64,000 nt of DNA from Candidatus Poribacteria bacterium (GTDB lineage: Bacteria > Poribacteria > WGA-4E > WGA-3G), in contig OZ219751.1 of assembly GCA_964291315.2 (NCBI GenBank), positions 32,001 to 96,000 of the forward strand, in the 5' to 3' direction. The notes under the pieces were generated by a model. The model saw only the letters and a program-made list of their open reading frames with translations, did not search any database and had not been told where the DNA came from. Shown piece after piece: positions 1-64,000 of this stretch; position 1 is the first letter of the stretch, and every line of letters starts with the position of its first letter. Both the position numbers and the translations under genes were made by a program.

Positions 1-524
1 AAAAAGGCGACATCCAATGGACGGTCGCGCCGCTTCAAAGGCAAGAACCAAAAGTGATGAAACACAGAGCTGCACCTAGCAGTCACGCCAGTATCCCGAT
101 AGAATTTTTTGACTTTGACTTCCCTTCCGAAAACGGGTTGACCGTCAGAGGGAAGCTCAAAACGGGCGAAACGGTGGATATTCCGGCAGTTGCTCTGGTC
201 AACAAAGGGCTCGTCACCACAGAACATAAAAATGAGCACGGGGGCGTTTTGATTGTTTTTAATGAGGACCAACTCCCTGCAGCCTCCTACTATATTCCTA
301 CCATCGGTTGGAATAGCCTTGCAATCCGTCTTTACTTTCGCGGTCAACTTTCCGACATCTTTGTCCCGATCTACCCCGCTGTCCGGGATGCAACCGCTGA
401 TGTTAAAATCTGGGAGATACACTATCCCGCCGACATCCAAACCGATCCGAAATACCTCAGAACGGGCATCCCCGAAATAGACGAAACGTTACCGGGGCAC
501 TTAACAGGCTTGCAAAGACGATAA
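1..524 (+). CDS. Hypothetical protein, 5'-truncated by the window edge
   Basis: Frame is open from position 3 (KGDIQWTVAPLQRQEPKVMK...) to TAA at 522-524; protein-like composition, no recognisable motif. Confidence 0.6.
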   Translation, partial: KGDIQWTVAPLQRQEPKVMKHRAAPSSHASIPIEFFDFDFPSENGLTVRGKLKTGETVDIPAVALVNKGLVTTEHKNEHGGVLIVFNEDQLPAASYYIPTIGWNSLAIRLYFRGQLSDIFVPIYPAVRDATADVKIWEIHYPADIQTDPKYLRTGIPEIDETLPGHLTGLQRR

Positions 525-550
525 AAAAATATCTATTTTGTGGTAAGCTA

Positions 551-590
551 TGCAATCTGTAGATTGCAACCTCGCCGCAAAACTTGCGGC
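551..590. repeat. Two adjacent palindromes (REP-like hairpins)
   Basis: TGCAATCT-GT-AGATTGCA at 551-568 and GCCGCAA-AAC-TTGCGGC at 574-590, just downstream of the first CDS stop. Confidence 0.5.
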
Positions 591-821
591 CGACAGGACC
601 GAGCGGACACGGAACGCACACGCGTCACGGGATACCTCAACGAGGCCGGCACCGACGAACTGGTGGAATTCCATCCGGAACGAGCCCTCCTCGTCTCAGA
701 AAATCACTTCAGGGTTCACCCCAGAATATGGACTGTATAATGAGATCTATTCTATCAGAAATCGACATACATGTAAGGGACGCTTCGACAATTGAATGGC
801 TCTGGTTTTCTCGTATTTTGC

Positions 822-850
822 TTGACATAAAAGCAGATAAGCGGTAAATT
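822..850 (+). promoter_or_regulatory. sigma70-type promoter upstream of ackA
   Basis: TTGACA-17 nt-TAAATT. Confidence 0.55.
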
Positions 851-925
851 GAACATGAAAATTTTTTGTTAATAGGGGTTTGCGACTTGAGAAAGCTCCA
901 ATTTTCATCGGGGAATAGTAATTAA

Positions 926-2119
926 ATGTATATACTTTGTGTGAATGTGGGAAGCACCTCGTTCAAATACCAAATTATTGACATAGAGACGACAAGTTGT
1001 CTTGTCAAGGGAGGTGTGGAGCGCATTGGCAATTCTGCATCGGCCTTTAGACATGCGGTGCCGGGTAAACCGGCTGTTGAAGGCGAAATAGATGCCCCGA
1101 CGCATGCTGCTGCGATTGCCCATGCCGTTTGTCTAATCACTGATCCGGAGGTTGGTTGCCTTGCTAGTCTGGAGCAACTTGACGGTGTTGGGTTCAAGAC
1201 GATCTTGGCGAAGGGTTACTGGCGTTCGGCGAGGATTACCGAAGATGTAATATCGGCTCTTGAGGCGTCGATTCCACTTGCTCCGGTGCACAATCCTGCG
1301 TATATTGCGGCTATCCGTGCTTTTCAGGCGTTGCTGCCGACAATGCCGCTTGTTGCTGTTTTTGAGACGTGGTTTCATCAGAGCATTCCGGATTACGCTG
1401 CGGAGTTCGGGGTGCCACGTTTTTGGGTTGAACTGCATGAGATTCGCCGGTATGGGTATCACGGTGCCTCACATCGGTATATCTCGGAACGTGTGCCACA
1501 GCTTCTGGGGTGCGAATCAGGAGAGGGGCTTCGTATTATCTCCTGTCACCTTGGGGGTAGTTCGTCTCTTTGTGCGATCAAAGATGGGAAATCTATTGAT
1601 ACGTCGATGGGAACCTCGACGCAGTATGGAATGATTCAATCCACTCGGTGTGGAGAACTCGATGCCTTTGCCGTGTTGTATCTGATGGACAAAGAAGGGT
1701 TTTCTACAGATGACATTCGCAGGCAGTTGGTTGAAGATTCCGGAGTGAAGGGCATTTCGGGAACCAGTGGTGATATGCGGGATGTGGAAGCATCGATAGA
1801 AGCAGGTGACGACAAGGCGCGCCTCGCTTTGGATACCTACGTTTATGGCGTAAAAAAGTATATCGGTTCGTATATTGCTGCACTTGGCGGTGTGGATGTC
1901 ATCGCTTTTGCGGGTGGTATCGGGGAGAAGAGTGCGGCAACGCGTGCTAAAGTTTGTGAGGGGTTAGAGTGGTGCGGGATTTATTTAGATGCGGTGAAAA
2001 ATGAGCAACTCACTGCGGAGGCGGATATCTCCGCTGCCGGCAGTCGCACCAAGATCCTGATTGTTTCTACGAACGAAGAACTCATTGTGTCGCGTGAAAC
2101 TGCGCGTGTATTGAGTTAG
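926..2119 (+). CDS. ackA: Acetate/propionate kinase
   Basis: NVGSTSFKY, APVHNP, RRYGYHGASH, CHLGGSSS, TRCG, FAGGIGE and TNEEL motifs of the acetokinase family. Confidence 0.9.
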   Translation: MYILCVNVGSTSFKYQIIDIETTSCLVKGGVERIGNSASAFRHAVPGKPAVEGEIDAPTHAAAIAHAVCLITDPEVGCLASLEQLDGVGFKTILAKGYWRSARITEDVISALEASIPLAPVHNPAYIAAIRAFQALLPTMPLVAVFETWFHQSIPDYAAEFGVPRFWVELHEIRRYGYHGASHRYISERVPQLLGCESGEGLRIISCHLGGSSSLCAIKDGKSIDTSMGTSTQYGMIQSTRCGELDAFAVLYLMDKEGFSTDDIRRQLVEDSGVKGISGTSGDMRDVEASIEAGDDKARLALDTYVYGVKKYIGSYIAALGGVDVIAFAGGIGEKSAATRAKVCEGLEWCGIYLDAVKNEQLTAEADISAAGSRTKILIVSTNEELIVSRETARVLS

Positions 2120-2200
2120 TGGATTGAAATAGGGTTTGGATTTAAATAAAAATGAGCTTACAGAGTAAGCGATTATTAGAGAAGGAGAATCGAAATTAGG

Positions 2201-3289
2201 ATGCGACACGTTACACTCTATCGTGAGCCGGGGCGTTATGCTGGTTGGCCGGCGAATTACGGTATTTGGTCGTGGGATGATGAGATCGTGGTTGGTTTCA
2301 CTGTTGGGTATCACAAATCAGATGGTGGTTTTCATCGCCGGGATCGGGATAAACCGTTTGTTGGGATGCAGGCTCGTAGTTTAGATGGCGGTGAGACGTG
2401 GAGCGTTTCGGAGACACCGTGTCGTCTACCTGCTAGGGGTACACTTTCTGCAGATGAGCATGTGGAAGAACAGCATAGACTGAGATCAGAGGTTTCGTTT
2501 GTTGCGCGGCGACGTGCCTGCTTTACACATCCTGATTTTGCGATGATGTGCAGCAGATCAGGGCTGAGAGACGGAGCATACTCCTGGTTTTATACCTCTG
2601 TAGACCGATGCAAGAGTTGGGATGGTCCCTATAGACTCCCGATGTTTGGCTATACCGGTATTGCTGCTAGGACAGATTACCTGATTTCAAGTGCGGACGA
2701 ATGCCTTTTATTTCTCACTGCCTCGAAATCAGATGGTGAAGAGGGCTTGATATTTTGCGCTAAGACGAGCGATGGTGGCGAGTCCTTTTCGTTATTGTCT
2801 CAGATTGGACCGGAGCCTGATGGGTTCGCGATTATGCCTGCAAGTGTTAGACTATCTGATTCAAAGATTCTTGTGGCGGTTCGTTGTCGCGGTGCCGGTG
2901 ATTCTATTCGTTCGGGTTGGCAGGAGCGTAGGAATTGGATTGATCTCTACGCCTCGGAAGATAATGGGCGGAGCTGGCGGTATATGAATCGTCCTGTAGA
3001 GAATACAGGGCGTGGTGGGAATCCTCCAACGCTGACCTGTCTTCACGACGGCAGGTTGTGTCTGATCTATGGTTATCGGGATGCGCCGTATCGGATTTGT
3101 GCTAAGTTGAGTGGTGATGCTGGTGAAACTTGGGGTGAAGAGATCGTTCTCCGCGATAATGGTGGTGATTCTGATGTGGGTTATCCGCGTACGATTCAAC
3201 GTCCTGATGGCGTTGTGGTGACGGTCTACTATTTTGATGAGGAGCCGGATGGTGAGCGATTTATTGAAGCAACACTCTGGAAGCCGTGA
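2201..3289 (+). CDS. BNR/Asp-box sialidase-like glycoside hydrolase
   Basis: Repeated Asp boxes (SLDGGETW, SVDRCKSW, TSDGGESF, SEDNGRSW, SGDAGETW) and a C-terminal GYP motif. Confidence 0.8.
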   Translation: MRHVTLYREPGRYAGWPANYGIWSWDDEIVVGFTVGYHKSDGGFHRRDRDKPFVGMQARSLDGGETWSVSETPCRLPARGTLSADEHVEEQHRLRSEVSFVARRRACFTHPDFAMMCSRSGLRDGAYSWFYTSVDRCKSWDGPYRLPMFGYTGIAARTDYLISSADECLLFLTASKSDGEEGLIFCAKTSDGGESFSLLSQIGPEPDGFAIMPASVRLSDSKILVAVRCRGAGDSIRSGWQERRNWIDLYASEDNGRSWRYMNRPVENTGRGGNPPTLTCLHDGRLCLIYGYRDAPYRICAKLSGDAGETWGEEIVLRDNGGDSDVGYPRTIQRPDGVVVTVYYFDEEPDGERFIEATLWKP

Positions 3290-3437
3290 TTATTTTTCTC
3301 CTGCCCCGACGTTAAAACAGATGAGGTCCCCTTTGCCGCGGAGGTAAAGGTGCTTATCTGCAAGCACAAGTGCTGCACAAAAGGGCAACATCACGGACCG
3401 TTGTTGTACCCGTACATGTTCTCATAGTCCGAAGGAT

Positions 3438-4139
3438 TTACCTTGGATGCCTATAGCCTTGTTCAACGAGTAATTGTAAGAAGAGTTTCCACCCTTGTTC
3501 AGCGAGTTCCGGATTTTCCATGACCCGGTCTTGAATTTCAGGCGGAGACATACGTATCATCTGTTTTTTTGTTTCTGTCAAGAACTCACGTTGTTCTTCA
3601 GGCGAAAGCGTGTTTAAGTGTTCCAGAATCGGGGGGATAGCCGCTGCGATTGCAGCTTTTGCCTCTGCTTGTATCTCGACGCTTTCTGCTAATGCACGGT
3701 CGATTTCCGCGTTCCACTCCTTCCAGGCCGCCCTATCAGATTCACTTTTTGCTTTTGCGGCATCATGATCAGTGTTTTGAACATCGGCGGAGGGGGTCGG
3801 TAGTTTTTCACGCGCGGTATCGCGTGAGTTCTCCGTGAAATGCGTTTCTATGCCTGTTGGGTCAATGACATCTGTTTGAACGCGCCTCTCTTCACTTTCT
3901 TTTGTGGGCTGTTCGTGCTCGGATGTCTCTTCTACCTCCTGAGAGTGGCGTTTCGGCAAAGTTTTTTCGGGTCGAGTTATCTTATAAATCGTTTCCGTTG
4001 TTTCTGTGTGGATCTTCGGTTCAAAAATCCATTTTGTCCACAAAGTTCCTAATGTGAAAAGCAGAACAACAAAGGATACGGTAATGATGAGGCGCGTTTT
4101 TTTCCGAATTCGTTCGTAATATTCCTCATGGGTTTTCAT
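3438..4139 (-). CDS. Hypothetical protein with N-terminal membrane anchor and helical C-terminus
   Basis: 233-aa ORF with a single TM segment (LIITVSFVVLLFTLGTLW) followed by an E/T-rich linker. Confidence 0.7.
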   Translation of the reverse strand: MKTHEEYYERIRKKTRLIITVSFVVLLFTLGTLWTKWIFEPKIHTETTETIYKITRPEKTLPKRHSQEVEETSEHEQPTKESEERRVQTDVIDPTGIETHFTENSRDTAREKLPTPSADVQNTDHDAAKAKSESDRAAWKEWNAEIDRALAESVEIQAEAKAAIAAAIPPILEHLNTLSPEEQREFLTETKKQMIRMSPPEIQDRVMENPELAEQGWKLFLQLLVEQGYRHPR

Positions 4140-4779
4140 ACCAAATTTTGTATTGAGGTCATTGAGAAAGAACGGTACTGAAGTGATAGCGATAAACGAT
4201 CGCCATCACGGTGGTTGATTTGTGAGTCTAAGAACACCCGCCCGAGTCTGAGTTCTCTTTTAAACAGCGATTCAGAAAAAATGGGGCGCACTATAGGACC
4301 GAAAGGGGCAGCTTTTCATTGCAAGGCAATTCTTTTTTCTCCTGATCGTTTCAGTTATGCGTTTGAGTAAAAAACGTTTCGTTTTTTAAAACACCGCACC
4401 CCTAACCTTGTGCTTTAATATATACCTTTCAGCCCGAAAAGTTTAGCTTTTTTTTTCAGCGGGTCCGAAACAGGTCGAAAAACAGCTTTGCGTTTGATGC
4501 GTCACGGATAGTGCTTTCTAAACAGATGAGGCGCGCCATATCGCCGTGCCGCGCAAAGGTAAACAGTATACCGTATGAGGTTGGGGTTTCCATAACTCGC
4601 TCCGATCTTCTTATACCAGACAGCCTGATAATCTGTCTTTCCCCACAAAACGATAGTAATTTTTTCTTGTGACTAGCCATTTTGTCTCGAACGGAGAAAG
4701 TCGGCCCCGTCAAAATTTTCCGTGTTTCCGCACTGTCAACGGAAGTTTAGTATAAGAAAGACGATAGAGGCAAGCATCC

Positions 4780-5799
4780 TTACCCACCGAACTCCTCGTT
4801 TGCTCGTTTTACAAGTGCGTTCATATAGGCGATTGTATACGCTGTTCCAACGCGATGATCGTTCGCCATTTGTGGGATATGGTCCGGAATCAGCACTCCG
4901 TTAAAGTTAATTTCACGGAGCACTTTTGCGACTTCGTACATATCTTGATAGCCGTTATCGACGAAGGTCTCAACGAAGTGGGGGAGCGGTTGATCTACGT
5001 TGCGGAAATGGACTTTGAAGATTTTGCCTTGTTCTCCGAAGTAGCGGATTGATTCAATGACATTTTTGCCCATGAGCTCACCGCCTTCTAACCAGCAACC
5101 GACACAGAAACATATACCAACATTCGGGCTATCGGCGATTTCGAGTGCGCGCTTATAGCCCTCAAAACTGCTGAATATACATCTCGGAATACCAGCAAGA
5201 TACACTGCAGGTGGGTCGTCAGGATGGATGCCTATCATCACACCGGCATCCTCAGCCACCGGTGCAGCTTGCTGGATGAAGTAAGTATAGTTATCCCAAA
5301 TTTCCTCTTCACTGTATTCACGACCATGTGAGAGCGGCATCGGATACAGCTTGCCTGCCCAATGTCCTTCTTGTGCTGCATCAAGTTTAAATGCCCTTGC
5401 ACTTGCCCCGCCGCGAGTGGTTTCTTGTCCAGTGCTCCAGATACCGTTACCCATGTGGGCATAAGTGGTATATGGGATTCCGGCTCTACCGAGATCCCGG
5501 ATATAGCGCTTGTACTGTTCAATTTTCGCATCCCGGTTTTCCAAGTTAAGCACTATTCCATCTTGATTGTGGACATCGCTGTTGCCGAATCCGTAAATTT
5601 TGAGTCCTGCGTTTTCAAAGATCTCACGGCGACTCATGAAATAGTCGTAGTTTGCATTCTCGCCATTCGTCCAGAGGACAACGTATTCGACATCCATCTG
5701 TTTGGCGAGCTGCAAATCAGATTCACTTGGTTCCGGCGACATTTGCGCAGTGACTTTCATACCGGGTTCAATCTTGCTCAATGGATTCTGAGGTGCCAT
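4780..5799 (-). CDS. uxuA: Mannonate dehydratase (UxuA) family protein
   Basis: HPDDPP, SPNVGICFCVG, HFRNV, ETFVDNG and IPDH motifs. Confidence 0.8.
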   Translation of the reverse strand: MAPQNPLSKIEPGMKVTAQMSPEPSESDLQLAKQMDVEYVVLWTNGENANYDYFMSRREIFENAGLKIYGFGNSDVHNQDGIVLNLENRDAKIEQYKRYIRDLGRAGIPYTTYAHMGNGIWSTGQETTRGGASARAFKLDAAQEGHWAGKLYPMPLSHGREYSEEEIWDNYTYFIQQAAPVAEDAGVMIGIHPDDPPAVYLAGIPRCIFSSFEGYKRALEIADSPNVGICFCVGCWLEGGELMGKNVIESIRYFGEQGKIFKVHFRNVDQPLPHFVETFVDNGYQDMYEVAKVLREINFNGVLIPDHIPQMANDHRVGTAYTIAYMNALVKRANEEFGG

Positions 5800-5821
5800 T
5801 TTATTTTTCCACTTTTGGGTT

Positions 5822-5934
5822 TGTCAGCTATCAGCTATTAGCTATCACCATTTGGCAAATAGAACTAACTATCTTTAAGTCAGCGGCGATTTCTGATTTC
5901 TGATGGCTGATGATTAATAGTCGACTACTAACAG
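5822..5934. repeat. Intergenic element bounded by heptamer repeats
   Basis: GTCAGCT-ATCAGCT-ATTAGCT-ATCA at the left end; inverted decayed copies (CTGATGG-CTGATGA...CTAACAGC) at the right end. Confidence 0.6.
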
Positions 5935-7332
5935 CTATTCTTCATCGCCTGCTTCTGTTTTGAGTCGATAGAGTTCTGCAGTCAATTCAGTAACAATGTC
6001 CGCGTATGCCGGATCGTCGTAGACGTTGCACATTTCGTTTGGGTCCTTCTTTAGATCAAAGAGTTCCCATTCTGGTTCTTTGGGTTCATCAATAGATCCG
6101 GTTGTACCGAGTGCTTCACCGTAGTAGTAAATGAGTTTATAGCGGTGTGTCCGGATCCCATAGTGTGCTGGAACATAATGATGGGACAGATGCATCCAGT
6201 AGCGGTAGTACATTGAGGTCCGCCACTCTTCAGGGGTTTTGCCACTAAAGATAGGACGTAAACTTGTGCCTTGCATATCATCTGGGATCGAGACCCCGGC
6301 ATAGTCAAGCCAGGTTTCCGCGAAGTCTATATTCAATGCCATTGCGTCGCAAGAGCTACCGGATTGAATTTCACGCGGATAGCGGACGAGAAAAGGCATC
6401 CGTAGAGATTCTTCATACATGAATCGCTTGTCGTACCAACCGTGGTCCCCTAAGAAAAACCCTTGGTCGGAGGTGTAAATGACCACAGTATCATCAGCAA
6501 TATCCTCATCGTCTAAATAGTCTAGCATCCGTCCGACATTGTCATCAATCGAGGCAACACACCGGAGATATTCTTTGATATAACGTTGATATTGCCAGTT
6601 CGCCAGCTCCTGTTCCGCTAGCCCCTCAGGCGGCGGGCCAAGTATATCAATCTTGAGATCTCTTTCGTTCATGTGTCCGAAAACACGCATTTGCGCTTCC
6701 TTCGCAGCATTTGAACGGTTCGCGTAATCGTCGAAGAAATTATCCGGTATAGGAACATCTTCGTCCTCGAACATGTGTGCATGTTTCTCGTCTGAATCCC
6801 ACGGTCTGTGAGGTGCTTTGTGATGACACATCAAGAAAAACGGAGTTTCCTTGTCCCGGTTCTGCAGCCATTCCAATGAAAAATCAGTGAGAATGTCGGT
6901 GGTATAGCCTTTGTGAGTTTTCTTGCCATCGGGTTCAAGCATCACTGGATCGTGATAGAGTCCTTGCCCGGGCAGAACGTTCCAATAGTCAAAACCAGTT
7001 GGGTCTGCATTGCCCCCGTGTCCGAGATGCCATTTGCCTATCATTGCTGTCTGGTAGCCACTTGCACGTAGCAACTTCGCAACGTTCGGTTTTCTCCCGT
7101 CAAACGTATCTGACAACGTTTTGACACCGTTGAGGTGACTGTGCTGCCCTGTCAAGATATTCGCACGACTCGGTGTACAGATAGAATTCACACAGAAACA
7201 GTTTTGAAGAATCATACCGCTATCTGCAATACGATCGAGATTCGGTGTTTGGTTAATCCGACTACCGTAGCTGCTGATAGCATGTGAAGCGTGGTCATCG
7301 GACATGATAAATAGGATATTAGGTCTGCTCAA
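5935..7332 (-). CDS. Sulfatase (formylglycine-dependent, Cys-type)
   Basis: RPNILFIMSDDH, CTPSRA (CxPxR), GKWHLG, SDQG and HGWYDKR motifs. Confidence 0.92.
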   Translation of the reverse strand: MSRPNILFIMSDDHASHAISSYGSRINQTPNLDRIADSGMILQNCFCVNSICTPSRANILTGQHSHLNGVKTLSDTFDGRKPNVAKLLRASGYQTAMIGKWHLGHGGNADPTGFDYWNVLPGQGLYHDPVMLEPDGKKTHKGYTTDILTDFSLEWLQNRDKETPFFLMCHHKAPHRPWDSDEKHAHMFEDEDVPIPDNFFDDYANRSNAAKEAQMRVFGHMNERDLKIDILGPPPEGLAEQELANWQYQRYIKEYLRCVASIDDNVGRMLDYLDDEDIADDTVVIYTSDQGFFLGDHGWYDKRFMYEESLRMPFLVRYPREIQSGSSCDAMALNIDFAETWLDYAGVSIPDDMQGTSLRPIFSGKTPEEWRTSMYYRYWMHLSHHYVPAHYGIRTHRYKLIYYYGEALGTTGSIDEPKEPEWELFDLKKDPNEMCNVYDDPAYADIVTELTAELYRLKTEAGDEE

Positions 7333-7414
7333 CTTTTCCCCCTTTAGATTATATGGATTGAAAAAACGCTAATAAGCGAAAGGACTTCTGGATGAACTTG
7401 CGGTAACTACTTCA

Positions 7415-8443
7415 TTATTTCGCCTTTATTTCTTCCCAGGCACGGTTGTAGTGCAGTGTGAACTCTCCAGGGTCTTTCAGCCACTCCAGAGATTCCAGCA
7501 CCTCTTCCGTGGGGTAGATAAATTTATGTTCCCTTAAATGCTCTGGCAGGTATTTTTTCGCCGTGGGTACACATGTCCCATATTTCGTAAAGACCGTAAT
7601 CTTAGCATTGACTTCAGGACGTAACAGGTAATTGATAAACTGTTCGGCGAGTTCCTGATGAGATGTGAACTTCGGGATGCAGACTGCGTCAATAAATTGG
7701 CTTGAGCCTTCTTTCGGGATGACGTATCGTATTGTGGGATGGGTTTCAACTGCCCGAAAAGCGTCCCCACTCCAGCAGTGCGCCATAACGACATCACCCG
7801 CGGTAAGAAGTTCTTCGGCTTCGCTTTTGTATTGTTTTACGAGCGGTTTTTGATCGATGAGTTTCTCTTTCGCAGCTTTGATTTCCTCTGGATCCGTTGT
7901 GTTGAGACTGTATCCGAGCATCTTAAGTGCAGCACCGATCGTCTCACGCTGATCATCTAGCATGCTGAATTGATTCTTATACTGCGCATCCCAAAGCACT
8001 GCCCAGCTGTCAGGAGGTGGTGTAACGACTGAGGAATCGTACGCAATACCCGCGGTGCCGAACGTGTAAGGGATGGCGTATCGGTTTTCGGCATCGAAGT
8101 ATTTTCCAAGGAACAGTGGACTGATGTACTGAAAATTCGGTATGTTTTCACGATTCAATTCTGCTAACAACCCCTGTTTGATTAGAATTGATACCATATA
8201 ATCAGACGGCATGATGATATCGTATCCTGTTGCTCCAGCTAACAACTTCGCGAGGAGGTCCTCGTTGCTAGCATAAGTATCGACGAGAACGGTAACGCCA
8301 TATTCCTTTTCAAATCCTTCACGAAGGTCATCACTGACGTACCCCGCCCAGGTAAAGACGTTTAATTGTTTTTTTTCTGCATTGCTACCATTAATGAAAA
8401 GCGTGAGAAATAGAAATCCTAAGAAGATGTGTTTGTTGCGCAT
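7415..8443 (-). CDS. potD: PotD/PotF-family spermidine/putrescine ABC substrate-binding protein
   Basis: Signal peptide; TWAGY, SNEDL, GYDIIMPSDY, WSGD, YVIPKEG and FINYLL motifs; no permease or ATPase genes adjacent. Confidence 0.85.
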   Translation of the reverse strand: MRNKHIFLGFLFLTLFINGSNAEKKQLNVFTWAGYVSDDLREGFEKEYGVTVLVDTYASNEDLLAKLLAGATGYDIIMPSDYMVSILIKQGLLAELNRENIPNFQYISPLFLGKYFDAENRYAIPYTFGTAGIAYDSSVVTPPPDSWAVLWDAQYKNQFSMLDDQRETIGAALKMLGYSLNTTDPEEIKAAKEKLIDQKPLVKQYKSEAEELLTAGDVVMAHCWSGDAFRAVETHPTIRYVIPKEGSSQFIDAVCIPKFTSHQELAEQFINYLLRPEVNAKITVFTKYGTCVPTAKKYLPEHLREHKFIYPTEEVLESLEWLKDPGEFTLHYNRAWEEIKAK

Positions 8444-8596
8444 ATTCCTTCATTCATCCTAGTTTTATAATTTTGATCACAAGCAATGTGAACTAGGCCA
8501 GTTGCACGTTTACGAAGAGCGAGATCGCTCTATCGAATCGGTGCCTTGGCCTTGACAAGGTCTCTTATCTATGCTACTCTAAATGTTTGAAGACGT

Positions 8597-8962
8597 TTAT
8601 GTATCTGTCTTTTCAGTTGGTCGTCCTTCGGATTTCCAACCGCGGAAACCTCCGGTTAACACTGAAACGTTTTCGTACCCCATGCTTTTTAACGTATGTG
8701 CGGAAAGTGTTGCACGCGTGCCACCGCCGCAATACGTAACAACATGTGTATCCGAATCAGGGGCGATCTCATCGATATCGAGCTCAAGATAGCCGCGTGG
8801 TAGAGAAACAGCTGCCGGTAGATGTTCTTTATCGTAGTCAGGTTCATCACGCACATCTATGAGAATAATGGTTTCTGTGGCCTCCGCGAGTTCGGCAGGG
8901 GCAATGTGTCCAACACTTGCTTTTGCTTCTGCAAGAAGTTCTTTAAGGGTTTTCAATGGCAT
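8597..8962 (-). CDS. Single-domain rhodanese (sulfurtransferase)
   Basis: IDVRD, HLPAA, YCGGGTR active-site loop and GGFRGW. Confidence 0.88.
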   Translation of the reverse strand: MPLKTLKELLAEAKASVGHIAPAELAEATETIILIDVRDEPDYDKEHLPAAVSLPRGYLELDIDEIAPDSDTHVVTYCGGGTRATLSAHTLKSMGYENVSVLTGGFRGWKSEGRPTEKTDT

Positions 8963-9147
8963 AGCTTTCCTCCAGATGGTTTAAAACCTGCTGATCGGAT
9001 TTAAGGGATTTTGGCATAATTATAGGCCAAAACAGATTATTAGAAATATAACATAATGTGATCGGTGTGTCAACGTTTTTTGTTGCATCTCGCGAGTCTG
9101 AGTGCCACAATTAGATGATTGCTTTTATAGGAAAAGGAGGCGAAAAG

Positions 9148-9591
9148 ATGGAATGGATTAAAGAATCTGTTCAATTCGTACTTGAGAAGGATCGGATTGG
9201 TAGTCCTGTGTTCCTACGGTGTGTTTTTCACATCGCCGATCACGGTGAGGATCTGCTGCCGCCACTCGCGGAGGTGTTGGCCCTCGCAAATGCCTGGATA
9301 CCCTCACCGCCTGCCGACATCTATGCCCAACAAGATGAACAGTCAACACAGGTCACAGTTATGGTTCTTTATATAGGGGGACAGATGGCACTGCTAAGTG
9401 TTAATCGGGTTGATGTAGAAACTGCAATTGATATTATGTTGGTTGGAAATAAAGGAGTTATTTACCATGAAACGCCGATGGGTAGACACTACCCGGGCGC
9501 GATTCTGCCAGAATTCGGCGATACCGGTGAACTAATAGAGGTTATCGCCGAATCGCTTGAAAGCGGTCAACCTGTAAGTTTGGAGGAGTAG
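9148..9591 (+). CDS. Hypothetical protein resembling an isolated Gfo/Idh/MocA C-terminal domain
   Basis: AAGGAGG RBS before ATG 9148; 'DRIGSPVF', 'LVGNKGVIY' and 'ESLESGQPVSL' mirror the C-terminal half of Gfo/Idh/MocA proteins; 2 nt upstream of the next gene. Confidence 0.6.
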   Translation: MEWIKESVQFVLEKDRIGSPVFLRCVFHIADHGEDLLPPLAEVLALANAWIPSPPADIYAQQDEQSTQVTVMVLYIGGQMALLSVNRVDVETAIDIMLVGNKGVIYHETPMGRHYPGAILPEFGDTGELIEVIAESLESGQPVSLEE

Positions 9592-9593
9592 AC

Positions 9594-10739
9594 ATGCAAC
9601 AGAACGATAAATATGGTGTTCTTTTGCTCGGTGGACATCGTACACATCAGGAGAATTACGCTTTGAGTTTCGCACAAGATGAGCGTTGTCGATTAGTCGC
9701 CTTTGCGGATGAATTGGACGGACCGTCAGAGCGGATTGCCTTGGGGAAATCCCTTGCAGAGGAGTTAAATCTACCCTTCATTGCCGATCTTGATGAGGCG
9801 TTGGCACGTAAGGATGTGCATATTGTCAGTCTCTGCACGGATGTAGAACGCCGCGGGCGCATCGGGGCAAAATGTGCCGAAGCAGGAAAGCATGTTTATC
9901 TTGACAAACCGATGGCGCTCAATCCGGAAGATGCCAGCAAGATTGTTGCCGCTGTTGAGAAAAACGGAGTGAAATCTCAGATGTTTAGCAATATTTATAG
10001 TACGTGGGCGCGTACGGTTCAGCAAGCGTTAACAAGCAAGCGTATCGGTGAACTTCAGGCAATTCATTGCGATGTTATGTTCTCAAAGGGGCATCCGGGC
10101 ACTGCACCCATTGGAGAAAAGAGAACCCAAAAACCGACGTTAGAGCACTACAGTTTCGTTGAAGCCAAGCCCGAGATGTTTGATGTTGGTATTTATGCGG
10201 TTTCTATGGTAAATTGGTTAACGCAGAAACGAGCGCAGCGTGTCTTTGGTGAAACAGCAAATTATTTTTTTCAGGAACATCGCAATTGCGGACTTGAGGA
10301 CTTCGGTGCTTTAGTCTTGACCTTAGACGGTGGGATCACTGCAACAATTGTGGGCGGACGCTATGGTTGGCAGAGCCACGCGCAAGGCGGCGTTCGGAAG
10401 GTACATCTCGTCGGCACTGAGGGCTCTTTAACGTTTGATGCTTCAGCAAATCGCTTAGAAGTTTTTGCTGCTGAACCAGCGTTTGAACCACCAGAACCAC
10501 ACCCACTCGATCCAATGGGCATGTGGAGTAGCACACAATCTGGAATTGGGATGCGACCTAAACAGCAGTGGATAGATATCAGCAGTGGAGATGATGGACC
10601 GCGAGAATTCGGCGCGTTTGTAGATTGTGTTGAGAAAGATGTAGAAAGCGAGATGAATGCAGAATTTGCGGCGCATTCTGTCGAGATTATCTGCGCTGGT
10701 TATCGTTCTGCTGCGAGTGGTGAGGTCATCACCCTCTAA
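9594..10739 (+). CDS. Gfo/Idh/MocA family oxidoreductase
   Basis: AGKHVYLDKPMA, RIGEL, ED, GTEG and SAASGEV motifs. Confidence 0.9.
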   Translation: MQQNDKYGVLLLGGHRTHQENYALSFAQDERCRLVAFADELDGPSERIALGKSLAEELNLPFIADLDEALARKDVHIVSLCTDVERRGRIGAKCAEAGKHVYLDKPMALNPEDASKIVAAVEKNGVKSQMFSNIYSTWARTVQQALTSKRIGELQAIHCDVMFSKGHPGTAPIGEKRTQKPTLEHYSFVEAKPEMFDVGIYAVSMVNWLTQKRAQRVFGETANYFFQEHRNCGLEDFGALVLTLDGGITATIVGGRYGWQSHAQGGVRKVHLVGTEGSLTFDASANRLEVFAAEPAFEPPEPHPLDPMGMWSSTQSGIGMRPKQQWIDISSGDDGPREFGAFVDCVEKDVESEMNAEFAAHSVEIICAGYRSAASGEVITL

Positions 10740-12552
10740 CGCCCATCGCTTCCAATTGTGAAATCTGTTTCATCCAAGATTTTCTGATTTCTGGACAGTA
10801 TTCGCCCGGAAGTAGCGATTTCCGTGTGCAATTAACGAGGGCTTGCAAAATTTGGTAACGTCGAATCGGACCGATGTCCGGTAGAATCCGATCTTCGACG
10901 ACAGCTATGATCTCATCGAGCGTTAATCTGCTTGTTTGCTCGGATGAGGTTGGCTGATGCCCCTTGCGAAGACTCACTGCCTCTAGATCAGAACGTAGTG
11001 AAGCAAAGCTCGCAGCAGAATAGTCCTCGGTGAGTTCCAGGATCTGTTCAATTGCTTCTTCAGAGAGTGGTGCAGCGGCAACTTTAGCGATCGTCCAGCG
11101 AAGGAAAGCCTTACGGTCTTCCCCGCTCGGGTCGAGCACTGGAATCACTATATCTCCAACCCTACCTTCTCGTCGTAGGTCAGGTGAAAGGTTATAGATG
11201 CGCGCAGTCATGAGGAGCCATGTGATGTTCCCACGGAGTTGCGGATCCGACATCATTGCCTGTATCTTTCCGGTCAAACGCCGTTCTGTGCTATGCGCAT
11301 CCTTACCAACATCACCGAATTGTGTGTCTGCTTCATCAACGAAGATAAGCACCTTCACAAGCGCCATCAACAATCGTCTGAGTCGCTCGAAAATGACATC
11401 TGTCTGTCCAAACCACATACTTCGAATATTTTTGAGAACCAGAACCGGAATGTCGAGTTCACCGGCAAGCCCCTCGAAAATAAAAGTTTTCCCGCTGCCG
11501 ATCGGACCACAAACACTCATTCCGGCGATTGAATCGGGACCCGTTGAAGTGATGCGTGGGATCAACTGTATCTTGAGAAAATCTACCAGTTTTTGGTTGC
11601 CTACGATATCGTTGAAACTGTGTGCAGGCTTCTTAAATTCTACGACATCCTCACCTAACTGGCCTTGGATAAATTCAGAAACTTTATTAATAACGTCTTC
11701 GGGTTGCAGTTTGTTGCCAGAATAGCGTGCAGAGAGAAGGAGCTGGCGCAGTGCTTGTATAGATAAGCCCGCTGTAAGCATTGCCAGTTGGGTTTGCGTG
11801 CCCCAAAGATTTAGCGGTTTTTCTGTCAGTTTCGGTGTGTTATTAAACCATGAAATGAAATGTTGACGCTCCTCCATTCCCGGTGATGGGATTTCGACGG
11901 TGACCACCTGCGGCAGCCTGATAATTCGAGAGTTCATAAGACTCGCGGATTCTGTGATGAAGATAACAGTATCGTTCCCGTTCATAAAATTAGAATCCGA
12001 AATCCAATCTTGAACGATGCTGATCCGGTGTCTATCCGGGAGCGACAAACTCCGAATTTCACCTTCTGGAAGCAACATATCTGCCGCTTCAATGAAAATG
12101 ATCAATTTTTCTCTTAAAAATTTTTTTCCTTGTGTGTTCCTACTTCGGGAGAGGAGACACAACTGCCGTAAGAGTTCAAGTGCCAAGGTTGGGCTGCCGA
12201 TTGCATCGTTCGTGTATTGTGTAAAAGAAACATCGGCAGTCTCAGAAGAAGCGTATAAACCACTAATAGGGCGGCGCGTATTTATGCTTGCATTTGTGGC
12301 AAACCCCGACTCGGTTACCCCTCGCCATACATTGAACGCCTGCTTAACCTTTTCTCGTTCAGCGTCCTGGGAAAACCGTATGGGTCCGTTGAGTTCGTAA
12401 ACTATCAGGATAAATCCGGGAATATCCCAACTGCAGGTTAGAAAAGGGACGAGTGGAATGTAGTCTGTATTCTCTCCCTCACGTATAAAAAAGAGGTCGT
12501 GGATATTTCCGGACAAGACAAGACTACGAGACGTTCCTGAATTGATGAGCAT
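10729..12552 (-). CDS. AAA+ ATPase with a degenerate N-terminal AAA-like domain and an active C-terminal AAA domain
   Basis: Walker A GPIGSGKT, pore loop SMWFGQTD, Walker B IFVDEAD and Arg finger RREGR; N-terminal half has SGNIHD / IFIEAAD remnants. Confidence 0.85.
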   Translation of the reverse strand: MLINSGTSRSLVLSGNIHDLFFIREGENTDYIPLVPFLTCSWDIPGFILIVYELNGPIRFSQDAEREKVKQAFNVWRGVTESGFATNASINTRRPISGLYASSETADVSFTQYTNDAIGSPTLALELLRQLCLLSRSRNTQGKKFLREKLIIFIEAADMLLPEGEIRSLSLPDRHRISIVQDWISDSNFMNGNDTVIFITESASLMNSRIIRLPQVVTVEIPSPGMEERQHFISWFNNTPKLTEKPLNLWGTQTQLAMLTAGLSIQALRQLLLSARYSGNKLQPEDVINKVSEFIQGQLGEDVVEFKKPAHSFNDIVGNQKLVDFLKIQLIPRITSTGPDSIAGMSVCGPIGSGKTFIFEGLAGELDIPVLVLKNIRSMWFGQTDVIFERLRRLLMALVKVLIFVDEADTQFGDVGKDAHSTERRLTGKIQAMMSDPQLRGNITWLLMTARIYNLSPDLRREGRVGDIVIPVLDPSGEDRKAFLRWTIAKVAAAPLSEEAIEQILELTEDYSAASFASLRSDLEAVSLRKGHQPTSSEQTSRLTLDEIIAVVEDRILPDIGPIRRYQILQALVNCTRKSLLPGEYCPEIRKSWMKQISQLEAMGVRG

Positions 12553-12645
12553 TCCGGCGTCTTGACGGAATGTATAGGTTGGGTTTTTAACGGCTATAAG
12601 CTACCCACCCCCTTTTTTCTGCATAGCAGGCCTGTGAGAATCACG

Positions 12646-13482
12646 TTATAACGGCAATTCAGTATCTGAGTCCGTTTTTGCCTTATCGGGTTCAGTCTTC
12701 GTCTGTGTGTCGGTCTGTTGTGCCCCGAAAATTAAGGCATCAAATTCGTCAGAAGCACTGGAAGATCGCGCAGCTGTAAGGAATTCTTCCTCTTCGCTCG
12801 TTGAATCCGTTCCGGCTAATTCCTGTGCAACTGTTGACCGCGCCTTTGCTTTCTCGCGTATTTCGCGCATTCGAGTCAATTCGGCAGAGGTTCCATCCAT
12901 ACTGATGCCCGAAAGCATATCGGCAATTTCCTCTTGTTCTCGAGCCGTAATTAGATCCGCAACTGCCTCGGACTGTTCAGTTTTAATCTTATCTAAATCA
13001 CGATGTAAACTAGTGATCTGAAGTTTATGTGACTCAACATCAGCTCGTGCACCTTCAATCTCACTTTCCAATTCTGTAATGCGCTCGGTTTTCTCCACCA
13101 AATTGGAATTAAAGTCTTGGTAAGCAGTGACGCATCTTGTATATTCAGGGTGCTGCTTGACTTGTTCCTGTGTCAACCCTTCACCCTGCAATGCCGTAGC
13201 TGTCTCTTGTGCCTTGGCGATTGCCCCTGATTTTAGTTCTTCAAACCGATCGACTTCGTCAGTCAGGTTTTTAACCGTAGATTTCTTCTGTTCCACGATC
13301 GCAATGAGTTGTCCGATTGCTTGCTTATAACGCTGGATATTCCCTTTTTTATCCTTGATGATGTCTTCATAAGCCCCTCTGACGGCTTCAGGGTTTTCCA
13401 TCATTCTATCCGCGGATTCATGCGCGCGGCCTGTCAGTGTATACCAGATAGCCTTAAAAAATCTTGTGAATCCATTTGCCAT
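12646..13482 (-). CDS. PspA/IM30/Vipp1 (ESCRT-III superfamily)-like coiled-coil protein
   Basis: Amphipathic N-terminal helix (GFTRFFKAIW), ENPE motif, long coiled coil, 'RMREI...A' and 'DEFDAL' C-terminal helices; AGGAG RBS. Confidence 0.75.
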   Translation of the reverse strand: MANGFTRFFKAIWYTLTGRAHESADRMMENPEAVRGAYEDIIKDKKGNIQRYKQAIGQLIAIVEQKKSTVKNLTDEVDRFEELKSGAIAKAQETATALQGEGLTQEQVKQHPEYTRCVTAYQDFNSNLVEKTERITELESEIEGARADVESHKLQITSLHRDLDKIKTEQSEAVADLITAREQEEIADMLSGISMDGTSAELTRMREIREKAKARSTVAQELAGTDSTSEEEEFLTAARSSSASDEFDALIFGAQQTDTQTKTEPDKAKTDSDTELPL

Positions 13483-13598
13483 GGTTATTTCTCCTATTGA
13501 GGGTGCACATTAAAGGCACTACCTTCCTATATTAGTTTGTCGGTTATGTTGCTGCGACTTTGTCCGGTTTTTCACCGCACATAAACACCTATGTTAAT

Positions 13599-13627
13599 AT
13601 TTTAACATATTTTATTAAAAGCTGCAA
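13599..13627 (-). promoter_or_regulatory. Candidate sigma70 promoter for the pspA-like/AAA operon
   Basis: Minus strand TTGCAG-17 nt-TAAAAT with TG extension. Confidence 0.4.
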
Positions 13628-13919
13628 GCAAATTTTACATAAACCAATGCCATTTATGGCAAATTCTAAAAATAGGTTCACGCTTCAATCAACAACAAAA
13701 ACACACACGCTGTTCTAATTCGGCGCGTCGAGACATTATTAATTGCTCCGGAAACGCTCTGCTAGCGCGTTTCCGTTGGGGCGATTCCGAATCCCCAATA
13801 GATGTCATACACACATTCAACGCTGATTCCATTTTCTTGTAGGAACAAGCTCCAGATCATGATTTCTTCCTTCAGAAAAACCAGAGAACTCAACAACAGT
13901 AGTGCCACTCAAATTCTCC

Positions 13920-13948
13920 TTGACAAGAAGGAGGCATCCAAGTAGAAT
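13920..13948 (+). promoter_or_regulatory. sigma70-type promoter
   Basis: TTGACA-17 nt-TAGAAT, 32 nt before the ATG at 13981. Confidence 0.6.
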
Positions 13949-13980
13949 AAAGAATAAAAACTACTTTTAATCTTCGAAAG

Positions 13981-16389
13981 ATGCTTGTGAAACCTATGGT
14001 ACATAGGTCATTTTCATATTGGTTGTGGTTTGCTGCGCTTGGCGCATTAGCACTTGTGCTTACCAATGTGCCGTTATTTGACATCCTTGCTTACGAGTTT
14101 TGTGCTGTAATGGCGCTCGGTATCTCTTTCACAGGTGCGCATGTGACACTAACAACACTGCAACAAATGAAGCAAAACCCTGAGGCACTTGCAGGTTCAT
14201 CCAGACAAATCGTCTTCCGATGTTTCTGGAACGCACTGATATCTAACATCAGTTTACTCATGCTGCCGCTTCTCATAATCTTGCTGAATGCTTTTCGTTC
14301 CAAGAATTGCGATTTTAGAGAAGGATTCCTCTTTTTTGTTATCTTACCGTTGATCAGTTGTTTGTATGCTACAGCGGCGGGCGTATTTTTCGGAGTCTGG
14401 CTCAAAACAAGATGGTTAGCATATTTGGCATATCTGAGTTATCTTCTGCTTTCTTATGTTCCGATGGTTATTAATCTAATATTTCATCCACCAGTGTTTG
14501 CATATCACTCCACTTTTGGGTATTTTCCAGGACCAATTTACGATTTTGTTGTTCAGATAACACGGACGCTTCTAATTGCACGGATGGAAACGTTGCTCTG
14601 GATACTCTTATTTTTGGGACTTACTGTCACTTTATGTGAGGTTAGTAGAAAAACAGGATGGATGCCCCAATTGAGATGGTGTAAATTGGTGGCCCCGCTT
14701 AGGAAACGTCTGCCGCTATATCTATTAACCCTCATTTTACTCGGTTTTCAATTTTACGCCGGGGCACTCGGTATTCGCCCAACTCGCGAGGACATCGCAC
14801 AAGAACTCGGAGGATTCCGAGAAACAACACACTTTGAAATTTTCTATGCGCGTGAACTCGATACCGAGATTGATCGGATTGCCGAGGATTGTGAATTTCA
14901 GTACGCCCAATTGTCCGCCTACCTCATGCCTGAAGGTGCAACGCTGTCCCGGAAAGTCCGAGCATATATCTATGCCTCCCCCGAACAAAAAAAGCGGTTA
15001 ATTGGTGCACGTCATACGTCCGTAGAGGACCCATTTGGGTATGGGTTTCACATCCATGCACAAGGCTTCCCGCATCCGGTGTTAAAGCATGAATTAGCCC
15101 ACGTTTTTACTGTACCTTGGTCCCCTCTGAAAGTGAGTTTGAAGATAGGTCTCCACGAAGGAATAGCAGTCGCTGCGGATTGGAATGAAGGTAGGTTGAC
15201 AGGCCACCAATGGGCAAAAGCGATGCGTCAGATGGAGGTCGCCCCACCCCTACTAAGCATCATGGGGATTGGGTTTTGGCAGTACGCAGGCTCCCAGAGC
15301 TATCTTTTGGCGGGATCCTTCGTTCGGTTCCTTTTTGACACCTATGGTCTCGAGAAATTTAAGAATGTTTTTCCTACCGGAAATTTTTCCAAACATTATG
15401 GAAAGAATTTGTACGCCTTGGAGAGGGAGTGGGTTGAATTTTTGGAGAATATACCTTTGGAAGACGACGATATAGCTTACGCGACCTACCGTTTGCAGCA
15501 GCGTAGTGTTTTTGAGCGGGTTTGTGCCCATAAAATGGCTGCTTTGCGGGACGCTGCCTGGCATGCATACTCCCGAAAAGATTTTCGCACTGCTACTCAA
15601 ACCTTTGAAACGATGCTGTCAACCGAGCCTAAGAGTCTCGGTACATTGCGCGGTTTAATGTATAGTGCCTACAGAATGCAAGATTATGACAGAGCTCTCT
15701 CTTTAGCAACCTATATCGCAAACGAACAAGATACACGCTTCAGTCCAGAGGCAGTGCTGTTAAAAGGGGACATCTACTGGCTTAAGAATGTTCATGAGAA
15801 AGCATTGGACATATACTTTTCATTGGAAACAGAACATGAGACGACTGAGTTAAGACGTATCAAACGAATTGTGGCGCTCTCTTATCCTGATATGCCCGCA
15901 ACAGATGAGAATCTCCAACCGATTCCCATGGGGCCGGAAAATTTTTCCCCGCGAGATTTACTCCGTGCTGTGCTGTTAGAATCTAAAAAGGCATCGGAAA
16001 AAATGGTGAACTTGTCAATATGTATACAAACCGACCCGGACATGTGGTTGGCATACCTTTTAGCGGGCGAATTGCTTCATAAAGAAGGAGCATGGCAGAG
16101 CAGTAATCAATATTTCGAACGCGCTGCGATGCTCTTAGAGAAAGCGGAGACTCAGGGTAAAGATTCACATAGAACCCCAACGTCGCTACAGCTGACGCAC
16201 CGACAATATCGAAGCATCACTTTAGACATCCAGAGGACAATAGGCATCAACGCATATCATCAGAAAGATTATGAGACCGCGACACGAGTGTTTTCTGCAA
16301 TCGCAAAAAGTGAAGGGTTGCCCCTCGGGACAACACTGAAGGCAGATGAATGGCGACAAAGATGTCAATGGGCGCAGCTGCATCGATAG
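13981..16389 (+). CDS. Multi-pass membrane protein with zincin-type metallopeptidase domain and TPR repeats
   Basis: About 7 TM segments, then HELAH...EGIA (HExxH + downstream E, gluzincin pattern), then TPR-like helices. Confidence 0.75.
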   Translation: MLVKPMVHRSFSYWLWFAALGALALVLTNVPLFDILAYEFCAVMALGISFTGAHVTLTTLQQMKQNPEALAGSSRQIVFRCFWNALISNISLLMLPLLIILLNAFRSKNCDFREGFLFFVILPLISCLYATAAGVFFGVWLKTRWLAYLAYLSYLLLSYVPMVINLIFHPPVFAYHSTFGYFPGPIYDFVVQITRTLLIARMETLLWILLFLGLTVTLCEVSRKTGWMPQLRWCKLVAPLRKRLPLYLLTLILLGFQFYAGALGIRPTREDIAQELGGFRETTHFEIFYARELDTEIDRIAEDCEFQYAQLSAYLMPEGATLSRKVRAYIYASPEQKKRLIGARHTSVEDPFGYGFHIHAQGFPHPVLKHELAHVFTVPWSPLKVSLKIGLHEGIAVAADWNEGRLTGHQWAKAMRQMEVAPPLLSIMGIGFWQYAGSQSYLLAGSFVRFLFDTYGLEKFKNVFPTGNFSKHYGKNLYALEREWVEFLENIPLEDDDIAYATYRLQQRSVFERVCAHKMAALRDAAWHAYSRKDFRTATQTFETMLSTEPKSLGTLRGLMYSAYRMQDYDRALSLATYIANEQDTRFSPEAVLLKGDIYWLKNVHEKALDIYFSLETEHETTELRRIKRIVALSYPDMPATDENLQPIPMGPENFSPRDLLRAVLLESKKASEKMVNLSICIQTDPDMWLAYLLAGELLHKEGAWQSSNQYFERAAMLLEKAETQGKDSHRTPTSLQLTHRQYRSITLDIQRTIGINAYHQKDYETATRVFSAIAKSEGLPLGTTLKADEWRQRCQWAQLHR

Positions 16390-16528
16390 GCTGTCATAAA
16401 TCCGGGACCTCAAACTCAATCTGAAGTTTTTAACTCGGTTTTCAATTCAAATTCCATATCTTCGTCTAATTAAAGGCAACCTAAGAGCAATTTGTACTAT
16501 TTTGATCCTTAAGATCAGAGGAGTTTTC

Positions 16529-18447
16529 ATGAAACTTTTTGTGCCGGGAAGAATTTGCCTGTTCGGTGAACACAGTGACTGGGCGGCTAGGTATCGACTA
16601 AATAACTCCGAGCTCGAAAAGGGCTATACATTAATAACTAGCACAAACCAAGGGGTATTTGCTGAGATTAAACGGCATCCAACCCGTCTGATTTTGAATA
16701 CAACTCTCAGTGATGGCACTCGCCACGGTCCCTATAGTCTGCCTATGGAGGGAAATGCCCTGCTCGCTGAGGCTGAAAAGGGGGGATTTTTTAGCTATGC
16801 TGCCGGGGTCGCATATCAGATTTTAACCGACTATCGCGTCCAAGGACTAGAAATAGATAATTATCTCACTGATTTACCAGTCAAAAAAGGATTGTCTTCA
16901 AGTGCAGCTATTAGCGTGTTGGTGGCACGCGCCTTCAATCGTACGTATGATCTTAAGATGACAACACGCGGTGAAATGGAATACGCCTATCGAGGCGAAA
17001 CGACTACACCTTCACGCTGTGGACGAATGGATCAAGGCTGTGCCTACCAACGCCCTATTCTCATGACCTTCGATGGAGACCGAGTTGATGTCCGAGAAAT
17101 CAGCGTACCAGAAAACCTGTACCTTGTAATTGTCGACCTCGGAGCTGGTAAAGATACACGCTTGATATTGAACCAATTAAATCACTGTTATCCATTCGCC
17201 GATAGCGAATTAGAAAAAAGTGTACAACACTACCTTGGTCCAGTGAGTGCTCAAATTACACAAGCGGCATATCAAGCACTCCGTAACGGAGATGCAGAAA
17301 CCGTAGGCAAACTGATGACACGCGCGCAAGCAGAGTTCGACAAACACCTAATTCCAGCATGTCCATCCCAATTGACAGCGCCTGTTCTCCACAGAGTCCT
17401 GAATTATAAAGCAATTCGACCTATGTTTGGGGCGGTAAAGGCGTTGGGTCGCAAGGCGACGGGTCCGCCCAATTCATTGTGAAAGATGAAGAAAGCCAAC
17501 AGAAAGTTATTGAGATTATCGAGCGGGATTTGAAGATGTCGTGCCTAAAGCTGGTGATTGAGGCCGGGAGACACGTCCGAAAAGCAGTTATCCCTGCTGC
17601 AGGGTTTGGAACCCGTTTATTTCCAGCGTCAAAGGCGATGAAAAAGGAGCTTTTCCCTATAATTGACCGCTCTGGACGCGCCAAACCTGTAATTATGGCA
17701 ATCGTTGAAGAGGCGATAAACGCTGGCATTGAGGAAGTCTGCATTATTGTACAACCCGGTGATACAGCACTCTTCGAATCATTTTTCAAAACGCCTCCCC
17801 CGATTGAACATTTTAATAAGCTCAGCAAAGAAAACAAGATGTATTGCGACTCGCTACTCGAATTAGGGAGGCGTGTGACATTCGTGACACAAGACGTTCA
17901 AGAAGGTTTCGGACATGCTGTCTATAGTGCCCGGGAATGGGTCGGCAACGAACCTTTCCTCCTTATGCTCGGTGATCATCTCTACAGTTCAGATGTGGAA
18001 AAATGCTGTGCACGACAGGTCGTCGAGGTTTATGAGCAAGTAGGGCACAGCGTAGTTGGCCTCAAAGTTACCCCGATTGAGCAATTATCAAACTTCGGAT
18101 GTGTCACTGGCGCGTGGAAAAAGGAAAACTCGCTACTTTCGGTGACAGAGTTCTATGAAAAACCGGATGCTGAGTATGCAATGGAGCATCTACATGTTGA
18201 CGGAATGGATATAGACCACTTTTTGACGGTGTTCGGCATCTATGTACTTCAACCCCAAGTTTTCGAGTTTATAGAACAAAATATTACCTATAATCTCCGT
18301 GAGCGGGGCGAATTCCAACTCACGCCTTGTTTAGATGAGTTACGAAAAGCGGACGGTTTTTCAGGGTATCTTGTTAAGGGACACCGATTTGATATCGGTC
18401 TCCCCGAGGAGTATCGGCAAACTGTCATTGATTTCAGAAATGCCTGA
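16529..18447 (+). CDS. Bifunctional GHMP sugar kinase / GalU-like nucleotidyltransferase, split by a 1-nt frameshift near 17420
   Basis: PGRICLFGEHSD and PVKKGLSSSAA (GHMP); KAVIPAAGFGTR, GFGHAV, LGD, EKP and EFQLT (NTP transferase); GGKGVGSQGDG of the kinase C-terminus lies in the downstream frame. Confidence 0.8.
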
Positions 18448-18496
18448 CGAGTTCCTCTTCTTAGTTACACTGAACGTCTCATGTTCTCACGGCATC

Positions 18497-21400
18497 TCAC
18501 GGAATTCTGACAACGACGATTGTCATATCGTCATACTGCTCTGCCTCGCCCACGAAGCTGCGGACATCCGCTACAACATGCTCAACGATTTCTGTTGCGT
18601 TGTAACCGTCAGGGATGCGTGAAATGGAGTCTTTTAAACGTTCAGTTCCGTACATTTCCTCCTTTTCATTGAGTGCCTCAATAAGACCGTCCGTATAAAA
18701 AATTAGAATATCGCCCTTACTTAAATCGACCGTCTCAGATTCATATCGCACCCTTTTCATACTGCCGAGAGGGAGATCGCTATTTTCAATCTCAATTATA
18801 TCGTCACCGCGCTTGAGAACGGGGTACGGTTGACCACCATTAGCATAATCGATTTGTCTCTTAGTTTCATCAAGAAGTGCAAGATTGAGCGCAATGAAGC
18901 TCGGTCCATACATACGCGGTGCTAATCCTGAATTGAGGTCGCTCAGAATGACAGCCGTATCAGATTTGAAACGTGAGATTTCGTACAACATTCCATTTGT
19001 TAGCACCGCATTCATCGCGCCTCGCAGGCCTTTTCCAGCGGCATCTGCTACCACTATTGCTGTTTGCCCATTCGCTACGGTAAGGTAATCGTAGAAGTCG
19101 CCACCTACTTGTGTCGCGGGCACCGACATTCCGGCCACATCAAACCCTTTCGTATCAGGTGCTTCTGTAGGCAGAAGCCCCATTTGGATATTCTGTGCTT
19201 CGTTCAGCTCAGCGCGAATACGGTTTATTTCCTTTTCTTCACTTTCACGCATTTGGTTACGTAACTGCACCGTGTGCCGTCTATTAACGATTAGACGGCC
19301 CAACAATGCAAAAACAACCGTGATAAAAATCAACGTCGGTAGATAAGTCCGCCAGCGTGTCCAGAAAGGTGCTTGAATATTAAAATCGACGACCGCCGGT
19401 GGATGTGTGTAGGGCCAGTCCTCTCGGAATGCCTTAACGAGGAAACTATAATTTCCAGCTTTCAAGCCGGTGTATCGGATGCGCAGTATACCGTTCCGAT
19501 TTTGAAGCCCCACTTTAACTCCGCTGTTACTCATGAGCTGCCCATCTGTTGATTCGGATGTAAGCGGACTCACCCATCCCTCAGATGAAGCATTGGGATT
19601 TGTTGTTAAAAAAGAAATCATTTCTGCCGAAACATGAGTCCACTTTTGTGTGCCCAATCCAAGCAATTTGAATTGGTATGAGAGCCCTTCCCTGAGCGGA
19701 CTAATCCCTTGCACATCAAAGGTAATATTTCTGCTACCGCGCGCCGGCAGCCCTAATTTAGATGAGAGCTGCGTGTAGGTTTTGTCAGCCTCTAAAGTAA
19801 TCAGCCGACAGCGTGGAAGTCCGCCGCGTGTAGGCGTATACTGTGTCGCTCCGCCTTCTGTAGCAAACCATAGGTCTTGATTTGTTGATTCATAAACTTT
19901 CGATATGTTGTTGTGGGCTAGCCGTTTTTGGTGGTACGTGTGTGGAAGGTTTCACCATCATATTGAACAATTCCCCCGCCTCTTGTTGCAAACCAGATAT
20001 TACCACTGCTATCCTCTATCACATCCGACACGTTGTTCACAAGGAATCCATCTTTTGTTGTGTATGTTGTCAGCTCTTTTCCATCATAGCGAACGGCTCC
20101 ACGGGATGTAGCTAACCAGAGGCTCCCATCCTTGGAAGTTAATGAAGCATTTACTGATGCAAGTTCAATATCTCGAGTCGTTATCAATTTTGTTCCTAAG
20201 TATGTCCTCAGAGCATTTGAAAAAAGAAAAGTTATCTCGTTATTCTGCTGTGTTGGATCCTTCCAAACCGCAAGTGGTGCTGAGCTTGACCCACCTTCAA
20301 GAGTGTGTGGAACGTAGAGTTCAGTCTCACTCCACATTATCAATTTTCCTGTTACTGCGTTGAAGTACCATTTTCCTGCTGTTGTGGATTTTAACAGGGT
20401 TGTTGCTTTAAGGGGGAGTATTTCTGGGACGATAGGCCGTGTTCTGGCTGTTAAGCGTTCCAGATTTTTGGGGTAACGTAGAACCTTTCCGTTCCCGAAG
20501 TGCACCCAGAGCCTATCATTGAGGTCTTTATATAGATCAGTAATAGGAGTTTCAGCTTGATCTATCTCGGTGGTTGTTCCAAACTGGAAACTCTTTATAG
20601 CCGAGACATATTGGTCTATCTCAGTAGTTGTTTCAAACAGAATTTGCTGGAGTTTGCCGAGTCTGCTATTCGTAAAGTGTAATAGTCCGGAAGTATCGGC
20701 TTTAAAAAGGTGTCCTCCGAAAGCGAGCCATCGGTGTTTTCCTTCTGTAAGGAGTACTTCAGGTTCGATGTTTGCTCCTTCTCCGCCGGGTCCGATTCGT
20801 GTTTTGATGGAGATAGTGACTTCATCGAATTTTCCATTTGCATATCGGAAGAAGGTATATCGGGTAGACCTCTGAGATCGTCTTGGATCTACAGAGTTCA
20901 CAAACCAGATGTGTCCATCAACTTCAAAAATTTTTGTAACTTCAGTTCGAAAACGCAACCGAGTTTGATCCCTGTCTGTAGCGTTGACTTGTGCTGATGG
21001 TGATCCATCTTGAGTCAAACCCAAGAGTAGTGAAGCTGTAGTCAGCTCTCCGAGCTCCGCGTTATAACGAGCAACACCTCCGCGAACACTAAACCAGAGA
21101 TAACCCCGACTGTCTTCATAGATCAGTCGCACTCTATGGTTGCCAAGACCGGCATGGGTACTGATAGCCGGAATCGGATCGAACGCCATTACACCGTTAT
21201 TGTGTCCAAACCACAATTTACCGTCAACAGCTTCAAAAATCGTGTGGATATGATCGTTTTCGAGACCGCTGCTGGCAGTATAAGAAATTGGCTCAAGATC
21301 AGCATTATACTGCTGTGGACCCTTTTCATTAGTGAACCATAAATTACCCCAGGCATCTTCAGCTTCAAGAAATCCTGATAGGTTTTCGTGTGTGCGTAAT

Positions 21401-22650
21401 CGTGAGCCGTCCCACCATCTTGTGGTATATTCGTCGCTGAACCAGACGCGTCCTTGGCTATCGCTCTGAATTGTAGGGGTTTTCCGATTCATAGCTGTTT
21501 CGTGAAGGGCTGATATTGAACGTCGTCTGGCACGTTTGCGGTTGCGTTTCCGATTTATAGTTGTTTCCTGAGGGGTGCTTGAGGCGGAGCTTTTATACCG
21601 GGAAGTTGCGGGGAGAATCTGCTCAAAGTTTTTTCTGTCAAAACGTAGAAGGAGGTTGTAGCCACCGAACCAAAGGTTCCCTGAGTTATCTTCGGCAATT
21701 GCTGTGATTCCTCCCGGAGTGTGAAAGTTTGAGGGCTGGTAACGTACAACCTTCTGTCCATCTGATGCAACTGTGGTTTTTACAACGCGAAAGTTTTCAG
21801 CATCGTAACGTACAAACCCGCTGCGTGCTTGCGTGTGCGGTGTGCTGTCGTCTGTTTTGTTCGTTGTTTCGCGGCTTAGCGTTTCGTTTCCCTGATGACT
21901 TTCTCGGAAGCTCAGGATAACTCCTATTTGTTGATTTTCGCCTACACTTCCGCCGAGCCACAGTGTTCCGTCTTTACTTTCGAAGATAACGTTGATGGTC
22001 AAATATGTTGAACCGAGTAAATCTTCGCCTATAATTTCGTTGGGTTGTGCTTGTGGTGGGTGTTGGGTATCTGCAACATATTTCGTCAGTCGCTGTTTTC
22101 CTCCAACCCATATGTTCCCTAGGTGATCGGCAATCAGTGAGTTGCCATTGCCGATTAGACTGATTGAGTTGCCATCGAATCGGCTCACTCGTCCTATTCT
22201 TTCTGAGGGTACTCGTGTGAGGAACCATATGTATCCCCACTTATCCTCAACGATTTGTAGGGTTTGTCCAAGTAGTGCCCCGGGGCCCACTTTGGCAGAG
22301 AGCAATTCCGAGGGGTTTAAAGACCCATAATACGGTTCAAAGGTGTTTCCATCAAAGCGACTGACCCCATTTTGATCAGAACCGAACCAGAGGTTCCCGC
22401 GGCTGTCCTGGAAAATAACAGGAACGACGGGCCCCACCAAACCATCAGCAACAGTGTAAGTTTGTATCTGCTCAGCGTGAGTATCAAAATAAGCAGAAAT
22501 TGCAACAAAAACTACACTAAAGATAAGCATCAAAATTTTTGCTGGAGCCGGTAAGTTTATGAAACTTGCTAAACGAAGGTTAGGGGTTGCCATAAGCTTT
22601 GTGTGCTCTAAGATCATTTTATCGTTTTGTCGCCTAGAGGTACGAGTCAA
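18497..22650 (-). CDS. Membrane sensor: beta-propeller (Reg_prop) + Y_Y_Y domain + TM + SpoIIE/PP2C phosphatase, split by a 1-nt frameshift near 19922
   Basis: Repeated (E/Q)DSxGxLWF propeller blades; YTGLKAGNYSFLVKA; VGGDFYD, DAAGKG, YTDGL and DDMT PP2C motifs; frame continues as GLAHNNISKVYES after the shift. Confidence 0.8.
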
Positions 22651-22767
22651 AAATTCTCTGTGTCAGGCGCTATCTTCTGAGCGCTCCGTCCATTGTTGCT
22701 TTGAGTGGAAATTTGGCTTATAGGTTTTTTGTATAAATAGCATTGATACAAGAGCGTCATCTAATGG

Positions 22768-23943
22768 TTAGTGCGCGAAATCGCGAATCCGTGAAATTGC
22801 CTCATCGATTACCGGGTCCGGATACGTAAGCGAGATCCGGCAATAGCCCTCGCTCCATTGACCGTATCCTATCCCTGGTGTCAACACAACCCCGACCTCT
22901 TCGAGGAGTGCTGTTGCAAAGGCACGGCTTGAACCTTCGAAACGTGGTGGAACAGGAGCCCAAATATAAATTGTCGCCTTCGGTTTTTCTAGATCCCATC
23001 CGCTATCTGTAAGTGCGTCTACTACCATATCTCGTCGTCGCTGATAGATGGCATTTATTGCGGGTGTGACTTCGTCTGCCACGGAGAGCGCCTTTGCACC
23101 CGCGAATTGAAGAGCACGGAGTGAACCGTTGTCTATGTTATCCTTAACAGTCTTAATAGCACCTACAGCGGTTGGATTACCTACGACAAAGCCCAATCTC
23201 CACCCTGTCATATTAAACGCTTTACTCAGCGAAAAGAATTCAACGGCTACTTCAGCAGCTCCCTCTACCTGCAATATACTCGGTGCCTTGTATCCATCGT
23301 AAGTGTTTTCACTGTAGGCGTTGTCGTGTGCAATGAGAATATTGTTTTCCCGTCCGAATTCCACCGCACGCTCGAAAAAATCGAGGTCTGCGGTCGCTGT
23401 TGTCGGATTGTTCGGATAGTTGATCCAGAGGACTTTAGCAAGCCGTTTTATCTCATCAGGAATAGCATCAAAATCGACATAGAAATTGTTTTCTCGGAGA
23501 AGTGGCGCATAATAAGTCGTCGCACTTGCAAAAACGTGTCCGATATTGTAAGTAGGATAGCCGGGACTTGCAGCGATACCAATATCACCGGGGTTCAGTA
23601 TGCCCAATGCTAGTTTGACAATAGCATCTTTACTTCCGAGTGTTATCACAACTTGATCTTCCGATAACGCAACACCGTAGCGCCGTTGATAAAAACTCAA
23701 AACTGCCTCTGAAAAGTCGGCAACTGGATTGTCGCACCCATAACGGTGGCGGTCGGGGTCTTTCAGGTTTTGGATTGCGTATGTGAGACTTTCGACGATC
23801 GGATCTGGGGTCGAAACATCGGGATCACCGATTCCGAGGCTAATTACATCAACGCCTCTTGCTTGTGCTGCCTGCATCTTTTGGCGCAGTTCCACGAAAA
23901 GATAGGGGGGAAGTTTCTGTAACCTTTCTGCGATTGTAATCAA
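22768..23943 (-). CDS. dapL: LL-diaminopimelate aminotransferase (class I/II PLP aminotransferase)
   Basis: PPYLF, LGIGDPD, NYPNNPT, HDNAY and SLSKAFNMTGWRLG motifs; lies near dapB genes. Confidence 0.75.
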   Translation of the reverse strand: MITIAERLQKLPPYLFVELRQKMQAAQARGVDVISLGIGDPDVSTPDPIVESLTYAIQNLKDPDRHRYGCDNPVADFSEAVLSFYQRRYGVALSEDQVVITLGSKDAIVKLALGILNPGDIGIAASPGYPTYNIGHVFASATTYYAPLLRENNFYVDFDAIPDEIKRLAKVLWINYPNNPTTATADLDFFERAVEFGRENNILIAHDNAYSENTYDGYKAPSILQVEGAAEVAVEFFSLSKAFNMTGWRLGFVVGNPTAVGAIKTVKDNIDNGSLRALQFAGAKALSVADEVTPAINAIYQRRRDMVVDALTDSGWDLEKPKATIYIWAPVPPRFEGSSRAFATALLEEVGVVLTPGIGYGQWSEGYCRISLTYPDPVIDEAISRIRDFAH

Positions 23944-23984
23944 AATTGATCTCCTAATTACACTTTTTCACAATACACATCACT

Positions 23985-24320
23985 TAAAATCATGTGTAAA
24001 GGTAAAGAATTTAAAAAATATTTGAGTTGAAGGATTGCCTGCTGGGTATCACTAAGGTTTTCCATAACATTTGGATAAAGTACATACTTTGACTACCCAT
24101 AACCAACGCTATAACAGTAATAGAGCGTCGGCCGCGGTTTGCCAGAAACGTTGATAACAGAACCTTACCTTGTGTTAGTGCCTCGATAAAAAATAATAGC
24201 GTCTACTGCCCGGGCAGGAATCCGTGTCGATACAGGATCTTCATTCGGATGACTGCCGCAAGGTTTATGGAAATTGCTCTTATGCGTCTCCGGTATAGCA
24301 GCAAAGCAGCCGCCTTTTAC
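23985..24320 (-). ncRNA. Candidate structured leader RNA upstream of dapL
   Basis: Several nested stems and an U-rich tract downstream of a sigma70 promoter (see findings). Confidence 0.4.
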
Positions 24321-24325
24321 ATCAC

Positions 24326-24354
24326 AATCTAACAAATGAAGCCTTGCAAGTCAA
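24326..24354 (-). promoter_or_regulatory. sigma70-type promoter for the dapL leader
   Basis: Minus strand TTGACT-17 nt-TAGATT with TG extension. Confidence 0.55.
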
Positions 24355-24413
24355 ATAAATATTTCTGTCCGTAGATCATGCTGTTCGCCCTTTGATGTGG
24401 ACCTCATTAACAA

Positions 24414-26533
24414 TTATCGAACGGCTTCATATTTAAGAATGGTTCCGTTTTGACCAACTACCCAACCGTTGTTTAAGTTGCTTACATAAATGGCCTTCAA
24501 GTCTGTTCGGGTATCTGTCCGCTGTGGTCTCCAATTTTGTCCACCGTTCTTTGTGTGTAGGACCAGCCCTTCCTTTCCGGCAATCCAACCAGCTGTTTCA
24601 GATAAAAAAAATACATCGTCGAGGAAATTAGCTGTATAACTCTCTTGGCGTTGCCATGTTTTCCCCGCGTTATCTGTGTGGAGAATCAAACCATCCATAC
24701 CCAAACTGCGCATATCTAGTCCAACCACCCATCCTTTGTCTGCCGTGACAAAAGTGACAGCGTCTAAGAGAAAGAATGGGTGGCTCCTGCTGATAGAGGC
24801 AAGCTGCCAATAGATACCCCCGTCGAGTGTAGAAAGAATAGTACCGTTCATTCCGACTGCCCAACCGCGCTGCTTTGACGTAAAGTGAACGTCAAAGAGG
24901 TTCCAAGTCGTCCCACTCTCTTGGCGTTGCCATGTTTTCCCTCCATTATTTGTATGGATGATTTCCCCACCACTCCCCACGCACCATCCTGTTTCTTCAT
25001 CCACAAAAAAAACAGCGAGTAGCTCTTGTTCAGTTCCAGAGGCTTGACGTTGCCAGACGCTTCCACCGTTTGCGGTATACAAAACTACCCCGGCTTCTGC
25101 AACTGCCCACCCTTTCTCTGGGGACACGAAGTACGTAGCGCCGAAACATTCGGTCGTCCGACTATCCTGTGCATCCCAGACAAATCCGCCATCCTTCGTT
25201 CGTAGAATAGCACCACGATCGCCGACAACATATCCTTCCTTTGAAGAGACAGCGCAGACATCCATAAGGAGATGACTCGGATTTGACTGTGATTCCCAGG
25301 TTATACCACCGTTCCGAGTATGTAAGATTGTGCCATTTTCACCGACCGCCCACCCCAGCTGTTTAGAGATAAAGTCAACACCTAACAAGACAGCATCTGC
25401 ACTGTTGTGGAAACGCGGGCCTCCGCGTTGATGTTTCCACTTGCCTTTCCCGCGGGACGAAGTGTGAAGAATAACCCCTAAGTCGCCAACAATCCAACCA
25501 TTTTGGGAATCCGTAAAATCGATATCATAAAGTGTAAAGGTGTGTAACGGTTCATTGCCAAGATACTCCGGTTGTCCATAACTACTTCTATGTCGTTGAT
25601 TGCTACCATCTGTGACGAATTCCCAGGTTTCTCCGCTGTTGGTTGTTGAAAAAACGCTCCGTTGATCGCCCACAACCCAGCCTGTCTGTTTGTCTATAAA
25701 GTAAACATCGAAAAGAGCTTGCTCTGTTGAGAATTGTATTTCCCAAGTTTCCCCTCCATCGGTTGTTCTATAGATGTAACCGGAGGGGTTACCGGTTAAT
25801 GGCAAAGACGGTTCTTCGCGCTTCGACAGAACGCGAGCAGCTCCGAAGTTTGCTTCTGACGTTGGTGTATTATAGGTGATAATCCATCCCTGATTTTCGT
25901 CTACAAAGTGAACCCCTTTTAGGGATTTTCTACCAAACACGCTCCCGTCAGCTTTAATAAAGGTCTTTCCGCCATCGATTGTTTTGAGCAGTGTTCCCCA
26001 ATCTCCAACTATCCAGCCTACAACTTCTCCTATAAACATGGCGTGTAGATTATCTTCTGTACCCGTTTCAATGGAGTGCCATGTCTGCCCACCATCGATG
26101 GTATGGATGAGCACACCACTTTCTCCGAGGCACCATCCCTCTAAGGCAGAACGAAAATAGACATTACGCAGAGGTTTACCGAAAACGCCACTGTTCTGTT
26201 TCTGCCATGTCTGCCCACCATCGATAGTATGGATGATTAAGCTCTCAGATTCTTCTATAAGATCTAAACCTGGGACCACATCTATCGCATTGCCCACGAT
26301 CCAGCCCTGCTTTTCAGAAATAAAGTGGACATCGTAGAGGTGCGAGCTCCAGTCACCTTCCATAACCGTTTTCCATTCGTACCGTATCTGCCGCTTAGAT
26401 GCACTGTTCTCACAGCCCGCGATAGGTAGGATAATTATGAGCAGGAAAATAAAACATCTATTGGTTATCAGGAGACAGCCATCAATTAATCGGAGTAGCT
26501 GTATATTGTGCACATACGACAAACATCTCTTCA
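24414..26533 (-). CDS. YCF48-related / BNR-repeat beta-propeller lipoprotein (start codon uncertain)
   Basis: Lipobox IAG-C after a hydrophobic stretch; many GW(A/I)VG..G.I..T.DGG.TW repeats. Confidence 0.8.
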
Positions 26534-26564
26534 ACTCAAGACTGATAACTGATAACTGATAACC
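26455..26564. repeat. Element bounded by heptamer repeats, overlapping the 5' end of the YCF48-like gene
   Basis: ACTGATA-ACTGATA-ACTGATAACC at 26541-26564 and an inverted decayed GGTTATCAG/GCCATCAA arm at 26463-26485. Confidence 0.6.
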
Positions 26565-26565
26565 G

Positions 26566-27366
26566 TTAACAAAGAATTTTGCTGACATCGTGCAAACCTT
26601 TAGGAGCATTGAGGACCCACCTTGCCGCGCGGATCCCCCCTTTGGCAAATGCGTCCCTATTGTGAGATCGATGGACGATTCTTAATTGTTCATCCTCAGT
26701 TGTAAAAAGCACGGTGTGATCACCTGCAATATCCCCGCCGCGAACCGCGTAAATTCCAATCTCTTTCTCAGGTCTCACACTAGCCATACCGTGATGATCG
26801 TGGACATCTACTTCCAGTAAATCACGTCCCAAGGCTATGGCGACGGTTTCTGCGAGACGGAGTGCGGTTCCACTCGGTGCATCTACTTTGTGGTTGTGAT
26901 GTGCCTCTATTACTTCAATATTGTAATCGTCTCCGAGGGCTTTTGCAATTAATTCTAATGCTTGGATCATTACATTGATGCCCAAGCTCATATTTGGTGC
27001 CATCACGCAGCGAATCTTGGATGCCAATTCTTTAACAGTTACCAATTCATCAGAACTGAAACCTGTTGTTCCAATAACTATCGCTTTGCCCGCCGCTACA
27101 ACTTGTCGGAGATATTGCACAGATGCTTCAGGTTTTGAGAAATCGATGAAAACATCTGCGTTTTCAAGCACATCCTCAAGTTCACCCCTTACAGTTACTC
27201 CAATCTCGTCAATACCTACGACAACTCCAACATCAGTCCCAACTTGTGGATGTCCTGTGTATTGGATAGCCCCAGTAAGTTCCATGTCAACTTGTTGGGA
27301 AATGCTTTGCGTAATGCATTGACCCATACGACCACAGACTCCAATGATAGCTACACGAATCATCAC
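26566..27366 (-). CDS. dapB: 4-hydroxy-tetrahydrodipicolinate reductase, downstream copy
   Basis: GVCGRMG, GTTG, APNMS, EAHHNHKVDAPSGTA and RGGDIAGDH motifs. Confidence 0.88.
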   Translation of the reverse strand: MMIRVAIIGVCGRMGQCITQSISQQVDMELTGAIQYTGHPQVGTDVGVVVGIDEIGVTVRGELEDVLENADVFIDFSKPEASVQYLRQVVAAGKAIVIGTTGFSSDELVTVKELASKIRCVMAPNMSLGINVMIQALELIAKALGDDYNIEVIEAHHNHKVDAPSGTALRLAETVAIALGRDLLEVDVHDHHGMASVRPEKEIGIYAVRGGDIAGDHTVLFTTEDEQLRIVHRSHNRDAFAKGGIRAARWVLNAPKGLHDVSKILC

Positions 27367-27393
27367 AAGTTTACTTAAAGATACGATTCGTCC

Positions 27394-28224
27394 TTACTGT
27401 TTTTCGAAAAGAACTTTACTGACATCGTGCAAACCTTTAGGAGCATTGAGGACCCACCTTGCCGCGCGGATCGCCCCTTTAGCGAACGCTTCTGGGCTGT
27501 GTGCACGATGGACGACTTTTAATTGTTCACCCTCAGTTACAAATAACACGGTATGATCGCCCGCAATATCACCGCCGCGAACCGCGTGGATGCCAATTTC
27601 CTGTTGCGTCCGCGCCCCAACAATACCGCGACGCCCGTAAACACCTGCTTCTACTAAATCACGTCCCAAGGCTATGGCGACGGTTTCTGCGAGACGGAGT
27701 GCGGTTCCACTCGGTGCATCTACTTTGTGGTTGTGATGTGCCTCTATTACTTCAATATTGTAATCGTCTCCGAGGGCTTTTGCAATTAATTCTAATGCTT
27801 GGATCATTACATTGATGCCCAAGCTCATATTTGGTGCCATCACGCAGCGAATCTCGGATGCCAGTTCTTTAACGGTTGCAAGCTCATCAGGGTTGTAACC
27901 GGTTGTGGCGATTACCATGGCTTTATCTGCATTAACAGCTTGCCGGAGGTGCTGCAAGGTTGCTTCTGGATTCGAGAACTCGATGACGACATCCGCTCTT
28001 TCAAGTACATCTTCAAGTTCACTTGTAATCGTCACGCCAGTTTCACCAATGCCCGCCACAACTCCAACATCAGTCCCGATTTGCGGGTGTTTAGGGTATT
28101 CAATCGCCCCAACAAGTTTCATATCATCTTGTTGAGCGATCCCTTGGGTAATGAGCCGACCCATACGACCACATGCCCCATTAATAATTACATGAATCAT
28201 TTTTTTTCTTTTAACTTTGTTCAC
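27394..28224 (-). CDS. dapB: 4-hydroxy-tetrahydrodipicolinate reductase, upstream copy
   Basis: GACGRMG, ATTG, EAHHNHKVDAPSGTA and YGRRG..GAR motifs. Confidence 0.92.
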   Translation of the reverse strand: MNKVKRKKMIHVIINGACGRMGRLITQGIAQQDDMKLVGAIEYPKHPQIGTDVGVVAGIGETGVTITSELEDVLERADVVIEFSNPEATLQHLRQAVNADKAMVIATTGYNPDELATVKELASEIRCVMAPNMSLGINVMIQALELIAKALGDDYNIEVIEAHHNHKVDAPSGTALRLAETVAIALGRDLVEAGVYGRRGIVGARTQQEIGIHAVRGGDIAGDHTVLFVTEGEQLKVVHRAHSPEAFAKGAIRAARWVLNAPKGLHDVSKVLFEKQ

Positions 28225-28291
28225 CGTTTCATGTTATTTCACGGTGGCTTTCAGTTAATTCCAGCTCCCTCTTGGTAAAAAAGATTACTTA

Positions 28292-28385
28292 ATGGCTATT
28301 GGTTGTCAAGAGAAGGTAAGCGGTCGAGAACGGTTGTGATGCCTACAACCAGTTCAAGTTACTGACTGCTAACAACTGATAACCA
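28292..28385. repeat. Intergenic element bounded by heptamer repeats
   Basis: GGCTATT-GGTTGTC left arm and CTGACTG-CTAACAA-CTGATAACC right arm. Confidence 0.5.
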
Positions 28386-28515
28386 TTTTTATTTCAAGTT
28401 TAGCAAGTACGCTAGTTTCTATAGTCTTGTCCGTACATCAGCCATATATCAGGAATGGATACCTTAGGCCTTAATTTATCAAAAATCAGATTTTATGTAA
28501 ACAGGAAAAGACCTT

Positions 28516-29469
28516 TTATGGTGAATTATCGAGTAGAAGGGTAGCACGGGAAGTGTGTGCTGCAACGCGGTTAGTTTTCCCTAATTTTGCTTGTTCTCCG
28601 GCGCGGTAGGAGCTTCGCACTAGGGGGCCTGATTCCACGTGTCGAAACCCCATTTCTATTCCAGTTTCGTTGAGTTCATCAAATTCTTCAGGGGTGTAGT
28701 AGCGTTGGATCGGTAAGTGACGTGTGGAAGGAGCAAGGTATTGCCCGATCGTAAGAATATCACATCCTGTGTTACGGATGTCCTGCATCGTTTCTAAGAT
28801 TTCTGTTACTGTTTCGCCTAGGCCTACCATAAGTCCGGACTTTGTGAGCATCTCGGTGTCGAGCATCTTAACTATTTCGAGCAGCTTTAGAGTCTGTTGG
28901 TAGTTAGCGTACGGGCGGACACGACGGTACAAACGCGGCACAGTCTCCGTGTTATGATTCAGAACTTCAGGGCGTGCTTGTACGATGACCTCAAGTGCCT
29001 TCCAATTGCCCTCGAGATCCGGAATAAGAGCTTCCAAGGTACATCCGGGGTGGTTTTTCCGTGCCTCCGAGATGCATTCAGCAAAGACGCTGGCACCACC
29101 ATCTCGAAGATCATCCCGATTGACAGATGTGATGACAACATGTTCAAGTTTTAGATAACCGACAGCCTCGCCAATGCGTCTCGGTTCGTCAGTATCAAGG
29201 GTACCGCCCGGGGATCCCTTCTTGACAGCGCAGAACATGCAACGCCGCGTGCAGACATCACCTAATATCATAAAGGTTGCAGTCCGACCGTTCCAGCATT
29301 CGCCGATATTTGGACATTGTGCTTCTTCACAGACAGTGTGCAGTTCTAAATCGCGCATTAATTTTTTGAGTTCAACGTAATTCCCACCGCTTGGAATCCG
29401 CGCTTTAATCCACTCCGGATGCCTATGATGCTGTCTGTTCGTGTTGACAATTGGAAGGTCTTTTAACAT
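28516..29469 (-). CDS. lipA: Lipoyl synthase
   Basis: CEEAQCPNIGEC, CTRRCMFC and LVRSSY motifs. Confidence 0.96.
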   Translation of the reverse strand: MLKDLPIVNTNRQHHRHPEWIKARIPSGGNYVELKKLMRDLELHTVCEEAQCPNIGECWNGRTATFMILGDVCTRRCMFCAVKKGSPGGTLDTDEPRRIGEAVGYLKLEHVVITSVNRDDLRDGGASVFAECISEARKNHPGCTLEALIPDLEGNWKALEVIVQARPEVLNHNTETVPRLYRRVRPYANYQQTLKLLEIVKMLDTEMLTKSGLMVGLGETVTEILETMQDIRNTGCDILTIGQYLAPSTRHLPIQRYYTPEEFDELNETGIEMGFRHVESGPLVRSSYRAGEQAKLGKTNRVAAHTSRATLLLDNSP

Positions 29470-29507
29470 TATTACGTCCTAGCTGTCTTGCTTTGCTATA
29501 AAGATAG

Positions 29508-29598
29508 CGGGAGAGGGTGGGAGTCGAACCCACCTATCCACTTGCATGGACAAGCCGGTTTTGAAGACCGGTAGGGCCACCGGACCCTATCCTCCCCC
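29508..29598 (-). tRNA. selC: tRNA-Sec (anticodon UCA)
   Basis: GGGGGAGG/CCTCTCCC 8-bp acceptor stem, CCGGT-CTTCAAA-ACCGG anticodon arm, long variable arm, GTTCGACTCC T arm; directly follows selB; CCA not encoded. Confidence 0.95.
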
Positions 29599-29618
29599 AT
29601 CATTTAAATGTTGCATAA

Positions 29619-31559
29619 CTATACCTGCAACTGTCGCGGATGCAACCTTCGGACATTCCCGTCTCGGATCGTCAGATTTTGACTGTCACAATACTCTAAG
29701 AACGGGACTGCATATTTACGAGAGGTTTGGGCAATTTCGCGAAATTGGGCAACAGTTATCATATCATTCTTACGAAGATAAGCAATTAATAATTTCTGTC
29801 CTTCTTCAAGAGAAGTCGTGTGGATGAAAAAACCTTCTCCTATTTTAACGAACTGTCCCAAGCGTAGAAGCGCGAAAAAGGTTGATTCAAGCACCTTAGG
29901 CGTGTAGTCTGGCAGTAGCTTACCTAATTCATTGAGTGTTGGAGGGTGAATACCTGCTTCTAAGAACAACTTCTCTAATTTCTCTTTAGCGGTTTCTTCT
30001 TCTTGAGAAAACTGGATTTCATGGGAACTCAATCGGAGGAGATTGCCCTCTTTAACAACCTGATGTTCCATAATGAGTTGGCCCTCTAGTTTCTCAAAGC
30101 CTGTTTCGTCCAACGCGACTTCTCCGCGGAGTTGTGTGGCATTTTGTCCTGGAAGAAGGGGGTGTGCTTCATGAAAGTTTGCTAACGCCTTTAACATTTT
30201 TTCTTTGATTTTTGCAGTCCGAGAAGCGTCGGAGACTGAAGAGTTCCTACTAGATTTATCCCAATGTACAATTTCCCCATCAGCTTCTAATCTACCTAAA
30301 ATTGCGGTCACATCCTGCTGTGAATGCGGGAGATAGTACTGGAGGAAAGGCTCGGGTACGCAAAGCGTGCTGCTATTTTTCAATACGATATTAACTATCT
30401 GGGCATTATCAGCCTCTTTCCATTGTGCTAAAGTGGCTACGGTTTCCGACGTAAACCGTTTATGTTTGGGAGCGAAAGGATTGATAACCTCACCGCCCCC
30501 AACGGTATGTTGTGCTGAAAAATCTCGCAGAATGATTCGGTCTCCCCTAAACGTTAAAACCGGGTGTTCTAAACGAAGTTGAGCTTGCACGGTGTCTCCC
30601 GGTAGAATTGCCTCGTCTACTAACATAATCAAGCGACAAAATATCTCACGGGTTCCGATATATGCTCGTAGGCGACTCCAATGCTCTAAGATCCTTGGAA
30701 ATGAGGACAAGATTCGCAATGACACATCTATATTATCGGTGACTTGAGAAAAATCGATGGGGCAAAGTACATCGCCGCGTTGAATGGTTTGGACAGAAGG
30801 GCCTGATAGGTTGAGTGCTGTTCTTTGCCCTGCTTGCGCAACAGGGGCAGGTTCGTTATGCACTTGTATTCCGCGCACCCGTACAGGATCCCCTTGCGGA
30901 AGAATAACCATCCGCTGATCCTGGTGAATAGAACCACCGATAAGGGTGCCCGTGATAACAGTGCCAAATCCTTGAATAGTGAAAACTCGGTCAACGTATA
31001 ATCGCGGAATCCCATCAGTTTCTTCGACTTTTGTTGCGAGTGCTACTTGTTCAACAATAATTTGTTTTAAAGTATCGATACCAGCACCCGTTATAGAAGA
31101 GACACCAACGGTAGGAATGCCTTCCAAGGTTGTCCCAATAAACATTTCCTGCGTCATTTCCGTGGCTTCTTTCAACTCATCGAGCGTTGTCAAATCAGAT
31201 TTCGTCATGACGAGGACACCATTTGAAATACCTAACAAATCCAATATTGCCAAGTGTTCAAGGGTCTGTTCTTGGAATCCCTCTTTTGCATCTACCACAA
31301 AAAGAACGATATCCATGCCGTAAGCGCCCGATAGCATGCTTCGGATAAATTTCTCGTGTCCGGGAACATCAACGATGCCGGCACGTGAGCCATCTGGCAA
31401 ATCGAAGTAAGCGAAGCCTAATTCAATAGACAGGCCACGTTCACGCTCTTCCTTGAGTCTGTCTGTCTCCATGCCAGTGAGCATGACAATCAGTGCGGTT
31501 TTTCCGTGATCTACGTGTCCCGCTGTTCCAATGATGAGATGTCGTCTGTCTTGATGCAT
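29619..31559 (-). CDS. selB: Selenocysteine-specific elongation factor
   Basis: GTAGHVDHGKT, DVPGHEKF, TKSD and C-terminal winged-helix SRKYAVPFLEYCD motifs. Confidence 0.96.
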   Translation of the reverse strand: MHQDRRHLIIGTAGHVDHGKTALIVMLTGMETDRLKEERERGLSIELGFAYFDLPDGSRAGIVDVPGHEKFIRSMLSGAYGMDIVLFVVDAKEGFQEQTLEHLAILDLLGISNGVLVMTKSDLTTLDELKEATEMTQEMFIGTTLEGIPTVGVSSITGAGIDTLKQIIVEQVALATKVEETDGIPRLYVDRVFTIQGFGTVITGTLIGGSIHQDQRMVILPQGDPVRVRGIQVHNEPAPVAQAGQRTALNLSGPSVQTIQRGDVLCPIDFSQVTDNIDVSLRILSSFPRILEHWSRLRAYIGTREIFCRLIMLVDEAILPGDTVQAQLRLEHPVLTFRGDRIILRDFSAQHTVGGGEVINPFAPKHKRFTSETVATLAQWKEADNAQIVNIVLKNSSTLCVPEPFLQYYLPHSQQDVTAILGRLEADGEIVHWDKSSRNSSVSDASRTAKIKEKMLKALANFHEAHPLLPGQNATQLRGEVALDETGFEKLEGQLIMEHQVVKEGNLLRLSSHEIQFSQEEETAKEKLEKLFLEAGIHPPTLNELGKLLPDYTPKVLESTFFALLRLGQFVKIGEGFFIHTTSLEEGQKLLIAYLRKNDMITVAQFREIAQTSRKYAVPFLEYCDSQNLTIRDGNVRRLHPRQLQV

Positions 31560-31595
31560 CAGATGGCTTACTATAACGTTTTTTGCGATTGCCCA

Positions 31596-32363
31596 TCATG
31601 GATAGGCTTCGATGATTTTGCCGATTCGGTTAAATCTAACATTCCCGACTAGTTTCCAGACTTCCCAGAATTTCGCCGGACGCGCATTAAATGACCAATA
31701 TACCATGAACGCTTGTCCCTTGATGTCGTTTACGTCTACCGGGCCCCAAGAGCGACTATCGCTACTTTGATCTCTATTATCGCCCATCGCGAAAACCATC
31801 CCCTTCGGAATAGTAAAAGGTTTACCTTTTGGAAACTTGCGGCTAAATTGGCTTGCCGTTAAAGCGTAATCCGAAAATGTTTCATCATCGGGCAGATATT
31901 CCGGTTGACGAAATGGCGGGAAGTCCCCTCTTTTAAAGTGGCTGAACGTCATGTGTTTCGTATAGTGGTTATCATCAACCGTTTCTCCGTTCACATAAAG
32001 CGTGTTGCCACGGGTTTCAACCGTATCACCTTCAACAGCTACGATGCGCTTGATAAAATTTCGTTCCCGATCATGTGGCGGGATGAAAACGAAAACATCA
32101 CCCCGGGTGGGCTTATGAAAATTAAATATCTTGATATCCGTACCCGGAATTTTAACACCGTAGATGAACTTGCAGACAAGAATCCGATCTCCAATCAGGA
32201 GCGTGTCTTCCATCGAACCTGATGGGATTTTAAAAGCTTCAACAACAAAAGGACGTATGAATCCAAAAACGAGAATCAGCGCAACAACGATAACTTGGGT
32301 ATATTCCCATATGACAGTCTTCCGAAATTTCTGCCATTTTGATAATTGGATATCCGGACTCAT
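31596..32363 (-). CDS. lepB: Signal peptidase I
   Basis: IPSGSMEDTL, FIKR and MGDNRDQSSDSRSWG motifs; follows lepA. Confidence 0.93.
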   Translation of the reverse strand: MSPDIQLSKWQKFRKTVIWEYTQVIVVALILVFGFIRPFVVEAFKIPSGSMEDTLLIGDRILVCKFIYGVKIPGTDIKIFNFHKPTRGDVFVFIPPHDRERNFIKRIVAVEGDTVETRGNTLYVNGETVDDNHYTKHMTFSHFKRGDFPPFRQPEYLPDDETFSDYALTASQFSRKFPKGKPFTIPKGMVFAMGDNRDQSSDSRSWGPVDVNDIKGQAFMVYWSFNARPAKFWEVWKLVGNVRFNRIGKIIEAYP

Positions 32364-32456
32364 TGGTGTTATGAAACCGCTGTTAATAAGCGGTAAACTC
32401 CTTTCTTTTTCTATTTACTTTATTTATCGTCTCACCTCAGTGAAAACAGATGCCGG

Positions 32457-32900
32457 TCAGATGAGTTTGCCGATTCTATTGAATCTGATACTGTTAATCC
32501 TCTTCCATATTTCCACGAACTTTATAGAACGATCCACAACCGACCACACAACCATAAAAACCTATCCTTCAATATCCTCTACGGCAGCAGGTCCGCACAC
32601 ACAACTATCACGATTCTACTCGCGATTGACACCCATCGCAAAGATCAATCTTTTGGAACAGCGAGCGGTTTGTGTTCTGGAAACTTACGTCTAAACCATC
32701 TTGCTGTCAAAGTATAGTCATCATAACTTTTACCCATCCGGATATATTCAGGATTCCGAAATGGTGGAAAAATCCGTTCTGACAGGAATTTTGATTTGTA
32801 AATAAACCTACAAACCAAAATCTGGACACCGACAAGAAATGTATCCTCCATTAAACCCAATGGAATAACAAAAAACCTCAACACACCCTTGATAAAACGG
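32457..32900 (-). pseudogene. Decayed tandem copy of lepB
   Basis: Fragments IPLGLMEDTFLVG, FPPFRNPEY, FAMGVNRE*NRDS and IRFNRIGKLI align with the intact lepB but carry stops, a frameshift and an internal deletion. Confidence 0.8.
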
Positions 32901-32947
32901 TATCTTCATTTTCCCAATGCTAAATCCCTAGTGGTTCTAGCCGGATA

Positions 32948-34753
32948 TTACTCTTCAGTAGCAAGTATTGCGGTGAATGCTTCTTGTGGAATATCAACAT
33001 TTCCAATTTGTTTGAGCCGTTTTTTGCCCTCTTTTTGTCTCTTCAACAATTTCTGCTTTCGAGTCACATCCCCACCATAGCACTTCGCAGTGACGTTTTT
33101 CCGGAGTGCCCGAACCGTTTCTCTGGCAACAATCTTGTTTCCAATTGCCGCTTGCACCGGAACTTCGAACATATGCCGTGGAATTAACTCCTTTAATTTG
33201 TTGACCAACGCTTTCCCACGCGTCTCTGCTGTATCCCGCGGTAGAATCGTGGAGAGGGCATCTATGGGCCTACCATTGAGTAAGATATCTAACTTCACTA
33301 GTTTTTCAGCTTTGTATGATCCAACATCGTATTCTAATGATCCATATCCCCGTGTTAGCGATTTCAGTTTAGGATAAAAGTCGATCAGCATCTCGCTGAG
33401 TGGAAGGTCATATAATAATTGGACACGCGTTACGTCCAATTGGTTCAATCGTTTGTATATACCCCGACGTTTCTGACAAAGTTCCATGGCATTTCCGATA
33501 TACTCGCGAGGCACGATAATTTCAATGTTCACATAAGGTTCCTCGATATGATCAATATCGTTTGGTTCAGGAAGATGTGCTGGATTGCCAACCAAGGCAT
33601 ACCCACCTGTCTTCAGGTGAACTCGATACATAACACTCGGTGCGGTCCGGACAAGCGAGAGTCCAAATTCTCGCTCAAGGCGTTCATGGATAATTTCCAT
33701 GTGGAGCAACCCTAAGAAACCGCACCGAAATCCAAAACCGAGAGCGATCGAGGTCTCGGGCTCAAAATTGAAAGAGGAATCGTTGAGACGTAGTTTATCG
33801 AGAGCCTCACGCAAGGCATGAAATTGATTCGTATCTGCCGGATACAATCCACTAAATACGAGCGGTTTCATCTCGCGATAACCCGGAAGCGGGCCCTCTG
33901 TCGGTTTTGCGCGGTGTGTAATGGTGTCCCCGATTTTTGCCTTATCAATCTCCCGGATGCCTGCAATCAAGTATCCCACTGCCCCAGTGTAGAGCTCGGT
34001 CGTTGGTTGCATTTCTGGTGTAAAGATACCGACCTCCTCAACTTCGTAAGATTGCTTTGTCTCCATCAGCTGAATTTTCTCTCCCGGTTTCACACTACCG
34101 TCAAAAATTCGCGTATACATGACAACACCGCGATAATTATCGTAGACGGAATCAAGCACAAGTGCTTTCAATGGAGCATCAAGGTCGCCTGCGGGAGCCG
34201 GAATTCGATCGACAATCGCTTCCAATATAGCAGGAATACCTATTCCCATCTTAGCACTAACAAGAAGTGCATCGGCAGCCGGAATACCGATAACTTCTTC
34301 TATCTGCCGTTTGGCTTCATCCGGTTGCGCTGTGGGGAGATCAATCTTATTAACAACTGGGATAATCTCAAGATCGTTATCAATCGCAAGGTAGGCGTTT
34401 GCAAGGGTTTGCGCCTCAACCCCTTGTGCAGCATCAATAATTAAAATCGCGCCTTCACACGCTGCAAGACTCCGAGAAACCTCGTATGTAAAATCGACGT
34501 GGCCAGGCGTATCAATCAAGTTGAGTTCGTAGCCGTTTCCATCCGCGGTAGGATAGTGGAGATTAACAGCGGTCGCCTTAATCGTGATACCGCGTTCGCG
34601 TTCCAAATCCATCAAATCAAGTACTTGGTCACGCATTTCACGATCAGCAAGTGCATTAGTATGCTCAAGGATCCTGTCACTGAGCGTACTTTTCCCGTGG
34701 TCAATATGACCTAAGATACAGAAATTTCGTATATTTTGAAGATTCGTTGGCAT
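32948..34753 (-). CDS. lepA: Elongation factor 4
   Basis: [28 protein letters not shown] and KCYGGD motifs. Confidence 0.97.
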
Positions 34754-34919
34754 AGTATAGACAGTATATCACAACTTTGGTCAGAGTGTCCACAGAATTT
34801 CACATATCTTGTTAATGTCCCTGTTTTCGTTTCGGCTCCGACTTCATTTTAAGCGGAATCGCGATCGTTAGATCGAGTCTGCATACAGCTGACAGATCTA
34901 CAGACTGCTATAGATGTTC

Positions 34920-35528
34920 CTACAACGGCTTGACTTTAATGTTGCGACACCATATCTTCCCGCCGTGATCTTGAATGCCAATATGCCCACTTCTGGGAAA
35001 ATCTTTAAGTGCGATGCCGAATTTATTCCTGCTACCGTCAGGGTTTTGGTGTGGGGTATCCCATTCGTCTAAATCTGCACGAACAATCTCTTCGCCATTG
35101 AGTGTCACAGCAATGATACTTCTGTCACATGTGATACTCATTTGATTCCACTCGCCCGCAGGTTTACAAGTGTTCCGAGTGGGTCCCAAGGCATCGTAGA
35201 GTGCACCACAATCGTGGCTATCAGTCGGTTCTTTGTCGTGCGTATCTAGAATTTGGATTTCAAGACCACTCTGAACTGCATCGTCAAGATCCGCCCATCG
35301 GACAAAAATTCCGCTGTTCACTTTCGGTTCAGTTTTGAACTCAAGCGATAACGTGAAGTTGTCATAATGTTGCTCGGTATAGAGATATTTTCCACCCTGA
35401 ACCGTGCAAAGAATGCTACCGTCGTCAATAATCCAACCTTCGGCACTCCCCGTGGTCCCCCAACCCTTGAGCGTTTTACCATCAAATATGGATATCCAAC
35501 CCTCATTTTTCTCTTTTTCTTTCAGCAT
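34920..35528 (-). CDS. DUF1080 (3-keto-disaccharide hydrolase) family protein
   Basis: FDGKTLKGW, NSGIF, EIQI, GEWN and GHIGIQDHG motifs. Confidence 0.85.
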   Translation of the reverse strand: MLKEKEKNEGWISIFDGKTLKGWGTTGSAEGWIIDDGSILCTVQGGKYLYTEQHYDNFTLSLEFKTEPKVNSGIFVRWADLDDAVQSGLEIQILDTHDKEPTDSHDCGALYDALGPTRNTCKPAGEWNQMSITCDRSIIAVTLNGEEIVRADLDEWDTPHQNPDGSRNKFGIALKDFPRSGHIGIQDHGGKIWCRNIKVKPL

Positions 35529-35595
35529 TTTGCCTCCTTGTTTTTCTTAATGTATTTGCATAGGTGCGATTCTCAAGTGGACATGCATTAGACAC

Positions 35596-36705
35596 CTAAG
35601 ACAAGCTCTCTAAAAATAGTCTTCCAACATCAAGGTTGTATTCAAAATCTGTTGGTGACCACGGGCTGTTGTAACCAATGATCGGCACATAACTTTCGTG
35701 GCGCGAACCGTGTGAACGCACAGCAGTCGCTTCTGCTGCCACTTCTAACTCGCCAAAGACGGTAGCTTCATCTGCTAATACAAAAATGTCACCGATCCGT
35801 TCAGGGTGGAGTCGAAATGTGCATGCAGCATCTTCCGCACGATATGCTTCTTCCACACCCGCTGTATTCAAGAGCGTCTGAATCGCTTTGTCAGTGTCAA
35901 CGGGGTTTTCGAGAAATACGTATGCAGCACCACCCAAATTGCCGTGGTGTGCGACGTAACGGTCCTTGATAATCGGAATAGCAGTTGCCGGAATACCGTG
36001 CTCTGTCAGCACGCGTCCAGGATCAACAGCAGATGTTTTCTCCAACATCCCGTGGTCTGCTGTAATATAAATCTCACGCTCCGGCTCGTCATCAATAATA
36101 TCCCCGATAATCCTATCTAATTCTGAGAGGTGCTGCTTAGACAAAGCGGTATCGGGCGCGTATTTGTGTTGAACCCAGTCTGTTGTTGAGCAATAGACAA
36201 GTTCTGGATCTATTGTCCGTAGGGTCGCTCGTACAGCGCGAAGTAACCACCAGTTGATATCAGCTGAGTAGATCGGTTCAGTAGGTCCAACGGTCTGGAT
36301 ATATTCAGCAGGTGGATCTTCAGCGGCAACTGAGATGTCAGTGCCAGCTTCCAACATCCGTAGCAATTTTTTCTTTGCTACAAACAGGGCGGTTGTATCA
36401 GCAAACTTACAGGCTTTTGCTACTTCAAAAATCGTTGGTGTAAGTAAGAAACGGTTATCCTCAATGAATTCGCCTTCGCCAGTTGCTCTATCTACATGAT
36501 AATTGGTTGTGATCCCGTGCGTCTCGGCAAACGTCCCCGTCGCCATGCTTATGTTATTCACATTCGTAACGGATGGAATGACAGCGTTAGCGTGCTGGTA
36601 AAAACCAGTTTCTGCCAATTTTCGGATGTTCGGGATGTCACTTGCAGCGAGGTAGTCGTGGCTTCCGGCATCAATACAAAGAATAAAAACTTTGCGTCTT
36701 TTCAA
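35596..36705 (-). CDS. phnA: Phosphonoacetate hydrolase-like alkaline phosphatase family protein
   Basis: PSVTNVNN, TTDWVQHK, TADHGM, RIGD and RSHG motifs match PhnA. Confidence 0.7.
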   Translation of the reverse strand: MKRRKVFILCIDAGSHDYLAASDIPNIRKLAETGFYQHANAVIPSVTNVNNISMATGTFAETHGITTNYHVDRATGEGEFIEDNRFLLTPTIFEVAKACKFADTTALFVAKKKLLRMLEAGTDISVAAEDPPAEYIQTVGPTEPIYSADINWWLLRAVRATLRTIDPELVYCSTTDWVQHKYAPDTALSKQHLSELDRIIGDIIDDEPEREIYITADHGMLEKTSAVDPGRVLTEHGIPATAIPIIKDRYVAHHGNLGGAAYVFLENPVDTDKAIQTLLNTAGVEEAYRAEDAACTFRLHPERIGDIFVLADEATVFGELEVAAEATAVRSHGSRHESYVPIIGYNSPWSPTDFEYNLDVGRLFLESLS

Positions 36706-36959
36706 ACTCCGTGTGTTGCTCCTCTATCATGTGTTTTGCTACCTTAAATTTGTCTGTGAAGAACATTGTAACAGTACTCTCCTCAATTTGCAAGGTTTTT
36801 CTTACACTTTGGAATTTTAGATTGTCATTCCAATGGATATCTGCTATAATTACCTTAGAATCGGCAATGTAACAAGATCTGATTGTGTGGAGGAGCAATG
36901 GATATTCTGAATTAGCCCCGTTAATGTTCAGGAATTCCAGAGTTGAGGAAAAGTCAAGC

Positions 36960-37425
36960 GACTTTTGATTTCTAAAAACAAAGCCTATCTTCATAGGAAA
37001 ATCCGTTGCTAAGACGTGCCGCAGGATTTGCTGCCCGTTTAGTTTTAGTAGGTGGTTCGGAGGTAATTCCAGAGCTCAAAGAGTCACTCAAAAATGGTGA
37101 CCATGGAACACACTTTAATGAAGCAGTAGGGTTTTTACTTAGGGTAACTGAAAAGCCTGGCTCTTTGCTGAAGACTATAAACAACACCTAATCGCTTATT
37201 TCATTCTTAAAGAATGATGGCGTAAAACGATTCGTAATTGCAAGCAAACTGTTTCCCTTAATTCCTATCACTTCGAAGCATTTGCTCGGATCGGACACAT
37301 TTATGTCAGACTCAGTAAAATTGAAGAAACAGTTGAGGTATATAAGCTAGCATTGGTTATTAACTCAAACCTTATCTCTCTTGCTGAAGCAGTCTTGTGG
37401 CAAAACAGCCAGACAGAAAGTAAAT
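36960..37425 (+). pseudogene. Decayed HEAT-repeat + TPR protein
   Basis: Fragments ENPLLRRAA...LVGGSEVIPELKESLK and IAYFILKE*W..TIRNCKQTVSLNSYHFEAFARIGHIYVRL...YKLALVINSNL with stops and frameshifts. Confidence 0.55.
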
Positions 37426-37435
37426 AAAACCTGTT

Positions 37436-38236
37436 ATGTATACGGTCATATGGAATCGAAATCGCTTCCTAAAAACACTGTTCGCTTGCAGTGCGACAGC
37501 AAGTTTTCTGCTCTGGTTAATCTACCTACTATTGGCGCAAGCGAATTTCGGTTTACCCGTGGAATGTTTCTTCGCTGCACAAATATGTGTTGTGCTTCTG
37601 ACCGCTCCGTATCTCGCCGCATACACTTGCCATACTAGCTTTCTCAAGGCATGTTCTGCCGAGCTATCTGCAGGTACTAATGCCTCGCTGCTCAGCCTCA
37701 GCCCAATCTCTTTTGGATGGCAACTGTTACGGATGCTTTTGGTGAGTCAGGTTCCGTTATTATACTGGATACTTTTATCAGCTGCCGGCGCTTTCTTCAT
37801 CATGGATGCTTCGTTTGCCAAGGTATTGCAGATGTCCTTTATATTAGCGGTTTATAGTGTATCGGCGGCGGCTGTTGGGGTATGGGCAGCACAGGTTTTT
37901 CAAGCCCCAATCTTCGGTGCAGAATGTGCTACTCTTTTATGGTGTGTTTTAATCGGGGGAGCTTTTTTGCTCAATCCTTTAGGGCGTTACGTGGATAATC
38001 TTCAGCCCTTCCTTTTGCCAGTTTTGCACTTAAACCCAATTATTGCTGTATGCTGTATTTTTGAAGGGTTGGACATCTTTAGAAACCCCTTGATCTATGA
38101 ACTAACCCCGGTTCCCTCATACATCTTCATGTATCCGAAACCGTGGTATCTTGTCGGGGTATGGCAACTCGTGATAGGCAGTTGCTGTTTTTTGGGCGCG
38201 TGGCGGATATGCGTATCCCGTGGAAACCCTGACTAG
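37436..38236 (+). CDS. Hypothetical integral membrane protein (ABC-2 permease-like topology)
   Basis: About 6 hydrophobic segments and an LNP motif before the last TM. Confidence 0.65.
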   Translation: MYTVIWNRNRFLKTLFACSATASFLLWLIYLLLAQANFGLPVECFFAAQICVVLLTAPYLAAYTCHTSFLKACSAELSAGTNASLLSLSPISFGWQLLRMLLVSQVPLLYWILLSAAGAFFIMDASFAKVLQMSFILAVYSVSAAAVGVWAAQVFQAPIFGAECATLLWCVLIGGAFLLNPLGRYVDNLQPFLLPVLHLNPIIAVCCIFEGLDIFRNPLIYELTPVPSYIFMYPKPWYLVGVWQLVIGSCCFLGAWRICVSRGNPD

Positions 38237-38254
38237 GAATTCAGAGAGGACTAT

Positions 38255-39655
38255 ATGGCTAAAGCAGAAAAACCTATTATTAGTGTTTCAGGCGTTCGTG
38301 GGGAGATCGGTGTTTCACTTGATGTCCGCGTCATCACACGGTTCGCGATGGCTTTCGGAACCTTTGTCCGTGGGAGGACAGTAGTTGTCGGACGAGACTC
38401 CCGAACTTCCAGCCCAACGGTCCGACACGCTGTGCTAGCAGGACTTTTTGCCACCGGATGCCATATTATCGATGTAGGAATTTGCCCAACGCCGACTGTC
38501 CTCTTAATCGCGAAAGTACTCCATGCACAGGGCAGCATTACTATTACAGCCAGCCACAACCCGATCGCTTGGAACGGCATCGAATTCGCCTCTGCATCAG
38601 GAAATCTTCTTACCCCTGCCCAACGGGATAAATTGATGCAGATTTATGAAACGGAGAATTTCAGACTTGCTTCTTGGAATGAGCAAGGAACGCTTGAGCT
38701 CTACGAAGGTGCAGTAGCCTGCCATGTAGAGCGAATTCTACATTCCGCGTGGATTTCACCAAACTTAATTCGAAAAGCCGCACTGAAAGTTGTATTAGAT
38801 TGTGGGAATGGGGCTGGCAGTGTCATAAGTCCAGCACTGTTGCGAAAACTTGGTTGTCAAGTTGTTCCGCTTAACTGTGTTTTAGATGGACACTTTCGCC
38901 GTTCTGCTGAACCTACGCCTGATGCATTAGGTGAGCTCTGCGAGACTGTTCGTGCGTCTCAGGCAGATATCGGCTTTGCCCATGACGGTGATGCTGACAG
39001 GCTCGTTATCGTTACAGAGCGCGGGGTTGCCTTAAGCGGCGAATGGACACTCGCCTTCGCTGTCGATTTCATCCTCGGTAAGACTAAAGGCGATGTGGTT
39101 GTTACAGTATCTACGAGCCGAATGTTAAACGATATTACAGCAAGGCACGGTGTCGCACTCCATCGCACAAAAGTCGGAGTAGGGTGGGTCGTTGAGAAAA
39201 TGCATGAAACTAAAGCAGTTATTGGTGGAGAAGGCACCGGCGGCGTTATTTATCCTGACATTCTCTACACAACAGACGGTATTAACTCTATTGCTGCGAT
39301 CGTACAATACCTTGCCGAGTCTGAAGGTACAGTCACGCAGCTTGTCGAAAACATGCCGCAATATCAGATGTGTCGAAAGAAATTGGAAATCCCGTCACAA
39401 GAACTAGCAGCACGCCTCCTTGAGCTCACTTTAAATGTTTATAAAGAGCAGACTGCTACACAGAATGGCCCGCTTCTTGAATTCACAGATGGGGTCAAGC
39501 GTATCTGGGATAATCGGTGGGTGAATATCCGTCTGTCAGGCACAGAACCTGTGATTCGAATCTTCAGCGAGGCACCGACTTTAGCAGAGGCGGAACGATT
39601 GTGCGACGAAACGCTCGAAACCCTGGGCGTCTTACTGAAACAGATTTCATATTAA
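38255..39655 (+). CDS. glmM: Phosphoglucosamine mutase / phosphohexomutase
   Basis: SVSGVRG, TASHNP, DGDADR, GGEGTG and RLSGTEP motifs. Confidence 0.75.
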   Translation: MAKAEKPIISVSGVRGEIGVSLDVRVITRFAMAFGTFVRGRTVVVGRDSRTSSPTVRHAVLAGLFATGCHIIDVGICPTPTVLLIAKVLHAQGSITITASHNPIAWNGIEFASASGNLLTPAQRDKLMQIYETENFRLASWNEQGTLELYEGAVACHVERILHSAWISPNLIRKAALKVVLDCGNGAGSVISPALLRKLGCQVVPLNCVLDGHFRRSAEPTPDALGELCETVRASQADIGFAHDGDADRLVIVTERGVALSGEWTLAFAVDFILGKTKGDVVVTVSTSRMLNDITARHGVALHRTKVGVGWVVEKMHETKAVIGGEGTGGVIYPDILYTTDGINSIAAIVQYLAESEGTVTQLVENMPQYQMCRKKLEIPSQELAARLLELTLNVYKEQTATQNGPLLEFTDGVKRIWDNRWVNIRLSGTEPVIRIFSEAPTLAEAERLCDETLETLGVLLKQISY

Positions 39656-39778
39656 CTACGTTATCTACTGTACTGCACTCTAAAGCCTTGCAAAGGCGAA
39701 ATGCATATATACCGCGGAAACCCCGAAGCTTCTACCCAGTTTATATAAGTAAGTTCCGCGATTCCAGTTGGAGAAATT

Positions 39779-41023
39779 ATGGCTTTGAAACTTGCCTGCA
39801 TCGGAGGCGGCAGCGGTTTATCCGCCTTACTTAGTGGAATTAAGCACTATGCCGATCTGGAAAAAGGCAGAGATAATATTATTGATTTGGATAGTTTGGC
39901 AGCAATCGTTACCGTCTCCGATGATGGTGGAAGCTCAGGACGCCTTGTTGAAGAATTTGACATGCTGCCTCCTGGTGACATTCGCAGACTCCTCTTTACC
40001 TTATCCGATGCCGATGAGCTCGCGGGGCTTTTTGAATATCGCTTTTCAAGCAACGGTGAACTCGGTGGACATACCGTCGGGAATCTCTTGTTAACCGCGC
40101 TAACAGAGAAATTTGAAGGCAACTTTCCCAAGGCAATTCAAGCAGCATCAAGGCTCCTCTCGGTTCGAGGACAGATTATTCCTGTCACATTGGACTATAC
40201 CGTTTTGTGTGCAGAACTCGCGGATGGAGAAATCGTCCGAGGCGAGTCCACCATACCGGTCCGGGAAAATCGGGAGCCAATCAAGCGAGTCTTTTTTGAA
40301 CCGCGTGAGAATGGAAAGACAGATCACTCTCACGATGAGACCTATAAGTGCCAAGCCCACGAAGGAGCTATAGAAGCACTCATTAACGCTGACGTGATTA
40401 TCATTGGACCCGGTAGTCTTTACACTAGTATCATGCCGAATCTAGTTATCGACGGCATCGTCGAAACAATTCAACGTTCAGACGCTGTTAAAATCTATGT
40501 CTGTAACGTTATGACACAACCCGGGGAAACTGATGGATACTCCGTTACTGACCACGTCAACGCTATTTGGGACCACGCAAAAATTCCAATAGACTACGTC
40601 GTGGTTAACAACCAACCCGCCCCAACTGAGGTCATGCAAGAATATGTCCGAAAAGAATTGGTATCCCAGCTGACTCGAATTCGGTCGATCGCCGAGGAAG
40701 GACTGACGATGCTTTATGAAGATACACAACATCTTATGGACGTTCTAAACTTGGCGAAAGATATTTCATCGCTGTCAGTTGAAACAATGCAGGTTGCTGA
40801 TGCTTCAAAAGTACAGGTTTCTTATAACCCTGAACAAGAAAATCTTGAGGCTGAAGGGATCTTTGTTGTTGAAGCGGATCTGATCCGAGATATGGTCGTC
40901 ACTGAATTCGGGACATGGCTCGGGGGTGTACAAATGAACGTCATTCGCCACGATCCGGAAAAATTGGCACGATCCCTTGTAAAAATCTTTGGAAGTCATC
41001 CTAAACTTCAAGAAGCTTTCTAA
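39779..41023 (+). CDS. yvcK: YvcK/GlmR (UPF0052) gluconeogenesis/cell-wall factor
   Basis: GGGSG, DDGGSSG, PPGDIR, GHTVGN, GPGSLYTS, TQPGET and RHD motifs. Confidence 0.88.
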   Translation: MALKLACIGGGSGLSALLSGIKHYADLEKGRDNIIDLDSLAAIVTVSDDGGSSGRLVEEFDMLPPGDIRRLLFTLSDADELAGLFEYRFSSNGELGGHTVGNLLLTALTEKFEGNFPKAIQAASRLLSVRGQIIPVTLDYTVLCAELADGEIVRGESTIPVRENREPIKRVFFEPRENGKTDHSHDETYKCQAHEGAIEALINADVIIIGPGSLYTSIMPNLVIDGIVETIQRSDAVKIYVCNVMTQPGETDGYSVTDHVNAIWDHAKIPIDYVVVNNQPAPTEVMQEYVRKELVSQLTRIRSIAEEGLTMLYEDTQHLMDVLNLAKDISSLSVETMQVADASKVQVSYNPEQENLEAEGIFVVEADLIRDMVVTEFGTWLGGVQMNVIRHDPEKLARSLVKIFGSHPKLQEAF

Positions 41024-41056
41024 GGAAATGCGTCCACTTACAATTTAATGTTGGGA

Positions 41057-41245
41057 TTACTTAGAAAGGTTCACATCATCGGCAGCAATTTGGTGGGCAA
41101 ATGTATCACAAATTTGGGACAAATTATCGATGAAACGTTCCCAGCGAAACTCATCTTGACGCGCTTTTGCTATTGCAAGACATAGAGCAGTTTCATATAA
41201 GCATAGACGATTCTTATTTTTCTTCCGCATATTGGCAGATTTCAT
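41057..41245 (-). CDS. Small hypothetical protein (62 aa)
   Basis: GAAAGGGG RBS upstream of the ATG; isolated in an AT-rich intergenic region. Confidence 0.4.
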   Translation of the reverse strand: MKSANMRKKNKNRLCLYETALCLAIAKARQDEFRWERFIDNLSQICDTFAHQIAADDVNLSK

Positions 41246-41722
41246 AACTTCGCCCCTTTCTAAAAGATTAAAATAAATTGTCTAAGAACTTCAAAGTAGA
41301 AATTCCAACATAACATTTAAACGATGTTCTACGGAAAAGGTTACATCTCTTGAAAAACAAACCATTTTTAATCTTGTAACTATTGGAACCTCGTATCTTT
41401 AGGAACCTTATCCTGAGTTTTTACTTTCACCAGAAATCTGCCGTATGCTGAACATCTATAAATAGATACCGTAGGGACGAAATCTCTTATAGATAATGAA
41501 CATCTGTGCCTGTTTTCAAGCGCTATATCCATATTTTTCGACACTGTGCAAAAAAGCAATTCCTCAAGTTCAGTAGTTCCAAGTTAAAACCCCTTGTTTT
41601 TGAGAAACATAAGTTTGCGACAGGAAACTCGCTGTATTGTTAGATACAATCTTAAGGCAAAAAGATTGCAAAATTTTTCGAAAAAAATGGGATCCTATGT
41701 CTAAGACCGAAAACTGAAAATC

Positions 41723-41751
41723 TTGACTTTGTGGTGCTTTGAAGTTATAAT
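41723..41751 (+). promoter_or_regulatory. sigma70 promoter for glnS-gltX
   Basis: TTGACT-17 nt-TATAAT. Confidence 0.65.
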
Positions 41752-41840
41752 TACTCACAAAATGTTCTAACATCTATAAACATGCCCCTTCATCGGAGCG
41801 GAGGTTTCTGTAATACACCTAACACAGAACATATTAAGAT

Positions 41841-43559
41841 ATGAAGCATTCAGGTTCCCATTTGAAAGAAGAAGCTAACAAACCTTCCGACACAAACTTT
41901 ATTCGTCAAGAGATTGACAAAGACCTTAAACTAAACAGATATGAAGGTAGGGTCCATACCCGATTCCCGCCAGAACCGAGCGGGTACCTCCATATCGGAC
42001 ACGCCAAGGCTATCTGTATCAGCTTCGGTATTGCGGAAGATTATGATGGTCTCTACAACTTACGGTTTGATGACAGTAACCCGATCACAGAAGAAAGTGA
42101 GTACGTAGACGCGATTAGACGGGATGTCCGTTGGCTCGGGTTTGATTGGAAAGACCGGGAGTATCACGCTTCGGACTATTTTGAAACGCTCTATGAATAC
42201 GCCGTGAAACTGATAGAAAAAGGGCTTGCCTACGTCTGTAATTTGACGTTAGACGAGACTCGCGCTTATCGTGGCACCTTAGTTGAACCGGGGAAAAATA
42301 GCCCTTATCGAAACCGACCTGTTGATGAGAACTTAAAGCTGTTCCGCGGGATGCGAGAAGGTAAGTTTGCAGACGGTTTCTGCACACTTCGCGCGAAAAT
42401 TGATATGACAAGCCCAAACCTGAATATGCGTGATCCCGTGATGTACCGTATTCTCAGGACACATCACCATCGACACCAGGACAAGTGGTGTATCTATCCG
42501 ACCTACGATTTCGCTCACGGGCAGTCTGATTCGATTGAAGGCATAACACATTCTTTGTGTGATGTTCAGTTTGAAGACCATCGCCCGCTTTATGACTGGT
42601 TTTTAGAATCCTTAGAGATTTATCAGCCTCGACAAATTGAATTTGCCCGGTTAAACCTCACTTATACCGTCTTAGGCAAACGGAAACTCAAAGTTCTCGT
42701 TGAGGAGGGGCACGTCAATGGATGGGATGATCCGAGATTGCCCACGCTTTCTGGAATGCGCCGTCGTGGGTATACCCCTGAATCTATCCGAGATTTTTGC
42801 AGGCGCATCGGTGTTTCAAAAGCTGATAACCTCATTGAGATCCAGCAGCTTGAGTATTCTATTAGGAACCACTTAAATCAACATGCCCCGCGCGTCATGG
42901 CTGTTCTCAATCCGGTTAAAGTCGTTATTGACAACTATCCAGAGGGACAAGTCGAAATGCTTGATGCTGAAAATAACCCAGAGAATGAGAACGCTGGCAC
43001 ACGAGAGATCCCATTTTCGAGGGAAATTTATATTGAGCGTGAAGATTTCATGGAGGAGCCGCCTCGGAAATTTTTTAGGTTAGCTCCTGGTCGAGAGGTT
43101 CGGCTCAAGCATGCCTATTATATCCGGTGTGATTCTGTTGTGAAGGATGAGAACACCGGCGAGATTCTTGAGATTCACTGTACCTATGATCCAGAGACGC
43201 GGGGCGGCTGGTCGGAAGATGGACGCCGCGTAAGAGGTACGTTGCATTGGGTTTCTGCCGAACACGCAGCCGATGCTGAGGTCCGTCTCTACACCCCTCT
43301 CTTTACAGAACGCGAGCCGGAGAATGCAGCAGCCGATGCTGACTGGACGCAATTCCTCAACCCAAATTCTTTGCAGGTTTTGTACAACTGCAAGGTTGAA
43401 CCGGGGCTTGTTGGTGCAACGCCTGAAAGCCGATATCAATTTCTGAGAATAGGTTATTTTTGTGTTGATCCAGATACAATAACCGAGAAATTAGTATTCA
43501 ACCGCACAGTACCACTAAGAGATAGTTGGGCGAAAATTCAAAAAGGCAAAAATGAATAA
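41841..43559 (+). CDS. glnS: Glutamine--tRNA ligase
   Basis: [26 protein letters not shown] and QFLRIGYF motifs. Confidence 0.96.
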
Positions 43560-45027
43560 TACTCTAAGCAGAACAACAGCAGCTCTTAAGAACCTAGTCC
43601 GCGTCCGGATGGCACCTTCTCCCACCGGGTACCTGCACATTGGCGGGGCCCGAACTGCTTTATTTAACTGGTTGTTTGCCAAACAACACAACGGTAAATT
43701 TATTCTCCGAATTGATGATACTGACACAGTACGTTCCACTGATGAGTCCATGCGCGAGATTTACAAAGCATTAAAGTGGTTAGGCATCGATTGGGATAAG
43801 CACTATGTCCAGTCAGAACGGAGGGAAGTCTATGAGCGATACGTCGATCAGTTACTTGAACTTGGTTGTGCATATCACTGCTATTGCACACCTAAGGAAT
43901 TAGAGGAGCTCCGTAGACAGGCTCGCGCCGATAAGCAGCCGCGTTCCTATGACGGGAGGTGCCGGCATCTGACATCGGAAGCCGTCCAACGTTTTGTTGC
44001 TGAAGGCAGAAAGCCGACTGTGCGGATAAAGATGCCTGATTCTCCTATCCGTGTGAATGACATCGTTCTGGGTTCCCGCGATATTGATCCGAGAACCCTT
44101 GAGGATGAGGTAATTGTTCGTTCAAATGGGATGCCGAACTACAATCTTACCTCAATTATCGACGATGCAGAGATGCAGATAACACACGTCATTCGTGGAA
44201 CAGAGCATCTCAACAACACACCGAAGCAGATTGCGATTGCAAATGCCCTCGGTTTAGAGGTTCCGCAGTTTGCGCACATTCCGTTGGTCTTGGATAGTAG
44301 TGGGAGAAAAATGAGCAAGCGCCATCACGGTGACCTTGTTGCCGTTAACCGCTATCGTGATCAAGGATATCTGCCTGAAGCGCTTCTGAACTTCGTTGTT
44401 CGGCTCGGTTGGTCCTATGATGACAAGCAGGAGATTTTCTCTATTGAAGAGCTTATAGAGAAATTCGACCTTTCACGGGTTGGGAAGAGTGGGAGTGTCT
44501 TTGATATTAAGAAGCTGCAGTGGCTCAGCTCCCACTATATTAATCAACTGAGTACTCCGTTACGGACAGACGCGGTGATCCCGTTCTGGCAAGCAGAAGG
44601 TTTGCTGGATTCAACAGAGGAGCGCGCCTGGTTGGAAGGTATTGTGGAAGCGGTCGGCGAGCGCCTCACAACCCTGCAAGACATTATTCCGCAGACGCGC
44701 TATTTCTTTACCGATGAGTTTGAGTACGATCCAAAAGCTGTGAAGAAATGGTGGGGGGGCTCCGTGGAAAAGCGGCAGAAAACGCGCATGACACTGAAGA
44801 ATATCGCACAAATTTTGGAAGAGCTTCCTACATACGATATAGAGACAGTTGAAGCGACTATTTGGAAATACACGGATGATCAGAACATCAAGCGCGTTGG
44901 TGTGATGCAGGCAGTGCGGGTTGCACTGACAGGAGCCTCCTTCGGACCGGGTCTCTTTGATATTGTTGTATTGCTTGGTAAAAATGAGGTCTTAAAACGG
45001 ATTTCAAAGGCGGTGGGGCATCTGTGA
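43552..45027 (+). CDS. gltX: Glutamate--tRNA ligase
   Basis: [15 protein letters not shown] zinc-site motif and KMSKR; anticodon-binding domain present; overlaps glnS by 8 nt. Confidence 0.95.
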
Positions 45028-45082
45028 GTTGCATGTGGATCGAGCTCTCTTTTTGATGCTGTAGTGAAAAATAGAGAAATAT

Positions 45083-45111
45083 TTGACAAACGGTATAAAA
45101 TGTGTTATATT
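45083..45111 (+). promoter_or_regulatory. sigma70-type promoter
   Basis: TTGACA-17 nt-TATATT with TG extension. Confidence 0.55.
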
Positions 45112-45124
45112 TTATTATGCGGAT

Positions 45125-45148
45125 GCACAGACTGACAGTCTATGCTAC
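45125..45148 (-). repeat. GTAG-class REP palindrome
   Basis: Minus strand GTAGCATAGACT-GTC-AGTCTGTGC: GTAG tetramer followed by an imperfect palindrome. Confidence 0.55.
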
Positions 45149-45526
45149 AAAAGAGAGGCTCTCTCACGTTAGAGCTTTTTTGAGTATTGAGGACAAGAGA
45201 TGATGGACAACCGAGTTGTTAATGTACCGAGTAAAGAGAGGAGGGTGAAGGTGTCGCGATGCAGTAGCTTTCTATCTTTTATCTGGGTATCTATTTTAAC
45301 TTCTTGTTATTACCCCCCCCTTAAAAATTATCTTTTTGTTAAATATTCGTTCTTGTTTCATTATTCTTTGTTCTGTATCCGTGCCCCGTTTTCCAAATCT
45401 ATGTTTTTGGTGCGGGTGTTTTTTTGCATGACGTTGATAGAGATCAGAGGCATCTATCGTTGAAGTGATGTCGAACAATATTAGAATTTTAAGATAAATA
45501 TCTTCCTGCTTTTAGGAGGTACAATA

Positions 45527-48226
45527 TTGAAAAGGAGATCAAAATTGCGAATAACATTTTCCATTCTATCCACACTCGTCCTGCTCATGTTTGTGAGCGT
45601 TCCGTTCGCGGCGGCAGAATGGCAAGAGAACCTGGTGACTAATAACACACTCGAAGAGATCTATGTGATCAAGAGCACATGGCAGGCAGCGAATAGCAAC
45701 AAAGGCATCCCCGCAGGGTTCTGGACGCGCGGCTCCTACCGGCTTGATCCTGGGAAGTCCAGAGTGTTCTATTCCTGGGACACTAACAGTATCTATTTCC
45801 GTATTTCAAACGCAGATGGTGCGATAAAAGCGAATAGCGGCACGACGGCTTCTGCGTTCTGGGCTCATCCGAAGCGCTCCTTCCGCGTCGTCTCACAGAC
45901 GTTCGATACCTCTGTGACAACGGATCAGCTGCTTTACTCGGATCGTCCGAACAATCAGTTGGCTCAATTGGAGGGGTTTGTCAGCTATACGGGTGGCTCC
46001 GAAGTGGTTGTCACGCAGGAGTGGGTGTTGCTAGATGGACAGCCGACTGCTCCGCCAAATGACGAACTCGGAGACGATGGGGGTCGGCCTGGTGAAGATG
46101 TTGCGCCGCCTGCGTGGGTAGCGAGTGTGATAACAAATGCCACGGAAGCCGACCTATATGTAGTCTACGCGACGTGGAAGCTGGAGAACTCGAAGAAAGG
46201 TTATCCGGAGGGGTTTCGGACGCGCGGCACGTATCGCATTCGTTCAGGGAAGGGGCGCGTATTTCATGCCTGGGCGGATAACGAGATTTATTTCCGGATT
46301 GCCAATGCTGCGGGAGCGTTAAAACCGGAGGCGAGTTCGGAGACGTTTGGGTTCTGGTTGCATCCGCGTCGTTCGTTTCGGCTGGTCTCGGATCAGGTCG
46401 CTGCGACAGTAGAGCAGTCGGGTCTGAGTTACTCGGATCGTTCGGTGTCGAAGTTAGAGCGTTCGGATGGTTTTATGGTATATGAGAGCGGTTCTGACGT
46501 GGTAGTGACTTCTGATTGGGTGCCGGTAGTTCCGGTGGATGCTGGGAATAACGGTAACGGGGATGCCGGTGATGATGGCACGCCAACGCCGCCCACGTCT
46601 CCGGTAATTCCTGCGGCACCTGCGGGCATGGTATTGATTCCGGCGGGTACATTTCAGATGGGTAACGACAATCCTGTTCGTGAATACCCGTCTTGGAGCA
46701 GGGACGATGAGATGCCTGCTCATAGCGTGTCGCTGGATGCATTTTATATGGACACACATGAGGTGACGAATGCGGAGTTCAGGCGTTTTGTGTTAGCGAA
46801 CCCGCAGTGGCAGAAGGGCAATTTTATCTCAAACGATTTTCTAAACTTACCCAAAGACACAACCCGTTATTACCTATATCATTGGGATGATGATAACAAC
46901 TATCCTGCGGGTGAGGGTGACCATCCTATTACGTATGTGAATTGGTATGCTGCGATGGCTTATGCTGCGTGGGTAGGCAAGCGTTTGCCGACTGAGGCGG
47001 AGTGGGAATATGCTGCGCGCGGCGGTTTGGCCGGTAAGCTCTACCCCTGGGGCGACACGATAGATGCCAGCCGTGCGCACTACAACATGCTGGGGCTGAA
47101 CGCGAGCCTAAAACCTACCGGGAGTTATGCGGCGAATGGATATGGTCTGTATGATATGGCCGGGAATGTCTGGGAGTGGTGTCTGGATAGATATCTGAGT
47201 GACTACTATGCAAGTTCACCTGCCCGGAATCCGTTGGCGGGTGCGCTCAGCGTTCAGGGGTTGTTAGATACTTATACAGAAGTTGATGTTGATTCTAGAC
47301 GCGTCCTTCGTGGCGGTTCCTATTGGCAGTCACGTTACTACGTAGAGGTGTCCATGCGCGGTGGCAATCCCCCGGATGTCGTGTTCAACACCATTGGTTT
47401 CCGTTGTGCGCAGTCTGTTAGTGGTGCTCCAACGTCTCCGGAGCCTCCGGAGCCTCCAACAACCTCGGTTGTTCCTGTGAACATGGCGCTGATTCCTGCG
47501 GGGACCTTCCAGATGGGCAGCACCACGGGCGATGCGGATGAAAGTCCTGTTCACACGGTATCGTTAGATGCGTTTTATATGGATACGCATGAGGTGACGA
47601 ACGCGGAATACGCTGCGTTTCTCAATGCGAAAGGCAAACACGCTGACGCTGGCAAGACTTGGTTGAATATCGCAGATGCTGACATAGGCATTGCGTTAGT
47701 AGACGGTGTGTATTGTGCGAAATCGGGGTATGCGAATCGTCCTGTTGTTAAGGTCACTTGGTATGGTGCGATGGCGTATGCTGCGTGGGCAGGTAAGCGA
47801 CTCCCGAGCGAGGCGGAGTGGGAATACGCAGCGCGCGGCGGTTTAGCAGAGCAGCTCTACCCTTGGGGTGACACGATAGACGCAACCCAGGCGAACTATG
47901 GTGGGAACACTGGCGGTCTGACAGCAGTCGGCAGTTATGCGGCGAACGGGTATGGTCTGTACGACATGACTGGGAACGTCTGGGAGTGGTGTCTGGATGG
48001 TTATAACGACAGCTTCTATGCGATTTCGCCTGTGCATAATCCGTTGTCGGGTGCTGACAGTGAGACGATAAATGACTATGTGGAGATTAGTTCTCCTCGC
48101 GTCTTGCGGGGTGGCTCATATCGGGATTCAGCATTTGATATGCGTATATCGAATCGGGGCTATAGTTATCCGATGAGTACGGGCAACGATCTCGGTTTCC
48201 GGTGTGTGAAGTCAGTTTCTCCTTAA
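45527..48226 (+). CDS. Secreted protein with two novel N-terminal repeats and two FGE-sulfatase (SUMF1/EgtB, C-type lectin fold) domains
   Basis: Signal peptide; duplicated ~140-aa domain (G.P.GF.TRG.YR, FW.HP.RSFR); two copies of F.MG, EVTN, RLP.EAEWEYAARGG, N.YGLYDM.GNVWEW, RGGS and GFRC. Confidence 0.88.
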   Translation: MKRRSKLRITFSILSTLVLLMFVSVPFAAAEWQENLVTNNTLEEIYVIKSTWQAANSNKGIPAGFWTRGSYRLDPGKSRVFYSWDTNSIYFRISNADGAIKANSGTTASAFWAHPKRSFRVVSQTFDTSVTTDQLLYSDRPNNQLAQLEGFVSYTGGSEVVVTQEWVLLDGQPTAPPNDELGDDGGRPGEDVAPPAWVASVITNATEADLYVVYATWKLENSKKGYPEGFRTRGTYRIRSGKGRVFHAWADNEIYFRIANAAGALKPEASSETFGFWLHPRRSFRLVSDQVAATVEQSGLSYSDRSVSKLERSDGFMVYESGSDVVVTSDWVPVVPVDAGNNGNGDAGDDGTPTPPTSPVIPAAPAGMVLIPAGTFQMGNDNPVREYPSWSRDDEMPAHSVSLDAFYMDTHEVTNAEFRRFVLANPQWQKGNFISNDFLNLPKDTTRYYLYHWDDDNNYPAGEGDHPITYVNWYAAMAYAAWVGKRLPTEAEWEYAARGGLAGKLYPWGDTIDASRAHYNMLGLNASLKPTGSYAANGYGLYDMAGNVWEWCLDRYLSDYYASSPARNPLAGALSVQGLLDTYTEVDVDSRRVLRGGSYWQSRYYVEVSMRGGNPPDVVFNTIGFRCAQSVSGAPTSPEPPEPPTTSVVPVNMALIPAGTFQMGSTTGDADESPVHTVSLDAFYMDTHEVTNAEYAAFLNAKGKHADAGKTWLNIADADIGIALVDGVYCAKSGYANRPVVKVTWYGAMAYAAWAGKRLPSEAEWEYAARGGLAEQLYPWGDTIDATQANYGGNTGGLTAVGSYAANGYGLYDMTGNVWEWCLDGYNDSFYAISPVHNPLSGADSETINDYVEISSPRVLRGGSYRDSAFDMRISNRGYSYPMSTGNDLGFRCVKSVSP

Positions 48227-48292
48227 CTCTTTATTGCCGCATGCCATTTATCTTGAGATAAAAAACGGCTGAAAGGCACTGAAGATACAAAC

Positions 48293-48342
48293 AAGGGCGT
48301 GATGGCTGATAGGATTTTCCTGGTGGCTATCACGCCCTTTTT
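48293..48342 (+). terminator. Rho-independent terminator
   Basis: AAGGGCGTGATGGC...GCTATCACGCCCTT stem followed by a T tract, between convergent genes. Confidence 0.65.
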
Positions 48343-48453
48343 ATGTTTTTCGGTTGTCTAAGTTTTGTGTTCAAACTTTTCAAAAGAGGTTTGGGTTTTA
48401 TTGAAGAAAAGTGCGGGACATATCGGTATTCCCTTCTTCTATCAATTTAATTT

Positions 48454-49902
48454 CTACTTCTCTGGTTCCTTGGGATAATCGATGGACCATTTACCTCTGC
48501 CGTCCGCGGAGGGTTTTTCTTTCCAGAGGTTAAGGAACTTCTCGGGTGCGCTGTGTTCTGTGAGATGTTTCATAAATAGTTGATGCATCTCCTTGACGGT
48601 TTCCATGTTATTGGCGGCGATGTTGTTCTCGGCTATCGGATCTACGGGTAAGTCAAAGAGTTCGGGGTTACCGTATTCGCCGATGGGTGCGTAGCTCCAA
48701 CGTTCCGTGACGAGGAAGGGGGTTGTTGCTTGGCGTGGCACACTTTCATTTTGGGCAGCGATATGGCATCCGGTTACGGCATACTCCCTATGCTGTCCGC
48801 CACCTTTAAGAAGTGCATCTGCGAAGGAGCGTCCCTCAAATGGCTTCGGTGGGTCTAAGTTAACTTCAGCCAATTCACAGAGCGTTGGCATAATATCCAT
48901 CGGTTGAGCGATGAGGTCGAGTCGTTGTCCGCGGGGTATTTCTGCTCCGGCGATAAGGCACATTTCGTGGTTTATCTCGGGATACGTCGGCCAGTAGCGT
49001 GAATCTTCCGGATCGATATTGGATTTTCCAGTTCTGTTGTGTTCGCCGATAGAGATTCCGTGGTCTGATAGTACAGCGAGGATGGTATTGTCCCACAACT
49101 CCAAATCCTCCACTTTTTGCAAAATCCGTCCGATATGCCGGTCAGTGAGTTCTGATTCACCTGCGTAATGTGCCCAGAGGTTATGCAACTCCGCGTCCGT
49201 AAACAGGGATGACAGACCGTAGTTCGGGTGTAGCATGGGAGGTCCGGTATAATCTGGGTCGTATCGTTTGACGAGATATTCGGGTGGGTCCCAGGGTTCA
49301 TGTGGATCGAAGAAGTCTACCCAGAGAAAGAAGGGCCCCGCCCGGTGATTCTCTTCCAACCATCGAATTGTGGTTTCGGAGGTTCTGCTGGAGAATGTCT
49401 CCGCTTCGTACTGGTAATAGCGGTTTGTCCAGCGGTGGGTGTTTGGCAGCGTTTGTCCTCTGTATGATGGATGGGGTCGTGTCTTCTCATTTGGCATAAC
49501 GATTTTTATTTCGTCATTGTGATGGAGAAGCGGTTTGTCTCCTTCTTGTCCACGATGCTGGAAAGCGGCATCGAAACAGTGCTGAAACCGTGTGTTAAAC
49601 AGATGGGGGGTGTCACAGATGAGCTGCGTCGCGTATCCCTGTTCGCTCAAAAGTTGCGCTGTGATGTTCCGACCGCTCAGGTCAATCGGCTGCCACGGAT
49701 AGTGTGGCCACCCAACTGTCCCAGTCATAATATCTGTGCGGTTTGGCACCGTCGGGAAGCTGCTCATATAAAATTTATCGATGGCGGTTGCTCGGTGTGC
49801 TTCGAATTCGTCGAGCATCGGCGTGCGGATGGGGCGTTTTGCGCGTTCGCCTAAATTGTCATACCGAAAAGTATCGGTAATCAGCAAAACAATATTTTTC
49901 AT
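48454..49902 (-). CDS. Sulfatase-family hydrolase with Thr in the nucleophile motif
   Basis: ITDTFRYD, FPTVPNRT (TxPxR), DPHEPW and SDHG motifs. Confidence 0.82.
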   Translation of the reverse strand: MKNIVLLITDTFRYDNLGERAKRPIRTPMLDEFEAHRATAIDKFYMSSFPTVPNRTDIMTGTVGWPHYPWQPIDLSGRNITAQLLSEQGYATQLICDTPHLFNTRFQHCFDAAFQHRGQEGDKPLLHHNDEIKIVMPNEKTRPHPSYRGQTLPNTHRWTNRYYQYEAETFSSRTSETTIRWLEENHRAGPFFLWVDFFDPHEPWDPPEYLVKRYDPDYTGPPMLHPNYGLSSLFTDAELHNLWAHYAGESELTDRHIGRILQKVEDLELWDNTILAVLSDHGISIGEHNRTGKSNIDPEDSRYWPTYPEINHEMCLIAGAEIPRGQRLDLIAQPMDIMPTLCELAEVNLDPPKPFEGRSFADALLKGGGQHREYAVTGCHIAAQNESVPRQATTPFLVTERWSYAPIGEYGNPELFDLPVDPIAENNIAANNMETVKEMHQLFMKHLTEHSAPEKFLNLWKEKPSADGRGKWSIDYPKEPEK

Positions 49903-49959
49903 AATTTGATAATCAACCTCATTAAGATTGTTGGTTATGCAATTGTTAGTTAGGGGTTT

Positions 49960-50883
49960 TCAGACTTCTTGGTGCGTTGTTTTTAGCAAAAATAGTGTCA
50001 TCAATAGCAGTGGCAAAATGACAGCGGTGGAAACGGTGATAGACACCTGTGTGCCGATGAGACAGGGAAAGAAGAAGATTGAGCCTATCATTGAGCCTTT
50101 CAGAGCGAAGTATCCATTTTTCTCATTTGGTTCGAGATAGAGTGAGACTCGGGTGCTGACAGTGGTAATGATGCCTAGCAGGACCCAAACGATATAGGAT
50201 TTTTGAAGGTCCGGTTCTAACCAATACGGCAAGAAAGCAATAACGAAAGCTAGAACCGTAACAGCAGCGGACAGCAAAAGCGCTGGTCGGATACCAATCT
50301 GGATTGGTGTTGTTAAGATGCCAAGCTGCTTGTCCCGTGAAATGTCTTTGAAGGTTGTGGTAATGTGTGTACCTAAGTCGTAGAGCGTTATAGCCCCAAA
50401 AGCGTACCAGACTAAACGTGGCACTGTACCACTCACCGCTAAGGCCCCGAAAATACTCAGAAGCCCGATGCCCAACGGTAGTGTGAGACTACCCAAGATG
50501 CCCTTCGCTTTAAAAATAGCATTGTAGAGATGCGAAATAGCAACCAAGCCCATTACCAACAGCCCTGTTTTAATATTAAGCCAAAAACCCCCAATTACAC
50601 ACAGTCCGTAAATAACACTTGCCGGTATAAGTGCCTGTCGTAGTGTGAGTCGTTGCGATGGTAGTGGACGCTCTGGATTTGTCTGCCGGTCCGTTTCGTG
50701 ATGAAAGTAGTCATTCTTTATCATTCCGGCGAAGTAACCACACAGTGCGATCAACAGTGCTGCGGTAGCGCGCCATGTCCAATTTCCGTCACTTGCAATC
50801 AGTATACCGGGGAGTGTCGCGACAATCGGAACCGCAAAAAGCGGATAGCGAATGAGCTCTAAGTAGGCTTTAAAGCTATTCAT
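49960..50883 (-). CDS. UbiA-family prenyltransferase
   Basis: NDYFHHETD..NPERPLPS, YN...K and KDISRD...G..T motifs; multiple TMs. Confidence 0.82.
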   Translation of the reverse strand: MNSFKAYLELIRYPLFAVPIVATLPGILIASDGNWTWRATAALLIALCGYFAGMIKNDYFHHETDRQTNPERPLPSQRLTLRQALIPASVIYGLCVIGGFWLNIKTGLLVMGLVAISHLYNAIFKAKGILGSLTLPLGIGLLSIFGALAVSGTVPRLVWYAFGAITLYDLGTHITTTFKDISRDKQLGILTTPIQIGIRPALLLSAAVTVLAFVIAFLPYWLEPDLQKSYIVWVLLGIITTVSTRVSLYLEPNEKNGYFALKGSMIGSIFFFPCLIGTQVSITVSTAVILPLLLMTLFLLKTTHQEV

Positions 50884-50898
50884 TCCGTTAATTTCCTA

Positions 50899-52005
50899 CT
50901 AAAAATTTTCTCGCTGCACACCGGCTTCTGTTACTGGCGAGGTTCTCGGATTAAACGCTTCGTCTACACCGTAAAATTGATCGCCTTGTGTTCCGACACC
51001 GAGTTCCGTTACATTAGGGCCGACCTGTTTATTCCCTTGAATAAAGTTGTCTCGCAGCCTGCCACCATCGTAGACTGCCCAACCGACATTCAGCGTAATA
51101 TTGTTGGAGACTATCTCTGGTGAGGCGGTAGAGTAACAGACAATAGCATTCTCGTAATTCGCGCGAAGAATGTTATATTGGATACGCGGGCGAGAGTCAC
51201 CTTCACATATAATACCGTAATTGTTGGCAGTGAATTCGTTGTACTCTACATCTGGTGATGAATCCCCCCGAAATTGTGAACCTGTGCCATTTTTATTAAA
51301 TTCGTTGTTGGTAATAGTAGGACTCGTGTTATCAGACAGAACTCCTGTTTTATTTTCACTGATGAGGCACCTCTCAATCTGCACAGAGTCTGTTCGGCAC
51401 GTGATGCCGATAGTTGCATGCTGGATACGACAGTATGTTAGGCGACTATTCGGGCTTTCGGTTTCAATCTGGATCCCCGCCCAGTCTCCTGCTCTTGGTG
51501 GATCAGCGGAGATGGGTTTCTGCTGCGTTCTTGCACCCCTCGTCCCTTCTTCCATCCCCATCGCGGTCGCTGGAATTGTCTCTGCTGTTGACTCTTGTTG
51601 ACGTTTTTGCTGTCTTCCTAAAGACCCGAAAACGACCATCCGCTCTGGCGATCCTTCGGCGTAAAGTTCCCCATGCACGATAAGTTGGATAGGCGTATCT
51701 ACCGGCTCAAAACCGACGATTGTCCCGGCACGGATAGTCAGTGTGACACCTTTCGGAACAACAACGGTGTCGCTAATGTAAATACGGCCATCCCATATCT
51801 CATTCTCTATCAATTTACCCGACTTCTCTACTATTTCTGAACTAGAACTGCCAACATCGAGATTAAAGGTCTCACTTTGGCAGCCAGAATAGAAACCTAT
51901 TAGCATACAGATAAGCGGAATAAGGAGGCTATAGGGTACCGTTTGCAAATTCAGATTGCATAGTGCAAGTTTCCGATAGCGTTGTGTGACGGTTTTTATT
52001 TTCAT
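50899..52005 (-). CDS. Right-handed parallel beta-helix lipoprotein
   Basis: Lipobox YSG-C, GVTLTIRAGT, GDWAGI and repeated 'P.I..N.F..N..G' coils. Confidence 0.75.
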   Translation of the reverse strand: MKIKTVTQRYRKLALCNLNLQTVPYSLLIPLICMLIGFYSGCQSETFNLDVGSSSSEIVEKSGKLIENEIWDGRIYISDTVVVPKGVTLTIRAGTIVGFEPVDTPIQLIVHGELYAEGSPERMVVFGSLGRQQKRQQESTAETIPATAMGMEEGTRGARTQQKPISADPPRAGDWAGIQIETESPNSRLTYCRIQHATIGITCRTDSVQIERCLISENKTGVLSDNTSPTITNNEFNKNGTGSQFRGDSSPDVEYNEFTANNYGIICEGDSRPRIQYNILRANYENAIVCYSTASPEIVSNNITLNVGWAVYDGGRLRDNFIQGNKQVGPNVTELGVGTQGDQFYGVDEAFNPRTSPVTEAGVQRENF

Positions 52006-52053
52006 ACTCTATTTTTAGCATAGACAACGATTTCTGTCAAGTCAAAAAAAAGT

Positions 52054-52082
52054 TTGACATCAGTGGTTAAATTTGCTATAAT
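52054..52082 (+). promoter_or_regulatory. Consensus sigma70 promoter for the ffh operon
   Basis: TTGACA-17 nt-TATAAT with TG extension. Confidence 0.75.
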
Positions 52083-52257
52083 TGTATAATCAAAAATCAG
52101 TATGTGGTGCGTGCCTTTGCAATCACAATTATACTCAGCAGGTAGGTGTGCTTTCATAATGTTTCAAAACAAATTGATAGTTGTACACTACACGTAAGAC
52201 ACTAATCGTGAGCCATAACCACTGTTCGCACCTGATAAGAACAAGGACGCGTCAATC

Positions 52258-53673
52258 ATGTTTGAGAGTTTAGGGGCTAGGTTACAAGGTACCTTAAAAA
52301 AAATCAGAGGACAAGGAAAGCTCACCGAGAGTAACGTCTCTGATACTTTGCGTGAGGTGCGGCGTGCTTTCTTGGAAGCAGATGTTAACTATAAAGTCAC
52401 ACGCGAATTTATAGAGCAGATTAAGGCGCGTACTCTAGGTCAAGAGGTACTCGGTAGCCTTACACCTGAACTTCAAATTGCCCGAATTATTGGTGAAGAA
52501 CTGACTCTGTTGATGGGTAGTAAGGCAGAACAAATTCGTATTGCACCCAGCGGTCCCACAGTAGTGATGCTGGTCGGATTGCAGGGGGCAGGTAAAACAA
52601 CGGTAGCAGCAAAATTAGCTATTAAATTTCGTAAAGACGGTCGTAAGCCGCTTCTCGTTGCAGCCGATGTCTATCGCCCAGCTGCCGTTAAGCAGTTGCA
52701 GGTCCTCGGCAAACAAACTGAAACGCCCGTATTTTCGATGCTTACAGAAAACTCTCCGGTTAAAATTGCAGAGGCTTCGGTCAAGGAAGCTTTGGCGCAC
52801 GGACATAAGTGTGTTATTATTGATACCGCTGGACGTTTACACGTCAATGATGAACTAATGAACGAACTTCGGCAGATTAAGAAATGTGTGAATCCTTCTG
52901 AAGTCTTACTGATCGTCGATGCAATGACAGGACAAGATGCCGTAAATGTGGCCGAGAACTTCAACAACGATTTGGATATTGACGGTGTTATCCTCACTAA
53001 AATGGATGGTGATGCCCGTGGAGGTGCCGCTCTTTCGATCCGTCATATTACACACAAGCCGATTAAGTTCATCGGGGTCGGTGAAAAGATAGAGGCATCC
53101 TCGCTGGAAGAGTTCCATCCGGAGCGAATGGCTTCACGTATTCTCGGGCAGGGCGATTTCCAAACTTTGCTTGAGAAAGCCGAAAACATCTTCAGCGAAG
53201 ATCAAGCAAAGCACCTTGAACGCAAACTTACAGAAAATAAAGGATTAGACTTTACCGATTTTCTAACACAACTTGAGCAGCTTAAAAATATGGGACCCTT
53301 GGATCAATTATTGGATCTCATGCCCTTTAAGAACCAATTGCCTGTTAAAAATCTCACACCGGATGAAAGCCACTTGCAAACAGCGAAGGCGATCATCCAT
53401 TCAATGACGATTGAGGAACGAAAAAAACCTCAATTGTTGAACAGAAGTCGGAAACTCCGAATTTCCAAAGGTAGTGGAACATCTGTAAATCAGGTGAATA
53501 TGTTGGTTTCCCAGCTACAAATGATGAATCGTATGTTGAATCAGCAGGCGGCAATAGGTATGCCGCAGATGGGGGCCGGTTTAAATACAAAAATGGGGCA
53601 GAAAATAAGTGCGCTTCCAGGTCGAAAGCGTAAAACATCGAGAAAACCCCGAAAACGGAGGCGCCGTAAATAA
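52258..53673 (+). CDS. ffh: Signal recognition particle protein
   Basis: GLQGAGKTT, DTAGR, TKMDG and M domain. Confidence 0.97.
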   Translation: MFESLGARLQGTLKKIRGQGKLTESNVSDTLREVRRAFLEADVNYKVTREFIEQIKARTLGQEVLGSLTPELQIARIIGEELTLLMGSKAEQIRIAPSGPTVVMLVGLQGAGKTTVAAKLAIKFRKDGRKPLLVAADVYRPAAVKQLQVLGKQTETPVFSMLTENSPVKIAEASVKEALAHGHKCVIIDTAGRLHVNDELMNELRQIKKCVNPSEVLLIVDAMTGQDAVNVAENFNNDLDIDGVILTKMDGDARGGAALSIRHITHKPIKFIGVGEKIEASSLEEFHPERMASRILGQGDFQTLLEKAENIFSEDQAKHLERKLTENKGLDFTDFLTQLEQLKNMGPLDQLLDLMPFKNQLPVKNLTPDESHLQTAKAIIHSMTIEERKKPQLLNRSRKLRISKGSGTSVNQVNMLVSQLQMMNRMLNQQAAIGMPQMGAGLNTKMGQKISALPGRKRKTSRKPRKRRRRK

Positions 53674-53740
53674 CGATAGGTACGAGCGTAGCTCCACCTT
53701 TCTTATAGACACGACGTAGATCCTATTAGGAGGTATTTTT

Positions 53741-54145
53741 TTGGCAGTCAGAATTAGATTACAACGCCATGGTAGAAAGAAACGTCCGTTTTATCGACTC
53801 GTCGCGGCCGACGCACGTGCACAGAGAGATGGCGTATTTTTAGAACGCCTCGGCTATTATAATCCGTTGACAGATCCAGCAGAAATTTCTATTGATGAAG
53901 AGAAGGCTCTGAAATGGTTAAGACGCGGTGCACAACCGACCGATACAGCGAAACGGCTACTTTCCAAACGCGGAATTTTAATAAAATTTGAGTACGAGAA
54001 ATTAGGGAAACCGATGCCGGAGGCCGCTGTTAGCGAAGATGGAGATAAGATAGATGATGCAGAACCCTCTGATGCACAAGCAACTGAGGCTGAAGAAGGC
54101 AGCCGGTTCGCTGAAGCAGCAACCGATCAAGCAACATCCGGATGA
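53741..54145 (+). CDS. rpsP: 30S ribosomal protein S16 (TTG start, acidic C-terminal extension)
   Basis: [24 protein letters not shown] and GAQPT motifs; AGGAGG RBS. Confidence 0.96.
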
Positions 54146-54226
54146 AACTCAAAAAGAGTAGAGCCTATTCAAAAAATTCCGGAGAAGTAGGTACCGCACC
54201 CATCTACCGAAATTTGAAGGTCAACT

Positions 54227-54481
54227 ATGTTCAAAGACTTGATTGAATACATCGTAAAATCTCTCGTGGATTATCCTGAGCAGGTGGTAGTTCAAGAAGT
54301 AACCGGCGAAACAGCAGTTATTATAGAGTTGACTGTCACCGAAGAGGATCTAGGAAAAATCATCGGTAGATATGGACGGACCGTTAAAGCCATAAGAAGT
54401 GTTCTCTATACCGCAGGGCTGCAAGCGAATAAAAGAGTTATTCTTGAGCTAATTGAATACCCAAGGTCAGAAGAACAATAG
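54227..54481 (+). CDS. khpA: KH-domain RNA-binding protein
   Basis: DLGKIIGRYGRT (GxxG); conserved position after rpsP. Confidence 0.88.
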   Translation: MFKDLIEYIVKSLVDYPEQVVVQEVTGETAVIIELTVTEEDLGKIIGRYGRTVKAIRSVLYTAGLQANKRVILELIEYPRSEEQ

Positions 54482-54554
54482 GAATTTCGGTTATTACACA
54501 ACATAAGCAGATCAACTGAAAATATAGGATGTTGCTAGCAAGCCGGTACGGAAA

Positions 54555-55283
54555 ATGAAAATTGATGTTCTCGCCTTATTTCCAGAGATACTCGCGCCTG
54601 CGTTAAAAACCGGTATCCTCAGACGCGTTCAGGACGCAGGTAAACTTACCGTCAAACTCCATAATCTTCGCGATTGGGCAACCGACAAGCACAAGTCTGT
54701 GGATGATTATCCTTATGGTGGTGGTGCAGGCATGATTCTCAAGCCTGAACCTATTTTTGCAGCGGTTACAGCATTGAATAGGACTAGAAAGGCGCACGTT
54801 GTATACCTCACACCGCAGGGGGTACCGTTGGTCCAACCACTTGCAGAATCGCTTTCCTTGGAATCGCATCTCATTCTTTTGTGTGGACGATACAAAGGGG
54901 TTGATGAGCGCGTGCGGCATCGGTTGGTTACAACTGATATTTCCATCGGGGACTATGTTTTGAGTGGAGGGGAAATCGCCGCACTCGTTGTAATTGATAC
55001 CATTGGACGAGTGCTCCCAGGAGCGCTAAGCGATTATGAATCTGCACATGCTGATTCATTCAGTCATGACTTGCTTGACTATCCCCACTACACACGCCCA
55101 GCTAAGTTCTCAGGTATGAATGTCCCCGAAGTTCTCTTGAGTGGGGCTCATAAAGATATTGAGAAATGGCGATATGCAGAAGCACTCAAGCGCACAGCAG
55201 AATACCGTCCTGATCTACTTCAGAAATTGGAATTGAGCGAGGAAGACATTGCTATTCTTAAAAGGGAAGGGTTGGCAAAGTAA
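54555..55283 (+). CDS. trmD: tRNA (guanine37-N1)-methyltransferase
   Basis: DDYPYGGGAGM, CGRYKG and SIGDYVLSGGE motifs. Confidence 0.96.
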   Translation: MKIDVLALFPEILAPALKTGILRRVQDAGKLTVKLHNLRDWATDKHKSVDDYPYGGGAGMILKPEPIFAAVTALNRTRKAHVVYLTPQGVPLVQPLAESLSLESHLILLCGRYKGVDERVRHRLVTTDISIGDYVLSGGEIAALVVIDTIGRVLPGALSDYESAHADSFSHDLLDYPHYTRPAKFSGMNVPEVLLSGAHKDIEKWRYAEALKRTAEYRPDLLQKLELSEEDIAILKREGLAK

Positions 55284-55370
55284 AACGAAGTAGGCGTTCT
55301 TTATTTTTCAGCAGCTTGCCGATCTATCTTAAGATGTAGCGAAACGTCCGCTACACAAGGAGGACTGATA

Positions 55371-55715
55371 ATGAATTTAATTGAATCTGTTGAACGCCAA
55401 TATATGAAAAGTGATATTCCTGAGTTTGGCCCGGGGGATATCGTCAAGGTGAACACCCGTATCCGCGAAGGGGAAAAGGAGCGCATTCAGACGTACGAAG
55501 GGACCGTTATTCGTCGAGCGCACGGCGGATTACGATCGACATTTACGGTCCGAAGGGTCGCTTTCGGCACCGGAAGTGAGAGAACCTTCCCCCTTCATTC
55601 ACCTAATATTGAGAGCATCCAGGTCGTTCGATATGGGGCAGTCCGCCGCGCAAAATTGTATTACTTGCGCGACCGCACTGGTAGAGCCGCACGCGTCAAA
55701 GAACGCAGAAGGTAG
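55371..55715 (+). CDS. rplS: 50S ribosomal protein L19
   Basis: [17 protein letters not shown] and [10 protein letters not shown] motifs. Confidence 0.97.
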
Positions 55716-55719
55716 CTTG

Positions 55720-56316
55720 ATGAAAATGAACGTTTTTGAGGTTGCTTCCCGGCAAAGCGGCTATCGACAGATTGCAGGCATTGATGAGGCAGGCCGAGGC
55801 GCACTGGCGGGGCCCGTCATTGCCGCTGCCGTCATTTTACCCTTTAATTGTGAGATTGACGGTTTGAATGATTCCAAGCAGTTATCCGCCAAGCAGCGGA
55901 ACCAACTCTCTGGCGAAATCTACCGTACCGCTGTGTCGATAGGCATCGGCTCCATCGATAATCACGGTATTGACCGTTTAAATATTCTTAATGCTACTTT
56001 ATTAGCAATGCAGGAGGCTGTTGAAAAACTGGCTTCACAGCCCGATTATCTGCTCGTTGACGGTTTATATCTTCCGCAAGTAGATATTCCCGGCGAGGCT
56101 ATTCCAAAGGGGGACTCCCAAAGTTATTCGATCGCCGCTGCCTCTATTATCGCTAAAACCACGCGCGACAGGCTCATGATTGAGCTGGATCGCACCTACC
56201 CCACTTATGGATTCCCCAAACACAAAGGATATCCGACATCACAGCATCGACAAGCAATCGCAAAGTTTGGCGCGTCCGATATTCATCGACACACCTTTAA
56301 ACTCTCGGTGAGATGA
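55720..56316 (+). CDS. rnhB: Ribonuclease HII
   Basis: GIDEAGRG, DSKQL, SIAAASIIAK and KGYPT motifs. Confidence 0.94.
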   Translation: MKMNVFEVASRQSGYRQIAGIDEAGRGALAGPVIAAAVILPFNCEIDGLNDSKQLSAKQRNQLSGEIYRTAVSIGIGSIDNHGIDRLNILNATLLAMQEAVEKLASQPDYLLVDGLYLPQVDIPGEAIPKGDSQSYSIAAASIIAKTTRDRLMIELDRTYPTYGFPKHKGYPTSQHRQAIAKFGASDIHRHTFKLSVR

Positions 56317-56371
56317 TCACATCGAACTATGTCCGTAAGTTTCCTACGCGCATTACTAACGGAAGATAAAC

Positions 56372-56746
56372 ATGGATCGTTCACGCTTGAGCACTGCAAA
56401 AATTGGGGAGGCGTTGGCAATCGCGCACCTCAAAGCACATGGGTGTAAAATCCTTGTACAGAACTACCGGGCGGAGCGCGGAGAAATAGATCTAATCGTC
56501 AAGGACAGAGAATTTATTGTTTTTGTGGAAGTTAAGACGCGGCGAAGCCTCAAATTTGGGATACCACAAGCGGCTGTAACCAAACAAAAACAGAAACAAA
56601 TTTCAAAAATAGCCTCGGCATATTTACAGTCAGAAGAACTCTGGGATACCCCTTGTCGTTTTGATGTTATTGGCATCCACCTGTCATATCAGTCTGAGTT
56701 ATTGCACCTTGAGCACATTGAAAGCGCATTTGAATTCCAGCAGTAA
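56372..56746 (+). CDS. yraN: YraN (UPF0102) family endonuclease-like protein
   Basis: GEIDLI, FVEVKTR and RFDV motifs. Confidence 0.9.
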   Translation: MDRSRLSTAKIGEALAIAHLKAHGCKILVQNYRAERGEIDLIVKDREFIVFVEVKTRRSLKFGIPQAAVTKQKQKQISKIASAYLQSEELWDTPCRFDVIGIHLSYQSELLHLEHIESAFEFQQ

Positions 56747-56793
56747 AGCGAGGCGGCGAAGCCTCGTTCTACTGTTTGTTCGGACATCCTCAA

Positions 56794-57411
56794 TTATTTG
56801 CGAGCCGGTTCTGGTTCTAATGCAGGATAGATTTCTATATCGGAACGGGTAATCATCTTGCCAACATAGAAGGTTAGCCAACCTCCACAGAGTTCAATAG
56901 ACATAAATTTGTCCTCACCGGCGATATATTCGTGGAGTTCAGCCTCAAATTTCTCTTCTCCTGTAACATCTGTGACAGTGAGGATCGCAGGAACAACTTC
57001 TTGGCGACTGTATTCAACCGCGGTTTCACTGTGTTCGTTATCTGGGTCTGGAAAATAGAGAGTCATCTCGTCTGGCAACGGATCACCGATCTCACACTCA
57101 TCATCAACAAACCACCGGGAGAGCTCGTAATCTTCTTTCGTTCCTGCTACATGGTCAACACCAATGACGACTTCCTCCTCTGCGTCCCGGATATGATACA
57201 TATAGCGCAGGAGGGCGCCCCTTTCATACTTCTTTCGGGTAACAAGCTTGAAAGCATGTGATGTATCCCCTGTCTCTTCATACGTGGTAAGGTCACGGAG
57301 TTCGATCATGCTATCAATCGGAATATCGATTAGCTCGTGCCGTTCTGTTTTTTTTGAGTCAGTATCTTTTCGCTTGCCAAACAGCGATTTTCCTTTACCG
57401 AATAGTGCCAT
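56794..57411 (-). CDS. DUF4178/DUF2491 (YjfK)-like acidic protein
   Basis: ALFG..LFGK N-terminus; beta-rich acidic body ending 'KFMSIEL...FYVGKMI..SDIEI'. Confidence 0.55.
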   Translation of the reverse strand: MALFGKGKSLFGKRKDTDSKKTERHELIDIPIDSMIELRDLTTYEETGDTSHAFKLVTRKKYERGALLRYMYHIRDAEEEVVIGVDHVAGTKEDYELSRWFVDDECEIGDPLPDEMTLYFPDPDNEHSETAVEYSRQEVVPAILTVTDVTGEEKFEAELHEYIAGEDKFMSIELCGGWLTFYVGKMITRSDIEIYPALEPEPARK

Positions 57412-57419
57412 CCTATCAC

Positions 57420-58574
57420 CTAAAAATAACCTTTATTATACATGACTAACATAATTACACCAACAACGAGGAGGCTTCCGAAGATAAGGAGAAACCATGT
57501 TGTACCTGAGGCTTTCTTCTCAAGGACAACTGTGCGCGTTTCTGGTGGTGCACGTGTTGAGGTTGTTTTGGAGGCTTTTGCTGTCACTGCTGGTGTTTCT
57601 TCAACAGTTGCAAGCAGTTCTGCTTTTAAAGCTTCTTCATCTGGAAGTGCCTCAACAGTGAATACTTCCGTATTTTTCCCATAAAATTTATCGGGATTTT
57701 CTTCTACATAGCTTGCGGTATAATTTTCATCGGGATTGGTGCCGGGATCTACGTAATTCGAGTTTGGTTCGATGCCTTGACTTTCGTAGTAGGCCTTATA
57801 ACGTTCGTATTCTGCTTGTTTCTCGGCACTCCAATGCGATCGGTCATAATTTCGGTGGTGATAGTGCCACATGTAGCTATGCCGAATCGCATGGTTGTAG
57901 TAGTCGTGGAAATAGATACCGAATAAAAGGTTGTTGAATGCCATAGAGGCACCCAAACTATACATTGAATACCCCATGTTGGGATAATAACCGCCAAAAT
58001 TGTTGACGTTGATAGTTTCTCGCTGTTGCCGCCGAGCGCGTGCCGTATCCCGGTTAGCTCTTCTAACTTGGCGTTTCAGGCTACGGTTCTCCGCCTTGAG
58101 TTGTCGTACCTGTTTTCGATTTTGAGCTTTCACTTGTCGTTGTTGACCACGTGTCGCACTCCGAGCTGCTGTTGTGCTTTGAGTTGACGTACTACTTGGT
58201 GTAACTCTAGCACGGTTCGTAGCAGTTTGCCGTTGCCGTGCTGTAGTGCTAGCACGAGTACTCGTACTCTTCGATGATGTGCTACTTCTATTGTAGGTGC
58301 TTCCAGTACTCCGTGTTGTGCGAGATGTTGAAGTTCTTGGAGTCGTGGAGCTCCTACTCCGTGAGGTCGAATAACTTCTACTTGTAGTAGAACGAGTGGA
58401 TCGTTTTGGTGTATAGCTCCGTCTGCTTGAGCTGCGGCTGTAACTGCGGCTGCGGCTGTAGCTCCTGCCTCCCCTGGAGCCGCGGCGACTCTCTACGATA
58501 TCCGGGGCAAAACTAAACAGAAAAACAACCAGAACCACGACGACCGAGAACTTGTGAAATTTATTATGTATCAT
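57420..58574 (-). CDS. Exported RS/T-rich low-complexity protein with aromatic/His-rich core and C-terminal TM
   Basis: Signal peptide, SRSYSRSRSY repeats, coiled coil, YMWHYHHRNY and C-terminal WFLLIFGSLLVVGVIMLV. Confidence 0.75.
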   Translation of the reverse strand: MIHNKFHKFSVVVVLVVFLFSFAPDIVESRRGSRGGRSYSRSRSYSRSSSRRSYTPKRSTRSTTSRSYSTSRSRSSTTPRTSTSRTTRSTGSTYNRSSTSSKSTSTRASTTARQRQTATNRARVTPSSTSTQSTTAARSATRGQQRQVKAQNRKQVRQLKAENRSLKRQVRRANRDTARARRQQRETINVNNFGGYYPNMGYSMYSLGASMAFNNLLFGIYFHDYYNHAIRHSYMWHYHHRNYDRSHWSAEKQAEYERYKAYYESQGIEPNSNYVDPGTNPDENYTASYVEENPDKFYGKNTEVFTVEALPDEEALKAELLATVEETPAVTAKASKTTSTRAPPETRTVVLEKKASGTTWFLLIFGSLLVVGVIMLVMYNKGYF

Positions 58575-58611
58575 CTTGATCCTCCTTAGGATTGGATTTT
58601 CGAGAAAAAAC

Positions 58612-58640
58612 TTGACAAAAGACTCTGAATTTGTTAAAAT
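58612..58640 (+). promoter_or_regulatory. sigma70 promoter for tRNA-Arg
   Basis: TTGACA-17 nt-TAAAAT. Confidence 0.65.
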
Positions 58641-58690
58641 ATTTCTAAAGACATATATGAGTTTGAAATCTTGCTTGCTTTTGAACTTAT

Positions 58691-58764
58691 GTGCCTGTAG
58701 CTCAGTTGGATAGAGCGTTAGCCTCCGGAGCTAAAGGTCGGGCGTTCGAGTCGCCCCAGGCACG
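58691..58764 (+). tRNA. tRNA-Arg (anticodon CCG)
   Basis: GTGCCTG/CAGGCAC acceptor stem, TTAGC-CTCCGGA-GCTAA anticodon arm, GTTCGAG T loop; CCA not encoded. Confidence 0.95.
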
Positions 58765-59081
58765 TTTAAGGCTTTGAATGTTTATATCTTTTTATTAGGA
58801 TAACATAGGTTAGAAAGAGAAGTCAAGGGAAATTCTAGAGCTCTGTAAAGACTTATTGGTGTTCATCCGGTAGATAACACTGAATTTTTCATTACCATTT
58901 GTAGGAGCAACCTCCCGATAGCGATCTGTAAACTTCTCAGTGAGGATTGGATTCCGCAGATGATCCTCGGCAAAAAGCAAAAACACCGCATTCTTACGTT
59001 CCACTCGACCTATGCATATCACTGGAACGTTTCAAACGTTACAATTTCCCAAATATCAGTTTTGATATGATTAAGGAAAAT

Positions 59082-59966
59082 ATGGCACTTGACGTACGAG
59101 ACGAACGACTTTTAGGATTGATTGATGCCGAAGCAGTTGTCGAACAACTAGCAACAGGCTGCCAATTTACCGAGGGGCCCCTCTGGCATGCTACGGAGCG
59201 GTTCCTACTTTTTAGTGATATCCCGGCAAATAAGATACGGAGATGGGATGCTGCCTCCGGTATGACCGTTTTCCGGGATCCATCCGGAAAGTCAAACGGC
59301 TTGACTTATGATAAAGGGGGGCACCTTATCGCCTGTGAACATGAAAACCGTAGGGTGTCGCGTACAACGGCAGATGGACAAGTCATCACAATCGCCTCCC
59401 ATTATGAAGGGAAACGTTTGAATAGCCCTAACGACATCGTAGTGAAGTCCGATGGCAGCATCTATTTCACCGATCCACCTTACGGTTTAAGTGCTGCATA
59501 TGGAAGCCTGTCAGAGAAAGAACTAGATTTTCAGGGGGTCTATCGCTTGTCTCGCAATGGGGACACGTTAACGCTTCTCGTTGATGACTTTGACAGACCT
59601 AATGGTCTCTGTTTTTCACCTGATGAATCGATCCTTTATATCAATGACACCGAACGAATGCATATCCGCGCATTTGATGTGCAATCCGATGGCACAATTG
59701 CAAATGGACGAGTCTTTGGTGAGGAAGATGGGAATAACGGCAAGCCTGACGGAATGAAAGTAGATACGCGAGGAAATGTCTATCTGACGGGACCTGATGG
59801 AATTTGGGTCTTCGCACCAGATAAAACACACCTCGGGATTATTCTTGTCCCCGAACGCGCAGCTAACTTGGCGTGGGGCGGTGATAGCTGGAAAAGTCTC
59901 TTCATCACAGCGAGCACTTCGCTTTATCGCGTGGAATGCAAGGTAGCAGGAGTCGCAGTTCCCTAA
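59082..59966 (+). CDS. SMP-30/gluconolactonase/LRE family protein
   Basis: TEGPLW, SNGL, NSPND, PNGL and PDGM motifs; AAGGA RBS before ATG 59082. Confidence 0.9.
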   Translation: MALDVRDERLLGLIDAEAVVEQLATGCQFTEGPLWHATERFLLFSDIPANKIRRWDAASGMTVFRDPSGKSNGLTYDKGGHLIACEHENRRVSRTTADGQVITIASHYEGKRLNSPNDIVVKSDGSIYFTDPPYGLSAAYGSLSEKELDFQGVYRLSRNGDTLTLLVDDFDRPNGLCFSPDESILYINDTERMHIRAFDVQSDGTIANGRVFGEEDGNNGKPDGMKVDTRGNVYLTGPDGIWVFAPDKTHLGIILVPERAANLAWGGDSWKSLFITASTSLYRVECKVAGVAVP

Positions 59967-60403
59967 TGCCAATAGAAATTAATATCAAACGCATAGACAA
60001 AACTCTCCCATTGCCGAAATATGAGACAGCAGGTTCTGTCGGATTTGATTTGATCTGCCGAGAATCGGCAGAGATTCAGGCACATTCCATCGCTCTCATT
60101 CCGGCGAACGTCATCGTTGAAACACCGCCCGGTTATACGTTAATGGTCTGCTTGAGAAGCAGCACCCCGCGCAAATTTGGGCTGATGATACCGCAAGGAG
60201 TAGGCATTGTCGATAACGATTATTGTGGGGCAGAAGATGAACTAAAAATTCAGGTCTACAATTTCACAGATAAGGTGGTGAATGTTCAGAGAGGCACCAG
60301 GATCGCGCAAGCCGTTTTTGTACGCGTAGATACAGCAAGATGGAATGAGGTTGAGGAGGTGAACTCAGCCTCTCGCGGAGGCTTTGGTAGTACAGGTCAA
60401 TAG
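59966..60403 (+). CDS. dut: dUTP diphosphatase
   Basis: GSVGFDL, RSS, GIVDNDY, RIAQ and RGGFGSTG motifs. Confidence 0.93.
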   Translation: MPIEINIKRIDKTLPLPKYETAGSVGFDLICRESAEIQAHSIALIPANVIVETPPGYTLMVCLRSSTPRKFGLMIPQGVGIVDNDYCGAEDELKIQVYNFTDKVVNVQRGTRIAQAVFVRVDTARWNEVEEVNSASRGGFGSTGQ

Positions 60404-60405
60404 AC

Positions 60406-61325
60406 ATGAAACGCAACAGTTAATAAAGAAATCAAAACCGGATGAACAAAAATTATGGATGTTGTGAACTGATTCTTCCGGCATCGATTGCGATCTTACT
60501 CGGTAACGGCAGTCACTTCTTCAGATGACAAGATTCTTTTTTAGCTGATTATTCCAACTACCACAAGCGATCCAACTACCGGCAATAAATTGATTGAGAC
60601 GAAAATTCTTAATAGCAACACACACAATGAATTTTCTTTTTTTCTTAACGGCTTATCGATTGACACAGTAACCCTTCAAACTATTGATATATTAGGAAAC
60701 ATTTCAAACAAATGTTTCCGCCTCGTTCCCAAAGAGGATATTAATGGTGACGGCATCGTTACCCTTGATGATATAACGGAAGTGGTAGGACGTTTTGGGC
60801 AGGCCGGAGAAAATATCGCTGACGTTGATGAAAATGGAGTGGTTGATGCTGGCGATATACTCCTTGTGGCAAGAGCTCTTGATGAACAGAATGTTAATTC
60901 CCTCTCGCTACTGTTTGTCTCGCTGAAAAAGGAAGAAATTCAGAGGTGGATAACCTTGGCTTATCAACAAAGGTACACTTCAGACTTTTATCAACAAGTT
61001 ATCAATTTTCTAAAAAGCATAGTGACAGATAGGTTACCGAAGTGTACCCTACTATTACCGAATTATCCAAACCCTTTTAATCCTGATACTCGGCTTCCTT
61101 ATCAATTAGCCGAACCTGCAGTCGTGACGTTGAATATCTGTGCAACAGCACTTTGGTCCGGACTTTGCTGCTTGGCTGTCAACTTCCTACTATACGAACA
61201 AAAATCGTGCTGTTTATTGGAATGGTTATAATAACTTTGGGGAACCTGTTGCAAGCGGAGCCTATTTCTATCAATTACACACTAATGAAATTTCGCTACT
61301 GCGAAAGATGGTTGTTTTGAAGTAG
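60406..61325 (+). pseudogene. Decayed secreted protein with dockerin/EF-hand and FlgD/T9SS-like C-terminal domain
   Basis: EDINGDGIV / DVDENGVV, LLPNYPNPFNP, then frameshifts near 61140-61190 before YWNG..GEPVASGAYFY; in-frame stops at the 5' end. Confidence 0.7.
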
Positions 61326-61489
61326 GATTAAGTATGCACATATTAAACGGGTAATCAGAAAGAATGAGCGGAAGTGAGAAAATCAAAACCGTATCTCACA
61401 TGTGAGAAGAGACAGGAATCTATTTTGTCAAGCAGGTATTGAGTAGTATAAAGACTGGGAAACATGAGGCAAGAGGGGTCCCTTAAGAT

Positions 61490-62008
61490 ATGGTAGTTTC
61501 AATGATCGCAGCAATGGATAAAAAGCGCCTTATCGGCAACGGAACCGACATCCCGTGGCAGATGCCAGCCGACCGGCGACATTTTCGCGACATGACAGTC
61601 GGGAAACCTGTCGTTATGGGACGCAAAACTTTTGAGACCCTCAAACGACCTTTGGGTAAGCGGCACAACATCATACTTACGCGGAACACAGCTTATAAGG
61701 GTCCCAAAGGTTGTAGCGTCGCACATTCAGTAGATGCCGTTTTCGAACTGTGTAAGGGTGCCGTAGAACTTATGATATGCGGTGGGGCCCCTATTTATGC
61801 AGCTTTTCTACCACACGCAAACCGACTCTACCTTACGCAGATTCATGCTACATTTGAGGGCGATGTCTATTTCCCTGAATTTGACATTACAGTGTGGAAG
61901 GAAGTAAAACGCCTTAACTGCGAACCTGATGAGAGAAATCCGTATCCGTACAGTTTCCTGTTTTTAAAGAGAAAGGGTAGAATTGCACACAACGTTATTT
62001 CTATTTAA
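61490..62008 (+). CDS. folA: Dihydrofolate reductase
   Basis: IG..IPW, VMGRKT, GGAPIY and GDVYFP motifs. Confidence 0.95.
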   Translation: MVVSMIAAMDKKRLIGNGTDIPWQMPADRRHFRDMTVGKPVVMGRKTFETLKRPLGKRHNIILTRNTAYKGPKGCSVAHSVDAVFELCKGAVELMICGGAPIYAAFLPHANRLYLTQIHATFEGDVYFPEFDITVWKEVKRLNCEPDERNPYPYSFLFLKRKGRIAHNVISI

Positions 62009-62655
62009 CCTAACAGACAGAAACCTGTGTTTAATTTGTGTATGCTCTGAGTTCTTTTGAATATGGTTCCGAGACTTCGTTGACTGTCTGCAAAAGGCTT
62101 GTTGAAAACATTACCCTATTCAAACCAATCTGGCCCTCTACAGTTCGGAAGGTGACAAATCTTCTTTATTCGTACTATGATGATTCCCGAGGTCTTGTTA
62201 GCTTTTACGTGTTCTCTCAATACAGAAGAGGTATCGATCATTGATATTTCCAGGCACTTTATATTCTTTGCACGCTCGGCTATTGGCTCATATATCTCGT
62301 GCATCGCCAAAATAGAAAAACGGCATCAAATCGGGAAATGCATTGTGTCTTAAAAATATCTCTGAGCTCTTACAATATCTAGAAAATCACAGTTTTATAC
62401 AAAGGACCGGTGATAAAAGTTCAACCTAGACTCGTCAATGGGATCTTTAAAAAAAATATTTAGCAATGCTACTGCTGTTTTGTTGAGACGTAAACGAGAA
62501 AACATTCAGGGCGTTTACATAGCGAAGAACACGTCTGTTATACTTCATTGGGACTTCAAGAAGATTTTGGAGATGTCCCATTTCTACGATTTCCGGCGCA
62601 AAATATTTTATTGATGCCTAGACGAATATAATAAAACTCAGAGCACTTTAGAAAT

Positions 62656-63915
62656 ATGAAAAAACTGACGATTATAAATGGTGATATCTATACCCCAACG
62701 CATTATGGGCATGGAAGCGTTGTCATTCAAGGGGACACAATTTCAGACATAACACCGGATACACTTCAGCCAGTAGGCGACGTTGTCGATGCCTCAGGAT
62801 GTTTTGTCATTCCGGGGCTAATTGATAGCTTGGCGCATGGCGGCGGTGGCTGTAGTAGCATGAGTGGTAAGATTGAGGATATTGCTACGATCGCTCGCGC
62901 ACACGCTCGTCATGGTGTTACCTCGTTGGTGTTGGGCATTTCCTCGGGGAGCATGACGCAGATTAACAGTGCCTTAACGACTATTGCACATGTTGTTGAT
63001 GAACCAGTAGTAGACGGGGCACAGATTTTGGGGTCGTATGTAGAAGGAAAATTTGGGAGCCTCTCCAAAAACGGAGCACAAAACGCCAGGTACATTACAC
63101 CGCCGAACTTTGAAGAGTTTCACACCATGTGGGCAGCTTCTGACGGTACTTTAAAAGTAATTTCCCTCGCTCCTGAAAACGATGAAAACTTCCAGTTTGT
63201 TAGGCATCTCGCGAAGTACGGGGTTGACGCTTACAATAACATTATCATTGCTATGGGCCACACGAATGCAACTTATGAACAAGCAATGGCGGCGATTGAT
63301 GCGGGCGTGACGCGCGCCACACATACCTACAACGGTATGAGCGGTATGCACCATCGGGCACTCGGGGCAATAGAAGCCGTTCTCGCTCACCCAGATATCC
63401 ACGCAGAACTCATTGTTGATGAGCATCATGTACACCCTTTTTGGGGGAGCCACTTGATTCAGCAAAAGGGAATCCAGGCTGTTGGGTTGATCACAGATTG
63501 TACTGAACTTGCAGGGGTACCCACTGATGACTGGCGGGCATCAGCAATTTATGTTCCTGCTATTGATGCTTATCGTCTCAGTGACGACACAATTTGTGAG
63601 AAAGATACTGCCTTTGAAGCCGGTAGCACGAAAAAATACGTACGTAATAACGCTATGTGGCTTGATGTCGGTAAGCCTACCGAACGCCTTGCCGGCGCTA
63701 CAATTACGCTTATAGACGGGATCCGCAATGTTATGAATTGGGGGTACTCTCTCCAAGAGACGTTAACGATGGCCACATTGACCCCGGCGCAGAATTTAGG
63801 TGTGTCCACATCGATCGGTTCTATCGCGTCCGGGAGAATAGCGGATATTGTTATTGTGGACAAAAATTTGACCGTTCAGAACGTCGTCTTACGTGGAAAA
63901 TTGCTCAAAAATTAG
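62656..63915 (+). CDS. nagA: N-acetylglucosamine-6-phosphate deacetylase family amidohydrolase
   Basis: PGLID, LAPE, GHT, THTYNGM, ITD, LAG, TPA and G.IADI motifs. Confidence 0.75.
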   Translation: MKKLTIINGDIYTPTHYGHGSVVIQGDTISDITPDTLQPVGDVVDASGCFVIPGLIDSLAHGGGGCSSMSGKIEDIATIARAHARHGVTSLVLGISSGSMTQINSALTTIAHVVDEPVVDGAQILGSYVEGKFGSLSKNGAQNARYITPPNFEEFHTMWAASDGTLKVISLAPENDENFQFVRHLAKYGVDAYNNIIIAMGHTNATYEQAMAAIDAGVTRATHTYNGMSGMHHRALGAIEAVLAHPDIHAELIVDEHHVHPFWGSHLIQQKGIQAVGLITDCTELAGVPTDDWRASAIYVPAIDAYRLSDDTICEKDTAFEAGSTKKYVRNNAMWLDVGKPTERLAGATITLIDGIRNVMNWGYSLQETLTMATLTPAQNLGVSTSIGSIASGRIADIVIVDKNLTVQNVVLRGKLLKN

Positions 63916-63962
63916 AAAATTTGTAAAGTTTCCTGATTTTCTGCTTTTTTTGAAAAAAAAAT

Positions 63963-63991
63963 TTGACAATTCATTATTCACACTGTATAAT
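63963..63991 (+). promoter_or_regulatory. Consensus sigma70 promoter for a gene beyond the window
   Basis: TTGACA-17 nt-TATAAT with TG extension. Confidence 0.7.
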
Positions 63992-64000
63992 ATTTAACTT

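Follow-up and report, generated by a model that had tools for sequence, protein, structure and literature searches.

Do bacteria possess a dedicated motor that takes ESCRT-III-type polymers apart? A two-gene locus in the genome of a sponge-symbiont member of the Poribacteria raises this question. According to one review account (PMC7619361), a Vps4-like regulator of ESCRT-III dynamics appears to be absent in bacteria. In the stretch of 64,000 nucleotides analyzed here (the window), a PspA-like gene and a gene for a tandem AAA+ ATPase lie next to each other, and the pair may show how bacteria recycle PspA polymers, which are of the ESCRT-III type. A PspA paralogue with its own unfoldase would make the question of PspA/Vipp1 polymer disassembly directly testable with two proteins. 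An earlier, sequence-only reading of this DNA had stated that such pairings were known from comparative genomics, and rightly so; the dyad of PspA and a two-AAA protein has been predicted from genome comparisons (Ravi et al. 2024, PMC11237479), and the module is widespread. The value of the present locus consequently lies in a clean minimal example and in sharper hypotheses, not in discovery, as the idea itself has already been published as a prediction.

Both genes are real, with open reading frames on the minus strand (Table 1). The promoter proposed for the PspA-like gene can be recovered as a consensus match, with nothing beyond that match to mark it; the region holds 8 promoter-like sites, compared with 4.8 +/- 2.3 in shuffled sequences. 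Searching the whole genome for PspC gave no match, and the nine sigma-54-activator matches in the genome all fall on contigs other than that of the window, which bears out the earlier statements that pspC is missing and that no pspF is present at the locus.

Table 1. Features of the PspA-like/ATPase locus, in window coordinates.
Feature	Position	Strand	Basis
PspA/IM30-like (ESCRT-III superfamily) paralogue, 278 aa	12646..13482	-	ORF, Pfam, profile, Foldseek
N-terminal amphipathic helix alpha0, residues 3-16, candidate membrane anchor	13435..13476	-	AF2, hydrophobic moment
Acidic, mostly disordered C-terminal tail, residues 225-278	12649..12810	-	composition, pLDDT
DEFDxLIF motif, residues 245-252, candidate ATPase-recognition element	12727..12750	-	conservation in A4
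C-terminal L-P-L, Leu nearly invariant	12649..12657	-	conservation in A4
Intergenic spacer with G-rich Shine-Dalgarno-like stretch (12604-12614)	12598..12645	-	sequence, terminator scan
Probable 15-codon N-terminal ATPase extension from ATA	12553..12597	-	codon-periodic conservation
Tandem classical-clade AAA+ ATPase, 607 aa from ATG / 622 aa from ATA	10729..12552	-	ORF, Pfam AAA
D1, degenerate AAA domain, residues about 1-300	11653..12552	-	hhalign, profile A5, motifs
D2, motif-complete AAA domain, residues about 335-530	10963..11550	-	motifs, A1 conservation
D2 Walker A GPIGSGKT, residues 349-356	11485-11508	-	
D2 pore loop 1 SMWFGQTD, residues 378-385	11398-11421	-	
D2 Walker B IFVDEAD, residues 403-409	11326-11346	-	
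D2 Arg fingers RREGR, residues 460-464	11161-11175	-	
Family-specific C-terminal motif RRYQxLQALxNCTxxSLLP, residues 564-582	10807..10863	-	A1 conservation

By sequence profiles and by its predicted model, the 278-aa protein is a divergent PspA/IM30 paralogue. Pfam PspA_IM30 (PF04012) matches its residues 9-243 with an E-value of 4.6e-8, spanning profile positions 3-206 of 220. The score of 33.4 bits lies 0.5 bit below the curated cut-off of 33.9 (28.4 bits for this gene in the six-frame genome search), a cut-off exceeded within the subfamily by L105 at 41.4 bits and by L107 at 40.7 bits. When the PDB was searched with the family profile A4, built from 32 sequences with identity down to 20%, the top 8 matches were all Vipp1/PspA (E 1e-5 to 2.4e-4), and Foldseek with the AF2 model placed Vipp1/PspA structures at all of ranks 1-11 (E 5e-4 to 0.03, about 250 aligned columns). 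The sequence-only reading had named this fold in advance as a point on which it could fail, and both searches return it as PspA/Vipp1-like. The model has a mean pLDDT of 75 and helices at residues 3-16, 31-100, 112-196, 198-223 and 227-241, the hairpin reaching pLDDT 87-97; the PspA/IM30 architecture of alpha0, alpha1/alpha2-3 hairpin, alpha4 and alpha5 is thus present in it. VIA-align gave no separation, with Z 10.4 for Vipp1 and up to 12.6 for unrelated helical hairpins, and comparing profiles with the canonical PspA of this genome gave a weak match (probability 12%).

The two ends of the protein deserve separate attention. Helix alpha0 is modeled with a low pLDDT of 46-48; its hydrophobic moment is 1.82, whereas random 14-mers drawn from this protein average 0.85, and 0.7% of them get as high. 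At the same N-terminus the pattern F..F.K.WY.LTG is conserved in A4, with G18 invariant. At the other end, the acidic tail described in the earlier reading is there, with 14 D+E to 4 K+R, and pLDDT stays below 50 over residues 250-278. Among the 32 sequences of A4, F247 is invariant, D248, L250 and L276 are each at least 90% conserved, and the chains end in LPx or DLG; the genome's two canonical PspA proteins have C-terminal ends unlike these. We regard the EFDxL motif together with the terminal Leu, conserved in the ATPase-linked PspA subfamily, as a candidate recognition tail. In some Poribacteria a membrane protein of 416 aa bears the same C-terminal module, EFDxLIF included.

From its motifs and profile matches, the partner is a classical-clade, Cdc48-like tandem AAA protein with a degenerate D1 and a motif-complete D2. 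The Pfam AAA match is confined to residues 347-467 (E 9e-15). In the PDB the closest relatives are VAT, p97, Cdc48 and AFG2, with E 8e-19 for the ATPase against VAT and E 1e-37 for D2 with its family profile against VAT/p97/Cdc48. At 50% identity the family falls into 237 clusters with E <= 1e-30, and the ATPase has no close paralogue in its own genome. D1 lacks the Walker A lysine and the Walker B DE pair, the corresponding sites reading LSGNIHDL (13-20) and IFIEAADM (152-159). Aligned to D2 with hhalign, it gave a probability of 96.2% (E 2.7e-9, 144 columns; 0.2% for the reversed control), and of the 15 weak PDB matches to its profile A5, 14 are AAA domains with colinear alignment. By these alignments D1 is a degenerate duplicate of D2, and the tandem architecture proposed earlier, a dead D1 followed by a D2 of active type as judged from its motifs, is well supported.

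D2 carries both motifs that the sequence-only reading had quoted, SMWFGQTD and RREGR. Its Walker A and B motifs, aromatic pore loop 1 and two arginines are those of the classical AAA clade and align to both VAT D1 and VAT D2. The family alignment A1 shows no variation at G349, G352, G354, K355 and R451, and conservation of at least 90% at E407, D409, R461 and R464. The sensor-1 position departs from the clade, with Ala450 standing opposite the Asn of ATN in the VAT alignment; among 30 members of A1 this column is filled by Ala 20 times, by Ser five times, by Thr twice and by Cys, Val and Asn once each. Because of this residue the motor may be slow or atypical. The C-terminal motif of the family has P582 invariant and Q567, A571 and C575 at least 90% conserved in A1.

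The start of the ATPase bears on how the two genes are arranged. Across 80 Poribacteria rows, the 45 nt before the annotated ATG show entropies of 0.43/0.26/1.09 by codon position, compared with 1.3-1.4 in every phase farther upstream, and the ATG itself is kept in only 60 of the 80. This codon-periodic conservation and the poorly kept ATG indicate that translation probably starts at ATA (window position 12597), giving a product of 622 aa. The codon at that position is ATA in 60 rows, ATC in 16, ATG in 3 and ATT in 1; an in-frame TAG lies two codons upstream of it in the window, and the extension peptide, xPTYxFR, matches the conserved YPF N-terminus of distant family members. The spacing of about 90 nt reported earlier is accurate to the ATG (93 nt); with the ATA start the gap would be 48 nt. 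No terminator-like site was found within this spacer in a terminator scan, and its G-rich Shine-Dalgarno-like block shows no change across all 14 genomes aligned. The short gap, the Shine-Dalgarno-like block and the lack of a terminator-like site are operon features.

Linkage of the two genes was followed first within the phylum and then beyond it. In 76 of 80 Poribacteria loci the PspA-like gene is found upstream of the ATPase in the same orientation; the other four have short flanks or an insertion. The ATPase was found in 110 of 151 phylum genomes and the PspA-like gene in 106, all of them within those 110; neither occurs in the remaining 41. The genes are therefore syntenic and co-distributed in related genomes, which was the second point on which the earlier reading had offered itself for refutation. 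Canonical PspA was present in all five ATPase-negative genomes tested, so that the link to the ATPase is specific to this paralogue. Of 80 loci from more distant relatives in metagenomes, at 34-69% identity to P0311, 34 have a PspA-like frame upstream of the ATPase and in the same orientation. Where 4 kb or more of upstream sequence is available, 23 of 38 loci have one; the other 15 have no PspA-like gene within 5 kb, and the ATPase family is thus not obligatorily adjacent to one. Three operon layouts occur among these relatives, and in a quick tree the type of partner follows the ATPase clades.

These distributions make it very improbable that the genes are mere neighbours, or an anti-phage defence module, with no partnership in membrane remodelling. 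Close Poribacteria do share general synteny, an unrelated GFO/MocA neighbour being kept in 69 of 80 loci, but linkage of the pair persists across ATPase lineages only 25-50% identical and through the three layouts, and presence and absence of the two genes co-vary across genera. The PADLOC matches that might suggest defence are weak (LmuB/JetC coiled-coil, E 2e-5 to 2e-4; IetA P-loop, 1e-4) and limited to generic coiled-coil and P-loop stretches. A role as assembly chaperone, in which the two proteins would help to assemble or insert membrane complexes such as a linked ABC importer instead of recycling polymers, also seems rather improbable to us. It would fit the 12 of 72 metagenomic ATPase rows on the tree in which the pair sits inside an importer operon (TM-coiled-coil protein, PspA-like protein, NMT1-type binding protein, permease, ABC ATPase and AAA), and Ravi et al. 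propose sub- and trans-membrane complex assembly roles (PMC11237479). However, the pair has no transporter genes beside it in the window or in distant tree rows (16 + 7 rows, window included), and the queries used detected in this genome neither the TM-coiled-coil protein nor a 607-aa orphan that related Poribacteria carry.

Taken together, the identities of the two proteins, the dead-D1/live-D2 architecture as read from its motifs, co-orientation, co-occurrence and the subfamily-specific conserved tail lead us to propose, with moderate confidence, a two-gene operon in which the product of one gene, a dedicated Cdc48-like type-II AAA+ ATPase, acts on that of the other, a specialized PspA/IM30 paralogue. 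The PspA-like protein would bind membranes through alpha0 and polymerize as PspA and Vipp1 do. The ATPase would assemble into a hexamer in which D1 serves as scaffold ring and D2 as motor, and would recognize the EFDxL motif, the free C-terminal Leu that ends the acidic disordered tail, or both. Threading of a subunit through the D2 pore would extract it from the polymer, leading to polymer disassembly or turnover, and the ATPase would then correspond in function to Vps4 in its action on ESCRT-III. The non-AUG start might keep the motor sub-stoichiometric to its polymer-forming substrate. By analogy, such an ESCRT-III/Vps4-like disassembly mechanism is plausible, and the locus offers handles on it in the conserved tail motif, in Walker B Glu407 as a substrate trap and in the likely true N-terminus of the ATPase.

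The relation between the two proteins might be of another kind, in which the PspA-like protein recruits the ATPase to stressed membrane or inhibits it, and other proteins, such as damaged membrane proteins, are its true clients. E. coli PspA is described as binding and inhibiting the AAA+ protein PspF (PMC7619361), the 15 distant loci without a nearby PspA-like gene suggest that the motor may have other clients, and EFDxLIF on the 416-aa membrane protein hints at the tail as a portable docking tag. We consider such a regulator or adaptor unlikely, since the ATPase is a classical-clade AAA protein with neither sigma-54 activator domain nor HTH, and long, disordered acidic tails that close on a conserved residue are typical of threaded substrates. 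The strict co-occurrence within the phylum is compatible with either model. Building on the substrate model, we put forward tentatively, as a possibility more than an expectation, that the family is the missing functional counterpart of Vps4 in bacteria, a Cdc48-derived tandem AAA unfoldase of separate evolutionary origin from Vps4 that strips tagged PspA polymers and is held at low dose by its conserved non-AUG start. The tag would be a portable EFDxL...Leu-COOH, carried by the PspA paralogue and in some genomes by a membrane protein, and subunit stripping would drive or reset membrane remodelling.

How does this pair compare with known systems? With ESCRT-III/Vps4 and CdvB/CdvC of eukaryotes and archaea it shares an ESCRT-III-superfamily polymer gene directly upstream of a classical-clade AAA gene, and a C-terminal tail motif on the polymer protein that could recruit the motor. 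The partner here is of PspA type, not Snf7 type, and D2 has nearer relatives in VAT, p97 and Cdc48 than in Vps4. Of the earlier label "Vps4/Cdc48-type", the Cdc48/VAT-like half holds and the Vps4-like half does not: no MIT-like recognition domain was identified in the ATPase (no MIT match at E <= 0.1), Vps4_C is absent, the protein is not single-AAA, its N-terminal 300 residues being a degenerate AAA domain, and no Vps4 entry is found among the best 60 PDB matches of the D2 profile. Assignment as a CdvC equivalog was likewise rejected (NF041006, 33.3 bits; cut-off 650). The protein resembles Cdc48/p97/VAT in having AAA domains in tandem, an aromatic pore loop and a double Arg finger, and its D2 has its best sequence relatives there. 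It cannot be counted as a member of that group, as no CDC48_N double-psi barrel was detected, D1 is catalytically dead as judged from its missing Walker A Lys and DE pair, the C-terminal motif is its own, and the TIGR01243 CDC48 model gives 40.8 bits against a cut-off of 802.65.

E. coli PspA-PspF offers a PspA-family protein functionally tied to an AAA+ ATPase, a tie that we infer here. PspF belongs to the sigma-54 enhancer-binding proteins and has an HTH; the present ATPase has neither an HTH nor a match to PF00158, which rejects it as an activator of that type, and its genome has no PspC match. In the archaeal Halo_adaptin loci, as described by Makarova et al. (2024, PMC10936438), a Vps4-like ATPase without MIT is preceded by a gene weakly similar to PspA, an arrangement like ours; the VAT-like N domain on the ATPase and the winged-helix partners of that archaeal system are not seen here. 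The closest counterpart is the dyad of Ravi et al. (PMC11237479), a PspA homologue adjoining a protein that has two AAA+ domains, the N-terminal of them inactive, and our pair matches this dyad by the published description. The same ESCRT-III/Vps4 analogy is proposed there, and the longer operons that it describes (TM-segment Snf7-like coiled-coil, ABC ATPase, permease and binding protein) are found among the relatives of our pair. The tail with EFDxL and terminal Leu, the sensor-1 Ala, the non-AUG start and the pattern in Poribacteria are not part of that description of the dyad, and the window presents it in its minimal two-gene form.

The sequence-only reading had proposed that a PspA/ESCRT-III-like protein and a Vps4/Cdc48-type tandem AAA ATPase, encoded side by side, form a membrane-remodelling module. 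The two ORFs are co-oriented and, as called, 93 nt apart; all the motifs quoted for them were found, each at the kind of position described. The window (C2:32001-96000) belongs to an assembly of 4.4 Mb that is 95% complete; judged by how its close homologues are named, the genome is one of Candidatus Poribacteria. The pair is a real, conserved operon, a further member of a predicted, experimentally uncharacterised kind.

Coordinates of the gene pair, of PspA-family genes elsewhere in the same genome (G000) and of associated features in related loci (L numbers denote extracted loci)
Feature	Position	Strand	Basis
PspA-like protein, 278 aa	window 12646..13482	-	ORF listing
Tandem AAA ATPase, 607 aa from ATG	window 10729..12552	-	ORF listing
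Probable 15-codon N-terminal extension of the ATPase	window 12553-12597	-	codon-periodic conservation
802-aa protein, divergent from the PspA-like gene	window 13981-16389	+	
386-aa PspA-family fusion with N-terminal membrane domain	G000:C4:671368-671964 (L001:949-2109)		genome search
223-aa canonical PspA, ABC ATPase and permease directly after	G000:C4:2237484-2238119 (L002:1492-2163)		genome search
Extra PspA-like copy upstream of the full copy	L062:2324-3013	+	
607-aa ORF between PspA-like gene and ATPase	L062:4090-5913	+	
278-aa protein, N-terminal TM segments and long coiled coil	L089:3936-4772	+	
416-aa predicted membrane protein (genome G129)	L167:1804-3054	-	

Against Pfam PspA_IM30 the 278-aa protein scored 33.4 bits, 0.5 bit below the curated cut-off, with residues 9-243 lying on profile positions 3-206 of 220 (E 4.6e-8), and a single-sequence search of the PDB matched Vipp1/PspA weakly (E 0.015). 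With a profile of 32 members of the subfamily, Vipp1, PspA and sll0617 filled the top 8 places (E 1e-5 to 2.4e-4), followed by generic coiled coils at E 1.7e-3 or worse. The AlphaFold2 model (mean pLDDT 75, 87-97 in the hairpin) has helices at residues 3-16, 198-223 and 227-241 and a long hairpin made of 31-100 and 112-196; after a further short helix (246-256), the chain ends in disorder. Foldseek searches with this model returned Vipp1/PspA structures at all of ranks 1-11, over about 250 aligned columns (E 5e-4 to 0.03); re-ranking with VIA-align did not discriminate, giving Vipp1 a Z of 10.4 as against up to 12.6 for unrelated long helical hairpins. Together, the Pfam, profile and Foldseek results bear out the proposed PspA-like fold and indicate that the protein is a divergent PspA/IM30-family paralogue. 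The window's genome has two more PspA-family genes, both scoring above the 278-aa protein, and no AAA ATPase gene adjoins either of them. Run against a single sequence, that of the genome's canonical PspA, the 32-member profile gave a weak match (hhalign, probability 12%).

In the ATPase, Pfam detected one AAA domain (residues 347-467, E 9e-15) and no MIT, Vps4_C, CDC48_N or sigma-54 activator domain; the lack of the last of these tells against a rival model that follows PspA-PspF logic and makes the pair an adaptor or regulator system. The protein also falls far below every NCBIfam equivalog cut-off (41 bits against 803 for CDC48, 33 against 650 for CdvC). Membership of the Vps4 or Cdc48 family is ruled out by the missing domains and these scores, so that of the type first proposed the degenerate first domain (D1) and the motif-keeping second domain (D2) stand, but the family assignment does not. 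The best solved relatives of D2 in a PDB profile search are VAT, p97, Cdc48, AFG2 and NSF, with no Vps4 entry among the best 60 matches. Walker A, Walker B, an aromatic pore loop and the two arginine fingers are all present in D2 and conserved across its family. PDB alignment places Ala450 at its sensor-1 asparagine position, a column that holds Ala in 20/30 and Asn in 1/30 sequences of the family alignment; by these alignments, the alanine is a real departure from the canonical motor. D1, in the N-terminal 300 residues, lacks the Walker A lysine (LSGNIHDL) and the DE pair (IFIEAADM). A profile of this region gave 15 weak PDB matches, 14 of them AAA domains in colinear register, and hhalign paired D1 with D2 over 144 columns (probability 96.2%, E 2.7e-9; reversed control 0.2%). 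These matches and this comparison identify D1 as an AAA-domain copy that has degenerated. The family comprises 237 clusters (50% identity) at E <= 1e-30, its named members coming from Coatesbacteria, Sumerlaeia, Omnitrophica, CSSED10-310, Spirochaetes and Poribacteria. The label 'SpoVK/Ycf46/Vps4 family' that JGI gives some of them is a generic COG name, and our literature search found no paper linking Ycf46 to Vipp1 or PspA.

The gap of about 90 nt described at first holds for the ORFs as called, but a probable upstream non-AUG start shortens it to 48 nt. The 3' two-thirds of the called 'intergenic' region is nearly invariant in 14 genomes. Across 80 Poribacteria rows, entropy in the 14 codons ahead of the ATG is 0.43/0.26/1.09 by codon position, and 1.3-1.4 in all phases over the 30 nt farther upstream. 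The ORF-finder ATG is kept in 60 of these rows and missing in 20, while the codon 15 positions 5' of it reads ATA in 60, ATC in 16, ATG in 3 and ATT in 1. In 54/80 rows the 10 codons preceding this candidate start include an in-frame stop (in the window, a TAG two codons ahead of the ATA), and a G-rich Shine-Dalgarno-like block sits 6-10 nt 5' of the ATA. Furthermore, the peptide encoded by the extension agrees with the N-terminus conserved among distant members of the family. Codon-phase entropy, loss of the ATG, upstream stops, the peptide match and the Shine-Dalgarno-like block argue that the most likely start of the ATPase is a conserved non-AUG codon at window position 12597, which makes the protein 622 aa long. 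A terminator scan found no terminator-like site in the 48-nt gap.

The synteny predicted for relatives was found: a PspA-like gene lies upstream of the ATPase, on the same strand, in 76/80 Poribacteria loci, a count inflated by kinship and by the general synteny of close Poribacteria, which keep an unrelated oxidoreductase neighbour in 69/80. Of the four exceptions, three are loci whose upstream sequence is too short, and the fourth carries an inserted 1392-aa repeat protein. Among 151 sampled genomes of the phylum, in counts likewise inflated by kinship, the ATPase occurs in 110, the PspA-like gene in 106 (all within the 110) and neither in 41; within the window's own family the figures are 99/99 for the ATPase and 97/99 for the PspA-like gene. 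All five ATPase-negative genomes examined keep canonical PspA genes scoring well over the Pfam cut-off, and therefore the ATPase travels with the PspA-like paralogue and not with PspA generally.

Some loci carry additional genes. The 802-aa protein, whose gene is divergent from that of the PspA-like protein, is hydrophobic in its N-terminal third, contains a HELAH motif of the HExxH type and has TPR repeats at its C-terminus; it keeps its position in 42/80 Poribacteria loci. TPR + 6TM proteins next to VPS4-like ATPases of bacteria are noted by Ravi et al. (PMC11237479). In about 22 loci of a clade at 70-75% identity, an extra 607-aa ORF with no Pfam family separates the PspA-like gene from the ATPase, and a truncated second PspA-like copy lies upstream; a single query did not find the intervening protein in the window's genome. 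Tandem extra PspA-like copies upstream of the full copy occur in many genus-g2 genomes. They lack the C-terminal tail, several have in-frame stops, and they may recall multi-paralogue ESCRT-III sets or be decaying duplicates.

Beyond close relatives, we examined 80 metagenomic loci whose ATPases are distant relatives (34-69% identical to P0311). A same-strand upstream PspA-like ORF was present in 34/80; in the 38 loci whose upstream sequence extends to 4 kb or more, it was present in 23 and absent in 15. Three layouts occur: the ATPase immediately preceded by a PspA-like protein of about 248 aa that ends in DLG, with tsaD downstream in all five such loci examined with Pfam; the ATPase immediately preceded by a form of about 278 aa ending in LPx, which is the window's type; and an operon of a TM-coiled-coil protein, the PspA-like protein, an NMT1-type binding protein, a permease, an ABC ATPase and the AAA ATPase. 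The last underlies a rival model in which the pair is an assembly chaperone tied to the ABC importer; a single query did not find the TM-coiled-coil partner in the window's genome. Partner type tracks ATPase clades in a quick tree of 72 ATPases, with equal clustering in 0/200 label shuffles, a test in which kin share labels. One ATPase clade (L089, L090, L091) has directly upstream a 278-aa TM/coiled-coil protein in which the profile used detected no likeness to PspA, a candidate for the 'TM + Snf7-like' partner of Ravi et al. That the two genes are neighbours by chance is unlikely in view of the linkage in distant loci and the co-occurrence across the phylum. A defence module is also unlikely, and we rejected this reading since the PADLOC matches are generic coiled-coil and P-loop ones only.

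Down to 20% identity, the PspA-like subfamily keeps F247 invariant, and D248, L250 and a Leu two or three residues before the C-terminus are at least 90% conserved. A variable acidic linker, disordered in the AlphaFold2 model, separates the EFDxL residues from the terminal Leu, and the C-terminal ends of the genome's canonical PspA proteins differ from this tail. Its conserved residues are the most likely candidate for an ATPase-recognition element. The tail module seems portable between proteins: the last ~115 residues of the 416-aa predicted membrane protein match PspA-like residues ~151-255, EFDxLIF motif included, with similar matches in genomes G016, G069, G090 and G126 and none in the window's genome.

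An ESCRT-III/Vps4-like mechanism is the best-supported reading, and we hold it with moderate confidence. The PspA-like protein would polymerise on the membrane via its amphipathic alpha0 helix, and the ATPase would form a hexamer in which D1 is the scaffold and D2 the motor, engage the tail and pull subunits out of the polymer. Full-text literature searching found no experimental study of the pairing. A 2025 review (PMC7619361) describes a Vps4-like ATPase as apparently absent from bacteria, systems that combine vps4 with ESCRT-III are restricted by Makarova et al. 2024 (PMC10936438) to archaea and eukaryotes, and in Popp et al. 2022 (PMC9239133) AAA appears in the reference list only. Such pairings had been said to be noted by comparative genomics, and Ravi et al. 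agree: they describe the dyad as embedded at times in larger operons that also encode a Snf7-like TM protein and components of an ABC transporter, and they liken it to Snf7/VPS4. The action proposed here would likewise resemble that of Vps4, without the ATPase being Vps4.
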